A DNA stretch of 64,000 nucleotides from Chlorokybus atmophyticus. Its lineage: Eukaryota > Plantae > Mesostigma and Chlorokybus algae. Positions 1 to 64,000 of the stretch are shown here, piece by piece. Each line of letters begins with the position of its first letter. Position 1 is the first letter of the stretch. The notes beneath the pieces are model-generated. The model did no database searches, was not told the origin of the DNA, and saw only the letters and a program-made list of their open reading frames with translations. A program made the translations under genes and the position numbers. Location of the stretch: assembly GCA_009103225.1 (NCBI GenBank), contig RHPI01002491.1, positions 105,707-169,706 of the forward strand, in the 5' to 3' direction.

Positions 1-1403
1 GGTTCTCTCGGCGAACGTGACCGCGTCAGGCAGCGTTGCTAGAACTACCGCTGGGAGGATGGACTCGTCTTCCGGCGTGTCCACATCCATGACAAGGAGA
101 TCCCGGCCCTGCACCGATGCGAGGGCATCATCGCTGCACTTCACACAGAGTTGGGGCACTTCGGCATCAAGCGCACTATCAGCTTGGTAAGTGCCCAGTT
201 TGGTGGCATGGCATGCACACCGAGGTTCGCACCTTTGTTGCGAACTGCACGCACTGCGACCTGGTGCGTGCCAGCCTCTACACCCGCACTAGCATGCTGC
301 ACCCACTCCATATCGCCGGCATGTTCTACCAATGGGGACTGAACATCCTTGGAGATCTAGCACCCTCAGCTCGTGGCAACAAGTACATCCTCGTCATGAT
401 CAAGCACTTTTCCAAGTGGGTTGAGCTGGTCCCCCTTTCCGACAAAAGCAGCAGAGGAACCGCTCAGGCTTTCCTCGACCATGTGCTTAGTCGTTTTGGC
501 TCATGCGCTGAAGTCATCACCAATCAGGGAGCGGAGTTCCGCGGCGAGTTCGACACCTTGCTGGATCGCACCTACATTGACCACCGGCGCATCTCACGTG
601 ACCATCCACAGGCGGATGGGCTTGCGGAACGTACTGTCCAGACCATCAAGAAGGCCTTGCGCAAGTACGTCATCGACTACGAGAAGCGCACCTGGGATGA
701 CTGCCTCCCCTGGATAGCCTTAGGCTATCGGCTGTTCAAGCTAGCTTCCTTGCGCATGTACAGCCCGTATCATCTGTTGTTTGGCAGGGAACCCTTACTC
801 CGCTTCCGCGCACAAAATGCGGTGGAACGCGTGCTGGACAACCTCGACAACCATGTGGCTATGTTGCACGACATGCAACAGCGCGCCTACCTGTTCGCAC
901 ACGTTTTCCCCATGGCCATGGGCAATCTCCGCATCGCTCAGCACCGGGATACATTGCGCTATGAACGCCTCCGCAGTGGGTTCTACAGTCAACGCAGTTG
1001 CCGCTTCAAAGCGGGCAACTATGTCTACCGCATGAACCAAACCAAGGACACCCTTGACATCGGTGTCAAGCGTATCGTCTACAAGGTCTTAAAGGTACTC
1101 CCCTCCGGAGTGCTAGAGTCACTCGGCAACAACGGCGAGCGCCTCAAGGACAGCATGGAGAACTGTGCTCCATGTCACATGCCACACGTTGCAGGCTTCG
1201 ACATCATTCAGCACCCTCGACCCAGTCGCAGCAAGCGTTGCGAGAAGTTCGGCAGTGCCGACGACGACGGACTCATGATGTTGTGCGACGGCTGCAACAA
1301 CGGTATGCACTGCTACTGCCTCGACCTGACAAAGGACATTGTGCCTCTGGAGGCATATTGGTGTGAGGACTGCCATGTCCGTGGTCCTCCTCATTCCCGA
1401 TGA
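1..1403 (+). mobile_element. 3' end of a Ty3/Gypsy pol (HHCC zinc domain, DDE integrase, C-terminal PHD finger); degenerate (stop near base 40, frameshift near 200); runs off the left edge
   Basis: Frame 1 reads ...LHTELGHFGIKRT, then shifts to WWHGMHTEVRTFVANCTHC. The integrase core reads KHFSKWVELVPL...NQGAEF...HPQADGLAER. The PHD-like tail is RCEKFG...LCDGCNNGMHCYCL...YWCEDC. It is colinear with the integrase-PHD end of the 45342-51491 ORF and is followed by GGGGGGGTGG at 1441-1450. Confidence 0.9.
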
Positions 1404-2018
1404 AGATTGCTCACTGGAGTAGGGACTTCTCCACTTCACCGGGGGGGTGGCTTGTTGACTTGCTCTTATGAGCATTATCGGCCACGCATTTTCATCACTC
1501 AGGGCGCACAGCACAACATTGTACCACATGTCGTCAACCTCACATGTGTTTCCCCCACAAGTAGGTACAGGCAAGGGGGTATTCTTTGACTTCCATACTG
1601 TACAGCTACACGACCAACAGTCCACAAGGCTGGCCTCATCCCCATCATGGCAATACGGTTGGGAGCGACCTGGAGACGCACATGTCCCTGCCAGGCCCGA
1701 CACTACAGCTAGGGGTCTCCGCTAGCGTTAATGTTGAGGCGGGGAGAGCCAGTGACATGTACATAGCGGCAAGACAGTTTGCATTGCAGTAATTAAGCCA
1801 ATCCTGCATGCAATACACAATGTGAATGCATAGCATAATGCAGCTAGCACACAAGTGGCAATGCACCACTCCCCTCTCAATGCAGTGCACATCTTGATAT
1901 CCATTTAAAACATGCATACGCACATACAAGCACACACAATCATCAATCTCAGTGGGGGAATGTACATTATAAGCTGGCTATGTATAGGGTGACAGAGGCT
2001 AGGGCACCACAGCTCAGG

Positions 2019-2074
2019 GGCCACAGTCACAGCTGCCTAGCACATCTTTGTGCTAGGCAGCTGTAATTGTGGCC
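2019..2074. repeat. Hairpin with a perfect 16-bp stem
   Basis: ACAGCTGCCTAGCACA (2029-2044), loop TCTT, then TGTGCTAGGCAGCTGT (2049-2064); an outer GGCCACA/TGTGGCC pair extends it. Confidence 0.85.
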
Positions 2075-2300
2075 GTTGTGCTGTCATTGTGTGCAAACTA
2101 TTGTCATGCCATTAACACTCATTGCCATGTGCACTCGACATACATGTAAGGTCACAATTGCAAGCAGCCAGTTAAGAGATATTACACTCATGCAGGTATG
2201 CGCATACGTGTAGAGGAGAAGCTGCTCTATACAACCGGCAGCCTGAAAACACAAGCAGCTTTGCACTATGTACAGTCGAGGGCTACTCTACACAAAAGAT

Positions 2301-3113
2301 GGCATGTCGCACGATCACGGGGGACAAACATCCGTTGACAATGTTGTTTCCAAATTCACAAATGAATACCATGTTACAAACATGCATGTAAGAACTCGTT
2401 GGATTGCAGCATCATCTACTCGTATGATTTTTAAAATTAACTAGCTTCTAATGGGCTACTAGCGCGCGGATAGCGCGCGGCAGCTGATCCCTCAGATCAT
2501 GCGATCGAAACCCGCGTTTTTTGTGTTTGGTAGGTTTTTTTCTCGAAGGTGTTTAATAGGTTTTTATCTCGAAAGCGCGCAAAATGCAGGGGGTGGGAGC
2601 GCTATACTGCATGCTGAGCTTGCAGCTGGCAAATGTTCCCAACACATCAAGTGCAAGACGTCGAATGATGCAACATTCAAATGACAAAAATTACTGTATA
2701 CGTAAAGGGATATATGCGCATGTAATCATCACAACACCTTCGACAAATGTATCATGCTATGCTATGAATAAGCGTAGCTGTAATTGAAAATGTGAAATTG
2801 TGCGCATTGGCGGAATGTTTACCAATGATAAATACTACATTTTATAGAAGGCCATTCAAATATGCACGCCGTAAACAACAGGCTTTATGTGGCAAAGATT
2901 TGACAAGAGCAAATGCACCATCTGAATTGCAAGAGACATCGTGCAATCGTGCCGGAGTATTTGGTGGAGTATTGATACCAACTTGCCCCTCGAGATGGCA
3001 CACACTTGATAACAAGATAATAGCAGTATTAGTTGTTGTCAAATTGCAGAGATAAGAGCATTTCACAAGCAACATCTGTCCACGGTTTGTCCCCCATGAT
3101 CGTGCGACATGTC
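2301..3113. mobile_element. MITE (about 810 bp, AT-rich interior) with ~45-bp imperfect TIRs and a 4-bp AGAT TSD
   Basis: The left end GGCATGTCGCACGATCACGGGGGACAAAC matches the reverse complement of the right end GTTTGTCCCCCATGATCGTGCGACATGTC. AGAT lies at 2297-2300 and 3114-3117. Confidence 0.8.
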
Positions 3114-3758
3114 AGATGTGAAGTGGGCTCTATACAGCAGAGCGCCAGTGCAAAGCTGAAAGTCTCCTGGCTTTTCCGAGCATAAGGGAATTTGAAGCGC
3201 AACGCCGTATGCACTTAACCTCATCGCAATATTGGCAGAAGTCGCTCGGGTTGCAGAGAGCGACAGCCCCATGCACACTCTGCTAGGATTGGACATTCAA
3301 AGAAGGCTGTGCAACGCGCATGGCACCATCGCTGCTTTGCACCACCCATCCAGACCACAGGGTGTTTTAAGGGAATCTTCCACATAGGCCTACATGCACC
3401 CAAGCTGTAATGCATCGGTAATGAGCGGCCATGTCGACAAAGAGGAGTCCAAGACTTTTTACCACTGCACTTCCAACCTATCCGCTCCATGCGCGCGCAT
3501 CCCTTCCCATTTGCAATGCGAATATGCATACAAGGCCACATTAAACACACCATCAGGAAGCCCATACAGATATACATGTATGATCGAGTGAGGGGTTCTG
3601 CCACTCTACCGCACGCATTTCATACAAAAGCTAGCCAAACCAAAGAAAGTAGGCCACAGCGCCAGTGCATGACGGAGCGATGCTGAGCGGAACAATGGCG
3701 TTTAAAGCGTGTATGCTCACACAACCAACACCGATGAATCCAACAAGGCTTGCCAATC

Positions 3759-5972
3759 GACAGTCCTCGACTGCCGGCTGACAGTCGAGGACTGTCGGTT
3801 TACAAGCTGTGAAACATACATGTGCAGAGCACATCTGCGTGCACGCGTACTCACACACCCGCATGTTGTCTCAGCAGGTATTGACTACAACTTGCATGAC
3901 AACAATCTCAAACAACCGGTGCACTGGAAAGTGCTCATGAAGCTTGGTGTACATATTGGAAAGGTAGCATGGATCATGACGTGTGATTGACATTGCATAT
4001 CAAGCGCACGTGTTGTTGTTGTTGCTGCTGTAGCTACAGCTGTGGTTCCAAACAGCTAAACTCTGAGTGGATTTGGTAGCTTGCAAGCTCAATTGCCTTC
4101 TTCTTTCCCCACAAGGAGGAAGCGTGGCTCAGGGTGCCACTACACCACACGGTGCAGATCAGGTCGGCTGCAATTGCAGCTGAGGTTGGCATGCCTACAG
4201 TTCAAGCTCTCAGAAGTGATGCTTCGGCTTCCGGGAGACGCAAGCATAGACATCCTGAGAGAGACACCAAGGCACGGTCATGACTTGCTGGGGGATGGGG
4301 CGGCTGTTGCAGAGTGGAGCAGCACCCTCCGCTGCTTGAACTAGCGAATAGCGGTTGTAAGCACATGCCTGTGCATGACCGCCTCACCTCAGCGCGTGGG
4401 ACACGCACTGAAGCATGGCAGGTGTGTCATCGCCAACTATTTGCGGGCTATTGGTGTGGAGTGTGGCATCACCAGCTTTTTGCTTCACACCTTCTCTCTC
4501 ACTAAGCTTTCACAGCAAATTGCGTTTGTTTGTACTGGTGGTCACTAGTACACAGCTTGTTGAAGTAAGCCTGCACCATGATCTATGTAGCAGCAGCAAA
4601 GCTGATTATTCGTTTCTCATGCTTTGGGGATGGGCGTGCACGCACGTGCATGTGCACACGTATTATGCATACCCACACACTGACTGCACCCTTCTCCTCC
4701 ACTAGCAGGCCCTTGTCGCACAAAGCATTTGACAGCCCTCAGTTGGACAGTCCCGGACTGTCCAGGGCCCCTTTCTGTCTCAAGAGCTGTTTTAATCTCA
4801 TGCGCGCGCGCTTTGACTCTCGCTTCCCACTCTCTCGTCCTCCCCGCCCCCTTCCCCCCCTTCCCCCTTCTCGCCCAGTAGTCCCCCCCAGCCCCTTCCC
4901 ACATCTCCTCAACCTCCAACATTACGGCAGCCCTTCTCTCGACAGCGCTTTTCTCGCAAAGGGCTGTCTTCCGACAGCCTCGACTGTCGACCTTATTGAG
5001 TGGGTGGGTGTCTTGCAACAGTCGTTTTTGGGCGTGTCCTGCGTAGATATGCACATGTTTGTCAGCAGTTTTAAGCTTGCATTTCAACACGCGTGCGTGT
5101 GCATGCTTGCGTACACGTGCGTGCGTGCTACACGTGTGCGCATGCGCGCACGCGCACACATGCAGCACTTGTTTGCTGCTCGTGTGCATTGCAACTCAAC
5201 TCTCATGTCAGTTGCCTTTGTTCACAGGACGGCAAGCTTGCCGGCTCAAGTTGGTCGGCTGCCTACAGAAGGCCTTGGACCTCAAGCCCTTCCCGACAGC
5301 CCTTGACTGCTGGGAGGCCAGTCCTAGACTATTTGAATTGATAGTCGAGGGCTGTCCAATAGCCCTCCAAACACCAACAATCATGATCCCCCATCAATCA
5401 GCAGGTGCGCGCAAGGCCTGTTTGCATGCATTCGCCCTGTGTCTTGCATGCATGGTTGCATACTCAGGCGCCCAAGCAAATTTGCTTTGTTTACACATAA
5501 ACATTGCCACATGTATCACAAGCATGCACGAGTGCGCGCGCACATGTGGACACACGCATGCACACGCACACAGATCATCAGTTATATTTGCCCTTACCCA
5601 GCAGCTGCGCACGCAGACCCCCCACATTCTCAACTTATTCAACTGGTGACAACTGCGCGTTGGGCCTGCAGGTTTAGAGGTCGTTGCTGCGGGCTCGCAA
5701 CGCCGTGCCCGCAGCATGGCGTGAGGCTCAATTGGAGCTCGCAGCGGCAATTAAGGTGAGGTGGGGGTGGGCATGTGCCACAAGACGTTGAACGCAAGTT
5801 GGTTGGCCGCTTGCAGCTGGCTGCCTTGGACCTCTGGCCCTGCCGACAGGCCTCAACTACTAGTTTTCAGCGGTTGAGGGCTGTCGGAATATATAACAAG
5901 GTGCGTGCAAAGGTTTGTCTACCCTCTCTGCCCTCTCTGCCTTACATGCATGCACAGGCGCATAAACAAGTG

Positions 5973-6004
<32 letters not shown>

Positions 6005-7210
6005 CTGGCGCGCACATACTGACACATACACCCACACGCACATGCTGCACAGTAACATGTGCATATGCGCACATGACCTGCAAGTTGCTCTGCACTCTGG
6101 GTCAACGATGAGCTTCAAGTTTAGGGTGTGTTAGCTTTAGTTAGTTAGTAGCCTACTTGCTAACTTCAGTAATGCAAACATGCTTGTCTTGAACGTGCAT
6201 TGTCGGATCAATGCAGTGCGGCTTGCATGCATGGTGTTTGTGTCAAAATGGAGACCAAGTCTGGTCTCCATGACCCCGCGCATGCGTGGACCAGCCTTTA
6301 TTATTGTTTGACGAGTGCAAAGGACCATGCACGGTCCATGCAATCTTACAAGCGTGAACCAGCCTTGATGTAAACTCACATTCATAGTTGCAGTCGGAGA
6401 GCCAATGCCACTTCCTTGCAGCCTGGGAATCGTGGTATGTCGCCCGCATCATCGCGAAGTTGACGCGTGCTGTTTGATTTTGGAGTATGGTAGTCGACGT
6501 TGATTGCGATTTTGTCGATGACAGTGTGTTTGTGTTGTCATCGCTCGTGATCGTTGACAAGTGTGACAAGTCGATGTAAGTGTATCGCGCAGTCGACGTT
6601 TAGTGACGGTAGTTTGCGTTAGTTTTGGACAGTCGCTGCTGCCAGTTGTTTCGGCTATGTGTTTCGAATTTCGTTTCTGGAGGGCGGCAACACGTCAATT
6701 CACGTAAACACTCGTCACAATGCGTCATCAAACGCTGACACAAAACTTTTCAAAGCCATCAACACCGTCACTGTCAACGTCACAGCCTGCCGACTGACGA
6801 CGCTGACAGCGACCCCAGAACGCCGACATGAAAACCGCCTCTCACGACCATCGACGCCGACAGCCATTGAGTCACCGTCGGCTAGCGTCGATGTGGCGCT
6901 ACTCCCAGGCTGCAAGGATACCAGGGCAAGTTGCGTTGACTCTCCGACTGGTTGGGCCCATGCATGGTCCACACGATCATCGTGTGGACCATGCATGATC
7001 GTACTTCACATGACATGATGTCATGTAAAGTACGCACCAGCCATGGTGCCTACCAAAGAACAATGGTACCATTCACGTGAAATTCGGACCATGCATGGTC
7101 CGACTGTCAATTCAAACAGACCGTGCATGGTCTGACGATTTCAGTTTGCAGGGGTAAATCCCGGTCCGAGGGTATGAACCATTCATGGTCTTGTGACGTC
7201 AAGCGGTGTG
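3759..7210. mobile_element. Degenerate CACTA-like non-autonomous copy; right terminus at 7210, left terminus not found
   Basis: 7058-7210 aligns with 11344-11494 and ends in the same ...CGGTGTG terminus. It shares the GACAGTCCTCGACTG and GGACCATGCATGGTCC motifs. The left boundary is only approximate. Confidence 0.5.
5974..6003. repeat. (CA)n microsatellite
   Basis: Uninterrupted CA run of about 15 units. Confidence 0.95.
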
Positions 7211-7368
7211 ATGCAGATGCCATGGGCTTATTACTACTTTTGTAACCTTTGTTGGGTTGGAATGATCGGACAAATTGCTTAAAGTGCATTGAGCCGGCGA
7301 GAAGTATGAGAGTCAACCAGCATGTGCTCGAGCATGAGCTTTGTTGGCTACTTGTACTTCTTCTTACT

Positions 7369-10300
7369 CACACGGCTTGACGTTCAAGGACCATGCATGG
7401 TCCTTCCACGGACCCCGCGGGCCATACATGGTCCGCGGGGTCGAGGACCACGAGTGCCTGGTCCCCTGGGGACGGACCGTCCATGGTTCTTCCGATACCT
7501 GGCGCGCAAACACGCACCATGCATGGTTCGCGGCCGGACCAGCTACGATACTGGTCCAATTTTTGGTGGATGTCCGGACCATGCATGGTCCGCGCGGCCG
7601 GACTAGGTGTACGGACCATGCATGGTCCGCGCTCTTACATGGACGGACCGTGCATGGCGCGCTCTTAGGGTCCCTCGTTTCGACTTGGTGCAGCTGTTCA
7701 AACCCTGATGTACGAACCCTGTACATGGTACAGTCTAACCTCGTTAAGTGCATATTCGATTAGTGCATATCCGCGTTTAGTGCATAAATTCGGCCATCAC
7801 CGACGTCTTCAGGGGGAAGACCTGTGCGTTAAGAGCATATGCATTTATTGATAAGTGCATACTATGAGACGCCTAACCTTTAGTGTGTCTATGCACTTAT
7901 CAAGGTAGATTACGCTTGAGTTACAGGTAAATTACGATTACAGTGTATTGAAGTTACGGTCGTACACGTTACAACGTAGCTCAGGACTAGGTTTACTCAA
8001 TAAGTGCATAGGTTATGCATTTATGCAAAGCTTACGTGCATTATATATGCATTTAAAACGGGTGCATAATTTATGCACTTAACGAGGATACATAAAGGCG
8101 ATAAGTGCATACATATGCCCGTTTCTGATGGTATGCACTTATTGAGGTTAGACTGTATGGGCTCGTACGTAATGTGCACTGTACGGGTGCAAATGTGTCA
8201 TACCCTAACGTATGAACCAAGCATGGTCCCGTATTGGTTACGGGACCATGCATGGTTCGTACATAGAACGAGTGCATGCTGACACAAGGTCAGCCCAAAC
8301 CGTACACGTCAGTGTTGATTTCATCTGCGAGTTTGACAGCTGGCAGTGCCAAAGCACTGCAGGACTGTCGTTGTGGCGGCGTATAGCGCTGGAGCGGCGG
8401 CGGCGGCGGCGGCGGACGGTGGGTGTTGCTAGCTAAAGCTAGCAATTGCTGGAGCCAAACAGTTTGCTGTCGTAGTCGTTTTGAGCGAGCAAACCAACAA
8501 CAGCAAACAGCCACACAGCAATTGTCGTATTGTGCATGCACACTGTGGCACATAGCAGTGCTGCTGCAACGGCAAAATGTAACAGCGGCAGCAGCTGCTA
8601 CCGTTTGTACGCTTTGCTCGTTGTCACTGTCGTTGTTTTCAACTTCTTTGTTGACCCGTTGCTGCTGCTGCCGTCGTCTGCATGTAGCATGTTGTTGTAG
8701 AGTTTGCTGTTGTGTTTACGACTGCTGCTGTTTCTATTGCACAACAGACAACCTTGCTGTCGTGCTACAAAAGCAGTAGTGACCATGTGAAGCCGCAGCG
8801 ACAGCCGCAGCAGCTACAGCCATCGCAGCAGGTACAGCCGCAGTCGCAAGCCTCGACTGTCAATTGGCCCCAACCGACAGTCCTCGACTGTCAGCCAATT
8901 TTGGAGGGTTGGCTGACAGTCGAGGACTGTCGGTTTCAAGGCAATTAACACACATGTCAAGCACACTTGCATGCATGCATACTCATACACATGTGCACGC
9001 AAGCATATGCAAATGTTGTATACACCAGTCCTCGACTATCAGCCGGTTGGCTGATACCCTCCCAGGTTGGCCGACACCCTCCAAGGTTGGCCGACAGTCG
9101 AGCCAACCATATAGGGTTAGCTGACAGTCGAGGACTGTCGGTTTCAAGGCAGTCAAACCCACATGTCAAGCACACATGCATGCACGCATACTCATACACA
9201 TGTGCACGCAAGCATACGCAGTTGCTGTGTACACCAGTGTTGACACATGGTTGTTACAACAGTTGACAATGTTGATAAAACGAATATGTGTTTTGGGGCT
9301 TCAGCAGCTGATAGACACCACCACATGCTGCCTATGCATAGCTTGATGCCTTGGCTGTCCTGCACAGTCTCCTACTTGGTGCTGCTAACTTACATGGTTT
9401 CAAACCACCAATTGCAGGCTGCAGCGAGTGGCGACAGGAGCGAATGTGAAGCGGAGCAGCTGTGAATAAGACTTCAACAACTTGGACCGCTTGCCATTCC
9501 TGCAAGTTGCAGGTGAGCATTGATTTGTGTTATGTGTGCGCGCAAGTGTACGCATATGTGTGGCACAAGCACGCCTGTGTGTTTCACACACCATGTCTAT
9601 GTTAGTGAAGACACATGAGCATACACGCTTATGCTCAAGACCGTGCACAGGCGCACAAAGGTGCAGCGCACACAATGACGCATGTATACGCGTGTGCAGG
9701 CCTCAAGCTGTTGAGCCATGGTGTAGCGTTCAAGCGGACATGAGGAGTGGGCGTCTTGCTGTGCAAATGAGTTGTTTTGCTCTCTCCCCCCCCCCCCCCC
9801 NNNNNNNNNNNNNNNNNNNNNNNNNNNNNNNNNNNNNNNNNNNNNNNNNNNNNNNNNNNNNNNNNNNNNNNNNNNNNNNNNNNNNNNNNNNNNNNNNNNN
9901 NNNNNNNNNNNNNNNNNNNNNNNNNNNNNNTTTTGACACGCGCACGTGCGCACATGCATACACACATTGACACGGCCACACACACCTAGACATGCACGCA
10001 GGCGCAGGCGCACATAACTTAATGCAAAGGTGATACACACCATGTGTGTGCCACGCGCGTGCAAGTGCTGCATGAATCAAGATTTCATCAAGGGTGCACG
10101 CATGCGTACACGCACACAACAATAGTCGCACATACTGACACATACATGCACAGGGTTCGTACCTATGTGACAGCCCTGTTGACTGCCTCGACTGTTGAGT
10201 CTCGACAGTCGGATTGACTGTCAAGTTACCACCCGACATGCGCGCAAGCCCTGCACGTGAGTAAGTGTACAATCGGTGCATGTCTTGCAACAATCATATG

Positions 10301-11494
10301 CATGTGTATGTGTTAACAAGCAAGTGCATACCTTTATCAACAGTCTTGCATGTCAACACGCGTGCGTGCACGTGTGCGCGCGCACACACAGCAGGGTTGG
10401 CTGCTTGCATTGCAACCCACCCAACTCTGATGCCAGCTGCTTCTGTGTTTCACAGGACCTCTTGAAAGCCCTGTCTGACAACCCTCGATTGCTGACCCTG
10501 GACTGTCCGTTTAACAATCAAGGGCTATGTGACAGCCCTCGATTGTCAACAATCACCGTCAGTCCCACCATTCAGCAAGGTGCGTGCAAGGCCTGTCTCG
10601 TATGCATAGCCACTGATACAGATGCACAAACGAACACATATAGTGCCATGTATACAAATCGGGCATACACTTACACTCACACACACTTGTGTGCGCACAC
10701 GCGCACGCACGCATTGCAAAAGGAAAAGTCCGACTGTTCCTCACGGCATGCACGTGCGCGTGCACTTACAAGTAACTGGCAGTTGTGACAAGCACAAGCG
10801 TGCTTGTCACAACTGCCAGTAATTTGTAAGCTTGTGCGCATGCACATTGCATACACTCACACTCACACATACGAGCGTGCGCACGCGCGCACAGTCGCAC
10901 GTGCATTCTCACACACGCTCATGCGCACTTGTCATGTGCAGGCTCTGCGTGAAAGCTTGCAGTTTGTTAGAGACAGAGGTTTACTAGGCTAGGTAGGTCA
11001 GCTACTCAGCTATGACAGAGCTTTGTGAAGTGTGGTGGATGATTGTGAATGTAATATGTACATTCTGACTGCTAGTCTGCTTGTTGCATGCAAGATATGC
11101 AATCTTTGTTGCCACAGATCGGACCGGAATTGGTCTGAAACACCCCATTATGATTTGCATTTGCTTACAAGAATGGACCAAGCTTGGTCCATGTTAACAT
11201 GTAGAATTCGGACCATATATGGTCCACACACACTCACTTATGCATGGACCAACCTTGGTTCGTTTCTGCATGATAAAGTCGGACCATACATGGTCCACAA
11301 ATCTCATGCATACTGGCCACCATGCCTGGTGCATCCCAAGGGACAATAGTACCATTCACGTTAAATTCGGACCATGCATGGTCCGACTGTCGATAAAAAG
11401 CAGACCGTGCATGGTCCACCGATTTCGCTTAGCAGGGGAAAATCTTGGTCCTGCGTCACGGACCATTCATGGTCCTTGAACGTCAGTCGGTGTG
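7369..11494. mobile_element. Non-autonomous CACTA/EnSpm-type DNA transposon (4.1 kb including an assembly gap)
   Basis: 24-bp TIRs: CACACGGCTTGACGTTCAAGGACC versus the reverse complement of GGTCCTTGAACGTCAGTCGGTGTG (21/24 match). The 3-bp ACT TSD lies at 7366-7368 and 11495-11497. Both subterminal regions are packed with GGACC-N6-GGTCC palindromes. CAC termini, a 3-bp TSD and subterminal repeats are CACTA hallmarks. Confidence 0.8.
9801..9930. other. Assembly gap (130 N) after a poly-C run
   Basis: Run of N in the sequence. Confidence 1.
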
Positions 11495-12969
11495 ACTTAC
11501 TTTCTTAGATTAAGGATGCTCGTCACCTGCTTCCTCTATTGAAGTGCGTAAGTTGACATGGCTGGATATTGGGCTAAGGCGAGTAGCCACATCAATAACT
11601 ACTCAGCTATAGAAAATACAGGCATTAAACTTATGCACTCACTTGAAGTCATTGATAAAAAGTTACAATATACTACAAAGTATTAGTAGCTTGAAATGAA
11701 CATAAGCATATGCTTTGCTTAAGCCCTTCACGACCCTCATCCGTGCTACACCTTCAGGTATAGTATGAAGCATTGCTTGCTACCGGTTGGGGTCTACCTG
11801 TCCTTGCACATAGCTACACATAGCATCAAGCCCCTTGCTAACCTAGTTGTGCTATGGTGGTTAGAGTCATTGAGTTTTGTCAGTGCTTGCTTGTTAGTAT
11901 CTGCGATGTGAGGTGTACGGGGTGCTGTATCACATGTGCTCCAAGCGTGTTTGCATGCGCGCTTGATAAGTAGATATGTACCTTCACATGCACAGCAGCC
12001 ATTCACCATAGCTATCAGCACAATCAAGTCACCACTGTCAGGCTACATGCTTTGTTAACCAAGAAAATCTATCAGCCCACATGCATACCCCCTTAGCAAC
12101 AGCCAGGTAAACCTGCCACATCGCCATCTTTGCGTTAGAGCTCGACGCCAACCACGGCAACAACAACCAACGACCGACGGACTCCTCCTCGCCACCGCTC
12201 CGCTCACCCTCTACCATCGACAACTGCCGCCTTCGTCAATTGCAGGCGTACTTGCCATCAGCGGTAGTGTGTGAGTTTCGGTTTCATCAACTACGCCACG
12301 TGCACGTTGTCATGTCATGCACTACCTCGACAAAAATGGTCTCGTGTCTACTTAAATGTACAAACAATGCGCAAGAGAATGGGACATGCTCAATGGCATA
12401 CTTAGCAAGCATCGACATGGCGCACACTACATACACTGCGAGGTTTCACCGATCTGCGTCTACTGATACTCTAGGCCGCTAAATTTTAGCCTATCCGTGC
12501 CCATACCGCTGCACTATCATTGTTGCAAGGTGTATTGACACGTTTGGTGACATGCTGCTGATGTGCTCAGTCAGCAACTTTCATGTTGTAGGTGTAATGG
12601 CGCCAGTGTCTCAACATTGCCTCGTCAGTAGAGCTGCCCAAGCTCATCAAGAAGCTGGTGCCGACATGCGGACAATGTGCGGTCTAAGGGTCAACTGCGG
12701 TAGTAATCAGTCATTATTGATCGTCTTCACCAAACAGCCAGCCTGTGGCACGTTGGACTAGACTGCGCACTCAATCTAAAGTTCTTTTCGTGTACAACTG
12801 CGTGGCAGTGCATGACCGTACTGAGCTAGCAGCTTGCTGGCCGCCTTAACCGCTCCGCCATCACATACAAAACCTTACATGGCATGCATACTGTGGTGAA
12901 CATGCTGCTTGAGCCGCCATTTTGTCAGTCCAAACTTTCATTGTAGATGCGAGGGGTCTCCATGCAGCT

Positions 12970-14878
12970 TTACACTTTGGGTTCAGTAAGCAGTGGTGTA
13001 GCTTCTACCGGTTGCTGCTTGGCAACGGTTGGTGTAGGGGCAACACCTTTATCCGAGGCCATGACCAAGCCATAATTAACCATGCCAACAACGGCGATCA
13101 AAGAGCCGCCTACGCTCCGAGGAGTGACACCTTGGTCGTACACAGTCCAGCCTAGCAGCAGAACCAACACAGTTTTTGTGTGACCAAGAACCTGATACCT
13201 GGTGATGTGTCAAGGAGCAGCACGGGAATAGCCATAATCCTCAGCTGGACTCCGTTCAACATGCAATGCACGCAAGCACTTGCAAGCAACATTCACTTCA
13301 AAGCGCAGCATGGCAAGGATACGAGACGGCATCAAAGCGCCCAATGCACAGGAATTGGCTCCAGTTGCCGAGCACGGCCAGCCCGCAAGAAAAGGCAATC
13401 ACAGTCTAAGAGCACAAAGCCCAAAGTCAGCGCACAAAATCAAGGCAATGACAAACTCTCTGTACGGACAGCAACCGAATCATTGAGTTGATTCAGCTGA
13501 ACAATGGGTGCTCACCATGGACGGCACACTGTGCTCGTACGCGTCAATACGCTTGCCAGTCAAGAGGTAATCCACAAAAGGGGCCACTGCAGAGATTGCA
13601 ATGGCTTGCAGTGGTGCTGTCTGCCGAATAAGATCAAACGACCCAATGCTGTATGTCTTTTGCAGGTAGCCTACATACTGCAATCAGGCAAACAATCAGC
13701 AACGCACATTGGTGACTGTGCTTCTGAGTTTTCAGTTGACAAAACTTCACAGATAACAACAGTACAGCAACAAAGTAAAAAAGAATCTTTAGCGCCCTAG
13801 CAGTGCAGCAAACACGAGCACAATCAACAACCAACATACATATGCGGCCATCAAATGCGGATGCACTGATAATCAGCACCCATAGTCATGTTGCATGGCA
13901 TTGTGGTGCAAAGTTGAACAAGCGACACTTACAATTTGTTGTACAGCAGTTGCCAGCACGGCAACTGCAGCTGTGAAAGCACCGCGCGCAGAGCTGGAGA
14001 AGTCAGTTACAGTGGAGATGGCGACGCCTAGCATGACAATGGCTCCCCAGAACTTTGCGCGACGCGAGTACATCCTAGATAGCCAAATGTACTCCATGAA
14101 CGCTGTGACTGGTATCATGGACAGCTTGGCTACCTAAAGGCGCAAAGATTGCGTGAGACCTAACAACTCGACCTGCATCCAGTGCTGTGACTACGAGCGT
14201 TGCAATTGGCTCAACGTGCTTACCTGATAGAAGCCCATTGAGTTCCAAAGCAAGGAAAAGTTCATGCCAATGATTGCACAGGAGGCAGCAGTCGCATACT
14301 TGGCCTTGACAATGAAAGGGACGCCGCCGGGGGTTTCAAAGCCCATCAATTTTGCAGCAAGCCCCGCCAATGCAAGAGTAATAAAGTGGAGAGCGGACAA
14401 ACACGTTGCTGCAAAGACACAACTAGTCACAGCAATGCCGCGCACGACGCCTCATTGTCCAACGCTGTACCAACTCGGACTTGGGTTGTGACACTCTGTT
14501 GGGACGACAACAGTTGCATGGGCCTGCAAATGCATGCAGGAACGCATGCATACGCAGGCTCATGCAACTGGCACTCATGTGAGTGCAAGCAACTCGTGCA
14601 AACATACATCATGATGCGCTATAGCGTCCCATGCTACCAAAGATGAACATGAGCGAGCATGCCCCCGTGCTACAATTGCATGCATCCAACTGGGGAATGC
14701 AAAACTTCTACTCAACAGGTCATTCCAATGCACACAAATCTCTCTCATGATGCTAACCGTAGATGAACTTGTAGTGCGACATGATCTCCTTGTTGATGAG
14801 GATGAGGCCCACCCCAGACGCCACATTGAGCAGCCATGCGGCAATATTCTGCACTCGGCGCTGATCCTCCAGCCCCAT
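12970..14878 (-). CDS. Nucleotide-sugar transporter, UDP-rhamnose/UDP-galactose (URGT/UXT) family; about 6 exons
   Basis: Spliced peptide: MGLEDQRRVQNIAAWLLNVASGVGLILINKEIM / ALHFITLA...GMNFSLLWNSMGFYQ / KLSMIPVTAFMEY...GVAISTVTD / YSIGSFDLIRQTAPLQA...FVDYLLTG / LAVLGNWSQFLCIGRFDAVS / YQVLGHTKTVLVLLLGW...EPKV*. GT-AG borders are seen at the exons checked. Confidence 0.88.
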
Positions 14879-15332
14879 CTTGCTTAAATACAGGATAGCC
14901 CTACCAGCTGCTCTCACTATCACTCTCTGCTCCCGTTCAAGTCGCCATGCCGCCCAGCTACTGCCACCAGCTGACGCCTATCCAGGCCTCCAGCTTCGGT
15001 CCACACTGGAAGCGCCCAGGATGCCCGAACAACCCAATGCGCCTTGCAGAACTCGAAGCACAGCACACAGCTTGGCCCAGAACACGCGACGAGAAGCGCA
15101 GCCCCGGCCTTCACGCCGCACTCGCCGCCACCACCACCGCCACCGCCGCCCGCCACACGACGACGTTCACACCAGGTTGCAGCTGCACGCTGTTTGCTGC
15201 TTGCTGTCCGGACTTGACAGTAGCAGCAAGCTTGTACGTCGCTGCTTACTTCAAGCACAAATCCCTGTACAAGGCTGCTTGCGGCAGATTGCTTCATTCA
15301 AGTACACTTGTGGGCTACTCCTGTCGCACAGC

Positions 15333-16821
15333 ATGTTGGCGGCAGTGGCGGGGGCGGGGGTGGGGTCGCTGTCAAGGGGGTTGGCGCTGGGAGCGTGCGT
15401 CGGGGTGGCGGCTTCAGCGTGCGCTCTTAATCGCGTGCAGGAGCATCAGCAGCGGCAGCTAAAGACAATGCGGCAGCAGAATGTTGCTGCTGCTGCTGCT
15501 GCTGCCAGTGCATCCTCCGCAGGAATGCCTGGGGAGTGGGCTGTGGTCGCGCAGGAGGAGCCGGCGCTCGTGGAGCGCAAAGCAGCGCTACGCAAGCATG
15601 TCAAGGCGCTTCTGAGGGGCATGCCTCCCGCGCAGATGAAGGCAGAAGGTTCCGACCCTCAAACAGCTGCTTTGCATGCTTGGTTTTGTGAGTAGCAAGC
15701 GTCGGCATGTTCACTTCTTCAAGCCTTTCATGGTTCATGATTCATGGCATTGAGACTACATACTGCCTGACCATTGATGAGAATTCCATATGGGAGCTGC
15801 CGTGCAATTGAATTCGTGCTGTGCACCCGTGCATTGATTACCCGCGCTTGGTGCTTGCAACCCCACTGTCACATATCTGCAACCAGAGCATTGAAACTGC
15901 TGCAGTTGGCGGCAACGGCTTTGCGCAGATGAGGCTGTGGTGCAGCGCGTCCTGGCTTCGGACCTCTACAAAAACAGCGAGCGAGTCGGGGTGTACGTGG
16001 GCTGTGCGCGGTTGCGCGAGGTCAACTCAGTGCCAATTGTTCAAGATATATTGCAACGCGGTAAGACAACCAATGCTGTTGCAGGCATAACCAGCAATGC
16101 TCATTTGTTGTCATGTCAGGCAAGAAGTGCTATGTGCCACGCGTGATGGAGCAGAAGGCGCACATGCGCATGCTTCGCATTGACAGCTTAGATGAGTTGG
16201 TTGCAAACTCGATGACAATTCTTGAACCTGAGGAGACTGATGCCGCCGCTGCTCCCCGATCTGATGGTATCGCGCATCCTTAACTTCATTAAATTGCGTA
16301 GGTAGCAAGCTGAACAAAATTGCTGTTGCTGCACAGTGCTGGATGCAGACGAGCCATTGGACCTGCTGCTTATGCCAGGTTTGGCATTCGACATGCGTGG
16401 ACACCGCTTGGGCCGGGGCGGAGGGTAAGCAGGCTTAGCAGCGTCATGTTGCATACTCACCATCATACACAACCAGATGTTGCAATCACTTGGTTGACAT
16501 GTAGGTACTATGATGCTTTCGTAGCACAGCTTAAGTCTCGTGCCGCAAGCCAAGGCTGGAGTCCACCTTCGCTAGGTAAGTGCCAGACCAAGCTTATCAG
16601 CTCATCTGCAATCGTATGTTGTCATTGATGTATTTATGAGAGTTGTGTGGTTCAATGGTTATATTGGGTGGTCCAATGGTTGCTCGTCTGCAGTGGCTCT
16701 GGCGTACAAGGTGCAAATTGTTGATGAAGTGCCAGTTGGCCCTCTAGACAAGCCCGTTGATGCCATCTTGACGGCAGACGAACTGCATCCTGTCATTGTA
16801 TCAGATTCTGTTTGTCACTAA
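15333..16821 (+). CDS. 5-formyltetrahydrofolate cyclo-ligase (MTHFS/5-FCL) with a probable organelle-targeting extension; about 6 exons
   Basis: [58 protein letters not shown] (the family signature); ALAYKVQIVDEVPVGPLDKPVDAILT. It is divergent from the URGT gene, about 450 bp away. Confidence 0.92.
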
Positions 16822-16836
16822 TGACGCGCTGGTGCT

Positions 16837-17050
16837 TGCCGTTAGACAGAGGAATAAGCGAAGCCAACTTGGTTTGCATCGTATTGACCTGTCAAGGTGA
16901 CAGCCCGCGCGCTGTAGACTGTTTTGTGTGGTATACCCCATCCTGTGCCGTTAGACAGAGGAAGAAGCGAAGCCAACTTGGTTTGCATCGTATTGACCTG
17001 TCAAGGTGACAGCCCGCGCGTTGTAGACTGTTTTGTGTGGTGTACCCCTT
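16837..17050. repeat. Tandem duplication of a 109-bp unit just after the 5-FCL stop codon
   Basis: TGCCGTTAGACAGAGGAA...GTTTTGTGTGGT at 16837 recurs at 16946. Confidence 0.9.
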
Positions 17051-20000
17051 CCTGATTTGTCCCCCTTGAACAAGACAGCGTTAGTGCTTGACTGATCTTG
17101 TCTTCCTTACATCACTGTACTGAACTCACATGGTTTATGCGCTTTGAACTGCTATGTCAGCCATCGAGTTTGTGTATGACAATCTAGAACTTTCATTAGA
17201 ACTAGTGCAAATTTCAATCGCAACTTGATGCAACGGGCGGTTGACGGCCAACAAGAAGTTGGTAGTATTGCTACGCATTGCCCCCCCCCCCCCCCCCCCC
17301 CCCCNCCCCCCCCCCCGTCCCTTTCTGGCAGAAGTACAGCCCCTAGTAGCAAAGAGGGGGTGACTCCGAGGGTGACTCTGACCCCTTGCAGCGTCACAGG
17401 TGGACTCGAACAGCGTAAATATTGCAGCTATATTGGCGATCAGCAGGGAAATGACTCGAATTAGCGACATATGCCTTATTTACGACACGTGTCAACTGCG
17501 TCGTTTACACGTGTTGCGGGCGCCTCGATCAGTGCGTCGTGTCGCCATTGTTGTTAACATGCGTTCTGCATTATTTTTTGTTGATTTATTGCATTAAATA
17601 AGGAGTTATTGCATGGTTCATGATTGGCGCTTGGTAAACTGCTAAGCTAGTAAGGGTCATGCATGCAACCCTCACTACCACATATTTCACGCACGCACTT
17701 CGTGCAGTGGGTTGGTTAGCTGGTTGGCTTAAGAAACTATACCCCCCGGCCAAATTTTGCTTGTCTTGCGTTGCTATGCACTTTAGCATGTTAGCCTATC
17801 GTTTGATCTTGCATCTTTTCTCATACCGTATGCATAACAAGCATAAAACCACAAAGATAACAAGCGCCAACACAGCCAATGGTAGTTAATAGACTATACA
17901 ATACAGTAGTGACACATACATTACCACCCACTCACTTCTGCAAATCGCTTTTGAGTTCAACCTTGTGCTACTGTGACCATAAAAGTCAACGTCATGCGTT
18001 GATTGATATTATTGACGTTTAGGCCCAAAACACCTTATGGAGCTACAACTCTAGCCATTTTATGATTAGTTTTAGATTGCAATGTATGTGTTACCACGAT
18101 AGTTTGCAATTTATGAGGACCGTTTATTCACTGTTAAACAAGTTATACAAGCCTTATATAGTGTCTGCCTCCAATCAAGCACAGCTTTAAAAATTGACAG
18201 TGTTTACACATGGTTTGTGCGTGGCCTGCTGTGTGAAACCAGGCTATCTTCTAACCGAGTAACACATGTTCCGTTCTATTCGAGTTTAAATGGAAGTTTG
18301 TGGTTTTTGTTTCGTCAGAAGTAATCGTAATGAAAGTTGTACAATATAATTGTTTCTGAACCTGGTCATTTTTCTACGTGCTTCGTGCAGTAACCTTATT
18401 TTCATCGCGCAATGCATTAGAGATATTTTAATTCGCGGTGGGGGTGGAGGTAGAGCTTGCCAGCCACTACACTGACAACGAGGATTGCACATTTTTTCTC
18501 TTACAAGTAAAATTAAAAAGATAAAAACCAAAATTTTTTTAGTGATTTTGCAACTTACATTATGCGTACAAATTATTTGTCAGCATAGTTTATGACTTAA
18601 ACATTAAGCTTAACAACATCATGCACCATAATAACATGTTAAATGAACACACAATTGATGATATGAGATGACAGCTTTACACCGCAAACAACGCAATGGT
18701 CAAACGTAAGCAAGCCGTGATTACTCACTTTACACGACCTTACAGCACTTCCTTTCGTAAGCTACAGGCTGATGCGGTGTTTTCAACCTTCGAAGTTGAT
18801 GTCTCTTTCGTAACAACGTCATTGTTGTACATTATTGTGAACAAATATTGTGAGATGTAATCACAGCTGTAACTTGCAAAATGGTGCAAATCGACCACAT
18901 TCTCATACACCCTATTTGCTTGCTTGCTTGCTTGTGGCCTGTTGATTGAGTTGAGTGTGCTTAGTGTGTTCCACAACTTTGTACTTAAGCGATACATTGT
19001 CCAAAAGATTTGACATCGTCAGCATTCAATTGTGGAGTTGATGTGTGGCTAACTGCAGGTGTAGAGGTCGATCAAGCCAGGAATGCTCGTTGGGTTGCGC
19101 TCACGTGGGATGCGTGACATGCTCCTATCCGTCACCGATTACCACATTGTGTGGCGGAGTGGTTGAGCCTACCAGGTAGGCTCAATGATAGATATCCGTC
19201 ATAGACCCGCGGCTCGAGAGCACCGTTAACACCCAATGACTCCTACGCTGTCGCGGTCACGCATGATCGTCATCACGCGAACGACTTGAAACTTTCAAGT
19301 CCCCAGCTGTCCTGATCAACTGCGACCCAACCACGACTGACGACCTGTCCTAGAGCACACTGCGAGCACAGCGAAGAATCTGTGGAGCGGCGGGGTTGCC
19401 GTTAAAAGCGCCCGTTTTACGCTCCATTCACAGTGTGAGCCAGGGTTGTAAGCCAAGCTTCAATTTTCCTTTTGTTTGTTTGACTGCTATCGAGTCAAGT
19501 CAAGCAGCAGTCCAGTTGTCAAGCTCACAGCAGGGAAGGGCAGCGCACGCAGGCGGCGTGGTGTCAGTGGTAGTGGTGAGACTTGGAGCTGCTAGCAAGA
19601 CGACAAGGAATAGGCGGCTTCTTCCGCGGGGGGGCGCAGCGGGGCGTTGTGGGGAGGGGTTGCTGGCGTCGTTGGGCGGGGCGGCCGCTTTGCCGGCCTG
19701 CGGGGCGCGCGGGTGGCCCGATCGTGTTCCGCGCGAAGCAACTGGCTGGCCACGAGGATGCTACCGTTGCCACCTTAGCCCTTGCTAGTGCGCTGCCTGC
19801 TCCGGTAAGGCTGCACGCTTGCTTGACCTGACACTGCTTCTTTGCCTTCTGCCCGCGAGCCGCAAGTGTAGCCAGTGATGTGCAGATTTGTGCTGGACAA
19901 AGCTTATCTTGGTTTCATGGCTATATGCCGCATTACATGTGCAGCTTTTCTTGTGGCATTACAGCTGGCCGCTGAACTGCCGCCCTGCGCTACATCGCCT

Positions 20001-20512
20001 TGCTTAACTACTGCATGTGCATGTGCTCCGTGCGTCAGTAGCATTAGATGGTTTGGTGCGACTGCATTTGTCTGCTGGTCAAGCATATGTTGTTTGCAAA
20101 GGGCACAAGCATGTCGAGTCGTCGTTCCCTTAGCTGCACAAGCTCACAGTCCCAGCCTACTTGTCAATGTTTGTCATGCCAAAGTCGCAGGCAAGCAGTT
20201 ACAGCCATAATGCACAACCATGTGCACCAGTTCAGTGTTTTCGTGGCAATAGCAGGCCTGCAGCATGCTGCAGGAGCTAGCAGTCACCTGCAACAAAACT
20301 CAAAAAGTACCTTTGAATTGTAATCCAACAGTCAAACTGGTCTGGGTCGTTGACTTATTGATGACTGTGAGCTGTCCGCGTTGCAAGCAGTTACCTGCTG
20401 TGTGCAGAGAGCGTGTGTTACTATCTGGTTGGCAGTGCGCACTGCTGACATGCCATATGTGCGATGTTGATGCTTGACGCGTGCAGGAACCGCACGCACA
20501 GAGCCCTGCACC

Positions 20513-22811
20513 ATGGTGGACTACAGAATTGTTCGGACATTATTATCATTTACAGCTGTAGTGTTGGTCCTCTTCTTCGTTCGCACTACATTGGTGTCTG
20601 ACAGCACAAACACCGACAGTATTGTGCCTATTGCTGGTATTTCGTTACTACGTGAAGGCCGGCGCATCCAGGTATGTTACGTTAGGTTGCTGCCGAGCAA
20701 TCGGTTTGTAAGTGCACGTGATCACAGGCAGTTCAAGCAAGGCTTGACTGTCCATGCATACAGTGGGAATTGCATAACTAGGTAGATATTCTTGCAAATA
20801 CTACTTGACGCCATGTTGCACAGCCGCCCAGCACTCAATATCTTGGAGAGTCGGCGGACGTGGTGCAAGACGTTATACCTGCTGCCACAGAAGACATTGA
20901 GCAGCATGAGTATGAGGAACCTGACGAGTCGGAAGAGTTTTTGGAGTTTGAGAAGGAGGAAGAGGATGAAGAAGGTGTGGTCAACAGCCAAGACTCAACA
21001 TTAACTGCAGCACCAGTTGACGATGGAGTTGACGGCATTGATGAGTCCGACACCGCTGCCGCTGAAGTTGAAGCTGAAGCAGATGAGGATGCTAGGGAGG
21101 ACGCTGAAGAACTTGCGGAAGCTGCTCGAGAGTCATTGGAAGACCTGGACGAGGACGAACAGGACGAAGATGAAGAGATTGAAGTTGAGCGAGTGGAAGA
21201 GGAAGCTGCCCAAGAAGAGGCAGAGCAAGACGAGGCAGAGCAAGTGGACGAAGTAGACCATGAAGGGGATAGCGCAGAGGAGGTGGACAGTGAACAGCAG
21301 CAAGAAACGGAAGCTCTCCTGCAAGAAGCAGACAGCCAACAACAGGAGATTCACGTGGACATCAGCGATTTGGATGAAGAAGCAGAGGTTGAGACGTTAG
21401 TGGAAGAGGCTGAGTGGGTGGCGAATCAGTCAATGCAAGAGTTCCTTCCAGTGCGCGAGTTGCTGATGGCCGACGCTCAGGAGCTATTGTTTGCCATCAA
21501 GGTTTTCACATGCAATCGCAATGAAAGCCTGCACCGCCTGCTGACATCATTGCAAGGTGCGGACTACATGGGTCATCGGGTCGATCTCGAGATCATCATT
21601 GACCACTGTGAAACACGCGAGGAAAGGTTGCAGTGCCAGGTACGCAAACGTCATGCGCTGTTTACTGAGCTTTGATGTGCTAGTGTTGGCACTCGAGCAT
21701 GCAATTGCAGCTGCTGAGTGACATGTGTTCTGCAGGCGCTTGCAACTGCGTTTGAGTGGGAGCACGGGCACAAAGCCATCCGTGTAAGAGCGAAGCAAGC
21801 TGGCTTACGTATCATGTGGTTCGAAGCGTGGTACCCGGTTGATGAGCAGAACATCGGTGTTGTGCTCGAAGACGACATGGAACTTAGGTATGAAGCCGCT
21901 CTGCTCCTTAGCAACAACATGCGCTCATATGGTCCTCCTTGGCTGGTTGAGTGTTTTGTGGAGAACTTAGGTGACGTACATATCCGTCAGCATGCAGCTT
22001 CTCAGTACTCTTGTCACATATCATCCATATGTTAGTTGCTCTCGTCCGGAACCCCCTGGTTTTGTTTGTTTGTTTGCTAGACCACAACTATTTCTGTCTC
22101 ATGTTTCTCACAAAACTGTACTTTGTGAACAGCAAGTTCTGGTACCGCTTTGCATACCGCGTGATCTCCAGCTACTACCTCAAGGAGCGAGATGACAACA
22201 TGATTGGCCTGTGCTTGCATCCGTTTGGTTTGCCCAATCTGCGCGAGCCGTTCTACAAGAGCCGCTCCATCTGCTCCTGGGGCGCTGTGTTGCTGCCCAG
22301 AACGTGGAGGAACTTCCTTACATGGGTGGACGAGCACATCGACAACAGCACTTACCGACCGTACCTTCCTCCTGGCACACAGCTGTCCTTCCATCGCTGG
22401 GGCAAGGTTAACTACTGGATGCGTGCCAACAAGGACGTGTGGACCTCGTGGTTCTACAGGTTCATTTACGAGAGTGGCAATCTCTTTACCATCAGCTACT
22501 GCCTTGATGACTGCTCTGTGGGCGCTGCAATCAACCACCAGGAGGCCGGTACCAACTACCCGACGACCATGGAGACCAAGTGGCAGCTCATAGATAAGGA
22601 CCTGACCGAGTATGTCCCAGCGCTGCCTGCGCTGAACCAGATGGACCTCAGACTAGACGGTTTACTCACTGTCGGACCCTGCCGTGCAAGCTCTTGCCCC
22701 ATTCTTGCCCAGCTGGATGGCGACCCCCGCGAGGACAACCTGCCCGAAGCCATTGCCATGAAGAAGCGCGCCGAGGAGCAGCAGCGGCAAAGGAAGGGCC
22801 GAGGCCAGTAG
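20513..22811 (+). CDS. Type II membrane GT-A fold glycosyltransferase (plant GT2-like family) with a long acidic stem; about 4 exons
   Basis: N-terminal TM LLSFTAVVLVLFFV, then a D/E-rich stem. Catalytic region: IKVFTCNRNESLHRLLTSLQGADY...DLEIIIDH; FEWEHGHK...GLRIMWFEAWYP...VVLEDDME (DXD-like); SWGAVLLPRTWRNF...VWTSWFYRF...NHQEAGTNY. Confidence 0.8.
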
Positions 22812-23290
22812 GTCGAAGGCATTGTGTGTCATAGAAGGGTAGGACATTGTTAGTTTGCGTATTCAATTGAGGCGTAGTTTGTTCACACGGCCGGGGCTGA
22901 ACATCGGGTGCACTAGTCACTGCAGGGCAATTGACTAGTGCATGTGTGCACGCCTAGTACTATGGTTGGTTCAAGAAGGTCGGGACAGTCCCTTGGTACC
23001 TTAACTGAGGGATATCAGGCGCGACATTGTTGCTTCAAGTGGCTACTGAGCCTGTTATTTGGCAACGCAGTCACGTGTGCACAGTGGGTGGTGTATTTTG
23101 CTCTCATGTGTCTCCTGCCTGCTGTCCAATGTGTCAACTAGCACACGCACGCACGCACGGACGCACACACGCGCACGCGCAGTTCAGCACTGGCAACACG
23201 CACACACGCTGCGGTACACTGGCAAGCACATCAGGCTGCCAACTCTTGGTCAATCGCACATTGCTAGCTGTGCATACACGTTGCCAGAGA

Positions 23291-24497
23291 TTACATGATA
23301 GCACATCTGTCCTTGTCTTGCGTCTCAGCAATCCCTGAAGTACCTTGCCCTTGCGCCCCTTGTTTGACAATCTCGGCGCGCACGACCTTCGCTGCGTTCT
23401 CCAGCTCACTCCTGCTCAGGGTCACGCCCGCCAGGTCTGCCGCCACGCGGTAGAATGTTGCAGACACGTTGTCTCCGGTCTTGGCAGAGCAGTAATAACT
23501 GCACCAAGGCATAGTGGTGGTTGTTGCCGTGCTCATGCACGAGACATAAACACTGGCAAGGAGAGGTTGTATCTCCCTATCCGTACCTGTACATGTTGTT
23601 CTCGAGGGCGAACTGGTTGTGCTTCTCCGGCTTGACGGTGCGGAGGTGGGTGAGATCGGCCTTGTTGGCAACGAGGGCGACATACGGCATCTGTTGCTGT
23701 TGTTGTTGTTGTTGCTGCTCGCCATCACCGCCCGGTTGTTGTTGGTACACCCGCTTCACTAGGGTGTACCAGTCGGCCAGGTTCTGGAAGGATTGGTAGT
23801 TGGAGATGTCGTACACGAGCAGCACCGCCTGCGCCCCGTACACGTAGTTGGCGAGCATCCTCGACCCGATCGTCTGACCCCCAATGTCCCACAGCTGGAT
23901 CCCAACGCCAACATCCCCCGGCAACGACACCTGTAAACAAATGCATGATATCAGCACCGTGGTCGTGTTGACACAAGTTCACATATGTGATTTACCTGGT
24001 GCAGGAAGAAGTCGACGCCTATAGTCTGCTTGTACTGCCGCGAAAAGTGGTCGTCAGCAAAGCGCGCTGCTATTGATGTCTTGCCCACGGCACCATCCCC
24101 CAACAGAATCACCTGTTCAATACCAACATACAGCAGTCTGTACCATTGCGCATACGTTCCATATGACAGCCATTACGCAGTGGCTGGCATCCATGCTACA
24201 TGTGCAAAGCGTTTGTCCCGTCGGCCACATGCATCCTTAATAAGTGCACATGCTGTAGATTGTAGGTGCGTCAGCATAAAGCAGCCCAAAGTAGAGCTAT
24301 CAAAGTAGAGCTATTATGTTGCGTCTCCCATGTGCCTATATGTGCATGCGTACAGAAGGCAACAACTTCTGACTCATGTATAGTGGAAAAGTGTGTGGAA
24401 TTGAAGTATGTCTATGCAGCAGGCCACTGCACTGCACCTTGTACTGGAGATGCAAGCCGTCATCGTCCTTGCTACTGGCATCAGCGATAGAGTCCAT
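23291..24497 (-). CDS. RAB28: Rab28 small GTPase; 4 exons
   Basis: [13 protein letters not shown]...[10 protein letters not shown] / [43 protein letters not shown]...ANKADL / SAKTGDNV...CAIM* (CAAX). The WDIGGQ and single-CAAX pattern is diagnostic of Rab28. Confidence 0.93.
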
Positions 24498-24976
24498 CCT
24501 GTCAGTAGTCGTTTGCTCGTTTGTTCGCATTCGAGCCTGTAGATGTGTGTGTAAATGCGTGCATATGCATGCGTGTGTCTCACTGGGTTGTTGGTGCCGC
24601 ACTTAGTCGCCTCAACGGTTATTCTTCTCACAAGCTTCTCTCCTCCATTGGTGGCTACGCTTATCTACAGAATCATCCAGCGAGCTTACCAGCAGCTGAC
24701 TGAAAGACGTAAACCGAAACCACAAGAAGCTAAGTGTCGATAAAACAGAGCTGCAGCTTTCAACTGCTGGCGCCTGTTGGGATCAAAGCTTGCCCCTTGC
24801 TTCTGGCTGTTCCCCAAAGCATGTCAGCAGCAACCAACCAAGGAGAGATTTTTCAAGACAAAGTCAAGTTGCTTCCCGATTGCCTCTCATCACACAGCAC
24901 CAAACAACTAGCCCTAAGGCGCCAAACCCAAACCACAGTGGCTGGCAGAGTAGTACAGCAGAATCAGGGGCATTGA

Positions 24977-25101
24977 TTAGGGTTTGCATCATCTTGCCGC
25001 ACGTGACACAGCTCGAGGGTGTCAGAGGGACCGTGTTCGAGGAACTTGGTGACGCAACGCGATACGTCTGTGGCAGGCGATTCGGGCCGTCATTAGGGTT
25101 T
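24977..25101. promoter_or_regulatory. Two telo-boxes (TTAGGGTTT) in the divergent RAB28/PRS promoter
   Basis: TTAGGGTTT at 24977-24985 and 25093-25101. The AAACCCTA telo-box is an established green-lineage promoter motif. Confidence 0.55.
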
Positions 25102-25126
25102 GAGTAGGGGCGCCGCAGCGACGGCG

Positions 25127-27603
25127 ATGGGGCCGTCGCAGGCGACGACGACCTCCATGGAGCTGTCAACGGCGGCGACTCTTCAGGCAGCTTGCGTTGC
25201 CACGCCGCAGCTGTCGTGGCCACGTAGGGCTCGACGACAACGTGCTGCCAGGGCGCAAGCTGTTCGTGAGCAGAATGGCAATGTGGCTCACAAGTCAATG
25301 TTGGGTGATGACTCTGCTTTGCTAGTGGTATTCCCGATCACGGAATACCGAGTCGCATGACAGTGCACATGCTTGCTCTCCTCTGAGCTGCACAATTGCA
25401 TTGCATGCAATAAGGGCCCCTGGCCTGTCGGCGTCCATTCTTATCGTCGGTAGTTCAGCCCTTAAGTTGCACAGGTGTTTGAACTGGTGAAGCTACTACT
25501 AAAGCACTGCAATATCATTGCACATGTTTGGGTAACTGGTTGTATGGAAACTTGCCAAATGCTACAGACCCAAAGTGAATCAGCAAGCAAGCAATCCAAC
25601 AAACCCTGACACTGTCGTATGTTGTGTGCTCCAGCAGCGGTATCTATGTCGGCAGCAGTGGACAACATTTCACCCTCTGCTTCCATCCCCTCCACCTCCT
25701 CCTCCTCCTCCTCCTCCGCGGTTTTCACCCATGTCCTGCCATCCCGCTCGCCCTCCCCTTCATACTCGCGTACCCGCTCGCCCTCTCCGGAAAATGACGC
25801 TGTCTGCCTCGAGTGGTCCAGCGAACGCCGCGAAGTGAGCGATGTGCATTGCGTGTTTGCAAGCTGCGAATGCACCAACACGTCTCAGTCTGCTCGTTGC
25901 AGGTGACATTGTTTTATGCGAAAGAGGCGGAAGATCTGGCCAGGCAGGTTGCTGCGCAGAGCGGAGATATCCAGCTTGGGGCCATCAACTGGGGGTACAT
26001 TGCAGAGACAATCCAGATGAAACTCTCCAACATGCAACATGTCCTTGTTGTTCAACTCCAGTTCTGTGCACAGGCAGTTTCAGGATGGCTTTCCCAACCT
26101 CTTTATTCCAGACGCGACAAGGATACGAAACCGACATGTGGCTTTCTTGGCGTCATTCCACTCTCCACCGGTGATATTTGAGCAGCTGTCTGTCATATAC
26201 GCCCTCCCCCGCATGTTCGTGCGCTCCTTCTCCCTTGTCCTCCCCTTCTTCCCAACCGGTACCGCATGCTTGTTCTATTCCAGAGTCATACCAACATGAG
26301 TTGGTTGTACTTGTCATCAGCATGACGGTTGTGGCTGCGCAACGCAACAGGCACTGTCGAGAGAATGGAGGATGAGGGTGATATCGCCACAGCGTACACT
26401 CTAGCACGCCTGTTGTCCAAAGTTCCCCTCTCTCGAGGAGGCCCGACATCAGTTGTCATCTTCGATATTCATGCCCTGCAGGTGTGAGGTTGGTTGAAAA
26501 CTGCGTCGAGTTGCCTGCGAATGCTCAGAAAGGTTGCGTGTGCTGCGGCAATACACCGCACTTTATAATGAATGTCGCGCAGGAGCGGTTTTACTTTGGG
26601 GATGACGTGTTGCCCGTGTTTGAGAGCGGAATACCCCTTTTGAAACGTGAGCTTCGCAGGTTGCCCGATGCGGACAGGGTAGGTGCATGCGCTCTGGTTC
26701 GCCAAAATGTACCTGCAATGCAGCCTTATGGTAGCTTTGCCATGCCTCATGCAGCCTTGTGCATTCCGTTTTTATCAAGTGCAGCTGTTCAGTGCGTGAC
26801 AGTGTGTGCTCTCACCTTGCTCAGATAACCATTGCCTACCCCGACGAAGGTGCCTGGAAGCGATTCAACAAACAGTTTGGTGACTTTCCAGAGGTACATT
26901 TACTACCGCACTTACACATCTATTGTGGGAACTACATGTCGGGCACCTTATCTTCCTTGTCAGGTGATTTGCACGAAAGTGCGCGATGGCGATAAGAGAC
27001 TTGTCCAACTGAAAGAAGGCGATCCCCGCGGGCGACATGTGGTCATTGTGGATGATCTGGTGCAGTCTGGCGGCACGCTTATTGAATGCCAGGCAAGCAC
27101 TCAACGGGGTTGAGGTCTCTGTGTTGACACTGAATTCATGCTTCAAGTCGCATGTTGAACCAGCATTGCTGTGTCTTTGAGTTGCTTCGCGTATCAACAG
27201 GTATGTTGTGTCGTTGTGCGTGTGTGCAGAAGCTACTGACAGCTGTGGGTGCGGCGGAAGTCAGTGCGTACGCTACGCACGGCGTCTTTCCAAACCAATC
27301 GTGGCGTCGTTTCGCCCGTGGCAACAAAGGTGAGAGCACCACATCCAGTGTTGCATGCCAAGAGCATGTGGCCTGCCGGCCACATCAGTCACTTGGTGGC
27401 CGCTTGATCTGCCTTCTGGCCACATCACATAGTTAAGCTCGACATGTAATGGCTTGCTTGTGTGGGTGAGCGCAGAGGGAGTGTCATTCAAAAGGTTTTG
27501 GATGACGGACTCATGTCCCATTATCGCACGTGAGGTCGCAGGGCAAGAACCGTTTGAGGTCATCAGCTTGGCATCCGCCATTGCTGCAGCACTGCAGATC
27601 TGA
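25127..27603 (+). CDS. Class II (phosphate-independent, plant PRS3/PRS4-like) ribose-phosphate pyrophosphokinase with a probable transit peptide; about 10 exons
   Basis: [10 protein letters not shown]...[25 protein letters not shown]; [24 protein letters not shown]; [13 protein letters not shown]; [11 protein letters not shown]; [18 protein letters not shown]; [17 protein letters not shown]. Confidence 0.93.
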
Positions 27604-28439
27604 GCCGCAGCATTTACCTACCAACTGCTGAGTGTCGTATAACCGATGGATATTTGTCAGACCACAAGTATTATTGTCGCTCCATCCAACAGCCTCACGC
27701 TGCCCTGCCGTCCGCGACAGGTTGCCTCGGTTCATGCAAGCCTGGAAGGACAAACTCTACCGACCTTGCCTGCAGATTGGCACAGTATCATGGTGTTGTT
27801 ACTGCTGCGAGGACACAGGGCACGCGTTGGCAGCACAACGCTGTTGCAAGCGGTCTGCCTGGCTCTTGCCATGAGAACGAAATAGTGCAGACGGTGTTTT
27901 GCTGGCGACAACTATGTATACCAGTTTTGCTGATGTATTCCCTCCATATGTTGCCATGCAGACCTGTACCATGCGGTCGTTGAGCAACTACATGGCGCTC
28001 TACAGCATGCTATGCTGCCCATGTGTTGGATTGGTGGTGGTTGTTTACTCAATACTCTGCAGCTGTGATCAGTTAGTATGCAGTTGCTCCGTGGCCGCAG
28101 CTTGCTGGCTATTAAAAAGTCTCAGCGTGGCGTTGCCGCACATGTGTGCAAGCAATAAGCGAAACAGTTTGCGCCGCGCCTGCGTTGAGCTTGACAGCTG
28201 TAGGCACAGCTTGCCCCGTGCATCGGTCTCGGATTGAATTGCAATTCCTGCGGTGCCTGCAGCAAGGTACTGCTAGGCACTGACACCTGTGGCACCACCT
28301 ACCAGTGGTAGGTTTAACTTTGGAAGAGCTGCTGGCCTCAAAGCAGAACCTGCCAAAAGTTACGGTACACTGATGCCGCCAGCGATCGTGCAACCCTGCA
28401 TGGCAAGCATTGCAAAATTAGCTTTCAGACTTCCATGGC

Positions 28440-30609
28440 ATGACAGGCAGCCTCGACTGGTCAGTTGACACGCCTGTTGGAGAGGACGACGCGGCGGCGG
28501 CGGCGGAGGAGGAAGAGGAGGAAGAGGAGGAGACGCACGAGGACAAGGAGGATCAGCGGCCAGATAGACCAGCTTGTGCTGCAGCTTGTGCTGCAGCTGT
28601 CCGCTGCAAGCACAGCTTAACTGACGGCCTATCTGGTCCGGCAGCACTGCTGCATGTTGTGCTGAGCGGCCTCTTGGTGGTGTGGGCCCAGCCTAGTGGC
28701 ACATTCTGCAGCAGCGGGGTTAAGGTAAGCAGCGCCCACTTTCAATGCTTGATGTGGCCGTTGAAGTACCTTCCTCAGAAGCAGCTGATCTGTACGCGAC
28801 TCCTGTTCAGCATGCCGATGCATGCTTGACAGGATGTGCGTATAGATCAGCTGTTGCCGAGGGGCTTCTCTTCGGCAACAATCCAGTACAATCTCATAGA
28901 TGGCGGTGTAGCTTGCCTTACTTATGCTTGTTGTGTGTGCGGTACTGGTGGTGGTATCGCACTTAGCAAGGCGCTGGCAAATACATGTACTATTTGCCTC
29001 CCTCTTGCAACCATCAGTTCGCCTCCAACGACTCTCAAGACTTTGAATGCTGCAGACGGAAAGCAACGCGTTGTTGAGCATCATTGCAGGGTTGGAGTTG
29101 CCCTTTCCGATGTTGTGGTGCGGTGCCATGACGAAAGGGGAAGCTCAGCGGCAGGCCAAGCTGGACTGGAGCGCCTTACCTGCAACCTGCCTCCACTTGG
29201 CGATGCTGCATGCGGGTGCCACAGCCACAGCAGCATGTGCACTCGTCTGCAAGTAAGTGCACGTAGATGCATGCGTCTGCATGCCTACGCATGCAGGGTT
29301 ATGAGTTCACAGTGAGAGCGCGCCAACACGGATGCATGCATGCGCACAGGCATGCGAGGTCATGAGCTCACAGTGCATGCATGTTGTGACTTGTGCATGA
29401 CGATTTTGGCATGCTGTGTGCCCCAGGTCTTGGACTGCTGTTGCAAACGATGATGCTCTGTGGGAGCAGTTCTGCGCCAATCACTATCCCGAGTTTGCTT
29501 CGAAGGGACCCTCATCGACACACAAGTCCACATACCTACGCGCCAGGGCGTGGCCAACCCGCATCACCAGCGTCAAGTCCCACAGCGACAGCCCGGCCTG
29601 CAACAGGGCAAGGCACGCATGGAACATGCCGAGGCGCGTGGTGATGTGCGGACCGGACCGCATAGTGTGCGTGTATCACAACGCCCCGCGATGGGTGCAC
29701 GTGTGGGATGTGGGCGCCGACTCCTGCTGGGAGTTTGAAATGTCCATTTGCCAGAACGGTCACATTGCGTGCTTCTGGCACGACAACAAGCTGTGGTCGC
29801 TGTCGCAGTTGCGCGTGGAGGCATGGGACTTGGACTCGAGGCAATGCGTGTTGGCCATCCCATACAACAGGACGCAGCCTTTTGACCACGCCGTGATGTC
29901 GTCTGGACTCTTCGCCATGTGCGATGCAAAGCGCATGGAGGTGTGGAACGCCACTGAGAATCCAACAAGTCTTGAAACGCAACAACTTCCGATACCAGAC
30001 TGTACCGTGATCCGACCCGGCCAGTACGGGAGGTTCTGCGCTTTGAAGGCAGGGACATCAAAGTCAACATTGGCAGACCTGCGCCCAGCCTTCATCATTG
30101 ACTCCACTCGCGGGTGGAAGCCCACTCCCATTGGCAGCATAGAGCCCTGCAGGTCTGGCCAGTGGGATGCTGCTGTTCCCAGAGATGGCATGGCCGTGTT
30201 GTACAGCAGACATTGTACATCACACGCCATGGAGTTTGTTCGTGACATCAGGACTTGCGACGCTGAGCTTCGCCGGGTGTGCTTTGAGTTGCCAGAAAAG
30301 ACCCTAGCAAGCCTAAGCCAGCCTCCTGAGAGTTTTGCAGATGGCAACATGTTTGTACATGTGTTTTCCTTTGCCAATGACTCCAGTGACAACCAACACT
30401 GCTGCGGCATTTACGTTGGGAATGCGAGTGGGTCAGGAAGATGGCTTATCATCTCACCGGGGAATGCTGCAGCGCTGAGGTTGGAGAATGCTTTTAGCTT
30501 CTACCCTTGTCCACATGAACGGGGCTGCCGCGATGTGGCTGTAGGCATCAATGCTGGTAGGGTATGTGTCGCTGTTAACGCAGCACTGTTTCTCATAAAC
30601 ATTGAGTGA
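28440..30609 (+). CDS. F-box protein with a beta-rich C-terminal domain; 5' exon structure uncertain
   Basis: The F-box is split by an intron: LDWSALPATCLHLAMLHAGATATAACALVCK / SWTAVANDDALWEQFC. A ~390-aa last exon has WD-like VHVWDV/VEAWDL segments. Confidence 0.72.
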
Positions 30610-31151
30610 AGCACCTGCCTGCGCATTCTTGACATGCTAATGATTCAGCGCGTTCGTACTGGATGATTTAGTTGCTGATGGCAGATGACGTGCTGTAAGT
30701 GTTGCAAGTGTTGCAGCACATCCTGCCACCTGCAACTAGATCACGTATGCAGACACGCGCAAACACACAGCGCATGCGCGCATGCGTGCCACGCGCTTGC
30801 AGTGCAAACGTTGCTTGATCTACATTGTCTCCCTCTGACTCTGAAAGCAGCCAACCAAGCGGTAGTCAACACGTGTTTTACCCTGACCTGCAAGCTCAGC
30901 AGATACCAACGCGCACAATGGTGCCGCGGGTTCCACAATCATCACAACAGAAGGGCAATGCAGGTCTTGAGTGGCCATCTAGAGTAGCACTTTGTGCACC
31001 TATTGACGCTCCAACCTGCCTGCTCTGCTAGACTGAAGACTGCAGCTGTGTCATGGCCTTGATAAATAAAAATCATGACCAAGGAAACAAGTGCAAGTAT
31101 ATAAGTTACTGCATTTGTACAAAGTATCTCTTGGCCTAGGCAAAAGGCACG

Positions 31152-33606
31152 CTATGTGGGTAATGGCGCATCAGCTTGCACGCCCAACAGTGCAAGCAAG
31201 CCGCTTCGCAAGTAGCCCAAAACAGCCAGGGCCAGCAGTAGCATTCCGGCAGATACAGCTGGCAATGCAAGGGGCAAGGAATGTCCCTCAAGCAAGCGAG
31301 ACTCTGTGTGAACATAATCATCCGCTTCACCAGCGGGAGCCTCCTGGTAAGCAGCGCGATCCAGAGCCTCGGCAGTATGCTTTGCGCGCAGACGCTCATG
31401 TTCAAGCTGCTGTTCGAGACTTTCAAGTTGCGTCATGAGCTCACCAAGCCTCTCCCGCATGGCCTCTTGCCCTATGAAGCCTGCAGTGCATAACCATATC
31501 AATCGTAGAACCGTATGTCGCAGTGCATGCTGCAAGTTTCACTGCTGCGGTGCCTGTGCACGACAGAAGCCACATTGACATACCTTCAGGTGCTGATGTC
31601 TGCTCGTCAAAGTGCTCAGCAATGTTGCTTGGACCGCTGCGGCGCGAGACAGGAGCTGTTGCAGCTGCAGCCTCGCGAGCTTCCGTCAGCACGGGGCTGA
31701 CTGTCGCAGTGGGAGAGTCATCACGCAGGCCATGGTCTGCAGGGTAGGTGGCATCCAGGTGCAGTTGCAACATCTCAACCTGCAGAGCTCCCTGCTGCTT
31801 GGTGAAGGCAGGGACATTCTGCTGGGACAGTGCTGGTTCGGCCATGTCTGGAACACAGCTGCCTGCTTGGTCACGCAAAGTATGCTTTGTCCATTGCTCA
31901 AGCTCACAGCTCACAGCAGCGTTGCACACGTGCGGCTGGTTGAGCATGTCTAGCTTGCAGTAACTAGCAGCATCCCGTGTTGCTGGGCGTGCCAAATGCT
32001 GCTTTGGCCATTGCTCAAGCTCGCAGCTGACAGCAGCGTTGCACATGTCCGGCTGCTTGCGCATGTCTAGCTTGTCTAGCTCGCAATAGACAACAGCATC
32101 CCGCGTGGATGGGCGTGCCAACTGCTGCTCACACACAGTCTGAACGCTCGCATCTGAAGTTTCCAACCTCACATCACAGCCGACACCCACATCGCAAGTG
32201 TCCTGTACATGCAGGGCATACGCCGCCCTTTCCATTTCCACGGCTGCCAGCCGGCCTTGCAAGTCTGCGCACAGGGCCCACAGCTCCTTATTCTTATCTT
32301 GCGAGCGGGCCAGAGACGTCTGGAGGACCTCTCGCGACACCTTCAGCTCGTGTTGGGTCTGAAGCAAACGCGCAATCTTGGCATCGCGCCGCTCCTGCAT
32401 CGCTTGTATCTCTTTGAAGCTGGCGACAATGGACTCCGCATGCTCGGTCGAATGATGATAATCCAAGCGCTCGCCATTCGTCTCTTGCAACACGCGCAGC
32501 TTGCTGGAAGGTGACTCCAGCACGTGCATACGTCCAAAGCCATCCGCAACAGGCGACAAAACAGGGGATGCCATGAACGCGGGTGGCTTTATTGGTGTCA
32601 CTGCGGCCCGCCACGCGCCCTCATCAATGATCTGGCGAAAGGCGGCGGCCTCCTTCTGGGCCGATGGTGGAAGAGGCATAGCCTTGGCTCTGTGGTGGTG
32701 ATGCGAGGATTTATGCTTGTTGCTTGCTGACTGCTGCTGCTCGCCAACTTGAAGCCCAGCCATTTCTTCGCAGAGCTGTTTTACACCGTTTGGCAAAGCA
32801 GGCACCTCCATGGGCAAAGCATGTCCTTCTCCATTGTCAGGTGCTGTACGCGGCGTGCGAGCTGGAGTCGAGCTCGGTGTCACAGTGCTCGGCGTGCCAG
32901 ACTTCAGCAGTCTCGACTCACCATCCTAACAATCCAGAACAGTTTTGCATTAGATGACTACTAAATACAACATACATAGCACTGGGATGCCTTATGCGGG
33001 GGGCAGTTGTGTAAATACAAGTGAGCAGAATGACAACACGCACGCACATGCAGTCGTACAATTGCTGTTCTGCGTGATGGCATCAACACAAGAGAGCACT
33101 TAGCACATGTGTCAACTTATATCTGTCAAGTTGTCCTGCGTAAAAACTGTATCTGTGGAGTATGGGTATGCTACTCTTGCAGGATCTGGCATGAACATAT
33201 GTGCAACTTGACAAACAAGGGCCTACAAGTACCTCTTGTCAACGCCTCTACTAAGCAAACAACAGCACAGGCACATTGTTTTTGACTCTCACAAATCAGC
33301 ATCGGTATAAGGGCGAGTAGCACAGTCAATTTTGCTGTGTCGCGCCAAAAACTCAAAAACCCTAGTCACCTGCAGCAATTGGACGCATGCGTCCACATGC
33401 TGGTAGCCCTGCTTGAGTCCGTCGCGCAGTTGCTCCTCCTCCCGCAGCGCCCGCCGCAGCCGCCTCACGCGGGACTTCTCAGCGGCGGCCGCAGCAGCGT
33501 CGAGCGCCATCGCAGGAGACGTGGCCTTGACCCTGGCGCCCTCCCTGGCCAGGACGGCGGCAGCGCTCACGCTGCCGCCGGCAGCCGCATCCGTGCCCCC
33601 CGCCAT
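31152..33606 (-). CDS. Tail-anchored coiled-coil protein ending in PLPT (KASH candidate); 3 exons
   Basis: Exon 1 MAGGTDAAAGG...VQLLQ splices in phase to the 480-aa ORF (31441-32883), which splices in phase to GFIGQEAMRERLGELMTQLESLEQQL...AVSAGMLLLALAVLGYLRSGLLALLGVQADAPLPT*. Confidence 0.7.
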
Positions 33607-34077
33607 GCCACACGACGCCACCAGGCGCAAGCTACAAAGATAGCTCTCCTACATCCAATCCATGCTGAGCAGGAGGAGCCCTACACAGCGGCCGAGCCCA
33701 AGCCCGCCGCCGCCGCCGCCCGCCACCTCATCGCCCACATGCGCCAGCAACATTTCAGCTGGGGCAAAGCCAGAATTCAAATTTTCGGTTGTTGCATTGT
33801 CGACTCAGTGCCGGTTGTCGTGTTAACATCCGCCGACAGTCGTCATAGATTTCCGAGCGAACCCTCGGAGGCATCGGCTTCCTGCTGCCGACGCTGTCGA
33901 CGTTGTCGACGCCTGAGAGCTGCTGTCGCACACAGGCCGGGTGTTCCACGTCACCAGGTGGTGGCGGCGGCGCAGGAGGAGCAGGAGGAGCAGAGGGCGG
34001 AGTGCGCGGGAGGCCAACAGGCATAGCTCCGGTTGGTAGGGTTTGGTAGCCATGAGGCGGCGGGGGTGAATTGTGAG

Positions 34078-35079
34078 ATGGCGCCGGCGCTGAGCATGAA
34101 CGGGGGCCCGCCGCACAGCAACAAGCGAGCGTACCAGCAGGAAGACGGCGAGGAGGAGCAGGAAGAGGAAGACGAGCACGAGAGCATCGTTGGTGCTGCC
34201 CGCCTGGCGCAGAAGGGGGCAAAGTTCGCCAGGTGGCATGGGCAATTTGGGCAGACACTTGACCAGCAGCAACAGCAGCAGCAGGCAGGGCTCCAGGTTA
34301 ACGGAGGCGGCGCACACTCTCATCACTCGCTCGCCAACGGCGTGGATGGGTACAATCAGCAGCCAGGCCACATTGACGCAGAGGCTCAAGCGGCGGCTGT
34401 AGCCCACCATCATCACCTGTCTCCTCAGGTGGGAAATCAGCTTCTTGAACAGCGGTTGAGATGTGCATGTTGTGTTTGCTGTCCTGCATGTTGCACAGTC
34501 GTGATGCACAAACCCCAATGCTTCTGGACATGCACACGACATGTCAGTGTTGCTGGCACAAGTGCCACTGTTGCATTGCGGAGGCTGCTGCTCTGAGGTG
34601 GACACTTGCGCCGTCAGGCCACGTATATAGCGTTGCAACACTATGCAGACTTGCCTGATACTGTTCACCATTCTCATAAATCACGTTTGGTACTGGTTGA
34701 GCATGGCACCGCTTATAGATATCTTGGATAGCATGGCACATATGAGCATATGGTGATGAGTGGAGCCGTGCATGGACGTGCGTGAAGATGACATTTAGCT
34801 GCACCCGTCTTCGCACTGTATGCTGGGCAGCAGTCCCTCGCGCATACCCTGGCGCTTTCACGTCCCTTACACCACACTTATCATCTGGCCACACTGTTGT
34901 CATCGCCATGGGTGCCACTACTGCAGGCATGCTTGATGTGATATGTTGTGTGCTTGCAGGAGGGCGATGGCAAGCAACCTATCCCAAGCAATTGGGGACT
35001 GTACAGAGACATGAACGAGTTGCTGCATCAGATGCACTTGGAGCGCATGCGCCGCGGCGTGAGCCATAATCATTCATAA
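34078..35079 (+). CDS. Small low-complexity protein with a conserved-looking C-terminal helix (VCF1/FAM104-like motif); 2 exons
   Basis: MAPALSMNGGPPHSNKRAYQQEDGEEEQEEED...HHHHLSPQ|GT, then AG|EGDGKQPIPSNWGLYRDMNELLHQMHLERMRRGVSHNHS*. A TAGGGTTT telo-box lies at about 34037. Confidence 0.6.
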
Positions 35080-36539
35080 GACCTCAGGCAGCCGGATGGA
35101 GCGGACATAGAGCTCAGTGCTTTGGGCTTGACAGCCATCAACTCCAAATGTGTTGCTCGTCAATCACTGCTGTATTGGCAGTATCATGCCCCTACGCTGC
35201 TGAGAACTCTGTTAGCTCCGGCCCTTGTATAGAATCCAAATCTTGCTAGCTCGGCATCCCCGTTGATGTACCTATTGTACAGTATGCTGCACACGCCACT
35301 GTTATACCTTTCACAACTGGCGTATGGCTGTGCTGCAATTTGCTTTATTATAACACTTGCTGAGCGCAGGGATGAAGTAGCGCCCACCCGCAGCTGTCTG
35401 TGTTCGAACATGTGTTGGATCTATTACACATGGCGTGTATAGCTATGCAAATGGTTGTGCAGAAAGGCAGGGTTGCGACCAGCTATACTTGGGCTGGGCA
35501 GGCGCAGTGATGAGCAGAGTGAGGGCAGCAGCTGCGTCATACGACAGTCACGCGAGACTGCCGACAGATCCAACGGTTTGAACAGGCCCAATAGATAGGG
35601 CGTAAGATCTGACGGTCAGAAAGGCCCCAAACCAGACGTGTGCAATGTTGCACATATTGTGGGCTTGAGCTTAGCTGTCTCAAGCGGGAAGCTTGAGGTA
35701 CATCTTGGTGTGTGTGTGTAGGCTGAGCACATCAAGTATGGGCACATGGGTTGGGAGTTGCAACTCGCATAAGCCATGTGCAACGGGAGTGACACAATGA
35801 CGAGGCATTGTCAACCAAGCACATGCCCATGTAAGGGCATGAGAGGTAGGATCGCCACACGCCAGTGCGTGTGTGGTCCAAACGTGGCACCATAGAGTTA
35901 TAATCAAAGTCAAAATGTGAGTCAACAATGGTTATAAGTCAATATCAAATTTGATCAAGGCTTGTATATAAGTGAGCAAGCGCTCACTAGTCAAAGATGC
36001 AAGCTTGAGGCATTCAAGCGCTTGTGCAGGTGCGTGTGCATCCTAGGGAAGGCTCTACAAGTGGGCTGTTTGGGAAGATCATTGAAGGGGGTGCCAAGCT
36101 AAGGAGGCTACAAGGTTTCAACAAGGTACTTGGTGTACTTGTTGCGAATTGCTATTGTTGTTGGCACACACTAGTAGTCTTGCACAAGTTGAGAGTAACT
36201 TGTTGTAAGCTAGTGCGAGTCTTCAATCTTGTGATGTGCAAAGAGTGCAACACACAAGTGTAAAGACACAAGCATTGCACAAGTTGAGAGTAACTTGTGT
36301 GTAAGCTGATGTGCGAGTGTTGTGTTATAGCAAGAGTGCTATACACAATTGCATTGCAAGTTACATTGTCGCCACTCAAGTGTGGTATAAGCATATCTAG
36401 CTTGGGCCGGCGTCGCATTGGACTCGGAGCTAGTTACGATTGAAGGCAAAGTGTGAATTGGGCATTCACAATTAAATTTTAAGTGAGTTCAAGTGAACTA
36501 ACACCGTGTGTGTGTGTGTTGTGTTAATTATATTTAACT

Positions 36540-37997
36540 TACAGGATTGACTTATTACTCTACTCCTTGTGTCGATGGTATATATCCACTTCTGAACAAA
36601 TAAACCACTCGGGTGGCACTGCTGTTGCAGCCCTAGATCAACCTTGCCAAGCAGGTTACTCCCAACTCACTTGTCCTGTGCATGGAGCAAAGTCATCTTA
36701 CTCAAGCGGTCAACAAAGACAACGATAGCAGTGTGCCCGCGTGTAGCCTTTGGTAGCTCCACTATCAAGTCCATATACACACTTTTTCCAGGTGTCATCC
36801 GGCACGAAGAGCGCTAGCAAAGGTCCTGCCATCCTTTGCTTTGAGGACTTGTCACAACGGTTCTTGTGACATGAATAACATATCTTCATAAAGGCTTCTA
36901 GTTGAGAAGATAAGAAAGGTCACCAACAAGTCCTTTGTGCCAACTTGATGGTCTTTCTTATCCCCTAGATGCCCTTTATCATGTGGGTTGTGCATCACCG
37001 CCATGCACTCCGCTCCACTCATGATAGGATGCACGTTGAGACCGAGTCCAAACGTTAACAAATAAGGGTGATTTACTCACCAGGTCTGCAACATTGATTC
37101 AACCGAGATGATACTCTCAATCAACGTCAAACCTTGATAGAAAGTTTACCCATCGTACTTGTCTTCTTGACAAATTTGGTTGCTTAAGGAGGTAGATCAA
37201 TGGGTTGTGGTCCGTTACAACCGTGAACTTCAACCCCTCTAAATAACAATGCCATGCCCTCAAGGCGTCTATAACTCTAAGCACTTCCTGCTCGGTGGTT
37301 ATGTAATTCCGCTCCGCGGGAATGAACTGGTGCGGTTTGGGATAAATTGTGACAGACCTCACTCATGGTAGCGTCTTTTGCTATTATAGCCTAATGGTCG
37401 GAGCCCGCTTATCACAATGGTAACGGAGCTTAACGTCTCAGGTTCAATTCCCGTAGGGGACTGAGGCAGATCCAAGGGCAAAAAACATTCGGGGCGGCTT
37501 GCCTTAGAGTGGGCGCAGGTTCGCAACCTGCGCCCCGAGCCAGTTTGATCTATGGCTGCGTGAGCAGTCGCGCCGCGATGGCAGGTTGCGCGGTGAGGAT
37601 GGCCGGATCCAAAAAGCCGCATGCGGACCGGTCATGGTACAGCCGTGACCATGGCGACGTGGGCTAGTAAGTGCTTCATTGGATAATGAGAAACCCGTGG
37701 GTTAAAATGGGGAGAAATGTCACGATTTGGGATAAATTGTGACAGACCTCACTTATGGTAGCGTCTTTTGCTATCATAGCCTAGTGGTCGGAGCCCGCTT
37801 GTTACAGAATCAAAAGCAATCGGGTGCCCTTTTCTAAAGTACCACACCGGTAGTCAACAAGCTAGCATCCGATACAACTTGAAAAAGCTTCGTGAAGTCC
37901 GACAACTTCAACACCGGTGCACTCACCAAAGCCTTTTTAATTGTTTTAAATGCTTGATTCGCTTCTTCCAACCACACCCATTTCACTTCCTTACTCA
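36540..37997 (-). pseudogene. Old Ty3/Gypsy pol relic (RT connection, RNase H, integrase) of a different family; cut by the TRIM and by the DNMT element
   Basis: The minus strand reads WVWLEEANQAFKTIKKALVSAPVL...SDAS...GHPIAFDS, then [TRIM], then FIPAERNYITTEQEVL...VTDHNPL...RRQVRW; later HDKGHLG and MDLIVELPKATRGHTAIVVFVDRLSKM. It has many stops and frameshifts. Confidence 0.88.
37328..37806 (+). mobile_element. TRIM (479 bp) with 89-bp LTRs, PBS, PPT and tRNA-type A/B boxes
   Basis: LTRs at 37328-37416 and 37718-37806 (TG...CA). PBS-like TGGTAACGGAGC at 37418-37429; PPT AAAATGGGGAGAAA at 37704-37717; A box TAGCCTAATGG at 37387-37397; B box GGTTCAATTCC at 37441-37451. Confidence 0.8.
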
Positions 37998-38821
37998 TGT
38001 CATGCACGAGCATGTAGTGTCATGTGCATGGTGCCCTCGGTGCTGGCGGCATGGATGGACCGTGGAATTTCGGCTCGCATAGCCATTTTACAGGGTTTAA
38101 GTGTTGGGTTTTCGTTGGGAACTCATGTTTGGGTCCTCATGGACGTAAGGGAGGTGTGTTCGAGGCGTATCTACAGTCAGATACCTAGCTGACGGCATAA
38201 TTGAGTCATTATGGTATCCCGCGCAGCTGTTTTGGAGTTGTGACTTTAAGAAGCCATAACTTATAGTTGGAGTGGCGGTTTGGCCGTGGGTTGGCGTCAA
38301 AAGATGCGTCTTGAAGTGTACTTGAAGAAGATAAGCTTGGATAAGCCTTTCCTAACCACCTACGGTTACTTATCAACGCCATCATGGCTGTTACTATGCT
38401 GGTGCAGAGTGACAGTTAGGGTAGTTGGAAAGTTGGTTGGGCTTGGGTTCAACGGTGGTATATAAGGCTTTGCTAGCTTGTTTCCTAGTTTGGTTGGATG
38501 CAAGTTGGCCTACTGGAGTGCAAGCAATACCACTGGGAAGAGGTTCTTGGCTGAGCGGATGTTTGTGCACATGCTTGCAAGTATTGTGTGTGCATGTGTT
38601 CGTTGCTGTGCGTTGCTGTGCATGAAGGGGCGTGTGTCACTGTTGCGACTTTGATGCACTGTATGGGCTGCCTTTGCATGTACATTGAGTGAGGATTGAG
38701 TTTGGACTGCTCTACACGAGGGAACGGTTGATTGCAAGTCAAGTTGTGGTCATCTTGCCTACCTTTAGCAAGGGGACCCGCATCTTTCACTTGCATCCAA
38801 CCCATCAGCTGAGTTTGCTCA

Positions 38822-39259
38822 AGGAAGAAGCAAGTTGCAGGTGAGTTCATGCCCACCAGATCTAGAGAGGACTGGCAGTCACGCCCATCCAAGATGCCCT
38901 CGAAGAGAGAAGCGAAAGGAAGGATCACTCCGGTGGAGGAGGGCCTTGCCGAGGAGGTGGAGTTGACAAGTGACGAGGAGTCGGACATCGAGGACGTGGG
39001 TGGAGAGATGCATGATTCAGCTTCAAGCATGGATAGCACAAGGAAGAAGCAAGTTATAGGCGAGTTCATGCCCACTAGATTTGGAGAGGATTGGCCGTCA
39101 CTTCCACCGAAGCCGCCCTTAAAGAGAGGAGCAAAAGGAAGGATCACTCCGGTGGAGGAGGGCCTTGCCGAAGAGGTGGAGTTGTCAAGTGACGAGGAGT
39201 CCGACATCGAGGACGTGGGTGGAGAGATGCATGATTCAGCTTCAAGCATGGATAGCACA
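38822..39259 (+). repeat. In-frame tandem duplication (219 bp, 73 codons) of the leader and gag start in the outer copy
   Basis: AGGAAGAAGCAAGTT...GATAGCACA at 38822 recurs at 39041. The peptide GRITPVEEGLAEEVEL.SDEESDIEDVGGEMHDSASSMDST occurs twice, versus once in the inner copy. Confidence 0.9.
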
Positions 39260-42200
39260 CCGAAATTCAGTGGGAGGCCTGGCACGGCGGACCTAAGCGA
39301 CTTCATCAACCGCTTCGACTCCAAGATGGTCCGATGGGCGTAGCGGGACAAATCAGGGTGGGACGAGCACAAAGCCTTCAAGATTTTGCCTCTACACCTC
39401 AAGGATGAAGCCCTTGGCACGTGGAGAGAGTTCAAGGAGCAGCTGGAGGTGAGGGAGAGGGCGTTGCGGCTCGGTGCACCGGCTGAGTTTGAAGCGGAGT
39501 GGAAGAAGGAGCAGCCCGTGACTGAGTTCAAGGCGCTCTTGAGAAAGACCTACCCACAATCAACACCCGCCAAGGTTCGTGAGCTGAGTTTCTTCAAGAG
39601 CAACGTCGGGGAGACGGCGAGGATGATGTATACGCGCATGCCCAAGCTCTTTACGGACACGGACTACAAGGTGATGACGGATCAGACCGCGGCGGTTGTG
39701 TACCTTCAACAACTAGAGGCGCACTTGAGGCTGAAGTTGGAGACCTTGTTGACCACTCAGTCCAAGTTCGGCACACACACGCTTGCGGATGTTTTCAAGG
39801 TGGCCAAGACGGCAGGAATTCAGCATGAGTACCTCGAGAACATTGACCGGCAGCGTCGGGGGTTGAAGATGCTTGAGATTTCGGAGGAGAAGAGCTCTTC
39901 CAAGCCCGCGACGACATCGGCGGCAAACAAGGCAGCTGGTGGGAAGCCAAAGGAGTTCAAGCACGCCAACAACGCGGTTGTGAAAGGTGTGTCGGGTGCC
40001 AAATGCTGGTCGTATGACGAGCAAGGCCATATTGCAAGGGATTGTGGGAAAGGCAAGAAGGTGGTGTGCTCTCGTTGCAAGAAGGGCGGGCATGTTGATG
40101 CCAAGTGTTGGAGTAAGCATCCGGAGCTGCGTCCACATCAAGGAGGGGCAGTCGGAGCTCATTCCAGTGTGAGAGGAGAGCCATTAATGATGGAGGTGAC
40201 GAAGGCATTGGCGGCAATGCAATCGGAGTATGCATCGTTGAAGAGCATGCTCGAGCGAGGGAAATGGCCCGAGAGAGGAGCGGAGGATGGTCCTAGCAGC
40301 TCTGGAGGTTACCTCGCGTATAGTGCGCTCTCCGGAGACATGAAGGTGGCAGCTGTTGCGATGACGAGAGCGTCGGCACGCCGAAACGCTGCAACAGCTC
40401 CCCTGACTAGGATGGTTGAGGAGGAGGCCGCGCCGGTCCGCGAAGAGGGTGTGGATCATGATAGGATGCGGGCACCAGCTGTACGTATGCCTATGTCATT
40501 CAAGTTGCTGCCAACAACCCCGTTGGAGCAAGAGAGTTCGCGCTCGGAGGGTGCGAAAGTGCAGCCGACTGCTATGGCAACGGCGCGACATGATGTCGGC
40601 GTCGGTGGTGGTGGTGAGCACAAGAGAGTGGAGGAGCTGCTACAAATGTGTGTAAAGCTTCTCGAGGGTGCCAAAATGCTTTCCCAACAGCCCGCAACTC
40701 AAGCCAATGAAGAAAATGTGGAGTTGACGGCGCCGTTGGAGAGCGTTGCGGCGAAGCTGGTCGGGCAGCCGCTTGTTCGTGAAGGACCTTGGAGTCAGCA
40801 AGGAGCGTGGTAGAGCTGTTGCAAAGCGCTCTAGACACCACAAGGACTGCCTCGACAAACTCTCATAAGCGTGTGAGCAAGTCTCATGAAATATGGAGGC
40901 GCGAACAGGCCGTATGGCTGCGCGCCCAGAGCTGGCGGCGTCGGAGGGGTCGGCGTCGGCGTCGAGTTCTCTCACTCAGCTTGGAGACAAGCTGGAGGAA
41001 GGTGTGGGGAGTGTAGGAGGGAAGTTGGCACAGCTTCCCGCCACTCGGCCGGCCTTGAGAGAGAAGATATCGGCAAATGTGGCGTTGGTGGACAACCGTG
41101 GTGGACACATCAGCCTAGACGGCTTCGTGCCCAATGTTGTCTTGGTGGATACAGGTGCACAACCTGTCATTTTGGGTGCTAGAGCTGTCAAAGGGATGGA
41201 ACTCAGCCCCAAGGAGTGGGAGCCATGCCCGGTCATGATTAATACCTCGGCGGGAACCGTAAAGGCCGTGTGCGGCATAACGGTGCAGCTGGTGGACATA
41301 TGCTTGACTGCGTTGGGAGGTGCTACCACGTCCTTCAAGGTTCGATGCCTCATCACGGATGCGAAGGCGTATGATGTGCTGCTTGGACAAGTCTTCTTGT
41401 TCCCCGTCGGCGGCGGCGTTGACAATTGGATCGAACAAGGGTTTGTTCGGCCGCGTTGGCGTGTGGGGGGAAGTGAGAAGGCTTATCTTCCATTGAGCAT
41501 CACGCAAGGGGGTCTTGAGAGGTCTCCAACCTCTGCATCTGCTGTGTAGGCGTGCTTGAGTCACCGTTCAGTCAAGGGATGGCTTGGTAACAGCACCGAC
41601 ATGTACTATGACCATGTGGAGGAGGGGGAGCCTCTGAGAGTGTCTCCACACACGTGGAGGAGGGGAAACCTCCGGAGCTGGTCTATATGGCTCAAACTCA
41701 ATCACAAGCGCTGAAGTTGGCTTCACAACACCGTGCTCAGCGGCAACAAGAGGCTCGAGACAAGGTTAGCCAAGCATGGATGAAGGATGTGATAGCATTG
41801 GAGCCGCCGTTGCTGCCTGAGGGTGTGAGAGCTGTTCATCCACCTATCAACTACAACACCTTCGAGTGGAAGGTCCCCGAGGAGGGTGCTGTGATGGTGG
41901 AGCTGTTCGGTGGCATTGCAAGTGGGCTTGCGGCCGCGTTGAACGCCGGCATCAAGGTGCAGCGCTACGTCTATGTGGACCCCTCGCCAACGGCACAACA
42001 AGGTGCACAACATCATGTGAGAATGTTGTTGAAGAGGTATCCAGATCTGCTACATGAGGATGCGGTGAAGGGCTTTCAAAGCACATGGCCGCAAGACATT
42101 TGCTTGGTAGGGCCACATCAACTTGCAACTATTGGCCATGTGGATTTGCTTGTAGCCGGGTGGGAATGCCAAGGGCATTCACGGGCTGGTCATGTCAAAG

Positions 42201-43575
42201 GATTGATGGATACGCGCTCGTCATTGTTTTGGGAGTTGGTGCGCGTCATCAACATGATTTAATAAGGACAAGAGCAGCCCATGGCGTACATCATTGAGAA
42301 TGTGCCAGCTGAAGACGACAACCGCAAGCACGTGCGAGAGGACTATCAGCTGTGAGACATGTGCTAGGTCATGAGCTGGTCATGGATGCCGCATGGCATG
42401 GTTCGCGCGCGCATCGGCAACGTGTGAAGTGGACCAACCTCGCGCCAGTTGAGTTGCTTCGCACGGTGCAGCAAGAGTACTCTAGACCGCAAGGCTTGAC
42501 GGTTAACGAGGTGCTGGAGCATGGGCGCACAGTACAATAGGTCAGCAAGGCTGATCGGCCTCAAGAGGTGGTGCCAGGTCCGGCACGACATGGCGGCGTT
42601 GCCGACGTTGGTGACATACCTAGGCTCGTATGCTTTCCGCAAGAGAGGGCCAGGGCTGGTGTGGGACTCACGAAACAGCAGGTTGGAAGAACCAACAGCT
42701 GGTGAGTGCGAGCGTGCGATGGGGTTCTTGTCCAGTGCGACAGCGGCGCCAGGACTGAGTGAACAACAGCGCCGAGTGCTGCTAGGGAGACAAACCATGG
42801 ACCAGAACAGTATGGCGTGGCTGATGGTTGTCTGCTTGGCGGCACAGGATTTGGTAGCAAGCATCATGCCGGTGCGACAGCAAGCGCGTCGGGAGCCTGC
42901 GCCTCTGTCGAAGGGGTGGGAGCAGGTTGCACATGATGAGGAGAGTAAGGGGGTGTTTTTTTTGCCTATGACAGCTGCAAGTGGCAAGAAAGCGGCTGTA
43001 GATGGTGCCTTGAAGCTGGACAAGGCTACCAATCAGACCATGGAGAGGTGAGTGGGCGAGCATGTGATACCACATGAGCGTGCATGGCTCGAGGCGTTGC
43101 TGGCGCGCAAGCGTGACTGCTTTGCCTACGTACCAAAAAGTTGGGGGTCTGCCACTTCTACACAATGGACATTGAGTTGACCTCTCTGGAGCCCATCTTT
43201 TGTCGGCAGTATCGGCTCGGATTAAGGTGGAGAAAGAGTTTATGGTAGAGAAGTGTGCTGACTCGTTAAAGGATCGACTCATTGAGGAGTCAACCTCAGA
43301 CTTCGCGGCGGCGACGGTGTTGCCGTTGAAGAAAGATGCACAAGGAACTGGACCTCAAGAAGTATGTGTGGTGACTATCGTCCATTAAATGAGAGGACCA
43401 AGGCTGATCGGTACCCTATGCCTATCCCTGAGGCTATCTTTGATGACATTGATAATGCAAAGGTGTTTTCCATCGTGGACTTGAGGTAGGGCTTCAACCA
43501 GATCGCCATAAAGCCATAGGACCGTGGCAAGACAGCATTTTGGGGAGTGAACCAACTCTACCAATGGAAGGTCAT

Positions 43576-44368
43576 TGTCATGCGCGAGCATGTAGTGTCA
43601 TGTGCATGATGCCCTCGGGGCTGGCGACATGGATGGACTTGGGATTTTGGCTCTCATAGCCATTTTACAGGGTTTATGTGTTGGGTTTTCATTGGGAACT
43701 CATGTTTGGGTCCTCATGGACGTGAGGGAGGTGTGTTCAAGGCGTATCTACAGTCAGATACGGAGCTGACAGCATATTTGGGTCACTATGGTATCTCGCA
43801 CAGCTGTTTCGGAGTTGTGACTTTGAGAAGCCGTAACTTACAGTTGGAGTGGCGGTTTGGCCGTGGGTTGGCGTCAAAAGATGCGTCTTGAAGTGTATTT
43901 GAAGAGGATAAGCTTGGATAAGCCTTTCCTAACTGTTTACCGTTACTTATCAACGCCACCATGACTGTTACTATGCTGGTGCAGATTGACAGTTAGGGTA
44001 GTTGGAGAGTTGGTTGGGCTTGAGCTCAACGGTGGTATATAAGGCTTTGCTAGCCTGTTTCCTAGTTTGGTTGGATGCAAGTTGGCCTACTGGAGTGCAA
44101 GCAACACCTTTGGGAAGAGGTTCTTGGCTGAGCGGATGCGTGTGCACATGCTTGCATGTATGGCGTGTGTGCACGTGTTCGTTGCTGTGCGTTGCTGTGC
44201 ATGAAGGGGTGTGTGTCACTGTTGCGACTTTGATGCACCGTATGGGCTGCCTTAGCATGTACTTTGAGTGAGGATTGAGTTGGGACTGCTTTACACAAGC
44301 GAACGGCTGATTGCAAGTCAAGTTGTGGTCTACTTGCTCACCTTTTGCAAGGGGACACGCATCTTTCA
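43576..44368 (+). repeat. Repeat A1 (793 bp; distal U3-R-U5 part of the LTR)
   Basis: Near-identical to 51706-52499 and homologous to 37998-38789. It contains TATATAA at 44036-44042 and ends ...CATCTTTCA. Confidence 0.95.
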
Positions 44369-44381
44369 CTTGCATCCAACC
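44036..44381 (+). promoter_or_regulatory. TATA box plus a putative self-priming pair (transcript 5' end with the PBS)
   Basis: TATATAA at 44036. GGTTGGATGCAAGT at 44069-44082 is the exact reverse complement of ACTTGCATCCAACC at 44368-44381, which abuts the end of repeat A1. There is no tRNA-type TGG PBS. Confidence 0.75.
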
Positions 44382-44427
44382 CATCAGCTGAGTTTGCTCG
44401 AGGTAGAAGCGAGTTGCAGGCGTGTTC

Positions 44428-47400
44428 ATGCCTTTAAGATCTGGTGAGGACTGGCACGAGAGACCCACGAAGGCAGCTTTGAAGAGAAGAGCGCCGAGAG
44501 GGACGATCACTCCGGTGGTGGAGGGCGTCGCTGAAGAGGTGGAGTTGTCGAGTGACGAGGAGTCCGACATCGAGGACGAGGGTGGAAAGATGGCTGATTC
44601 AGCTTCAACCATGGATAGCACACCGAGATTCAGTGGGAGGCCCGGCACGGCGGACCTACGCGACTTCATCGACCGCTTCGACTCCGAGATGGTCAAGTGG
44701 GAGTATCGGGACAAGTCGGGGTGGGACGAGCACAAAGCCTTCAAGATGTTGCCTCTATACCTCAAGGATGAAGCCCTTGGCACGTGGAGAGAGTTCAAGG
44801 AGCAGCTGGAGGTGAGGGAGAGGGCGTTGCGGCTCGGCGCACCGGCTGCGTTTGAAGCGGAGTGGAAGAAGGAGCAGCCCGTGACTGAGTTCAAGGCGCT
44901 CTTGAGAAAGACCTACCCACAATCAACACCCGCCAAGGTTCGTGAGCTGAGTTTCTTCAAGCGCAACGCCGGGGAGACGGCGAGGATGATGTATACGCGC
45001 ATGCTCAAGCTCTTGACGGACACGGACTACAAGGTGATGACGGATCAGACCGCGGCGGTTGTGTACCTTCAACAACTAGAGGCGGACTTGAGGCTGAAGG
45101 TGGAGACCATGTTGACCACTCAGTCCGAGTTTGGCACATACACGCTTGCGGATGTCTTCAAGGTGGCCGAGACGGCAGAAATTCAGCATGAGTACCTCAA
45201 GAACATTGACCGACAGCGTCGGGGGTTGAGTTGCTTGAGATTTCGGAGGAGAAGAGCTCTTCCAAGCCCGCGGCAACATCGGCGGCAAACTAGGCAGCTG
45301 GTGGGAAGCCAAAGGAGTTCAAGCACGCCAACAACGCGGTTGTGGAAGGTGTGTCGGGTGCCAAATGCTGGTCGTGTGGAGAGCAAGGCCATATTGCAAG
45401 GGATTGTGGGAAAGGCAAGAAGGTGGTGTGCTCTCATTGCAAGAAGGGTGGGCATGTTGATGCCAAGTGTTGGAGTAAGCATCCAGAGCTGCGTCCACAA
45501 CAAGGAGCGGCAGTCGGAGCTCACTCGAGTGTGAGAGCGGAGCCATCAATGTCGGAGGTGACAAAGGCATTGGCGGCAATGCAATCGGAGTATGCATCGT
45601 TGAAGAGCATGCTCGAGCGAGGGAAATGGCCCGAGAGAGGAGCGGAGGATACGCCAAGCAACTCCGGAGGTTACCTCGCGTATAGTGCGCTCTCCGGAGG
45701 CACTAAGGTGGCAGCGGTTGCGACGACGAGAGCGTCGGCACGCCGAAACGCTGCACCAGCTCCCCCGACTAGGATGGTTGAGGAGGAGGCCGCGCCCGTC
45801 CGCGAGGAGGGTGTGGATCATGATAGGATGCGGGCACCAGCTGCACGCATGCCTATGTCATTTAAGTTGCTGCCAACAACCCCGTTGGAGCAAGAGAGTT
45901 CGCGCTCGGAGGGTGCGAAAGTGCAGCCAACTGCTACGGCAACGGCGCGACATGATGTCGGCGTCGGTGGCGGTGGTGAGCACAAGAGAGTGGGGGAGCT
46001 GCTACAGATGTGTGTAAAACTTCTCGAGGGTGCCAAAATGCTTTCCCAACAGCCCGCAACTCAAGCCAATGAAGAAAACTTGGAGTTGACGGCGCCGTTG
46101 GAGAGCGTTGCGGCGGAGCTGGTCGGGCAGCCGCTTGTTTGCTTGAAGGACCTTGGAGTCAGCAAGGAACACGTGGTGGAGCTGTTGCAAAGTGCTCTAG
46201 ACACCACTAGGACTGCCTCGACAAAGTCTCATGACCATATGAGCAAGTCTCATGAAGATATGGTGGCGCAAGCAGGCCGTATGGTTGCGCGCGCGGAGCT
46301 GGCGGCGCCCGAGGGGTCCGCGTCGGCGTCGAGTTCTCTCACTCAGCTTGAAGACAAGCTGGAGGAAGGTGTGGGGAGTGTAGGAGGGATGTTGGCAATG
46401 CTTCCCGCCACTCGGCCGGCCTTGAGAGAGAAGATATCGCCGAATGTGGCGATGGTGGACAACCGTGGGGGGCACATCAGCCTAGACGGCTTCGTGCCAG
46501 ATGTTGTCTTGGTGGATACAGGTGCACAACCTGTCATTTTGGGTGCTAGAGCTGTCAAGGGGATGGGACTCAGCCCCAAGGAGTGGGAGCCATGCCCGGT
46601 CATGATCAATACCTCGGCGGGGACCGTAGAGGCCGTGTGCGGCATAACGGTGCAGCCGGTGGACATATGCTTGACTGCGGTGGGAGGTGCTACCACGTCC
46701 TTCAAGGTTCGATGCCTCATCACGGATGCAAAGGGGTACGATGTGCTGCTCGGACAAGACTTCTTGTTCCCCGTCGGCGGCGGCGTTGACAATTGGATCG
46801 AACAAGGGTTCTTTCGGCCGCGTTGGCGTGTGGGTGGAGGGGAGAAGGCCTATTTTCCGTTGAGCATCACACAAGGGGGTCTTGAGAGGTCTCCAACCTC
46901 TGCATCTGCTGTGTGGGCGTGCTTGAGTCGCCGTTCAGTCAAGGGATGGCTTGGTGACAGCACCGACATGTACTATGACCATGTGGAGGAGGGGGAGAGT
47001 GTCCTCGCACACATGGAGGAGGGGAGACCTCCGGAGCTGGTCTATATGGCGCAAACTCAGTCACAAGAGCTGGAGTTGGCTTCACAACATCGTGCTCAGC
47101 GGCAACAAGAGGCTCAAGACAAGGTTAGCCAAGCATGGATGAAGGATGTGATGGCATTGGAGCCGCCATTGCTGCCCGAGGGTGTGAGAGCTGTTCATCC
47201 GCCTATCAACTACAGCACCGTCGAGTGGAAGGTCCCCGAGGAGGGTGTTGTGATGGTGGAGCTGTTCGGTGGCATTGCAAGTGGGCTTGCGGCCGCGTTG
47301 AACGCCGGCATCAAGGTGCGGCGCTATATCTATGTGGACCCTTCGCCAACGGCGCAACAAGGTGCACAACATCATGTGAGGATGTTGTTGAAGAAGTATC

Positions 47401-50400
47401 CAGATCTGCTACATGAGGATGCGGTGAAGGGCTTTCAAAGCACATGGCCGCAAGACATTTGCTTGATAGGGCCACATCAACTTGCAGCTATCGGCCATGT
47501 GGATTTGCTTGTAGCCGGGTGGGAATGCCAAGGGCATTCACGGGCTGGTCATGGCAAAGGATTGATGGATGCGCGCTCGTCATTGTTTTGGGAGTTAGTG
47601 CGCATCATCAACAGGATTCAGCAAGGACAAGAGCAGCCCATGGCGTACATCGTCGAGAATGTACCAGCTGAAGATGACAAGCGCAAGCGCGTGCGAGAAG
47701 ACTATCAGCTGGTGAGACATGTGCTAGGCCATGAGCTGGTCATGGATGCAGCACGGCATGGTTCGCGCGCGCATCGGCTGCGTGTGAAGTGGACAAACCT
47801 CGCGCCGGTTGAGTTGCTTCGCACGGTGCAGCAAGAGTACTCTAGACCGCAAGGTTTGACAGTCAACCAGGTGCTGGAGCATGGGCGCACAGCACAACAG
47901 GTCAGCAAGGCTGATCAGTTGCCTCAAGAGGTGGTGAACCAGGTCGGGCACGACATGGCGGCGCTGCCGACATTGGTGACATACCCAGGCTCTTATGCAT
48001 TCCGCAAGGGAGGGCCAGGGCTGGTGTGGGACTCACAGAACAGCAGGTTGGAAGAGCCAACAGCTGGTGAGCGCGAGCGTGCGATGGGGTTCTTGTCCGG
48101 TGCGACAGCGGCGCCGGGACTAAGTGAACAACAGCGCCGTGTGCTGCTAGGACAAGCCATGGACCAGAACAGCATGGTGTGGCTGATGGTTGTCTGCTTG
48201 GCGGCACAAGAGTTGGTGGCAAGCATCATGCCGATGCGACAGCAAGCGCGTCGGGAGCCTGCGCCTCTGTCGAGGGGGTGGGAGCAGGTTGTACATGATG
48301 AGGAGAGTAAGGGGGTGTCTTTTTCGCCTGTGACAGCTACAAGTGGCAAGAAAGCGGCTGTAGATGGTGCCTTGAAGCAGGAAAAGGCCACCGACCAGAC
48401 CATGGAGTGGTGTATAGGCGAGCATGTGACACGACATGAGCGTGAGTGGCTCGAGGCGTTGCTGGCGCGCAAGCGTGACTGCTTCGCCTACTCTACCAAG
48501 GAGTTGGGAGTTTGCAACTTCTACACAATGGACATTGAGTTGACCTCTCCAGAGCCCATCTTTCGTCGGCAGTATCGGCTGAGCAAGGTGGAGAAGGAGT
48601 TTGTGGCAGAAAAGTGTGCTGACTTGTTGGAGGCCGGACTCATTGAGGAGTCAACCTCGGACTTCGCGGCGGCGACGGTGTTGCCGTTGAAGAAAGATGC
48701 ACAAGGAAACTGGACCTCGAGAAGGATGTGTGGTGACTATCGGCCTCTCAATGAGAAGACCAAGGCTGATCGGTACCCCATGCGTATCCCTGAGGCTATC
48801 TTTGATGACATCGGTGATGCAAAGGTGTTCTCCATTGTGGACTTGAGGCAGGGCTTCAACCAGATCGCCATCAAGCCCGAGGATCGTGGCAAGACAGCGT
48901 TTTGGGGAGTGGACCAGCTCTACCAATGGAAGGTCATGCCGTTCGGCTTGAAGAATGCGCCTGTGAAGTTTCAGCGTGTGATGGACCGTGTGCTTCGTGG
49001 TCTACCCTTCGCAAGGTGCTACATAGATGACATCTTGGTGTTTAGCCACACGATGGAGGAGCATCTCGTGCACTTGGAGCGCGTGTTCGAGCGCGTGCGC
49101 GAGAGCGGCATGAGGTGTCACCCGGAGAAGTGCTTGTTTGGAGCTGATCGCATCCCGTATCTCGGCCATGAGATAGTGCCGGATGGCGTCCGTGTGCAGC
49201 AAGCAAAGGTGGATGCCTTGGTGCAAGTGCCCGCACCGACGGACATTAGCCGGCTTCGAGCGTTTCTCGGCTTGGCGAACTACTATCGGAGGTTCGTGGA
49301 GGGGTATAGCAAGATTGCAAAGCCCTTAAATGAGTTGTTGAAGAAGGACAAGGCCTGGTGCTGGTCGGAGGAGTGCCAACGTGCCTTTGAGCTTCTCAAG
49401 GAGAAGCTATGCACCGCGCCGGTGTTGAGACGGGCGGACTACAACCGTCCCTTCATCCTACACACGGATTGGAGCCGTTTGGGCATTGGGGCCGTGTTGT
49501 GTCAAAAGGATGATGATGGGAAGGAGTATGTGGTCGCGTATGGCAGCCGAAGCAACAATAACGCTGAGGCAAACTACAGCTCCTATGAGGGGGAGTGTTT
49601 GGCAGTAGTTTGGGCCATAGTTCACTTCAGACCGTTCCTCTATGGCCGTCCCTTCACACTCATCACCGACCACCAGCCCTTGAAGTGGTTGATGACCAAT
49701 GACAAGCTCACGGGGAAGCATGCCAGGTGGGCGCTCATACTGCAAGAGTATGAGTTTGAGATTGAGCACCGAGCTGGTGTTGACAACATGGACGCGGATG
49801 GGCTGAGTAGGAACCCAAACCCTTCATCGTTGGATGAGAGTGAGGCGAGGCATGACTATGGCATGCCCGTGGCTGGGTTTTTGGCCTACCGTGTGGCTTC
49901 TTTGCTGGTGTTGGCGGGTTCGGTGGAAGCATGCGCATCCATGCGCGCAAACGCAGCTGGAGATAGCGACAACAATGGTGTAATGCCGCCTTTGGAGGCT
50001 GCACCAGCCCCAACGGTCAATGACATTGAAGGGGAGGAAGCCGAGGCTTCAAAGGACATTTGGAGGGATGAGCAAGTGCTTGCTCACCTCAAAACCGGGC
50101 TGTTCCAAGCTGGTTGCAGCACGGCGACGCGAGATCGCGTGTGGCAACGCGCGCAACGCTATCGATGGGAGGGAAACCACCTTGTGCGCTTGATGCCGGA
50201 TGGAGGTGTGAGGATTGTGCCTCAACCACATGAGAGGAAGCCGCTTGTGGAGCTGCTTCATGAGAGGATGGGCCACTTTGGTGTCAAGAGGACACTTGGG
50301 CTCGTGCAATCAGCATATTGGTGGGCTGGCATGAAGTCTACCGTGGCGGAAGTTGTTGCAAGCTGTGTGGAGTGCGACAGAGTGAAGGCAAGCTTCAATG

Positions 50401-51491
50401 CCAAGCACCCACAGCTGCACCCTCTACCTATTCAAGGACTTTTCTATCGGTGGAGCCTAGACCTGGCCGGAGATCTACCAGTCAGCAAGAGAGGCAACCG
50501 CTACGTGCTCGTGATGATAGAGCACTTCTCCAAGTGGGTCGAGGTCGTGGCGCTGCCATCGAAGGAGAGCAAGCTTGTGGCTGAGGCTTTCCTTGATCAA
50601 GTCCTTAGCAGATTCGGTGCTTGTGCTGAGGTTCTCACTGACCAAGGCACCGAGTTTCGTGGCCAGTTCGATGACTTGTTGGCGCAAGCCTTTATCGACC
50701 ATCGAAGGACTTCTCGTGACCATCCTCAAGCCGATGGGCTTGCTGAGCGAATGGTACAGGTGGTGAAGAAAGGGCTTCGCAAGTACTGTCTCAACCACAA
50801 CAAGAGAGACTGGGACTTGGCGTTGCCATGGTTGGCAATGGGCTATCGCATGACGCGGCAGGCTGCGTTGAGCTCATACAGCCCCTATTTTTTGTTGTAT
50901 GGGAGAGAGCCCATATTGCCAACATCAATCCGGAGACAGGTTGAGCAGGAGCTTGACTTGGAGGATCCCAATGTGTGGGAGAAGGAGATGGCAAAGCGTG
51001 CGGAGCTGTTCCGGTGTGTGATGCCGATTGCACTTGGCAACTTGCAAGTGGCACAACACCGCGACACGCTGCGCTATGCCAGGGTGAGGAGTGGCTTCTA
51101 CAAGCCAAGACTGCAGAAGTTTCAGCCCGGAGACTTTGTCTACCTGCAGAGAAAGACCAAGGACACGTTGGATACGAGTGCGAGCCGCACCATCCTTCGT
51201 GTGAAGAAGCTTCTCAACAACGGTGTGTTGTTGTTAGAGGGAGCTGATGCCAGGACCACTAAGGAGCACATGAAGAGCTGCGCTCCTTGCCATCTGCCAA
51301 ACGTGGATGACAGTGTGGATCCGGCTCTGGCAATACCAGATGTGGGCCACCGTTGTGAGCGGTGTGGCCGAGCGGAAGGCTGGGACACCATGCTGCTGTG
51401 CGACACCGCTTGGCACATGGAGTGCCTTCGTCCACCAGTTGAGGAGATCCCTGATGGGACATGGTATTGTCCAGCGTGTACGAGGACTTGA
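44428..51491 (+). CDS. Gag-Pol polyprotein: Gag (2 CCHC knuckles), aspartic protease, C5 DNA methyltransferase, RT, RNase H, integrase, PHD. This copy has a 1-bp deletion near 45230 and a TAG at 45291; pol is open from 45342 to 51491
   Basis: CWSCGEQGHIARDC and CSHCKKGGHVDAKC; VLVDTGA; ELFGGIASG/AGWECQG/IVENV/HRLRVKW/LLGQAMD; MPFGLKNAP...YIDDIL; ILHTDWS...YEGECLA...TDHQPL; HERMGHFG...CVEC, IEHFSKW, TDQGTEF, GLAERM; CERC...LLCD...WHMECL...WYCPAC. Confidence 0.95.
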
Positions 51492-51542
51492 GTAGCGTGT
51501 GAGTCAGCTGAAGGCGCACGAGGGCGTTGGCGCTCAGCTGCA

Positions 51543-51703
51543 GGGGGTGGTGACACGCATCTTTCATGCGTGTGTCAACTTCATGTGATGAGAGATGGTG
51601 CATGAGGCAGCATGACATGGTCTCATGGTGTATAATAGCATGCGTACATGCATGGCAAGGAGGTTTACGATGAGTTCGAGTCACGATGCGGGAAGGCACG
51701 ACA
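51543..51703 (+). repeat. Repeat B1 (161 bp; PPT-like GGGGGTGG plus proximal U3)
   Basis: Duplicated at 52500-52660. It contains the hairpin ACACGCAT-CTTTC-ATGCGTGT and ends GCACGACA. Confidence 0.95.
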
Positions 51704-51705
51704 GC

Positions 51706-52499
51706 TGTCATGCGCGAGCATGTAGTGTCATGTGCATGATGCCCTCGGGGCTGGCGACATGGATGGACCTTGGGATTTTGGCTCTCATAGCCATTTTACA
51801 GGGTTTATGTGTTGGGTTTTCATTGGGAACTCATGTTTGGGTCCTCATGGACGTGAGGGAGGTGTGTTCGAGGCGTATCTACAGTCAGATACGGAGCTGA
51901 CAGCATATTTGGGTCACTATGGTATCTCGCACAGCTGTTTCGGAGTTGTGACTTTGAGAAGCCATAACTTACAGTTGGAGTGGCGGTTTGGCCGTGGGTT
52001 GGCGTTAAAAGATGCGTCTTGAAGTGTACTTGAAGAGGATAAGCTTGGATAAGCCTTTCCTAACTGTTTACCGTTACTTATCAACGCCACCATGACTGTT
52101 ACTATGCTGGTGCAGATTGACAGTTAGGGTAGTTGGAGAGTTGGTTGGGCTTGAGCTCAACGGTGGTATATAAGGCTTTGCTAGCCTGTTTCCTAGTTTG
52201 GTTGGATGCAAGTTGGCCTACTGGAGTGCAAGCAACACCTTTGGGAAGAGGTTCTTGGCTGAGCGGATGCGTGTGCACATGCTTGCATGTATGGCGTGTG
52301 TGCACGTGTTCGTTGCTGTGCGTTGCTGTGCATGAAGGGGTGTGTGTCACTGTTGCGACTTTGATGCACCGTATGGGCTGCCTTAGCATGTACTTTGAGT
52401 GAGGATTGAGTTGGGACTGCTTTACACAAGCGAACGGCTGATTGCAAGTCAAGTTGTGGTCTACTTGCTCACCTTTTGCAAGGGGACACGCATCTTTCA
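51706..52499 (+). repeat. Repeat A2 (794 bp)
   Basis: About 99% identical to A1 by eye; separated from B1 by GC. Confidence 0.95.
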
Positions 52500-52660
52500 G
52501 GGGGTGGTAACACGCATCTTTCATGCGTGTGTCAACTTCATGTGATGAGAGATGGTGCATGAGGCAGCATGACATTGTCTCATGGTGTATAATAGCATGC
52601 GTACATGCATGGCAAGGAGGTTTACGATGAGTTCGAGTCACGATGCGGGAAGGCACGACA
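52500..52660 (+). repeat. Repeat B2 (161 bp), right terminus of the element
   Basis: Copy of B1 directly abutting A2 and followed by the TCAT TSD. Confidence 0.95.
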
Positions 52661-53134
52661 TCATGCCATTCGGCTTGAAAAATGCACATGTGAAGTTCCA
52701 GCATGTAATGGACTGTGTGCTTCGTGGTCTACCCTTCGCAAGGTGCTACATTGATGACATATTGGTGTTTAGCCACACGATGAAAGAGCATCTCGTGCAC
52801 TTGGAGCGCGTGTTCGAGCGCGTGCGCGAGAGCGGCATGAGGTGTCACGCGGAGAAGTGCTTGTTCGGAGCTGATCGCATCCCTTATCTCGGCTATGAGA
52901 TAGTGCCGGATGGCGTCCGTGTGCAGCAAGCAAAGGTGGAGCCTTGGTGCAAGTGCCTGCACCGACAGACATTAGCCAACTACGGGCGTTTCTCGGCTTG
53001 GCGAACTACTATCAAAGGTTCGTGGGGTATAGCAAGATTGCAAAGCCCTTAAATGAGTTGTTAAAGAAGGACAAGGCCTGGTGCTGGTTGGAGGAGTGCC
53101 AACGAGCCTTTGAGCTTCTCAAGGAAGAAGCTAT

Positions 53135-53620
53135 CACATGGAAAAGTCAGCGCAAACCACAGGTGGTCACAACCGTTGTGACCACTAGATCACGGGTCAA
53201 GACCAGACTCACGACCATGTGCCTACAGTATGGTGGCGACGTTCGACAACCATTAATGGTGCAATGTTACCACCTCGTTGCTGGTCCGCGGACCACACTG
53301 ATATGGCTGTAACCGGTATTCATGGCCACTGCGGCATGACAGTCACACCATTAATGGTTATGACGATAGACACCAGTATGACATGACATTCATACCAGTC
53401 GTGGTCATGACGGTTAGCACCATGGAGGCCTAACCAATACGCCATGTGTGGTGGAAACCGCGATCACCAGTATGACATGACATTCAAACCAGTTGTGGTC
53501 ATGGCGGTTGCCGCCATGGCGGCATAACCGTGACGCCATGTATGGTGGAAACAGTCATCACCACTACGGCATGACCGCCATCACTAGTGTTGGTCACGAC
53601 ATGCATGACCACCATGGTCC
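53135..53620. repeat. Probable left end of a CACTA-type element with palindromes and ~94-bp tandem repeats
   Basis: The sequence switches abruptly to CACATGG... at 53135. It holds the inverted repeat GTGGTCACAAC-C-GTTGTGACCAC, CCATTAATGG twice, and an ACCAGTATGACATGACATTCA unit at about 53372 and 53466 with a third partial copy. Confidence 0.5.
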
Positions 53621-54568
53621 AACCATCACTACATGCATGGTGCACACTTTCACAACGAGTATGGCACAATTGTTGTGCCAGTGTTAGGAAGATGCATCAC
53701 CACGAGAAACCATTACTGGTTGTGGTAGTTATACCATGCATGATTTCATCGTCATGCGAATTGCCGAAAGCATGCACAAGAATTGTACAACGCCAGTTGG
53801 CAACTCGCAATGGATCCAGAGTGAAACTTGCAGAAGGCCAAGAAATGGTTTATTAGTGCAAGTACATTATGTATGTACAATCTGCAAGCCAAATTTGCTG
53901 CTTATAACCCCATTAGAGCATTAGCTTGCGGCAACACGCACAAAGCAGCCCTGCGCGCTGCCCTGTTAGGCATCAGATACTCATCATGCCACTGCACTCC
54001 TGAATTCTTCTTCGTTGACCACCATACGACCTCGTAGTCTCCCTCCCAATTGACCCAGCGCTTGTCAAATGCAACCCTCAGTAACTCGTCGATTCGCTTA
54101 CGGGTGGTAAACAGCAGCTTGGGGTCCTCAACAGCAGCTCCGTACATAACACGATGCGCAACCAAGACTTTGTGCAAAATGGAGTCTGAGGGGTTTTCCG
54201 TTACATCGCAGCAGACAGCAGCTGTTGAGATGTGAGCGTTCTAGGCGTGAATACACAACACAACACCCTTAAACAGTCCGTGCAAGCAGAACGACCAGTC
54301 AGACCACGCCAAACCAAACCCAGTTCAGGCCACGTCAGAATCAGGCCTTGCCGCCACCAGACTCCAAGCACAAGTGAAAGTAAACCATTAAAAAACGTGT
54401 ATGGGCGTCCCCTTATACCCAAATAACCTTTCTAATTTAGCAGTAGTCATACAAGTCAGGTCTGGTCAACACCAAACCCTAATACAACCCTAAACCGTCG
54501 AAACTGCCAGGATTGTCAGAATTGTTAGGAAACTCGACACGTCCGGAGTCTGCTAAGTACAAATTAAT

Positions 54569-54792
54569 GAGTACTTAGCCAAATTAAGCTGGCTGGAGTT
54601 TAGAGGCGGCAGAACCATGCCTCAGACTCCAATATATTGCTAAGTACAAAACTACTAAGTACTTGGCCAGATTAAGCTGTTTGGAGTCTAGAGACGGCAG
54701 AATCTGGTCCTATACTCCAACACTAATGAGTACTTATCTAGACTAAGGTGACTGGAGTTTAAAGACGGCAGAATCTGGTCATATACTCCAAC
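54569..54792. repeat. Three degenerate tandem units (~70-90 bp)
   Basis: AGTACTT...AAG.T...TGGAGT.TA.AG.CGGCAGAA.C...ACTCCAA occurs three times. Confidence 0.8.
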
Positions 54793-55590
54793 AGCAGTGG
54801 CGCGGAGCCGCTCTTCATAGGTTCCAAACAAGCTGGGGTCTGCGTTCTGCGACCCCACTACAGTGTGAGACAGCAGCAGCGACGGCGATGACAACTCTAA
54901 CATATTGACTATGACTCACCTTTTTGTCACCTTCGAGCGAAGGGACCTCAGGCGGGGTGGCACATGCTTAATCTTTGAAGCACCACTGAAAACAGTCAGC
55001 GATGCCGCAGTTTACACCACTACTTTCACTGCAACTGGGGCAGGGGCATACAGCATCCTGTGTGCACAGAAGTGCTGGCCATGCGATTTCTCGACCCACC
55101 TATTTACACACATACACAAGCGCATACATGTGAGTGAAGCAGGCTGCGCTCAAGTGCTGTGTACGTGAAATTGAAATATATCTCTTACCCGCTCGCTTGG
55201 ACGATGCGCAAACTCTCCGTGCCAGCCATCCTTCTCGGATGCTGGTATGCAAATGCGGGCATCCGTCGCGCTTTGACACTCGCACGGCGCACACCATGTA
55301 CTAAATGCCATATGAGCGGCAAGATGCTCCTGAAGTGATGCTTTTGAAAATCCCCTTTGCTAATGCAATTGTAGTGAACGCTTGCTCCCTGGCACAAGCA
55401 GCTATTGAATCAGAACATGCACTTGTCCATGCATATACATTTCCCAGCATTTGGCATGCTACAACAACGATGCGCCGCAACATACAATGTACCTTGCTGC
55501 AGATGCCTCTTGCAGCTGCACATCCGATGGCGGTGCAGTGGCATGTTGTGCATCCACCCATATGCCAAGCAGCACAACCTCTGAACCCTT

Positions 55591-56828
55591 CTAGTGGTTA
55601 TACTGGCTGAAGCGCTCCAAGCTCTGGCCAGCATATGTGGAGTTTGCACCCGACCCACCGGTGCGAACTCGCTTGTCCCGCGCCACTTGTGTGCGCTCTT
55701 CCACTGTGGGGCCATTGCGGTTGCCGCGCTTGCAGTTGTTTATGACTATCTCAGTAAACTGACTTTGTATCCACACTGCACCCATGCGCATAAGTATGCA
55801 TTTTACCATGTGCAGCAGCTGCAGCGTGTACAGTGTAATGCAGCAATGCATAAGACAACATGTGCACTCACCCTCATCCCATGCAAGTTTGTAGCCCCCC
55901 CAAACCAGGGGCTTGTGTTCGTTGAAGACTTCTCTGATGCACTTTGGTCGCTTGTCGATGTCGGCTGAGCTGCTGTGGAAGTTGGCGTTCCTTGCAGAGC
56001 CGTTGGGCAAGTGCTTCTCAATGACCCGCAGCAAGATCCGCCAATTGTCCTGCATGACCGTGGACTGACCTTTCCAGTTTTATGCCAAAAAATGCATGCT
56101 TGCGCAGACACCATAATCAAACAAAGTGAGACTGAGTGCGACTTGGAACGGAAAACTCTTAGCAGAAGAAATACGGTGTCTATGCATGCATGCAGTCCGC
56201 ACTATCATGTACCGCGTTGCAAAAAACCAAGAGCAGACACGAGCATGAGACTTATGAACGGCCTACAGCAAATGCAAGGCACTCAGCAGTCACACTGCCT
56301 GACATTTCGCACGCACAAGTTCCACGCTCAAGACTGCGACATTGCAACAACGAATGCAACGTGTGTGTGACAGTAGCTGGGTTCAAGACAAGTGCGTATT
56401 CCAACAGCAGCGGCATGAAATTTCAGCACAGGTGGATCAAATGTAGGCCATAACCGAGAGCAAGTGGACATACCTTTTGGGATGCCTGCGCTACCGTCAC
56501 CTTTCACGAGGAAGCACCTTTGGGCGGTGGGGTATGTCGGACTGCTTTGTGGTAGCTGGAAGTCAGGCTCCACAGGGTTGATGATGTCAGACTCGGTGCC
56601 GCTTGTGAGCGTCTGCAATGGCAGAGCGACACTTTTGATGTGCTGCAGAAGCTTGGAGATGACTCCCACTGGCAAACCCACGGCGCGGAACAACTCGCAG
56701 TTGCACGCTAAGTACGCTGCACCATCTACCATGCTAGCTTTAAACAGCTCTGCAAAGTCGCCGCAGCCAATGACCCTGGTGGTGTGCTCAACTATACCCT
56801 CCACTGTCAGTCTGCCTACACCCGCCAT
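55591..56828 (-). pseudogene. Probable degenerate TE-associated gene with a SAM-domain-like N-terminus; divergent from the CACTA transposase
   Basis: The ATG at 56828 in a GC-rich context opens MAGVGRLTVEG...FKASMVDGAAYLACNCELFRAVGLPVGVISKLLQHI (SAM-like pattern). A further coding-like block lies at 55591-56055. I could not build a clean spliced frame. Confidence 0.3.
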
Positions 56829-57659
56829 GGTAACTGCGCCGCCGCCGCCGCCGAGAGCTGCTTCACTAACTTGCGCTTTGCCGCAAAATGGAGCGGTTGG
56901 GGAATTACTTTAAAGGCAAGCGTTTGAATTTTCGTGCAATGCACGTTGACCTCACCAGGTCGACCAATCTGGAGTCTCCGAACGGACTCGGTAGCGCACT
57001 AGCGCACTAGCGCACTAGCGCGCGTGACGTTGTGCGGGTGGTAAACAGTAGGCGGCGGCTGATCTGACCGCGGGCATAGGCGGTGGCGGCGGCGGTGGCG
57101 GTGGGTGGTAGAGTGTGTGCGCTAGAGTGGCCAGCATGTTCACCAGTCTATCCAAGGTTACAAAACGTCAACTTCGTGACAGAGCGCTCGAGCAGAAGAG
57201 GCAAGAGGATGCGCATCTGTCAGGCCATGCAGAGCAGTAGGAAACTACGCAGAGCGGCATGTCGCAATCCCCAAGTCTTAAATGAGTTTGAGCCGCATTT
57301 TGCCGCGACAGACAGTACGCATGCTGAACTATGCACCATGCTGGCTCCATGCACAATATGGGCTCGCCTGCTGGCTCCAGTCATGCACCCGTGTATGCTC
57401 TCTGCTGGTGTAGCAAATGCAAAGGGCTCATGCAGGTATGATGCATGCTTGCAGCATTGGTCTACAGCGCTAAGAATACACGCCTAGTGCATGCCTCACG
57501 TAGCTCACATGGTGTTGCGTGTTAGCCCATTAATGCGTTGAAGATTGGACGGCACCTTCGGCGCGATCAGTTGGCGCAAGAGATGGTGCATGGCCAGAAA
57601 GCGGCTTCACCACTGCAGCAAACGAATGAGCATGTGCGAAACATCCTGCAGGAGCATGT

Positions 57660-60648
57660 GCGAAACATCCTATCATGAGCACAAAGTCCTCAAGGAGTAT
57701 GTCAACAAGACGCTGGAGCTTATCCGCATTGCGGATGAACACGCGCTATCTGCTGCATATAATGACGACGTGTTGAGGTGGGCTTTTAGCGGCCCGCAAA
57801 GCCTTGCTGCAATTGCATCCAAAAATTAATGGCGGGATGACGAGCCTGTTGCAAGCAAGGTACCACACAGCCGGATTCATGCCTTGGCTGCATTAGTTGC
57901 GAGCAGCGGCTGTTGCCAGCAAAGTGCCGAATGGGGCTGTATACGCTCACTGTTGAGTTCTGCCATGGCAATTCATGTGACACAACGCTGTTTCTATCAG
58001 GTGCCGACGTTAGTGTATCGGCTACACAACCTGTTGAAGTAGATGGGCATGCCCGTGTCGCTGAAGTATCATGCCTGCGTAACAGATGGGCACTGGCATC
58101 TCTTTGATCCGGTGCCACTAGAGCTTAAGCCCACGGATGACACCAACACCGCCAAACGGCAGCGTAGGGAGGTGAGGATACAGCTGCTAATGAAGGGAAA
58201 GTGTCCTACCTGCAGCGCTAAGCGTGGCAGCACTGTAACCTTTTACTACCTGCCTTTGAAGGCTCGCCTGCAATTGATGTTGAAGTCGCCCTCTGTGTGC
58301 GAGCAGCTGCTGGAGTGCTGGCACAAACAGGGCAACTGGTATCGCATATTAGCAAGCCATGCAGCGGGAGCAAAGAGGGAAGTGTGGGACGGCAAGAAGT
58401 GGAGGCGGTTCTCATGGTTTTAGGACCCCAGCCAGCCTATTGTGTTGCCCGTGTTCTGCACCTACTGCAAGCATATGCACATACCAGGACATAACTGCCC
58501 AACCGAAGGCCAGATGTTCCGCGGAGTGGGTGTTCAATTGTGTGAACAGTCTGTGCCCAAAACCCAGTACCCGGCAGCTGCGTCGCAGTGGACATGGAAG
58601 TCCGCTGAACTTGGCGCTCATTGGTCATTGAGACGGCTTTTCTACTGCCACCACGCCGAAGCACAGCACGCTGGCTGTGAGCCTCCAAGTCCTGAATGGT
58701 GGTGAGTGTAGCGGCTGAATGCAATGCTGCATCTAGCCCGCCTTTAGTATTCATTTCTTGTCTCCGCGCAGGCAAGAAGGTGACTTGTAAGAACAACTCG
58801 TTGCTACCTATCATGTTCATACCCAAGGACTCTGTCTTCAACGTCCCAGACAACTTTGATGCCTTCTTGGAGCCACTAGTGTTGGAGCTAGCAGAACTGT
58901 ACGCCAATGGCATGCAGGTTAAGTATGGTTTGTCTAACGCGCAAGTGTCAACAGCACTGCCTGCCCGGGCAGCGGGTGACGTTTGCATGGTGCGGGCCAT
59001 GCTCTTTCTCTGGACAGACGACCATCTAGCTTAATGCAATATGGGCAAGTTTACTGGTGCTGGTGCGAGATGCCCTTGCAGGCGGTGCCATGTGGTGGGC
59101 AACGAGGAAAACCGCAAAGCTCACCGCAAGAATCATGTGGAGCAGCCAGATCACACGTTCACGATTAACTTGGTGGCTTACGACACCAAGCGTTACGAGT
59201 GTTCACTCAATCGTAAGCTGAACCGTCACCCCCCACCTGCACGGATTGCAGCGGAGACGCATGAGGTTGCGCTCCGCCATAAACCCGACGCCGCGGGCAT
59301 CGCGCCTGAATGGGCGGTGCGCAAGGAACTTGGATTCAACACTGGCGTCAAGGGATATAGTCCCCTGTGGCGCTTGTATCAATTGTACGAGTTCGACCCA
59401 GTTCTGGACCTGATATTCGACACTATGCATGTCTTTGCTGAGAACATGGCCATGTCGCTGTGCAAGCGCTTGATTGGCTCGGGGGGCGAGGCAACAGGCG
59501 GATCCAGTGCAATGGCTCCAGCGGACAGGAAAAGGGTCCATGACCGTCTTAAGGCGTTTCAAAAGTCACTTACCACAGAGCTAAAGGCTAGTCGTTTTCC
59601 TCACGGAATTACATCTACGCAAGTCTTGTGAGGTGTTGTTCGTAGAAAGGTTGGTGGTTTGAAATACAATAATCATGTGCACGAATTGCCAAATGAGCGC
59701 ATTTGCAGCACACATCTGTTGACGGTGGCAGTTCGTGACTAATTATGCCTCGACCTTGCAGGCTTGGCTGGTAGAAGGCGGAGGAGTATCAGAAGTTCGT
59801 GCAGCTGGTCATCCGTACTTTACAGACCTGCTCAGACATGTGGAGCCAGATCTATGCACGCCTGTGCATGAGATATTCAGCATGTTCTATCACGTCACAC
59901 GGGTTGATGAATGGACCAGAGGTACATGGACAACGTCGATGCCCTGTTGCGACACTGGTGAGTCATGTCTAAAGAGTACTTGGGGACGAAGAGCAAGGCG
60001 CTGGAGCACGCTGTAGGGGCTGGGCACTTGCTTGAGGACATCGTTAATCATGGCACGCATGAGATCTACTAGTGCTATGTATACGAGCGAAAAGTACACG
60101 AGCACCTGGAGTTGCACACCAATAAGAAGGAGTACGAGTTTACAGGTGTACATCACAATGCGCGGGAGTGGTTTGCGTGCATTGTGGAGCAAATCAAGCT
60201 CGACAACATTACTGGTCTTCGCGGCAGCCAGCGAGCGTTAGCGCACATCATGACGCACTACAGGCCTTCTACTCTGGAGAAGGTGACTGAAGTGCAGCCC
60301 CTCAACCGCAAGGGTTGGTTCCAAGCGCGCAGCATGGAAGCGGCTCGTGCTCTGTGGCGTGTCATTAAGTTGCATCCGCGTTCCTCTATCGCTGTAGAGG
60401 CACAAGATTGCGTCCTCATAGGTGAAGGTTCAATGACACTGCTGTCCGACAGGGACTTCAGTGGAGTAGTTGGCGTGTTGCAGTCCACGCACTGTACCAA
60501 GCCAAAAACAGCGTTGCAGGTGGCGACTCACTTCAGGGCCATCAGCATACACAGCGTTATATACAGGTTGTCATTTTGTGCTGATGCTGCGATTTGCCAT
60601 GTCAGACACCGTGTCTTGAATTCATCGCAAATTTTACACGGTGACTGA
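57660..60648 (+). pseudogene. CACTA/EnSpm (Tnp2-like) transposase, intron-containing and inactivated
   Basis: KYHACVTD...KCPTCSAKR...YYLPLKARLQLM; VWDGKKWRRF; FLEPLVLELAELYANG; LFLWTDDHLA*...GARCPCRRCH; LIFDTMHVF. In-frame stops lie near 58421 and 59032. Confidence 0.85.
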
Positions 60649-61174
60649 CTAAGGACTGAGGGACTGACTGGTGCCTGAGCCTGCCTGAGCCTGCCTAAAA
60701 TATTACTTTTGGACTGTTGGGTTTGCCGTTGGCTTAAGTGGACTGACGCAGACGGCCGCGGGCCGAAAGTGGTTGTCAGTGGCACTAACCGGCCGAAAGT
60801 TGTCAACCAGTTACCCTTTGGTCGATGTGCACAGACGGCCGATGACCGGTAATTACGGACAGCTGACAGCAATAGCCGGCAGTTTCTTGCCGTTACACTG
60901 CTGTTAATATGTGACCCTTGCCATTTGACAAAAGTTGGCAATTCTTGCCGTAAGCCAACACTAACATGCCATGCAGCTTGTACAAACCTTGGACTGATTG
61001 TTTGGTCTTGCACCTAAAAGCCCACAATATATACAATGTACGGGCAGTGGTGAGAGTATGTCCACTTACAACTGAGCAGCCGACTTGCGCATGAAACTAT
61101 CCTATAACATTGAGTCTAGCTGTCGGACTCATGCGCAGCTTGTCAACCCGTGGTGCCTGCCTCAGAACTCCTCC

Positions 61175-62030
61175 TCAAACCCCCTCCTCCTGTTCCTCCT
61201 CCGACGAGTCTTCTGCTTCAACGCCGGAGTCATCTTCATCCGCTGCCTCGCTCGCTGACAGTACAGCGGCTACTTCGTCCTTCAGCTTGAATGTCAGCGC
61301 CTCGCCGTGCACGCGCATGCGCTTGATGGTCGCTTTGAGAGTGACCACCTGCATTTGGTAATGCTGTAAGAGTGGCGTGCTGCCAGAGGACTAGCCCATC
61401 AGCATACACACGCTTACCTCGTCTTCCGCTTTGTTGCACTCCGCCAGGCAGACAGTCAGCCTGCCGCGCTGCTCTTGGTTCACTCTGACCAACATGGCAA
61501 TCTGCAAGCATACTGCTTAATTACCGCTGGAAACATTAAACTAGGTCATAGATTACCCGTTCGTTTGACTCCGCAGCTTCTCTTTTGCGACTTGTGAGCT
61601 CCCGCAAGTAGAAATAGGCTGTGCATTTGCGAGATTGGTCGTGCTGCTCATGTGCATGACACTGGAGGTTGTGCATGAGGGTGTGCATGTGGTATTGACA
61701 ATGTATGTCAAGTGCAAGATACTTGAGGCTGTGCATGTGCAAGATAAAAGAACCCTAGCATGTGGCATTGACAGTGCATCGTAACCCACCTTGGTTATGC
61801 CAGTCTTGTTTGGTCCCTTCAATCATGTCGCCGTGGTCGCAGCTGCTGGTGGGTCGGATTTTCTTAGAGGCAGTATTGTGGTGTGCCTTTGCCCACTCGG
61901 AGGGGGAGCCCTGTAAGATATCGCCCGAGTCACTGTTGTCATTGGATGTGCCCTTGGTAGTCTTGGTGGGGTTTGACACCGAGGACACCCCTCCGGCACC
62001 CTGCCCGCCCTGTGCGAACATGGAATTCAT
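61175..62030 (-). CDS. Hypothetical 4-exon coiled-coil protein with an acidic tail (possible TE accessory gene)
   Basis: Phase-consistent splicing gives ...DWHNQ|AYFYLRELTSRKREAAESNER|IAMLVRVNQEQRGRLTVCLAECNKAEDE|VVTLKATIKRMR...EEEQEEGV*. Confidence 0.45.
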
Positions 62031-62206
62031 CCCGGACCTCGACCACAATGCCCACTACGCCCCTGGCGCCGCCAACGATCTTCCAAACGCCACATACCCT
62101 CGGCATCACGCCTGTAAGGGCATAGCTTGGCGGAGCTATCAATGGTGTTTTCATGCGCAGGGGGACTGACATTGCCAGAGTTGTCAATGGTACGAACTGC
62201 CATTGC

Positions 62207-62376
62207 CATTGTACAAAGGTACCATTTCAATGGTACCTTTGTACAATGCCTAGATCTTTTGGCAAAGGCATCTTCGTACCATTGAAACGGTTCAATCAGA
62301 ATATATCTGTATATAAAAATATCCAGAGACTCACCCTGGACGTGCAATGGCTCGTTCGTACCATTATAATGGTACG
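62207..62376. repeat. Cluster of GTACCATT/AATGGTAC palindromes upstream of the Plavaka ORF
   Basis: Perfect 20-bp arms CATTGTACAAAGGTACCATT-TC-AATGGTACCTTTGTACAATG (62207-62248) and the perfect palindrome CGTACCATTATAATGGTACG (62357-62376). Confidence 0.85.
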
Positions 62377-62467
62377 ATGGAGCCAGTGACTGGCGGCCAA
62401 GTTTCCCGCCTCTGGCATGCAAGGGTAGCGGTAGCGGTGGCGGTGGCGGCGGCGGCGGCGGCGGCGG

Positions 62468-64000
62468 GTGTGCGTGTTGCTGGATATGATGCAGGTTACA
62501 TTGGCGACACCTGTGTCGACGTTAGTAGTGAGATATGGGAGTCCTTTGTCCGTATTGCCACACATGCGCTTCGCCACACGCAGCTCGATCTACATGCACA
62601 TTATTAGCAGCAGGGTGTGCAAGCAGATCAAGCTGTATGTCGGCCAGCGTCCATTACAGTACGATGCGAATCATGTTGAACCGGGGAGTTCGATCCAGGA
62701 TGCTCACATGCTTGATGCTGAAGGATTCCTCCAGGAGACACACGCACAGCAGCAACAGGAGGAGGAGGAAGTGAACGAGGGCTTTCGATGTGTGCGTGTG
62801 CCTGAGAAACCTGTGGCACGCCAACATGGAAGTGCAGGCGTCCCTTCGCACGCGTCGGAATCCAGGTGGTATGGCTCGGAGCATGCTCTTGCAGTGGCAT
62901 TCGTGCAGTGCAACAACGGCCAAGGCCTGTCGGCCTCCGACATGGGGCGGATCATCAAGTGCATCCGAAATGCACACTTCCTGACGGAAGAGCTCCAGTG
63001 GGAGACCGGTGTGCATGCGGCCAGCTACCTCCGGACCACGATTGCTTTCTCTCAGTCTGAGGTGTGTTCACGGTGTGCGGTGCATGTGCTTCAACCATCA
63101 GAGCCATGTCACATATGCACATGCGAGTGTGCTGCCGTATCAGAACTACGTGACGGCTGACCTGCGCAAGCCTGGAGACCCTGAGGATCAGGACATCTGC
63201 GTCACATATATGCCGGCCAAGGTCTGTGAAATGCAGTACCTAATGCAGTATCGATGCAGTATCTATTCTGAGGCCAGCATAGTAAGTAATGCTCTTGGTC
63301 GGAGCAGGTATGGCTCGCGCGGTTGTATGGCAATCCACATGCCGCCAATGGCTTCAATCTCCAGTACACTGGTGACGAGCACAGCTTTGGCCATCCTTCC
63401 ACGGGCGATTGGTGGAAGGATGTGGAGGTGGATTTGAGGAGAGAGGTGGGGGAAGCGTCCTACTTGGCGCCTGCCATTCTGTACAGTGACAAGACCACGC
63501 TGGACAGCGCGGGCAAGCGCTCTGGCTACCCTCTGATGGCATCGCTTGCCAACTACAGTTGGGACATGTATGCTAGCAACATGGGGGTTGTTATGATAGC
63601 GCTTCTGCCGGTGGTTCACGCAGTGGCCGGGCATCCCACCTGGGCGCAGGGCAAGGAATCGTTCTCCATTCGGAAACGTGAGATTTTTCATGACGCTTTA
63701 AATGTAGTGTTAGGGGATGTGAAGCGGGCGAGTTGAAAAGGTCTGCAGCTCATCGGACCGAATGGCATCGAGCGTCGTGTGTTTCCTGCGCTTGCCAACT
63801 ACATCAGCGACTTGCAGGTAGTGGGCATGAATGGTTGTAACCGGATGCAGCCCGCCAGCAAACAGTGCATGGAGGATGTTGTCAGTAGAACATCTGAGTT
63901 TGTCGTGTTGTAGGAGACTGCCACACTCGCACGCACTGTGTCGGGCAACCAAACACGACATCCTTGCGATGTTTGTCTCGTCACCAAATCAGATCTGTTG
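62468..64000 (+). pseudogene. Plavaka-type (CMC-related) transposase, spliced, with a premature stop at about 63734; runs off the right edge
   Basis: HPSTGDWWKD...LAPAILYSDKTTLDSAGKRSGYPLMASLAN...MIALLP...EIFHDALNVVLGDVKRAS*KGLQLIGPNGIERRVFPALANYISD, which matches the Plavaka pattern as I recall it. Confidence 0.75.

Follow-up and report, generated by a model that had tools for sequence, protein, structure and literature searches.

Textbook LTR retrotransposition relies on an integrase that acts on both termini of the linear cDNA. PAT-like, Ngaro and DIRS elements (including the non-autonomous TOC1) use a tyrosine recombinase and generate no target site duplication (TSD), and a circular or end-joined intermediate has been proposed for them. 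The 64,000 bp stretch of Chlorokybus atmophyticus DNA analyzed here (hereafter the window) contains a young Gypsy element, located at positions 43576-52660, in which gag and pol are intact and the repeats are arranged as A1-internal-B1-GC-A2-B2. The question raised by this locus is how an element of this type came to be inserted in such a form.

Structure of the young element and its target site

Repeats A1 (43576-44368; 793 nt) and A2 (51706-52499; 794 nt) are 99.4% identical, and repeats B1 (51543-51703) and B2 (52500-52660), of 161 nt each or 163 nt when the shared CA is counted, are 98.8% identical. All four are on the forward strand, and B1 and A2 are separated by a GC spacer (51704-51705). 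This bears out the layout and repeat coordinates given in an initial annotation of the window. Of the repeat that reverse transcription delimits (see below), B1 is the 5′ portion, and B1 and A2 make up one complete copy. The integrated termini are TGTCATGC... on the left, which is the start of A1 and the integrase left end, and ...GCACGACA on the right, supplied by B2; B1 ends with the same integrase right-end sequence (...CACGACA). In agreement with the initial annotation, these termini correspond to the two halves of the B1/A2 junction GCACGACAGCTGTCATGC, an 18-nt palindrome with 8 out of 9 pairs. This internal att palindrome, GCACGACA-GC-TGTCATGC, is located at positions 51696-51713 and has no strand assigned.

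TG...CA termini with a short inverted repeat (TGTCATGC...GCACGACA) and a TSD within the 4-6 bp range (TCAT) are features of Ty3/Gypsy elements. Another feature of these, paired identical LTRs that flank the internal region and whose integrated ends are the cDNA ends, is absent from the young element, which has the split direct repeats A1-int-B1-A2-B2 of DIRS, PAT and Ngaro elements. The int-PPT-B1-GC-A2 region is spanned without any difference by independent Logan contigs from two runs at roughly single-copy depth, which argues against mis-assembly of this joint; coverage of the A2-B2 joint in contigs of the same two runs is thin.

The young element is inserted in an older copy of the same family (∼92% identity), which thereby provides the empty site. 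The 5′ part of the older copy (37998-43575, forward strand) begins with the same TGTCATGC and has no B ahead of it, as annotated before, and the sequence preceding this start is unrelated flank. Its continuation, corresponding to the RT region, lies at 52661-53134 on the same strand and stops at 53134, the 3′ repeats being absent from the window. One copy of the TCAT is present at 43572-43575, where the older copy is broken, and the other at 52661-52664 (both forward strand). The homologous site inside the young element itself (48908-48967, ...GGAAGGTCATGCCGTTCGG...) is unbroken and contains a single TCAT (48934-48937), which shows that TCAT was duplicated exactly once. The 4-bp TSD is thus proven against an empty-site equivalent, and the absence of a TSD that characterizes DIRS, PAT and Ngaro does not apply to this element.

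Coding capacity

Two open reading frames are present on the forward strand of the young element. A gag-like frame of 370 aa (44422-45534) is 85% identical to the gag of the older copy and had no match in a Pfam search. The pol frame of 2049 aa (45342-51491) contains, according to Pfam, CCHC, PR, a C5 DNA methyltransferase, RVT_1, RT_RNaseH, H2C2, rve and a C-terminal PHD domain, in that order. It therefore has the PR-RT-RNase H-IN order of Ty3/Gypsy elements with a DDE integrase. The best solved relative of this integrase is Ty3 IN (7q5b, E 8e-22); PFV IN also aligns, and the D, D and E residues are intact and spaced as DD35E. No Phage_integrase match, which would indicate a tyrosine recombinase, was obtained in pol, gag or the antisense frames, and rve is present, so that the combination typical of DIRS, PAT and Ngaro (tyrosine recombinase without DDE integrase) is not found here. 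The young element is like these elements and TOC1 in its split direct repeats and in the circular or end-joined intermediate proposed, but differs from PAT, Ngaro and DIRS in having a DD35E integrase, TG...CA ends and a 4-bp TSD. At window positions 1-1373, a second IN-PHD pol is represented by its 3′ end, which has a G-run; the 5′ end lies outside the window, and no repeated B was found within 8 kb.

The C5 methyltransferase match (PF00145, residues 705-782 of pol, E 3e-10) is assigned at the level of PF00145, the Dnmt3 subtype being putative. The nearest database proteins also contain PF00145. An in-frame C5 methyltransferase within a Gypsy pol is the hallmark of KnitGypsy-Dnmt3 of Klebsormidium nitens, which has DIRS-like repeats (A-coding-B-A-B) together with Gypsy domains (Fig. 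4c legend in de Mendoza et al. 2018, PMC5890265). Both elements combine DIRS-like repeats, a likeness based on the text of the legend, with a C5 methyltransferase (putatively of Dnmt3 type in the window) that is in frame within a Gypsy pol, and the identity between the pol of the window and K. nitens proteins is only about 48% over RT-IN. The TSD, PBS, PPT, palindrome and mechanism of KnitGypsy-Dnmt3 are not given in that paper (PMC5890265). The split-repeat layout in Gypsy elements was already in print in 2018 (PMC5890265), and the statement in the initial annotation that no described Ty3/Gypsy family is known to do this routinely is overstated.

Putative priming signals point to a B-GC-A repeat

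A1 contains the promoter, with a TATA box (TATATAA, 44036-44042) 26 nt upstream of the presumed RNA 5′ end. The RNA would start with the self-primer sequence GGTTGGATGCAAGT (44069-44082, forward strand), which is the exact reverse complement of the putative PBS ACTTGCATCCAACC (44368-44381, forward strand; 14-nt complement) that adjoins the end of A1. The region from about position 44069 to the end of A1, on the same strand, would be equivalent to R-U5. The older copy has an identical PBS, starting at 38789, and a self-primer/PBS complement is also present in four other families whose sequences are unrelated. At the sequence level, the complement in the five families is 11-24 nt long and is found 25-30 nt past the TATA box; its retention despite the unrelated sequences amounts to covariation. 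With a putative PBS that would pair with the presumed start of their own transcript, shortly after a TATA box, these elements resemble the Tf1/sushi type, but Tf1 has ordinary paired LTRs and an integrase that acts at the cDNA ends.

The putative plus-strand primer site, G-run GGGGGTGG (51543-51550, forward strand), forms the start of B1, and a G-run is present immediately ahead of B in all families examined, including L001, L002, L006 and the JGI family. Because the putative PBS adjoins the end of A and the G-run adjoins the start of B, the repeat delimited by reverse transcription is B-GC-A. The occurrence of a putative self-priming PBS where A ends, together with a G-run where B begins, across five unrelated families supports the earlier proposal that B+A is the working LTR.

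Forms, TSDs and joints in relatives

Both A-int-B-A-B and A-int-B forms are present among 80 metagenome relatives, in ∼19 independent insertions and ∼15 cases, respectively, and the A-int-B-A-B layout is found as well in L006, L007, L088 and L089. Including the window element, 4-bp TSDs were found in 13 elements: TCAT, AGCT, TTTA, TTTA, ATGT, CAAT, GTAG, CCAC, TGCA, CCAA, ATGG, ATTG and GGTG/AGTG. The two forms, with TSDs of this length, had been predicted, and the form that would have contradicted the prediction, B-A-int-B-A, was absent in 25 out of 25 elements with 5′ sequence. In the same set, no B was found in front of the 5′ A (0/25), nor was the mirror form A-J-B-GC-A-int-B observed (0/25), J being the joint at which A ends and B starts. 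No conventional paired-LTR copy was found among the relatives examined.

About nine families share the conserved palindrome core CGACA-GC-TGTC(A/G); carriers include the window family, L001, L002, L006, L007 (Pleodorina), L088 (Closterium), L089 and the JGI family. The RT-defined termini, unlike this core, are not conserved among families. A corresponding difference was observed between the palindrome, which has no indel in 18 independent insertions, and J, which in the same insertions varies by 0, +1, -1, -2, -3 or +11 nt. In L033, another insertion, 150 nt are deleted at J. The variants of J are scattered over the tree, and indels concentrate at the A-end|B-start joint. In the young element J (52500-52507, forward strand) carries GGGGGTGG; this had been noted before and is correct for the window family, but it is not general, since J in relatives is a direct join of U5 end and U3 start without the PPT. 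Within the same family, a contig of another strain has a different J, in which the A end is joined to the 42nd base of B via 14 foreign letters. B is shorter than A in 6 out of 6 families measured, and the palindrome used under the circle model presented below is therefore the one nearer to the joint.

Locus L002 has A-J-B units on both sides, the 3′ side being 3 nt short. It may be an insertion in the palindrome of another element, and its extra 5′ A-J-B looks like the product of a nested or rearranged locus; L002 was counted neither for nor against the circle model presented below. Locus L001, on a contig labelled circular, consists of int plus one repeat in 2.2 tandem units, and could represent either a 1-LTR circle or a tandem array in the genome. 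Excluded were the Haematococcus locus L005, a tangle of inverted duplications, and, from the comparison of element ends, the K. nitens loci L003 and L004, which stop at contig ends.

A model for integration of end-joined cDNA

We consider it probable that the young intact Ty3/Gypsy-DNMT3 element, a member of a green-algal clade with PHD-containing integrases, has reverse transcription and integration signals that are out of register, and that it was inserted from end-joined cDNA opened at the palindrome. We infer a circle, its cut sites and a sequence of events as follows. Transcription would start in A, ∼26 nt past the TATA box, and the first 13-14 nt of the RNA would fold back onto the PBS adjoining the A end (Tf1-type self-priming). 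With plus-strand synthesis starting at the G-run ahead of B, reverse transcription would then yield (B-GC-A)-internal-(B-GC-A). The DDE integrase would ignore the termini of this cDNA and recognize TGTCATG... and ...CACGACA, which face each other across the GC spacer inside the repeat. Cleavage after CA on both strands would leave the GC (51704-51705) as a 5′ overhang, so that a single double cut would produce two 3′-processed ends with 5′-GC overhangs, followed by strand transfer with a 4-bp stagger. Since the inserted copy, A-int-B-GC-A-J-B, consists of a whole repeat plus B, the cDNA termini must have been joined, forming J. Joining might take place either before or at insertion; the simplest intermediate would be a 2-LTR circle that is opened at the palindrome nearest the PBS.

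Indels at J that do not follow the tree, next to an indel-free palindrome, are expected if cDNA ends are joined anew for each insertion. The A|B joint behaves in this way like a junction of end-joined cDNA, though where copies are old and AT-rich some of the small indels at J could reflect slippage after insertion. Among the short contigs of the two runs, neither circular nor end-joined cDNA was observed. Similarly, the A-int-B forms may be secondary B1-B2 deletions and not products of 1-LTR circles. The initial annotation had a DDE integrase opening a 2-LTR circle. The palindromic ends and the similarity of J to end-joined cDNA support this proposal in part, the circle itself being hypothetical. 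A 2-LTR circle contains two identical palindromes, and random cutting would give mirror forms equally frequently, so that their absence (0/25) requires an as yet unexplained bias.

Foamy virus and HIV-1 integrases cleave the palindromic LTR-LTR junction of 2-LTR circles (PMC1180852, PMC1905944). The likeness lies in an integrase tetramer that cuts a palindrome of two facing ends to give 3′-processed ends. The retroviral palindrome, however, is the joint of the cDNA termini, and cutting it restores the normal linear genome, whereas the palindrome of the window element is inside U3, and the integrated copy, which retains J, is consequently permuted.

Alternative explanations

Linear cDNA might instead be integrated first: the PBS-proximal palindrome would be cut, the start of A of the main body and the end of B of the released 161-bp B fragment would be inserted, and host end-joining would then seal J in the chromosome without any free circle. 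Product, TSD and variable J would equal those of the circle model, and a short B fragment present in the synaptic complex might account for the exclusive use of the palindrome near the left terminus, B being shorter than A in every family. Such a route has no known precedent, however, and would risk a chromosome break at every insertion; as the mirror form would result once more from a cut at the right-hand palindrome, this route also leaves the bias unexplained in principle. We regard it as unlikely. A single orientation and the lack of mirror forms would arise naturally by templated regeneration, a scheme put forward for DIRS, PAT and Ngaro. Here the RNA would extend into B2, template jumps at B1-A2 would rebuild A1...B2 with J and B2 as copies of the parental ones, and integrase would only trim the ends. 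The layout is identical to that of tyrosine-recombinase elements, and the odd PPT-retaining J of the window family could be an inherited trait. But the PBS adjoins A1 and the PPT adjoins B1, which means that no standard scheme of reverse transcription would copy sequence beyond the A2 end; we sought a route of reverse transcription that copies J and B2 from the parent and is compatible with these positions, and found none. Moreover, sister insertions differ in J, as does the other-strain contig of the same family, and the precise form is found again in every clade. These observations make templated regeneration unlikely as well.

Hardly credible is the view that the A2-B2 tail is a local accident (a later duplication, an unequal crossover or a mis-assembly) in an element whose usual form has conventional LTRs. 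Contig depth is low at B2 and at the A2-B2 joint in two runs, and unequal exchange can expand or contract tandem B-A units. The TSD, on the other hand, flanks the start of A1 and the end of B2 exactly, the same layout is present in the ∼19 independent metagenome insertions and in L006, L007, L088 and L089, and no conventional copy was found; this explanation is thus already contradicted.

Implications

In other retroelements the end-joined 2-LTR form is held to be a dead end or by-product. If our inference holds, end-joined cDNA would here be a necessary intermediate, and integrase would function as a nuclease that cuts both strands site-specifically at an internal palindrome; an element with a standard DDE integrase and a standard TSD nonetheless has a circularly permuted genome inserted. 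Movement of the integrase sites from the cDNA termini to a palindrome in U3 would entail dependence on the joining of cDNA ends, as a 2-LTR circle or its equivalent. Whether a whole green-algal Ty3/Gypsy clade, ranging from streptophyte algae to Volvocales, has its integrase sites moved in this way, with joining of cDNA ends being necessary and the choice of the cut being directional, is in our judgement evenly balanced. LTR-finding software that expects paired LTRs will mis-annotate the entire clade. If true, the clade would be a mechanistic bridge between LTR elements with a DDE integrase and the circle-integrating DIRS and PAT elements, would explain why the same split-repeat layout occurs in DDE and tyrosine-recombinase retroelements, and would constitute a natural system for testing the disputed use of LTR-LTR junctions by integrase.

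Repeat organization and coding content of the young element

Repeat-finder and BLAST analyses reproduced, base for base, the repeat anatomy described in the initial annotation for the Ty3/Gypsy element at 43576-52660 (the young element). Repeats A1 (43576-44368) and A2 (51706-52499) are 99.4% identical, B1 (51543-51703) and B2 (52500-52660) are 98.8% identical, B1 and A2 are separated by GC, and the A2/B2 join contains GGGGGTGG. The gag (370 aa) and pol (2049 aa) frames are both open. Pol contains a zinc knuckle, protease, C5 DNA methyltransferase, RT, RNase H, H2C2 and rve integrase, and a C-terminal PHD finger. The integrase gave Ty3 integrase as its top alignment and foamy virus integrase as its second, and its DD35E triad is intact. 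No tyrosine recombinase was detected in the element, and its antisense ORFs gave zero family matches. The methyltransferase domain, encoded in frame at 47250-48210 (pol residues about 705-782), is placed between protease and RT, as in the published KnitGypsy-Dnmt3. The 14-mer ACACGCATCTTTCA terminates A and also opens B right after the G-run (44355, 51553, 52486 and 52510); within B it makes up the 5' side and the loop of a hairpin with a perfect 8-bp stem, ACACGCAT-CTTTC-ATGCGTGT, of which no clear equivalent was found in other families.

Integrated ends and the palindromic junction

The young element is nested in an older copy from its own family (92% identity; 37998-43575 and 52661-53134), which around the insertion reads ...GGAAGGTCAT / young element / TCATGCCATTCGG.... 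The homologous stretch within the young element itself, serving as uninterrupted comparison, reads ...GGAAGGTCATGCCGTTCGG..., and comparison of the two therefore demonstrates a duplication of exactly four bases. The termini bounded by this duplication, TGTCATGC and GCACGACA, are the two halves of the B/A junction. The older copy also starts with TGTCATGC, adjoining an unrelated flank; its 3' end is absent from the window. The young copy inserted within RT-coding sequence of its family, at the conserved YQWKVMPFGL motif (43572-43575 and 48934-48937). The leader/gag start of the older copy, unlike that of the young copy, contains a 219-bp tandem duplication (90% identical; 38817-39254). A pair of 93-nt direct repeats, 390 bp apart, is located just 5' of the older copy (37324-37416 and 37714-37806), and a 94-nt tandem pair (53371-53558) just 3' of its truncation point.

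The junction core, CGACA-GC-TGTC(A/G), is identical in the window, in the related loci L001, L002, L006 and L089, in a metagenome (JGI) family, in Pleodorina (L007) and in Closterium (L088). Its conserved half-site CGACA includes a CpG in all families, even methyltransferase-less ones. By analogy with the foamy virus and HIV-1 integrases, for which cleavage of palindromic LTR-LTR junctions provides a precedent (PMC1180852, PMC1905944), we infer that integrase would cut both strands of the palindrome after CA. Such a double cut would yield two ends with a recessed CA-3'OH and a 5' GC overhang, which would explain why GC is absent from both integrated ends.

Signals of reverse transcription

Straddling the A1 end is a 14-nt sequence, ACTTGCATCCAACC, that is exactly complementary to GGTTGGATGCAAGT, which sits within A, 26 nt after TATATAA; this would be the self-priming arrangement of Tf1. 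A self-complement is also present in four more families of unrelated sequence, 25-30 nt past the TATA box in each (L006, 11 nt; L002, 24 nt; L001, 15 nt; metagenome family, up to 16 nt). This pattern amounts to covariation, which would fix the U5 end at the end of A. As a G-run immediately precedes B in every family, the reverse-transcribed repeat would be B-GC-A. Between families, the ends set by reverse transcription (the start of B and the end of A) have nothing in common.

Insertion forms and the A/B joint

An RT-region scan of metagenome contigs yielded 80 loci (53-62% identity), which were then probed with A and B of the family. B-A-B forms the end of about 19 independent insertions, and about 15 stop after one B, with the contig running on well past it. 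Hence the A-int-B-A-B and A-int-B forms (int, internal region) that had been predicted both exist, and the predicted absence of B-A-int-B-A agrees with the finding that B was upstream of the coding region in none of the 25 elements with 5' sequence. The expected four-base duplications surround both forms; they were seen in 13 elements, including the window element and L006, which has an AGCT duplication in a satellite array and repeats that are 100% identical. The A-int-B copies may have arisen directly, from 1-LTR circles or linear cDNA, or secondarily, by deletion between B1 and B2.

At window positions 1-1500 lies the 3' end of a second IN-PHD pol (50% identical), followed by GGGGGGGTGG. 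No repeated B was found within 8 kb downstream, and this pol therefore belongs to a short A-int-B form or a truncated copy. L001 (1-18357; ENA ERZ25067493, contig name ending _c) repeats an 8262-bp unit 2.2 times in tandem at 99.5-99.8% identity; a unit consists of the internal region and one B-GC-A repeat with primer sites (PBS and PPT). Its contig was labelled circular by the assembler, and the locus may represent either a 1-LTR circle or a tandem array in the genome.

We aligned 18 independent insertions over the palindromic junction and over J, the joint between A end and B start. The palindromic junction showed substitutions only and no indels. J was precise in 8 of the 18; the rest differed by +1, -1, -2, -3 or +11 nt. 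A further insertion, L033, is missing about 150 nt of B at J yet retains the end of B as well as a CCAC duplication. J carries an 8-nt G-run in the family of the young element, and a contig of another strain has yet another J in this family. The variants are spread over the RT-IN region tree and sister copies are unlike, which argues against J being copied from the parent. Judged from these alignments, J behaves like cDNA termini that are joined afresh for every insertion, comparable to the junctions of retroviral 2-LTR circles. An end-joined cDNA intermediate is thus likely.

The initial annotation had proposed that a permuted genome is integrated from a 2-LTR circle. This interpretation is partly supported. 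That reverse transcription and integration are out of register is well supported. A 2-LTR circle would contain two identical palindromes, and opening the second would produce the mirror form A-J-B-GC-A-int-B. Being as dead as A-int-B, this form should be equally visible, but it was present in 0 of 25 elements, a poor fit with the model. Either the palindrome is chosen directionally or mirror copies collapse rapidly to A-int-B. In each of the six families measured, A is longer than B, so the palindrome used would be the one nearer J. In L002 (8593-18801), A-J-B units flank both sides; the 5' side (...GACAGC-TGTC-TGTCAGG...) resembles the product of an insertion by one element into another's att palindrome (the B-GC-A junction).

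Relation to described elements

The layout is already published: the Klebsormidium element KnitGypsy-Dnmt3 has the repeat structure of DIRS elements and Gypsy domains (de Mendoza et al. 2018, PMC5890265, Fig. 4c legend). The young element therefore belongs to a described kind. Our literature search found no paper on the ends, target-site duplication or mechanism of KnitGypsy-Dnmt3, and no later papers naming it. In Chlamydomonas, the active element Gypsy-7a_cRei is depicted with "LTR subparts", and the final 8 bp of its right LTR have no counterpart in the left one (PMC9940879, Fig. 6A legend). It too has a PHD finger, in common with the clade of the young element, and a comparison may be worthwhile. 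What is new here is comparative evidence on how the split-repeat Gypsy layout may work.
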